The translations under genes and the position numbers were made by a program. Below, one piece after another: positions 1 through 10,239 of a stretch of 10,239 bases of DNA. The stretch lies in contig JBGSNL010000046.1 of the NCBI GenBank assembly GCA_041739675.1, forward strand, positions 1 to 10,239, written 5' to 3'. The notes beneath the pieces were generated by a model. The model made no database searches, had not been told where the DNA came from, and was given only the letters and a program-made list of their open reading frames with translations. Source of the stretch: a bacterium. Its GTDB lineage: Bacteria; UBA10199; 2-02-FULL-44-16; DYJF01. How positions within the stretch are numbered: the stretch's first letter is position 1; every line of letters begins with the position of its first letter.

Positions 1-127
1 GGCAGTGGGGTCATGGGTACGGCGTCGTTTTTGGGTTACGGCCCAAAAACGCACCTCGTCTCTCGGCGATTGCGGCATCATAACCATGGATGCAATCGCC
101 TCCGAGACGCCCCATGACCCCACAGCC
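1..127. repeat. Three-way-junction palindromic element (REP/MITE-like), probably truncated at the window start
   Basis: GTGGGGTCATGGG (5-17) pairs with CCCATGACCCCAC (111-123). Internal hairpin CGTTTTTGGG (26-35)/CCCAAAAACG (42-51). Second arm CGTCTC..GGCGATTGC (57-73)/GCAATCGCC..GAGACG (92-109). Confidence 0.7.
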
Positions 128-162
128 CCTACGCCTCCGAGTTTTGCACAATTGATGAGACA

Positions 163-384
163 GGGTGGCCGAATTCTCGTAGGGAAGCAGGGTATGAGAG
201 CATAAAGCGCCGGTTACGACCGCAGGCGTATGAGGAGCGAAAATGTTGACTGGTCTTGTGAGTTAAGGGCTGACAGCGGCAAGACACTTAACTCACATAA
301 GACCAGCAATATTTTCGCGACGAGTAGCCGGAGGGAGTGGCGCAGCTCTGATACCCTGCTTCCCGAAAGAGAATTTGGCCATCT
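163..384 (+). repeat. ~220-nt nested inverted repeat forming a rod-like hairpin (MITE/REPIN-like element or structured ncRNA)
   Basis: Outer arms 163-201 and 345-384 (GGGAAGCAGGGTAT/ATACCCTGCTTCCC core). Middle helix CCGGTTAC (210-217)/GTAGCCGG (324-331). Inner arms 237-267 and 287-318. Confidence 0.75.
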
Positions 385-394
385 TTCGATTTAT

Positions 395-1096
395 TTATTC
401 AAGTAATGTGAGTAGACGTTTTGAAATTTCGAGTCCGATGCGGCGTCCTTGAGATGTGAGTCTTAAGAGTTCCGCTTTGGTGAGCGGGTTGACCGAACCC
501 ATCGAGCCCACAAGATATGCCACGTGCGCAATGTATTCCAGCTGCTCCAATCTGTTGAACGTATCCTCAAGATCTTTTCCCAGGACAAGAACTCCGTGGC
601 GCATGAGCAGAAACGCGTTGTGGTCGGCAAGATAAGGTTTCAAAGCCTCGGGGAGTTCGTTGGTGCCCGGCGTGGCGTATGGAACTGTTGGGACCGGCCC
701 TATGTAGATGGCAAGCTCGGGAAGAAGCATTTCGGTGAGCGAGATCGAAGCGAGAGAGCATGCCGTGCAATAGGGGGGGTGTGCGTGGATCGCTGCGTGG
801 ACGTCGGCCCGATGCCTGTAAACCTCAAGATGCATCGCGATTTCGGTGGACGGTCGGGGGACAGTTCCCTCCGGAGCGACAGTGTTTGCATGGCAAGGGG
901 AACTGTCCCCCGACATGTTGCACTCGACGATCAGTCCCGCTTCCATCTTGTCTTTTCTCGTCGCGCGGGGTGTGATGAGAAGGTGATTTTCGCTCCTCAC
1001 GGAAACGTTTCCACTTGTGGCAACAAGATAACCGCGGTCATAGAGCTTCCTGCAAACTTCGGCTATCGCAGTCTTTTCTTGGTCAATATGCTTCAT
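395..1096 (-). CDS. Class II aldolase/adducin family protein (FucA/MtnB-like metalloenzyme)
   Basis: 233 aa. Phosphate-binding ATSGNVS, PSTE..MH (FucA-like Glu), metal ligands HAH and LLMRHG. ATGA overlap with the upstream gene at 1093-1096. Confidence 0.9.
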   Translation of the reverse strand: MKHIDQEKTAIAEVCRKLYDRGYLVATSGNVSVRSENHLLITPRATRKDKMEAGLIVECNMSGDSSPCHANTVAPEGTVPRPSTEIAMHLEVYRHRADVHAAIHAHPPYCTACSLASISLTEMLLPELAIYIGPVPTVPYATPGTNELPEALKPYLADHNAFLLMRHGVLVLGKDLEDTFNRLEQLEYIAHVAYLVGSMGSVNPLTKAELLRLTSQGRRIGLEISKRLLTLLE

Positions 1097-2109
1097 ACCT
1101 CTTCAATCAACTCCTCTTGCCGCCATGCCTTCTTCCTGTTGTGCGTTCCAAGGAATATGAGTCCGGTGACGATCCACACTGCGGCGCGGATCCTCTTTGA
1201 TATCTGGATCGTGATCCCTATTGCGGGATCGAGATGCAGAAGATAAAGGACGCCGCTGTACGCACCTTCCATAACGCCCAGCGCCCCCGGGACAAACGTG
1301 AACACCGCGTTGATGACGGGCGTCATGGCGCACAAAACGATGGATGCGAAGAGCGTGAACTCGTCAGAGACGCATCTCCCGATTGCGTAAATTTCGACTA
1401 TTCCCAGGAGCCTTCCGGCCGTGTGGCACCCCAAGGCGATCCAGAAACCCTTGTGGTCCGCCGTGTAGAAGTCGATCATGTGGCTGTCCAACTCCTCGAA
1501 GCGGGCGATTGTTTTTTCGGAAAACTCCTTTTTGATCCCAAGCCTTTTGCTGAGCGTCATCAGAAGCGAGAAAAATCCCTTGCGTTGATGTATGAGAACG
1601 AACGTCATAAACAGGGCCGCGATTATCGTAACGATCGGCACGCCGTATCTCAAGTTTGAAGGGAGGCGTCTGAAGCCGATGAAAGCGACTGTGATCCCGA
1701 AGATGATGACGATGAGTGTTGCGGCGCTGTGAAGTGTCCGATCCACCACGACGGAGGCCGCACCTTCCGTCGTCGCGAAATTCTTCTTGAGAAGATGGAT
1801 GCGCAGGGGATCGCCGCCCAGAAAGTTCGCCGGTGTCAGCGTGTTAACCGCCTCGCCCGCGATCTTGATGCGGAAGAGTTCCCAGAAGCCGATGCCGTTT
1901 CCTACGCGCGACAGAAATTGTCTCCACGCCTCGGTGTACAGCGTATACCAGACAAGCCCTATCGCGAAGATCGGGACGAGCCTCCATCCCAGCGCCCTGA
2001 TGTTTTCAAGGATGGGCGCAACTCCGATTTTGCGGATGAGTACGATGAAAAGAACCGCGCCCACGAGAAGGAAGAGTGTGCGCAACTTTTTTGCCAATGC
2101 CTTTGTCAT
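1093..2109 (-). CDS. LPG_synthase_TM / UPF0104 flippase-like integral membrane protein
   Basis: 338 aa with many hydrophobic segments. Family motifs GEAVNTLTPANFLGGDPLRIHLL, SVVVDR and FVPGALGVMEG. Confidence 0.88.
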   Translation of the reverse strand: MTKALAKKLRTLFLLVGAVLFIVLIRKIGVAPILENIRALGWRLVPIFAIGLVWYTLYTEAWRQFLSRVGNGIGFWELFRIKIAGEAVNTLTPANFLGGDPLRIHLLKKNFATTEGAASVVVDRTLHSAATLIVIIFGITVAFIGFRRLPSNLRYGVPIVTIIAALFMTFVLIHQRKGFFSLLMTLSKRLGIKKEFSEKTIARFEELDSHMIDFYTADHKGFWIALGCHTAGRLLGIVEIYAIGRCVSDEFTLFASIVLCAMTPVINAVFTFVPGALGVMEGAYSGVLYLLHLDPAIGITIQISKRIRAAVWIVTGLIFLGTHNRKKAWRQEELIEEV

Positions 2110-2828
2110 TTTAAAAATTCCTCATTGTTTGCAAGTTTCACCTCTGCGATTTTCAGATCCTCTGGAGTGTCCACCTCCAGCCAGCCCACGCCCGACGCAT
2201 CGCAGATATCGATCTTGGAGCCGTTGGCGGCCAAATGGCCCAGGACCCATTCCACCGGGCAGCTGTCCCCGTATATTTTTCTCGTCTCCCGGATCGCGTC
2301 TATATATTTTGAAAGATGCGTTTTCCTGCATGAAGTCATGCCGATGTATCCGCCGTCGAAATCCGTGAGTGTTTTCATTATGCGCACGAGGTTCCTGTTT
2401 TGATCCAGCTTGACCTTCATGTCGTCATGGACGAGCCTTCTGTCGAAATCGCACACGGCGCTGATGCCGCGGACGCCGTTTAAAATTATCGGTAGCATTC
2501 TTTTGGGGTAGATGTGGTCGACGTTCATGAGCAGAAAATCGTCGTCCAGGAATTCTATCGCAGTCTCGAGCGTCCTTATCGAGCCGTCTTTATAATCAGG
2601 GTTGAAAAAAATTTTTGCGTCCGGGGCGTGTCGCCCGACGAAATCTTTGAGGTTGTCTGCCATGTAACCTGTCACGACCGCCTTTGCGGTGATTTCCGGA
2701 TGATCCAGAAAGTCAAACACGCGCAATATCAGTTCGCGCTCGGCAACGGGCACCATGGCCTTGGGGCGGCTCAAAGTGAGATCACCCAGGCGGTTGCCAA
2801 GCCCTGCCGACAGAATAAGTGCCTTCAT
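2106..2828 (-). CDS. Nucleotidyltransferase, IPCT/LicC-like phospho-alcohol cytidylyltransferase
   Basis: MKALILSAGLGNRLGDLTLSRPKAM glycine-rich signature, FLLMNVDHIY and WLEVDTPEDL. The ATG at 2828 overlaps the HAD stop (TGATG) and is preferred over the TTG at 2831. Confidence 0.88.
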   Translation of the reverse strand: MKALILSAGLGNRLGDLTLSRPKAMVPVAERELILRVFDFLDHPEITAKAVVTGYMADNLKDFVGRHAPDAKIFFNPDYKDGSIRTLETAIEFLDDDFLLMNVDHIYPKRMLPIILNGVRGISAVCDFDRRLVHDDMKVKLDQNRNLVRIMKTLTDFDGGYIGMTSCRKTHLSKYIDAIRETRKIYGDSCPVEWVLGHLAANGSKIDICDASGVGWLEVDTPEDLKIAEVKLANNEEFLK

Positions 2829-3466
2829 CAAAACTTCCTTTTCAGATCGGACAGATTTTTTATCACGTCCGATTTCGGAAAATGTTTTTTGAATTCATGA
2901 CGCCCGAAAGTTCCCTCTTTGCCTATGAAGTCGATGCCGAAATCAGCCGCGCGCTCGCCATCCTTGATAGAGTCGCCGACGAACGTAACGTCGTCGTGGT
3001 CGCAGTCAAGCTCGCGCATGATGTGCGCGAAGTGGTCGGCACCTTTCGCGAAGTTGGGGCGAAAGCCCAGAACCATGTCGAAGGCGATGCCCGTCTGCCC
3101 CACAAAACGGTCCACCAGTTCCTGAAAATTGTTGGAAGAGACGCAGACCTTGATGCCTTTTTTCCTCAAGGTTTCAAGCGTCTCGGCGGCATCCTCGTAA
3201 AGGGGTTTTTCAAAATAGTTTTCGAGCTTTTTCTTCTCGAACTCGTCGGCAGCCTTTTTGTTTGCCGGATTTCCGGGAAAGATCACCTCAAGCTGCTGGA
3301 AGAAGGGGAGCCCCGAAGTTTCAAGGTAGCGGCGCCTCGCGGTCTCGCTGTCTATCGGAAAATACTTCGGCATCACTTCCGCTGCGACGTCGGCGAAGGC
3401 TTCCATCGAGTTGACGATCGTGCCGTCGAAATCGAATACCAGAACTTTTTTCGCGGGTTTTGTCAT
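2828..3466 (-). CDS. HAD-superfamily hydrolase (phosphatase, Gph-like C1 cap)
   Basis: Motif I VFDFDGTI, motif II VSSN, motif III Lys (FAKG) and motif IV FVGDSIKD. ATGA overlap at 3463-3466. Confidence 0.92.
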   Translation of the reverse strand: MTKPAKKVLVFDFDGTIVNSMEAFADVAAEVMPKYFPIDSETARRRYLETSGLPFFQQLEVIFPGNPANKKAADEFEKKKLENYFEKPLYEDAAETLETLRKKGIKVCVSSNNFQELVDRFVGQTGIAFDMVLGFRPNFAKGADHFAHIMRELDCDHDDVTFVGDSIKDGERAADFGIDFIGKEGTFGRHEFKKHFPKSDVIKNLSDLKRKF

Positions 3467-4809
3467 GCTGTCTGCCCCTCAGTGTCTTCAACTGCCGTGT
3501 TTTGCGTTTCTCTTTTCGTAGCCAGGGATTGCACGCCCAGATAAGTCAGAATTACCGCTGCCAGCGTCGTTCCGAATGCCGCGATGAAGAGCCACCAGTA
3601 AAGAACGCCGAAGACGGCAAAGACAAGGAACATGAACGAAAAGACGTCTTTCTTGAGCGTGTATTTTCCGTACTTGATGAACCCCAAGAGCCAGCGCGGC
3701 TGATTTTTAAGTTTTTGCAGATATTCCTTGTCGAACGTGACGAGGCTCGCCGAATTGGTGTTCTGTTTCAGATATCTTATCATCCAGAAGAAAGTGATAG
3801 CCGTCGTTGCCAGGAGCAAGGCGCCAGTGATGAATGCCACGTGCGAATGAGTGTGCCGCCAGTACCCGGCGATAAGCCCGGTGAAGAAACTTCCCAGCGA
3901 AAGATTGTCGCTCACCGAATCTATATACTGGCCGAACTTGCTGCAGCGGAACGTGAGCTTTGCGACCTCGCCGTCACAGCCGTCGACTACCGACGCGATC
4001 TGGAAGAGCACGGCGCCCAGAAGGATGACATCGTATCTGTGGCCGTCCGCAGCAAAGACGCCCGAAAAAAGGCCGATCACGATGTTGAACGCGGTGATCC
4101 CGTTGGGGCTGATCCAGAGCCTCGACAAAATTATGCTGATCGGGAGCGATATCCGCTTGTTTATATATCTTGCGATGGGGCCGGCGGTCGAGAGCCTGAT
4201 CGATTCGGCCAGAAACTTTTCGGCGACGATTCTCTCGCGCGGTCTCCGCACCAGGAATGTGTTCGATGCGGCCGGTTTTTGAACGACGCGCAGATCGGAC
4301 TGCTCGGATAAGAATTTGATGCAACTCTCTATGGAACGCGGTTTCACCGTCGTGAATTCCACAAGGCTCGCAAAAGAAGTTCTCGTGAGCTTCATGATCG
4401 GCACCTGGTGCGAACCCTCGTGACAGACCAAAAGCTCCGAGCCGCGCACCGAAAATGATTTGATCGTTTCGATCACTGCGCTGTCGAAGATCAGATTCGC
4501 ATTGATGAGCAACGTGTCGTGATTCGTATTTCCTGCGACTTCAGCGACGATGTCAGGGCTCACGCGGTACGGTTCGTCGTACGATACGATCCTTATATCC
4601 GGCAGCCGTCTCTCATGATATCTCTCGAGGAACCTTTCGATTTTTTCGCGCTGCGTATTGGCGATGAGAAGCGTGACGCTTTCGATGCCGGAGGAGGCAA
4701 GCGTCATGATGCCGCGGACGATCAAAGGTACCCCGGCGAGCTTCATCGTGGAGACGACCATCGCCTCGGGCGTGTCCGAAGGGACGTATAAAATCGCTTC
4801 GCTCTTCAT
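3463..4809 (-). CDS. CDP-alcohol phosphotransferase (DIPPS-like) with an N-terminal degenerate nucleotidyltransferase-like domain
   Basis: CDP-AP signature DGCDGEVAK...GQYIDSVSD, preceded by DIPPS-like GPIARYINKRISLPIS...SPNGIT. The ~200-aa soluble N-terminus (AILY...LAGVPLIVRGIMTLASSGIESVTLL) resembles an NTP-transferase fold but lacks the GxGxRL/PK motif. Confidence 0.88.
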   Translation of the reverse strand: MKSEAILYVPSDTPEAMVVSTMKLAGVPLIVRGIMTLASSGIESVTLLIANTQREKIERFLERYHERRLPDIRIVSYDEPYRVSPDIVAEVAGNTNHDTLLINANLIFDSAVIETIKSFSVRGSELLVCHEGSHQVPIMKLTRTSFASLVEFTTVKPRSIESCIKFLSEQSDLRVVQKPAASNTFLVRRPRERIVAEKFLAESIRLSTAGPIARYINKRISLPISIILSRLWISPNGITAFNIVIGLFSGVFAADGHRYDVILLGAVLFQIASVVDGCDGEVAKLTFRCSKFGQYIDSVSDNLSLGSFFTGLIAGYWRHTHSHVAFITGALLLATTAITFFWMIRYLKQNTNSASLVTFDKEYLQKLKNQPRWLLGFIKYGKYTLKKDVFSFMFLVFAVFGVLYWWLFIAAFGTTLAAVILTYLGVQSLATKRETQNTAVEDTEGQTA

Positions 4810-4864
4810 TTGAATCGAGCCTACCTATCAGGAAAGTGCCCGTACTGTAAAGGGAATTCGTGCG

Positions 4865-4894
4865 TTGACGGTATGCATGTGTTTGTGCTAGTCG
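4865..4894 (+). promoter_or_regulatory. Putative sigma70 promoter for the radical SAM gene
   Basis: TTGACG (4865-4870), 18-bp spacer, TGc-TAGTCG extended -10-like element. GAGGG lies before the ATG at 4906. Confidence 0.35.
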
Positions 4895-4905
4895 AGGGCA
4901 CTTAA

Positions 4906-5868
4906 ATGGGTAAAATCGTCCACAAGAAGCCCGGCTGGTTGCGGGGGTTTTATTACTTTTTGAGATGCAAGGCACGGGGGAACGTGCCGCTCATAAACCT
5001 TGAATTCACAAAGCGTTGCAACGCGAAGTGCTCCTTTTGCCAGTACTGGCAGCTTGAATCCCCGAATGAATTGGAGGACTACGGCCCGGTCATAAAGCGT
5101 TTCCGGCCGGTGATCGTCTCTATCTCCGGCGGCGAGCCGCTCACGCGTAAGAATTATCCTGACCTCATAAAGAGCATCAGGCCGCATACCCACTACATTT
5201 CGCTCATCACCAATGGCGCGCTATTAAATGAAGAGTCCGCGAAAAAGCTGGTGGATGCGGGCGTCGACCATATCTCGGTCTCGCTGGACTATTTGAGCAA
5301 CATGCATGACGAGGCGCGAAAGATAGAAGGGCTTTTTGATCATCTTTCCCGCACGATACCTGATCTTGCGGCCAGAGGTTACAGGCTTTCGCTCAACACG
5401 ATCATCATGGAATCGAATCTGGATCAGATATTGCCCATTGCATACCGCGCAAAGGAGTGGGGTGTGTCGGTTTCATACTCCGCGTACTGCACGCTGAAAA
5501 TCGACGACGACGACCAGATGATAAGGCAGAAAAGGTTGAAGCAGTTGGGCGAGATCGTTGCGGAACTCGTGCGTTTGAAAAGGACGTTAAGGAACATAAG
5601 GAACTCTGATTTCTACCTTGAGAGAATTCCGGATTATTTTAAAAATGGCATGGTGCGTCAATGCAGGGCGGGCTCGCGCTGGTTGCATGTAACGCCCGAC
5701 GGCTTCATCCAGCCATGCTCGGAGCTCCCGAGAATCTGCCATTATGCTGATTTTAAAAGGGAATTGACGAAAAGTCCGGCCTGCGCAAAGTGCTGGTACA
5801 CCTGTCGCGGCGAGGCGGAGGCCCCGCTGCTTAAACCCAGGCGGTTCCTGGAGTTCATCAGATCGTAG
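4906..5868 (+). CDS. Radical SAM enzyme with a C-terminal SPASM/twitch-like Fe-S domain
   Basis: CxxxCxxC (CNAKCSFC), SGGEPL, ITNG and VSLD motifs. C-terminal CRAG...VTPDGFIQPC...C...CAKCWYTC. Confidence 0.92.
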   Translation: MGKIVHKKPGWLRGFYYFLRCKARGNVPLINLEFTKRCNAKCSFCQYWQLESPNELEDYGPVIKRFRPVIVSISGGEPLTRKNYPDLIKSIRPHTHYISLITNGALLNEESAKKLVDAGVDHISVSLDYLSNMHDEARKIEGLFDHLSRTIPDLAARGYRLSLNTIIMESNLDQILPIAYRAKEWGVSVSYSAYCTLKIDDDDQMIRQKRLKQLGEIVAELVRLKRTLRNIRNSDFYLERIPDYFKNGMVRQCRAGSRWLHVTPDGFIQPCSELPRICHYADFKRELTKSPACAKCWYTCRGEAEAPLLKPRRFLEFIRS

Positions 5869-5881
5869 CTATAATTTTTAC

Positions 5882-5910
5882 TTGCATAGAAAAAATTTTA
5901 CGCGTATAAG
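5882..5910 (+). promoter_or_regulatory. Putative sigma70 promoter
   Basis: TTGCAT (5882-5887), 17-bp spacer, TATAAG (5905-5910) in an AT-rich intergenic region. Confidence 0.55.
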
Positions 5911-5974
5911 CCCCAACCAATCACGAGGAAACCAAACATTTGCCCCCTTTAAAGGGGGAGAGGAGGGGAGACAG

Positions 5975-6169
5975 ATGAAGAGATTGATAGGAGTAGCAGT
6001 AGCAGTAGCGTTGTGCGGTTTCGTGTTCGGCTGCCAGAAAAAGGCAGGTCCGGAAGCCGAGAAGGGCATGGAAGCAAAGCCGGCACCGATGGCAGCCCCA
6101 GCAGTTCCGCCGCCACCGCCGCCGCCACCGCCGCCAGCACCGGCACCTGAGCAGGGCGGAGGGCAGTAA
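5975..6169 (+). CDS. Small proline-rich lipoprotein (64 aa)
   Basis: AGGAGG SD at 5961-5966 and ATG at 5975. MKRLIGVAVAVALCGFVFG-C lipoprotein-type signal, then an Ala/Pro-rich tail with 10 consecutive Pro. Confidence 0.75.
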   Translation: MKRLIGVAVAVALCGFVFGCQKKAGPEAEKGMEAKPAPMAAPAVPPPPPPPPPPAPAPEQGGGQ

Positions 6170-6268
6170 AAATTTTGAAAGCAAGGCACCCGCGCAATAG
6201 TGTGCGGGAGGCCAGTTATTAAATTGAATCCATCCCAAATAGCTTGAGGGATGGAAGGAGGAAGAAGT

Positions 6269-6700
6269 ATGAAGAAGTTGTTACTGGTAGCGTTGTTCGT
6301 TGCGGTTCCGGCGCTCGTACTCGCGCAGGCGAATCCATCGACGACAGCCCCGGCTAAGACCGAGGTGAAGAAGATCGAGTCGACAACGACGTCAACGACC
6401 ACGACGCCGGCGAAGACCCCGGAAGCTGCAAGGGCAGCGACCACGACGAAGACCACCGAGACCGTGAAGACGGCCACCACAACGACGACCACGCCGGAAA
6501 TGGTTCTCATCGGTGAGATCACGAACGTTGACAACGCGAACAAGAGCTTCACGTTGAAGGTGAAGGAAACCAATAAGGAAGAGAAAATCTCCTTCAAGGA
6601 AACCAACCCGAACCTTAAGCACGGCCTGAAGATCAAAGCAGTCTATGAAAAAGATGCTTCCGGCAAGTATTGGCTCAAGAGATACGAAGAGACCAAGTAA
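6269..6700 (+). CDS. Secreted hypothetical protein: Thr-rich linker plus small beta-rich (possibly OB-fold-like) C-terminal domain
   Basis: AGGAGG SD at 6256-6261. Sec signal MKKLLLVALFVAVPALVLA-Q, Thr-rich low-complexity region, C-terminal GEITNVDNANKSFTLKV...LKHGLKIKAVY. Confidence 0.8.
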   Translation: MKKLLLVALFVAVPALVLAQANPSTTAPAKTEVKKIESTTTSTTTTPAKTPEAARAATTTKTTETVKTATTTTTTPEMVLIGEITNVDNANKSFTLKVKETNKEEKISFKETNPNLKHGLKIKAVYEKDASGKYWLKRYEETK

Positions 6701-6716
6701 TCGGGAAAATTAATCG

Positions 6717-6756
6717 AAACAAAAACCCGCCAAGATTTTGGCGGGTTTTTTGTTTT
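6717..6756. terminator. Bidirectional rho-independent terminator
   Basis: AAAAACCCGCCAA-GATT-TTGGCGGGTTTTT (6721-6750) with A and T tracts on both sides, between converging transcription units. Confidence 0.88.
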
Positions 6757-6757
6757 G

Positions 6758-6829
6758 AGCCGGCAAACGGATTTGAACCGTTGACCTGCCGATTACGAAT
6801 CGGCTGCTCTACCGCTGAGCTATGCCGGC
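6758..6829 (-). tRNA. trnT: tRNA-Thr(CGT), CCA not encoded
   Basis: Minus strand reads GCCGGCATAGCTCAGCGGTAGAGCAGCCGATTCGTAATCGGCAGGTCAACGGTTCAAATCCGTTTGCCGGCT. Anticodon arm GCCGA-TTCGTAA-TCGGC; T-loop GTTCAAATC. Confidence 0.96.
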
Positions 6830-6847
6830 GGTATAATATTGTCAATG

Positions 6848-6932
6848 TGCCGGAGGAGGGAGTCGAACCCTCACGGGCCGTAAGGCCCGGCAGATTTTGA
6901 GTCTGCTACGTCTGCCATTCCGTCACTCCGGC
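6848..6932 (-). tRNA. trnL: tRNA-Leu(CAA), CCA not encoded
   Basis: Minus strand reads GCCGGAGTGACGGAATGGCAGACGTAGCAGACTCAAAATCTGCCGGGCCTTACGGCCCGTGAGGGTTCGACTCCCTCCTCCGGCA. Anticodon arm GCAGA-CTCAAAA-TCTGC; long variable arm. Confidence 0.96.
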
Positions 6933-6950
6933 AATGGGCAGATGATGATG

Positions 6951-7181
6951 TTATCTCTTGCGGCCCCTGGTCTTTTTCGGCAAGGCTTCTTCAATCTGCG
7001 CCTTGGGACGCACCTTGCCGTCTGCTATTTCGCGAAGTGAGCAGACGACCTCCCTGTTTTTACAATTCACAAGTGCGGATGAACCCTTGAAAATCTGTTT
7101 GGTCCTCTGCGCCGCTATGTGAACCAATGCAAACCGGTTATCCACGTAGTCGAGACAATCTTCAACCGTCACTCTTGCCAT
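6951..7181 (-). CDS. rpoZ: DNA-directed RNA polymerase subunit omega
   Basis: [30 protein letters not shown]...[17 protein letters not shown] upstream. Confidence 0.96.
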
Positions 7182-7247
7182 TCCCAGCCTCCTTCAAGTT
7201 GTTAAACCCTAAGCCTATGCCCTAAACCATGTAGTAAAGTCAAGGGG

Positions 7248-7276
7248 TTGCACCACCTAAGTTATTGTGGTACCTT
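7248..7276 (+). promoter_or_regulatory. Putative sigma70 promoter with extended -10 for the histidine kinase
   Basis: TTGCAC (7248-7253), 17-bp spacer ending TGG, TACCTT (7271-7276). Confidence 0.45.
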
Positions 7277-7284
7277 GCAAGCCT

Positions 7285-9228
7285 ATGGATCGATTGGCAA
7301 AACTGGTGGAGCTTACCCTCCCGGAATACCGCGACCGGCACATATTTACCACCAAACTGAGACTCGCGATCTTCATAGGCTTCTGGATCTTTTACCTTTA
7401 TTTTTTGAGGGATGTTCTTTCACAGACCAAGGTCATAACGGCTATTGTCTGCGCCTCTTTTTTCCTGACCGGTCTTGCCTACTTCAATGTGATGCGCAAC
7501 CGGTGGCTCACGTTTTCGTTCATATTGGAGCTTGTCGCTGACCTTGTGGCGATAACCGCCGTGATTTACCTCACGGGAGGACCCTACAGCTCCTATTTCA
7601 CTATATATATATTTTACTGTTTCGCCGCCGGCATATTCTATAATCATTATCTGGCCGGGCTCGTCGCTTTTTGTTCGGCGCTCTTCTACGGATCTTTTCT
7701 GTTTCTCTGCTGGAAGGGGGTTATCCCGCCCCTGATTTTGGATTACGGCAACCGTCTTCCGGTGCCGGCATATACTCCGCTGACCCACTTTTTCTTCGCT
7801 GCCACCTTTCTGGTGGTGACAATTTATGCCGTGAAGATCGCGAGCTTCTTTTCTCAAAAACGAGAGAGGATGCTGGAGGCAAGGAACAAAGAGCTGACCG
7901 CACTTCACAAGATGAGTTCCACGATCAGGAGCGCGATATCGCTTAAGCAGGTTATAGAGCAGGTGCTTACGACCATACTGGAGGGTTTGGGGTTCGAGGC
8001 GGTGATGCTCCTCTCCTTCGACCGCGAAGAGAAGAAGATACACATACATTCGCCGCGCCAGCATCCGCTTCTGGGAAAAATCGAAGAGGCCATGGGCCGC
8101 CCCCTGTATGAAATTGAACTGCCTATCTCTTTTCTGGAGATACCTGTTTTTCAGTCGATCATGCGCCATCAGATAGTTTTTAGGCGCGATCTTGTCGAGG
8201 CCGCGCAGGGCATGGGTGCTGTGATCAGCCCCGATCAGGCAAGGCACGTTCAGGAGATTTTAGGGATCAAAAGAATTGTCGGGATTCCGCTCATAGCCGA
8301 GCAGGAGGTCTTGGGCGTGATCGTCGGTTTTTCGCGGGAACCTTTTGTCGAGGAGCGTCTCGTGCAGACGCTCGAATCGTTTGCAAATCAGGCGGCGCTT
8401 CTCATCGAGGCCTCCACACTCATCGACCGTTTGAAGAAGACCAACGAGCAGTTGAAAGAGGCGAACCGCGTCAAGTCGGAATTCCTTGCCATCATGAGCC
8501 ATGAGTTGCGCACGCCGCTCACTGCAATCATAGGTTTCTCCGAGCTCATGATGGAGGGTGTGATGGGAGATATGACCGATGAACAAAAGGAAAGCGTGCA
8601 TGAAGTCTTGAACAACGGCGCGGATCTCTTAGAGCTCATCAACGGGCTCTTGGATCTTGCCAAAATAGATTCCGGAAAGATGCGCTTCGAGATACGCGAG
8701 TTCGACGCCGCGGAGATGATCGAGCGCATATGCAGGATGATCGCCTCGCTCATCAAACGGAAGGGGCATCATCTGTCCGTCTCCATTGAACCCGACATGC
8801 CGCCTCTCCCTGGCGACGAAAAGAAAATTCAGCAGGTCATTTTGAATCTTCTGTCGAATGCTATCAAGTTCACGCCGGACGGCGGCGATATAACCGTGGA
8901 AATCCGCCACCTGCCTTCGTGGAAAGACGTTTCAAAGGCGAGCTGGGCCTCGCGCGTAAAATCGGCAAAAGAGCTCTTCGGCGCCGGCGCCTTCGAGATC
9001 AGCGTGAAAGATACGGGCGTGGGCATCCGTCCCGAGCATCTCGAGATGGTCTTCGATATCTTCCAGCAGGTGGATTCATCGATAACAAGGAGCTACGGCG
9101 GGACCGGCCTGGGGCTGGCACTCGCGAAGCAGTACATCGAACAGCACGGCGGCTTGATCTGGGCCGAGAGCGAATATGGTAAAGGGGCCAAATTCTTCGT
9201 TGTTTTGCCCCGTGCCCATAGTGTATAA
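7285..9228 (+). CDS. Membrane sensor histidine kinase (about 6 TM, GAF, HisKA, HATPase)
   Basis: Six hydrophobic segments including a PilS/RegB-like DLVAITAVIYLTGG. GAF-like VGIPLIAEQEVLGVI...FANQAA. H-box MSHELRTPL, N-box NLLSNAIKFT, G1 DTGVGI, G2 GTGLGL. The start is ATG 7285, or alternatively GTG 7267. Confidence 0.93.
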   Translation: MDRLAKLVELTLPEYRDRHIFTTKLRLAIFIGFWIFYLYFLRDVLSQTKVITAIVCASFFLTGLAYFNVMRNRWLTFSFILELVADLVAITAVIYLTGGPYSSYFTIYIFYCFAAGIFYNHYLAGLVAFCSALFYGSFLFLCWKGVIPPLILDYGNRLPVPAYTPLTHFFFAATFLVVTIYAVKIASFFSQKRERMLEARNKELTALHKMSSTIRSAISLKQVIEQVLTTILEGLGFEAVMLLSFDREEKKIHIHSPRQHPLLGKIEEAMGRPLYEIELPISFLEIPVFQSIMRHQIVFRRDLVEAAQGMGAVISPDQARHVQEILGIKRIVGIPLIAEQEVLGVIVGFSREPFVEERLVQTLESFANQAALLIEASTLIDRLKKTNEQLKEANRVKSEFLAIMSHELRTPLTAIIGFSELMMEGVMGDMTDEQKESVHEVLNNGADLLELINGLLDLAKIDSGKMRFEIREFDAAEMIERICRMIASLIKRKGHHLSVSIEPDMPPLPGDEKKIQQVILNLLSNAIKFTPDGGDITVEIRHLPSWKDVSKASWASRVKSAKELFGAGAFEISVKDTGVGIRPEHLEMVFDIFQQVDSSITRSYGGTGLGLALAKQYIEQHGGLIWAESEYGKGAKFFVVLPRAHSV

Positions 9229-9254
9229 TCCGACCACTCTGAGGAGTCGTGTGA

Positions 9255-10199
9255 ATGAGCTCCATTTTCAAGCAGTACTCATGGCTTGTCGATCTGATAG
9301 CCGTTCTTTTTTGCTCGTTTTTTCTGGCAAAGATTACAGGCGTATATTTGGGTAAGACGCTTGAGCTCAAAAGATCCATCGGTGTTTTGAAGACAGTCGA
9401 GACCGGGCCTGAGGAAGTAAAAAGGCCCGACATTTCCGAGTACAAGGTCATTCTGGAGCGGAACATTTTCGATTCGACGGAGATGGCCGCTGCGGAGGCG
9501 GAGGCGGCCGGGGAAGGGCAAGAGGAACTGTCGCCGACGGGCGAGGCAGTGAAAACAAGCCTTGATTTAAAAGTGATAGGCGTGCTGGTCGTCGGTGAGG
9601 GAAGAGACAGCCGTTCGACGTCAACAATCGTAGGCCCAGGAGGAAAGGGCGGGCCCGCCGTTTTCGCCGTCGGAGACGTTGAGAGTTTTGCCCCGAACAC
9701 GAAACTCACGCGTGTGGCGCCCGACAGGATCGAATTTTTGAACGGAGGACGCCTTGAATATGCGGAAGTGGGAGGCGAACAGGGTCCAAGCATCTTTGGG
9801 CCGCCTCCGATAGGCGAAGCGGTTGCGGCCAAAGCCGCCCCCGCCGAGAAGAAAGAAGGGCCCTTGGTCAAAACCGAGGGAGGCGGCAAGTTCACGATCG
9901 ATCAAAAGGAGATCGAGAACGCTCTTTCAAACTTGGACAAGCTGTATACGGACATTCGCGCGGTTCCCAATTTTGAAGGAGGCAAGGTTTCCGGCATGAA
10001 GATACTCTCTGTTAAGGGAGGTTCGCTCTTTTCAAAAATAGGATTGCAGCGCGGCGATATACTGCAGCGGATAAACGGGATCGAGCTTGACGTCAGAAAG
10101 GGTTTTGAGATTTTCAATCAGCTTAAGGATCAAAAGACCCTGACTGTCGATCTGGTCCGCCAGGGATCGCAACAAACATTTGAATATGAAATTCGATAA
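9255..10199 (+). CDS. gspC: Type II secretion system protein C with a C-terminal PDZ domain
   Basis: Single N-terminal TM, ILERNIFDS, HR domain (LKVIGVLV...VGD...IEFLNGGRLEY) and PDZ (RAVPNFEGGKVSGMKILSVKGGSLFSKIGLQRGDIL). GAGGAG SD at 9241-9246. Confidence 0.9.
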   Translation: MSSIFKQYSWLVDLIAVLFCSFFLAKITGVYLGKTLELKRSIGVLKTVETGPEEVKRPDISEYKVILERNIFDSTEMAAAEAEAAGEGQEELSPTGEAVKTSLDLKVIGVLVVGEGRDSRSTSTIVGPGGKGGPAVFAVGDVESFAPNTKLTRVAPDRIEFLNGGRLEYAEVGGEQGPSIFGPPPIGEAVAAKAAPAEKKEGPLVKTEGGGKFTIDQKEIENALSNLDKLYTDIRAVPNFEGGKVSGMKILSVKGGSLFSKIGLQRGDILQRINGIELDVRKGFEIFNQLKDQKTLTVDLVRQGSQQTFEYEIR

Positions 10200-10239
10200 A
10201 GCGATTATTATTGTTTTGGTCCTGCTTTTTGCGCCGTTT
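10186..10239 (+). CDS. 5' end of the next gene, probably the T2SS secretin GspD (runs off the window)
   Basis: ATG at 10186 overlaps the end of gspC and reads MKFDKAIIIVLVLLFAPF, which is signal-peptide-like. The identity is inferred only from the usual gspC-gspD order. Confidence 0.5.
   Translation, partial: MKFDKAIIIVLVLLFAPF

Follow-up and report, generated by a model that had tools for sequence, protein, structure and literature searches.

A probable CDP-inositol lipid operon with a divergent radical SAM partner: a candidate route to a remodelled inositol phospholipid

Introduction

Which head group is activated by an operon that joins a CDP-alcohol phosphotransferase (CDP-AP) to a nucleotidyltransferase (NTase), a HAD-family phosphatase and a flippase-like membrane protein, and what do a class II aldolase and a radical SAM enzyme do beside it? 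This question is raised by the window studied here, a stretch of 10,239 nucleotides that forms the entire contig C7 of the bacterial assembly G000. An earlier note had proposed that the locus makes a membrane lipid by way of a CDP-activated polyol and flips it, and that the head group may not be myo-inositol, as no inositol-phosphate synthase (MIPS, ino1) gene lies in the operon.

The first part of this reading is borne out by resemblance to IPCT/DIPPS, to BEPIS and to an alternative gene cluster of Bacteroidetes. In the MIPS-IPCT-BEPIS route of Rhodothermus marinus (Jorge et al. 2015, as cited in the part of PMC4587543 available to us), CDP-inositol donates the head group to a lipid alcohol, as proposed here; compared to this route, the window adds a HAD, a flippase-like and a radical SAM gene, the likeness to BEPIS being drawn from its description. 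In Bacteroides vulgatus and Prevotella veroralis, which both make PI-DHC, an NTase/CDP-AP/HAD/LPG-synthase set adjoins MIPS (Heaver et al. 2022, PMC9246714). This putative alternative inositol-lipid cluster (NTP transferase, CDP-AP and HAD, in part with LPG synthase, near MIPS), to which the earlier note had pointed and which the accessible part of that paper describes, corresponds by gene families to the set found here, and a CDP-AP-HAD fusion occurs both in P. veroralis and in G026, a relative of the window. In contrast, a radical SAM enzyme and an aldolase as at the window locus were not seen in the Bacteroidetes cluster in that part of PMC9246714. Radical chemistry on the sugar or polyol head of a membrane lipid is described for HpnJ and the calditol synthase Cds in the accessible part of a review (PMC13459092). 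Compared to these, the window's enzyme belongs to a different family, i.e. it is a 320-residue SPASM/Twitch-type protein that resembles HpnH and PTO1314 and has no B12-binding-type domain, and inositol, the substrate proposed here, is not among the sections of the review in the same part.

Results

Five overlapping genes lie on the minus strand of the window, and 96 bp from them a radical SAM gene runs divergently on the plus strand. All six ORFs and the minus-strand junctions (ATGA at 3463-3466, TGATG at 2828, ATGA at 2106-2109, ATGA at 1093-1096) described before could be verified:

1-381 (about 1-146 and 149-381), no strand: two multi-copy intergenic repeats at the contig start (blastn)
395-1096, minus strand: class II aldolase, 233 aa, PF00596
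1093-2109, minus strand: LPG_synthase_TM flippase-like membrane protein, 338 aa, PF03706
2106-2828, minus strand: NTase, predicted CTP:inositol-1-phosphate cytidylyltransferase, 240 aa, PF12804/PF00483
2828-3466, minus strand: HAD-family phosphatase, 212 aa, PF13419/PF00702
3463-4809, minus strand: CDP-AP, 448 aa, PF01066
4810-4905, no strand: divergent intergenic region, presumed shared promoter region, 96 bp
4906-5868, plus strand: radical SAM enzyme, uncharacterised, 320 aa, PF04055

An alternative TTG start 3 nt upstream is possible for the NTase, and no sigma-70 consensus site was scored in the divergent region. Of the 20 same-order loci fetched, 18 show the order CDP-AP, HAD, NTase, flippase; in L047 and L050 it is interrupted where ORF calls overlap or the contig stops. 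Because of this recurrence, the order is not a matter of chance.

About residues 1-200 of the CDP-AP form a cytidylyltransferase-like N-terminal domain, to which a membrane domain is joined. The protein shows the features of class I CDP-alcohol phosphotransferases (D1xxD2G1xxAR...G2xxxD3xxxD4, multi-helix membrane domain) with the signature D276-x2-D279-G280-x2-A-K284...G293-x3-D297-x3-D301; hereby D276, D279, G280, A283, G293, D297 and D301 are present and K284 replaces the arginine, as in many homologues. The best PDB sequence matches are AF2299 (7.9e-16) and IPCT/DIPPS (2.6e-13) of Archaeoglobus fulgidus, and the AF2 model (pLDDT 86.9) matches 4mnd and AF2299 in fold over its full length. 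The two-domain architecture and the CDP-AP signature are common to IPCT/DIPPS (4mnd, 2xme), AF2299 (4o6m) and the window's protein. AF2299 likewise has an inactive-looking cytidylyltransferase-like N-domain; the corresponding domain here has neither the nucleotide-binding loop nor the WxDVDT motif of fused homologues and, judged by its sequence, is probably inactive. However, structural identity to the A. fulgidus proteins amounts to 16-19%, the acceptor-site motif is altered, and those proteins make soluble solutes. The KRDER motif of AfDIPPS aligns with KKDVF in the window's protein (a weak second HMMER stretch), which also lacks the 'SYxRAR/QRPER' arginine motifs of PIP synthase (PIPS) and scores 41.2 bits against the cut-off of 170 of the PIPS model NF045883. 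The role of these arginines is treated in PMC4634129, available to us in part. Because the PIPS arginines are absent and KRDER is replaced, the motifs hint at an acceptor other than inositol phosphate. A PIPS-type gene with both arginine motifs lies at a separate locus of G000 (C42:20771-23278), and 19 of 20 relatives checked have such a gene as well; a second route to plain PI would therefore be redundant.

For the NTase, the best PDB match is AfIPCT (2xme, 2e-12), followed by PntC (3.6e-8) and LicC (1.2e-7), and its invariant residues are G9, G11, R13, K23, D104, K152, W216 and D220. In a quick, unrooted tree it falls into a class-specific 'DDMKV' clade apart from IPCT-like 'DATKV' domains, so that its substrate assignment is less secure. 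The HAD protein (DFDGT at 12, GDSIKD at 164) travels together with the split 'DDMKV' NTase and would supply the lipid alcohol or remove a phosphate. The flippase-like protein scores above the cut-off of TIGR00374; its best named family is HpnL (116 bits, below the cut-off of 195.65), an LPG_synthase_TM-type gene found with HpnJ.

MIPS is found neither in the window nor in G000. The remark that the operon contains no MIPS gene therefore stands, while its use as a sign of a non-inositol head fails. MIPS was detected in 53 of 60 relatives, including all three of the same family, and in 16 of the 60 it shares a contig with the operon, no more than about 9 kb from the operon's end; in these 16, MIPS, IPCT and CDP-AP cluster on one contig as in the Rhodothermus route. 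Moreover, run X1 contains window positions 319-6000 without any differing letter (depth 9.79) and also a 1,177-nt contig (depth 9.9) that is colinear with a same-genus MIPS gene at about 80-83%; the differences listed for this contig recur in a contig of run X3, in which a close relative of the window is present. The window's contig ends 394 bp beyond the aldolase in the multi-copy repeats, which match more than 20 other contigs (blastn), several of them at contig ends, and read depth over positions 1-400 rises 4-7-fold in X1. Hence these repeats probably caused the contig to break off here, at the end where MIPS lies in relatives. Given the distribution of MIPS among relatives, its place beside the operon and the same-depth contig in X1, its absence is likely an assembly gap, and the organism very probably has the gene, unassembled in G000. 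The head group is likely inositol-derived, and we are just as confident that the product is a lipid and not a solute.

The genome search proposed in the earlier note also concerned serine palmitoyltransferase, which, like ino1, was not found in G000, an assembly that is 94.6% complete; the best candidate scores 395 (vs 640 for SPT). The sole SPT-like enzyme scores as Kbl (529 bits, above the Kbl cut-off) and lies beside a threonine dehydrogenase-like gene. This differs from the Bacteroidetes cluster, the product of which is PI-DHC in the available part of PMC9246714.

The radical SAM enzyme carries the CxxxCxxC motif (C38/C42/C45) and C253, C271, C293, C296 and C300 as SPASM/Twitch-type auxiliary-cluster ligands. 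Its C-terminal motif, C253-x12-G266-x4-C271 with C293/C296/C300, conforms to the Cx(9-15)Gx4C pattern of the SPASM/Twitch subclass, to which the fold also corresponds; the cysteines are invariant in 29 sequences, and PF13186 gives no match at E<=0.01. The protein begins with a basic aromatic helix. Among the 25 best matches listed, no NCBIfam family scores above its cut-off, and the named equivalogs PTO1314 (83 vs 306) and HpnH (65 vs 225) are not reached; the true HpnH of G000 is encoded on C82. The family, for which 8,000 scored candidates gave at least 1,879 clusters at E<=1e-40, resembles HpnH across its full length (hhalign 98%), and Atlas rows show this likeness as well. The AF2 model (pLDDT 88.6) matches BlsE (Z 24.1) and SkfB (Z 23.0) best and also MoaA, the cyclitol enzymes BtrN (Z 12.6) and SpeY (Z 11.3) ranking far below BlsE. 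Since identities are 18-19% and BlsE is nearly tied with the peptide maturase SkfB, the chemistry is not given by the fold.

Within 6 kb of the CDP-AP, 37 of 59 relatives carry an orthologue and 13 others a radical SAM enzyme of 21-28% identity with the same C-terminal cysteine pattern; the two kinds never occur together. The remaining nine keep the lipid genes with no radical SAM gene found within 6 kb, four at contig edges, while in G033, G036, G037, G052 and G053 an edge does not explain the absence. Conservation beside the lipid genes, which the earlier note had made a touchstone of its reading, is thus confirmed for the radical SAM enzyme. Elsewhere, the gene is co-oriented with IPCT/CDP-AP genes with near or full overlap (L111, L118, L120, L129), forms a MIPS-IPCT/CDP-AP-rSAM run in Methylomirabilota (L136) and is fused to an IPCT-like domain (P0010) or, in a sister clade, to a VTT/DedA domain (P0045). 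MIPS was found in 49 of 55 further carrier genomes (40/46 and 9/9) and, in a 251-genome sample of another phylum, in 10/10 carriers vs 157/251 overall, a high background (63%) in related genomes that are not independent. A CDP-AP is in view at 37 of 80 radical SAM loci, at none of the Dadabacteria-type, Gemmatimonadaceae, Acidobacteriota and Nitrospinota loci, and at 0/9 new loci of the phylum sample, five of which lie beside HpnH-like genes. Eleven of the 46 carriers have no IPCT/CDP-AP match; some of these have MIPS adjoining a PIPS-type gene (L213, L214, L216), which suggests that the substrate they have in common is inositol or the inositol lipid rather than CDP-inositol. The enzyme is probably a conserved partner of the lipid operon that acts in the same pathway; that it acts on inositol has a somewhat better than even chance.

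The aldolase, the sole class II member in G000, has N30, E85, H104, H106 and H167 in place. By the earlier note's own test it is not a conserved partner, and the view that it stands in for MIPS is not supported: in 34 of 61 genomes no class II aldolase was found, and the lipid genes are retained in most of these, while same-family G002 and all of families f4 and f6 do without it while keeping the other five genes and MIPS. It is translationally coupled to the operon in the window's genus and family f3 (13/13), follows the flippase in G026 and, in two loci of other phyla (L125, L130), comes directly after the radical SAM gene, where phosphodiesterase and acyltransferase genes are also present. 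It is an accessory gene restricted to certain lineages. In the DrdA/DHAP shunt, according to the part of Beaudoin et al. 2018 (PMC6079011) available to us, the class II aldolase is the sole member of its family in a genome that also encodes MTA phosphorylase and MTR-1-P isomerase. The same is found in G000, where the metal and catalytic residues are present and MtnP (C60) and MtnA (C58) score above cut-off elsewhere than the aldolase (C7). In contrast to DrdA, the gene is not clustered with a phosphorylase/kinase or isomerase in G000, and it is no closer to DrdA (6btd, 1.2e-18) than to FucA. Chances are about equal, for and against, that it is a salvage enzyme, i.e. a candidate 5-deoxyribulose-1-phosphate aldolase, which may complete MtnP-MtnA salvage of 5'-deoxyadenosine.

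Discussion

We propose, at even confidence for the reading as a whole, that the operon makes an inositol phospholipid via CDP-inositol and that the head is remodelled by the divergent radical SAM partner. Substrates and products are hereby predicted from genes, motifs, folds, conservation and co-occurrence. MIPS, very likely present in the organism, would provide inositol-1-phosphate, which the NTase, by homology and context, would convert to CDP-inositol. The CDP-AP would transfer phosphoinositol to a lipid alcohol, for which diacylglycerol is the simplest candidate and an ether lipid or a hopanoid polyol a possible one. In the weakest core step, the HAD protein would free the alcohol from a phosphorylated lipid or take off a terminal phosphate. 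The radical SAM enzyme would abstract a hydrogen from one of the carbons of inositol, most likely once the lipid is complete and at the membrane, to yield an oxidised, epimerised or dehydrated cyclitol, and the LPG_synthase_TM protein would flip the lipid. On the side, the aldolase would most likely cleave 5-deoxyribulose-1-phosphate, clearing the radical enzyme's by-product 5'-deoxyadenosine.

The lipid could instead be an ordinary phosphoinositol lipid of the Rhodothermus BEPIS or Bacteroidetes style, with a radical SAM enzyme that merely shares the neighbourhood and works on a hopanoid side chain or the lipid core. The full-length resemblance to HpnH favours this, as do homologues in hopanoid or MMPL clusters without CDP-AP (thermophilic-type L231-L236 and L238, HpnH/HpnA by sequence resemblance) or beside SHC or HpnH (L114, L115, L136), SHC in 58 of 61 genomes of the window's group, and relatives that keep the lipid genes without a radical SAM gene nearby. 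In the further carrier genomes, however, SHC occurs in 25 of 55 compared to 49 of 55 for MIPS, and both the IPCT-like fusion P0010 and the same-locus replacement by a second radical SAM clade fit an inositol-pathway role; we consider this alternative unlikely, though the most probable of those named here. A little less probable is that phosphoinositol goes to an acceptor for which CDP activation is impossible, i.e. a hopanoid polyol or an ether or membrane-spanning lipid, which would explain a second route beside PIP synthase. G000 encodes PIPS-type, SHC, HpnH, HpnG-like and Tes/Mss genes, the HpnL likeness of the flippase favours a hopanoid acceptor, IPCT/CDP-AP genes lie within hopanoid clusters in L114, L115 and L136, and BEPIS acts on a dialkyl glycerol ether (PMC4587543, available part). 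Against it, the operon does not adjoin hopanoid or Tes genes in the window or in 40 class loci fetched, Dadabacteria-type genomes have related CDP-APs with no SHC found, and no such lipid was found in the literature searched. Such an acceptor would alter the acceptor alone and is compatible with radical tailoring.

A pathway to the solute di-myo-inositol phosphate (DIP) by IPCT, DIPPS and DIPP phosphatase appears quite improbable. The closest solved structures, IPCT/DIPPS and AF2299, use soluble acceptors, DIP synthesis needs a phosphatase, for which the HAD protein would fit, and the metagenome run in which the window is found comes from a hot spring; yet close relatives occur in wetland and sediment runs, KRDER is altered to KKDVF or (K/R)RDFF, and the translationally coupled flippase-like gene argues against a soluble product. 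The NCBIfam IPCT/DIPPS scores are also far under cut-off (NF041135, 96.6 and 82.1 bits vs 580), a threshold that split proteins cannot easily reach as the model is built on a bifunctional Thermococcales protein. Slightly more remote still is the earlier reading, in which aldolase and radical SAM enzyme build a non-inositol polyol phosphate that the NTase then activates. The aldolase's coupling and its positions in G026, L125 and L130 favour it, as does the divergence of the NTase, but the 34 of 61 genomes without the aldolase, with G002, f4 and f6 keeping the other five genes and MIPS, and a MIPS gene conserved next door and likely in this organism speak against it.

Conclusion

Returning to the CDP-inositol reading, the known part of the locus is the four-gene core, the route of which is known, if putative; the new part is the large, unassigned radical SAM family, whose link to inositol lipids rests on adjacency, gene fusion, replacement and shared occurrence. 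As a small expressible gene set, the locus could also serve to test the Bacteroidetes alternative route. If the radical SAM enzyme does not act on the head group, the locus adds a further member to a type of pathway already known; if it does, HpnJ and calditol synthase would be joined by a third example of head groups remodelled by radical chemistry. Tentatively, and at somewhat less than even confidence, we suggest that this family, in many uncultured phyla, turns the inositol ring of a bacterial phospholipid into a cyclitol other than the myo form (keto, epimerised, deoxy or ring-contracted), that this was invented or swapped at least twice in the window's class, and that in this class the head is possibly borne by a hopanoid or membrane-spanning core. 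No description of radical remodelling of an inositol-lipid head was found in the literature searched; the proposed reaction, if true, would be the first to tailor an inositol lipid by radical chemistry, and ions of 'PI' mass in lipidomes from the environment may then stem from other cyclitols.

The locus and its surroundings

The locus is genuine and conserved. Its six open reading frames, the overlaps between them and the divergent gap of 96 bp are as the earlier note described them, and the family assignments made there also stand. The window is the entire contig C7 of the genome (G000), which is 94.6% complete. Past position 5868 come a pair of small ORFs of secreted type, genes for tRNA-Thr and tRNA-Leu, rpoZ, a gene for a histidine kinase, and gspC; the last two are found again in relatives, as chromosomal neighbours and no more. 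The features are:

395-4809, minus strand: operon for a CDP-alcohol phosphotransferase (CDP-AP), a HAD protein, a nucleotidyltransferase (NTase), an LPG_synthase_TM flippase-like protein and a class II aldolase
4906-5868, plus strand: radical SAM gene
5974-6169: proline-rich, lipoprotein-like short ORF
6251-6700: threonine-rich, secreted-type ORF
6721-6750: terminator-like hairpin, bidirectional
6757-6932: tRNA-Thr(cgt) and tRNA-Leu(caa)

Promoter and terminator scans of the window gave counts no better than chance. Positions 1-146 and 149-381 belong to two families of short intergenic repeats that are found many times over in G000; the repeat at 149-381 is an imperfect inverted one.

The radical SAM enzyme and its conservation

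Among the named families shown, the radical SAM protein passes none. Besides the SAM-cluster triad it has five C-terminal cysteines that are invariant; its structure model is confident, with BlsE, a sugar-nucleoside enzyme, and SkfB as best fold matches. In 28 of 29 sequences the N-terminal helix carries a net charge of +2 to +5; its hydrophobic moment is 0.27-0.76, and, with no control set, these values give just a hint that it may touch the membrane.

The neighbourhood-conservation check proposed in the earlier note bears out the association of this enzyme with the lipid genes. An orthologue (at least 41% identity) is present in 41 of 60 relatives, plus one fragment, and lies within 6 kb of CDP-AP in 37 of the 59 relatives with a CDP-AP orthologue, while 13 other relatives carry a distant radical SAM protein at the lipid locus instead. 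Seven of these replacements form one second clade and two are of a third kind, as judged by alignment or HMM; the remaining four are placed only by the position of a weak match. The second clade (L070:6647-7621, L071, L073, L074, L326 and L327) is 21-25% identical to the window type, shares its C-terminal cysteine pattern and stands in for it in three families of the class.

Outside the class, titles among the best 80 of 272 family loci place the family in Dadabacteria, Desulfobacteraceae, Myxococcales, Methylomirabilota, Aminicenantia, Calditrichaeota, Zixiibacteriota, Ignavibacteria, Latescibacterota, Gemmatimonadaceae, Acidobacteriota and Nitrospinota. Within these 80 loci, about 30 of them from the class itself, CDP-AP occurs at 37, NTase at 32, the flippase at 26, inositol-phosphate synthase (MIPS) at 14 and an aldolase at 10. 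Other recurring neighbours are of the membrane-lipid kind: an alkaline-phosphatase-type phosphodiesterase, an acyltransferase, VTT/DedA, MMPL, MlaC and hopanoid genes, and in one family member (P0010) the radical SAM protein is fused to an IPCT-like domain. Five loci (L125, L130, L128, L133 and L137) hold a phosphodiesterase-radical SAM pair followed either by an aldolase and an acyltransferase gene or by an LPG_synthase_TM gene, with no CDP-AP nearby.

A probably inositol-based locus

The main argument of the earlier note was that MIPS is missing and the head group may thus not be myo-inositol. Indeed, neither family search nor tblastn gave a MIPS match in G000. The argument nevertheless falls, since MIPS is present in 53 of 60 relatives and a MIPS contig exists in sequencing run X1. 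In 15 of the 40 loci first fetched, and likewise in the relative G009 upon a wider fetch, MIPS lies just beyond the flippase or aldolase gene, separated from the operon by a small conserved ORF and often also a LysR gene. The small protein (105-125 aa; L043:1592-1951, with homologues in 18 of the 40 loci) has no Pfam or NCBIfam match and relocates together with MIPS.

In the same-genus relative G001, the aldolase contig and the contig with the small ORF and MIPS each terminate in a near-identical copy of one repeat, and the window likewise begins in repeats. Run X1 contains the window at a depth of 9.79 with zero differing letters, together with a 1,177-nt contig at a depth of 9.9 that is colinear with the MIPS region of G001 over two blocks (~80 and 83% identity). 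The listed differences of this contig are common to a contig of run X3, which holds a relative of the window, roughly 95% identical. Across the four runs compared with the window the repeat was not bridged, and the X1 MIPS contig has no physical join to the window. True loss of MIPS was considered, as there was no match and as C58 of G000 carries the genes found after MIPS in G001 in mid-contig, with other genes in front of them; given the X1 contig we regard it as unlikely. The plain reading, short of a physical join, is that the MIPS gene would exist but was left unbinned. Altogether, the locus is in all likelihood inositol-based rather than inositol-free.

Core lipid enzymes and the acceptor

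The CDP-AP has its catalytic signature, and its model matches A. fulgidus IPCT/DIPPS (CDP-inositol/di-inositol-phosphate enzymes) and AF2299 along the full length. In alignment its N-terminal domain corresponds to the active cytidylyltransferase domain that fused homologues carry, minus the nucleotide loop. For the NTase the nearest solved structure is AfIPCT; a quick tree without outgroup puts it in a 'DDMKV' clade of 36 rows, with the IPCT-like 'DATKV' domains in a separate place. In loci of the class, NTase, HAD and CDP-AP as a split set and IPCT/CDP-AP as a fused protein are found at one and the same position, next to the same flippase and radical SAM genes, which suggests that both do the same job. 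NTase-flippase fusions occur in two genomes and a CDP-AP-HAD fusion in one (L057:424-2136, L062:6912-8588, L063:4395-6359).

HAD proteins can serve as phosphatidate phosphatases, as in the lipin type, and at locus L115 a PAP2 gene takes a place similar to that of the HAD gene. As described by Heaver et al. (PMC9246714), Bacteroidetes that make PI-DHC have, like the window, an NTase/CDP-AP/HAD/LPG-synthase set, there close to MIPS and termed unconfirmed. A sphingolipid acceptor is rejected here, as no serine palmitoyltransferase was found in G000. Elsewhere G000 has a PIPS-type gene (phosphatidylinositol-phosphate-type synthase) with both arginine motifs (for their role, PMC4634129), as do 19 of the 20 relatives checked. 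The window CDP-AP has no such motifs; its acceptor is thus probably a neutral lipid alcohol, which would give the cell two inositol routes. Diacylglycerol is the simplest candidate acceptor; SHC (hopanoid cyclase), HpnH and a Tes/Mss enzyme, all encoded in G000, may point to others.

At C42:19954-23278 of G000 (L251:4955-8279), the PIPS-type transferase and a type I phosphodiesterase domain form one protein of 836 aa, and a further divergent radical SAM gene stands in front of it. This fusion occurs in eight of the 20 relatives fetched, in two of them beside a radical SAM gene. Moreover, G000 encodes a tetraether/membrane-spanning lipid synthase (C71:5774-7666, L249; Tes score 522, cut-off 450), and a Tes-like gene (30-36% identical) directly adjoins the PIPS-type gene in seven of the 20 relatives fetched (L265-L269, L271, L275), suggesting that the class may make membrane-spanning lipids. 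Genes for SHC, HpnH and an HpnG-like protein, with an aminotransferase and MMPL, lie at C83:5697-7703, C82:57215-59223 and C6:50497-54705; 58 of the group's 61 genomes carry SHC.

The aldolase

The earlier note saw in the aldolase a sign that the head group may not be myo-inositol, which is not borne out: no class II aldolase of any kind was found in 34 of 61 genomes, so it cannot make an essential head group and is accessory. Close orthologues are confined to G001, every one of the 13 family f3 genomes and, as a fragment, G003; the copies that G026 and G004 have are more distant. A general tie between aldolase and flippase is rejected, as the G004 aldolase next to another flippase gene lies on the opposite strand.

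Our best guess, held with evenly divided confidence, is that the aldolase salvages the by-product of the radical enzyme. G000 has no class II family member besides the window aldolase. MtnP and MtnA are encoded there too, and this trio constitutes a 5'-deoxyadenosine salvage route (PMC6079011). An aldolase gene also comes directly after the radical SAM gene in L125 and L130. In G000 the aldolase gene lies apart from mtnA and mtnP. MtnA, near-universal (57 of 61 genomes) and not tracking the aldolase, says nothing for or against salvage. The aldolase may instead be a lineage-specific tailoring enzyme.

Proposed role of the radical SAM enzyme

Whether carriers have the CDP-inositol route or the PIPS route, and whether or not they have hopanoids, inositol is the one feature they share, and the inositol ring would be the simplest common substrate. 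Of another 55 carrier genomes, a few possibly from the class, 49 have MIPS. SHC occurs in just 25 of these 55, one a weak match, and a requirement for hopanoids is therefore rejected. In another phylum, sampled evenly at 251 genomes, MIPS is found in 10 of 10 carriers versus 157 of 251 overall (naive p ~0.01, kin not being independent). Against this reading count the many carriers without a lipid-synthesis neighbour and the nine new loci from that sample, which lie by MMPL, VTT or HpnH-like genes and in no case by CDP-AP.

That the partners are of membrane type speaks for the finished lipid as substrate. By analogy with the chemistry of Twitch-type sugar enzymes, the likely outcomes would be oxidation, epimerisation or diol dehydration of the inositol.

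We found no paper joining radical SAM, inositol, CDP-alcohol, cytidylyltransferase and lipid, nor one on a gene cluster of radical SAM, inositol-3-phosphate synthase and phosphatidyltransferase, in searches that left most subscription journals outside. By its outline, a review that follows lipid-modifying radical SAM enzymes up to 2025 (PMC13459092) devotes sections to Tes, Mss, Gms, Grs, Gmm, Cds, HpnH, HpnJ, HpnP/R, Jaw5 and ladderanes, and none to inositol lipids.

In conclusion, the core of the four-gene type is an already known kind of pathway, and the radical SAM enzyme is the part of the locus worth testing. The predicted reaction is a radical modification of the inositol head, a scheme that, taken as a whole, we judge about as apt to hold as to fail.
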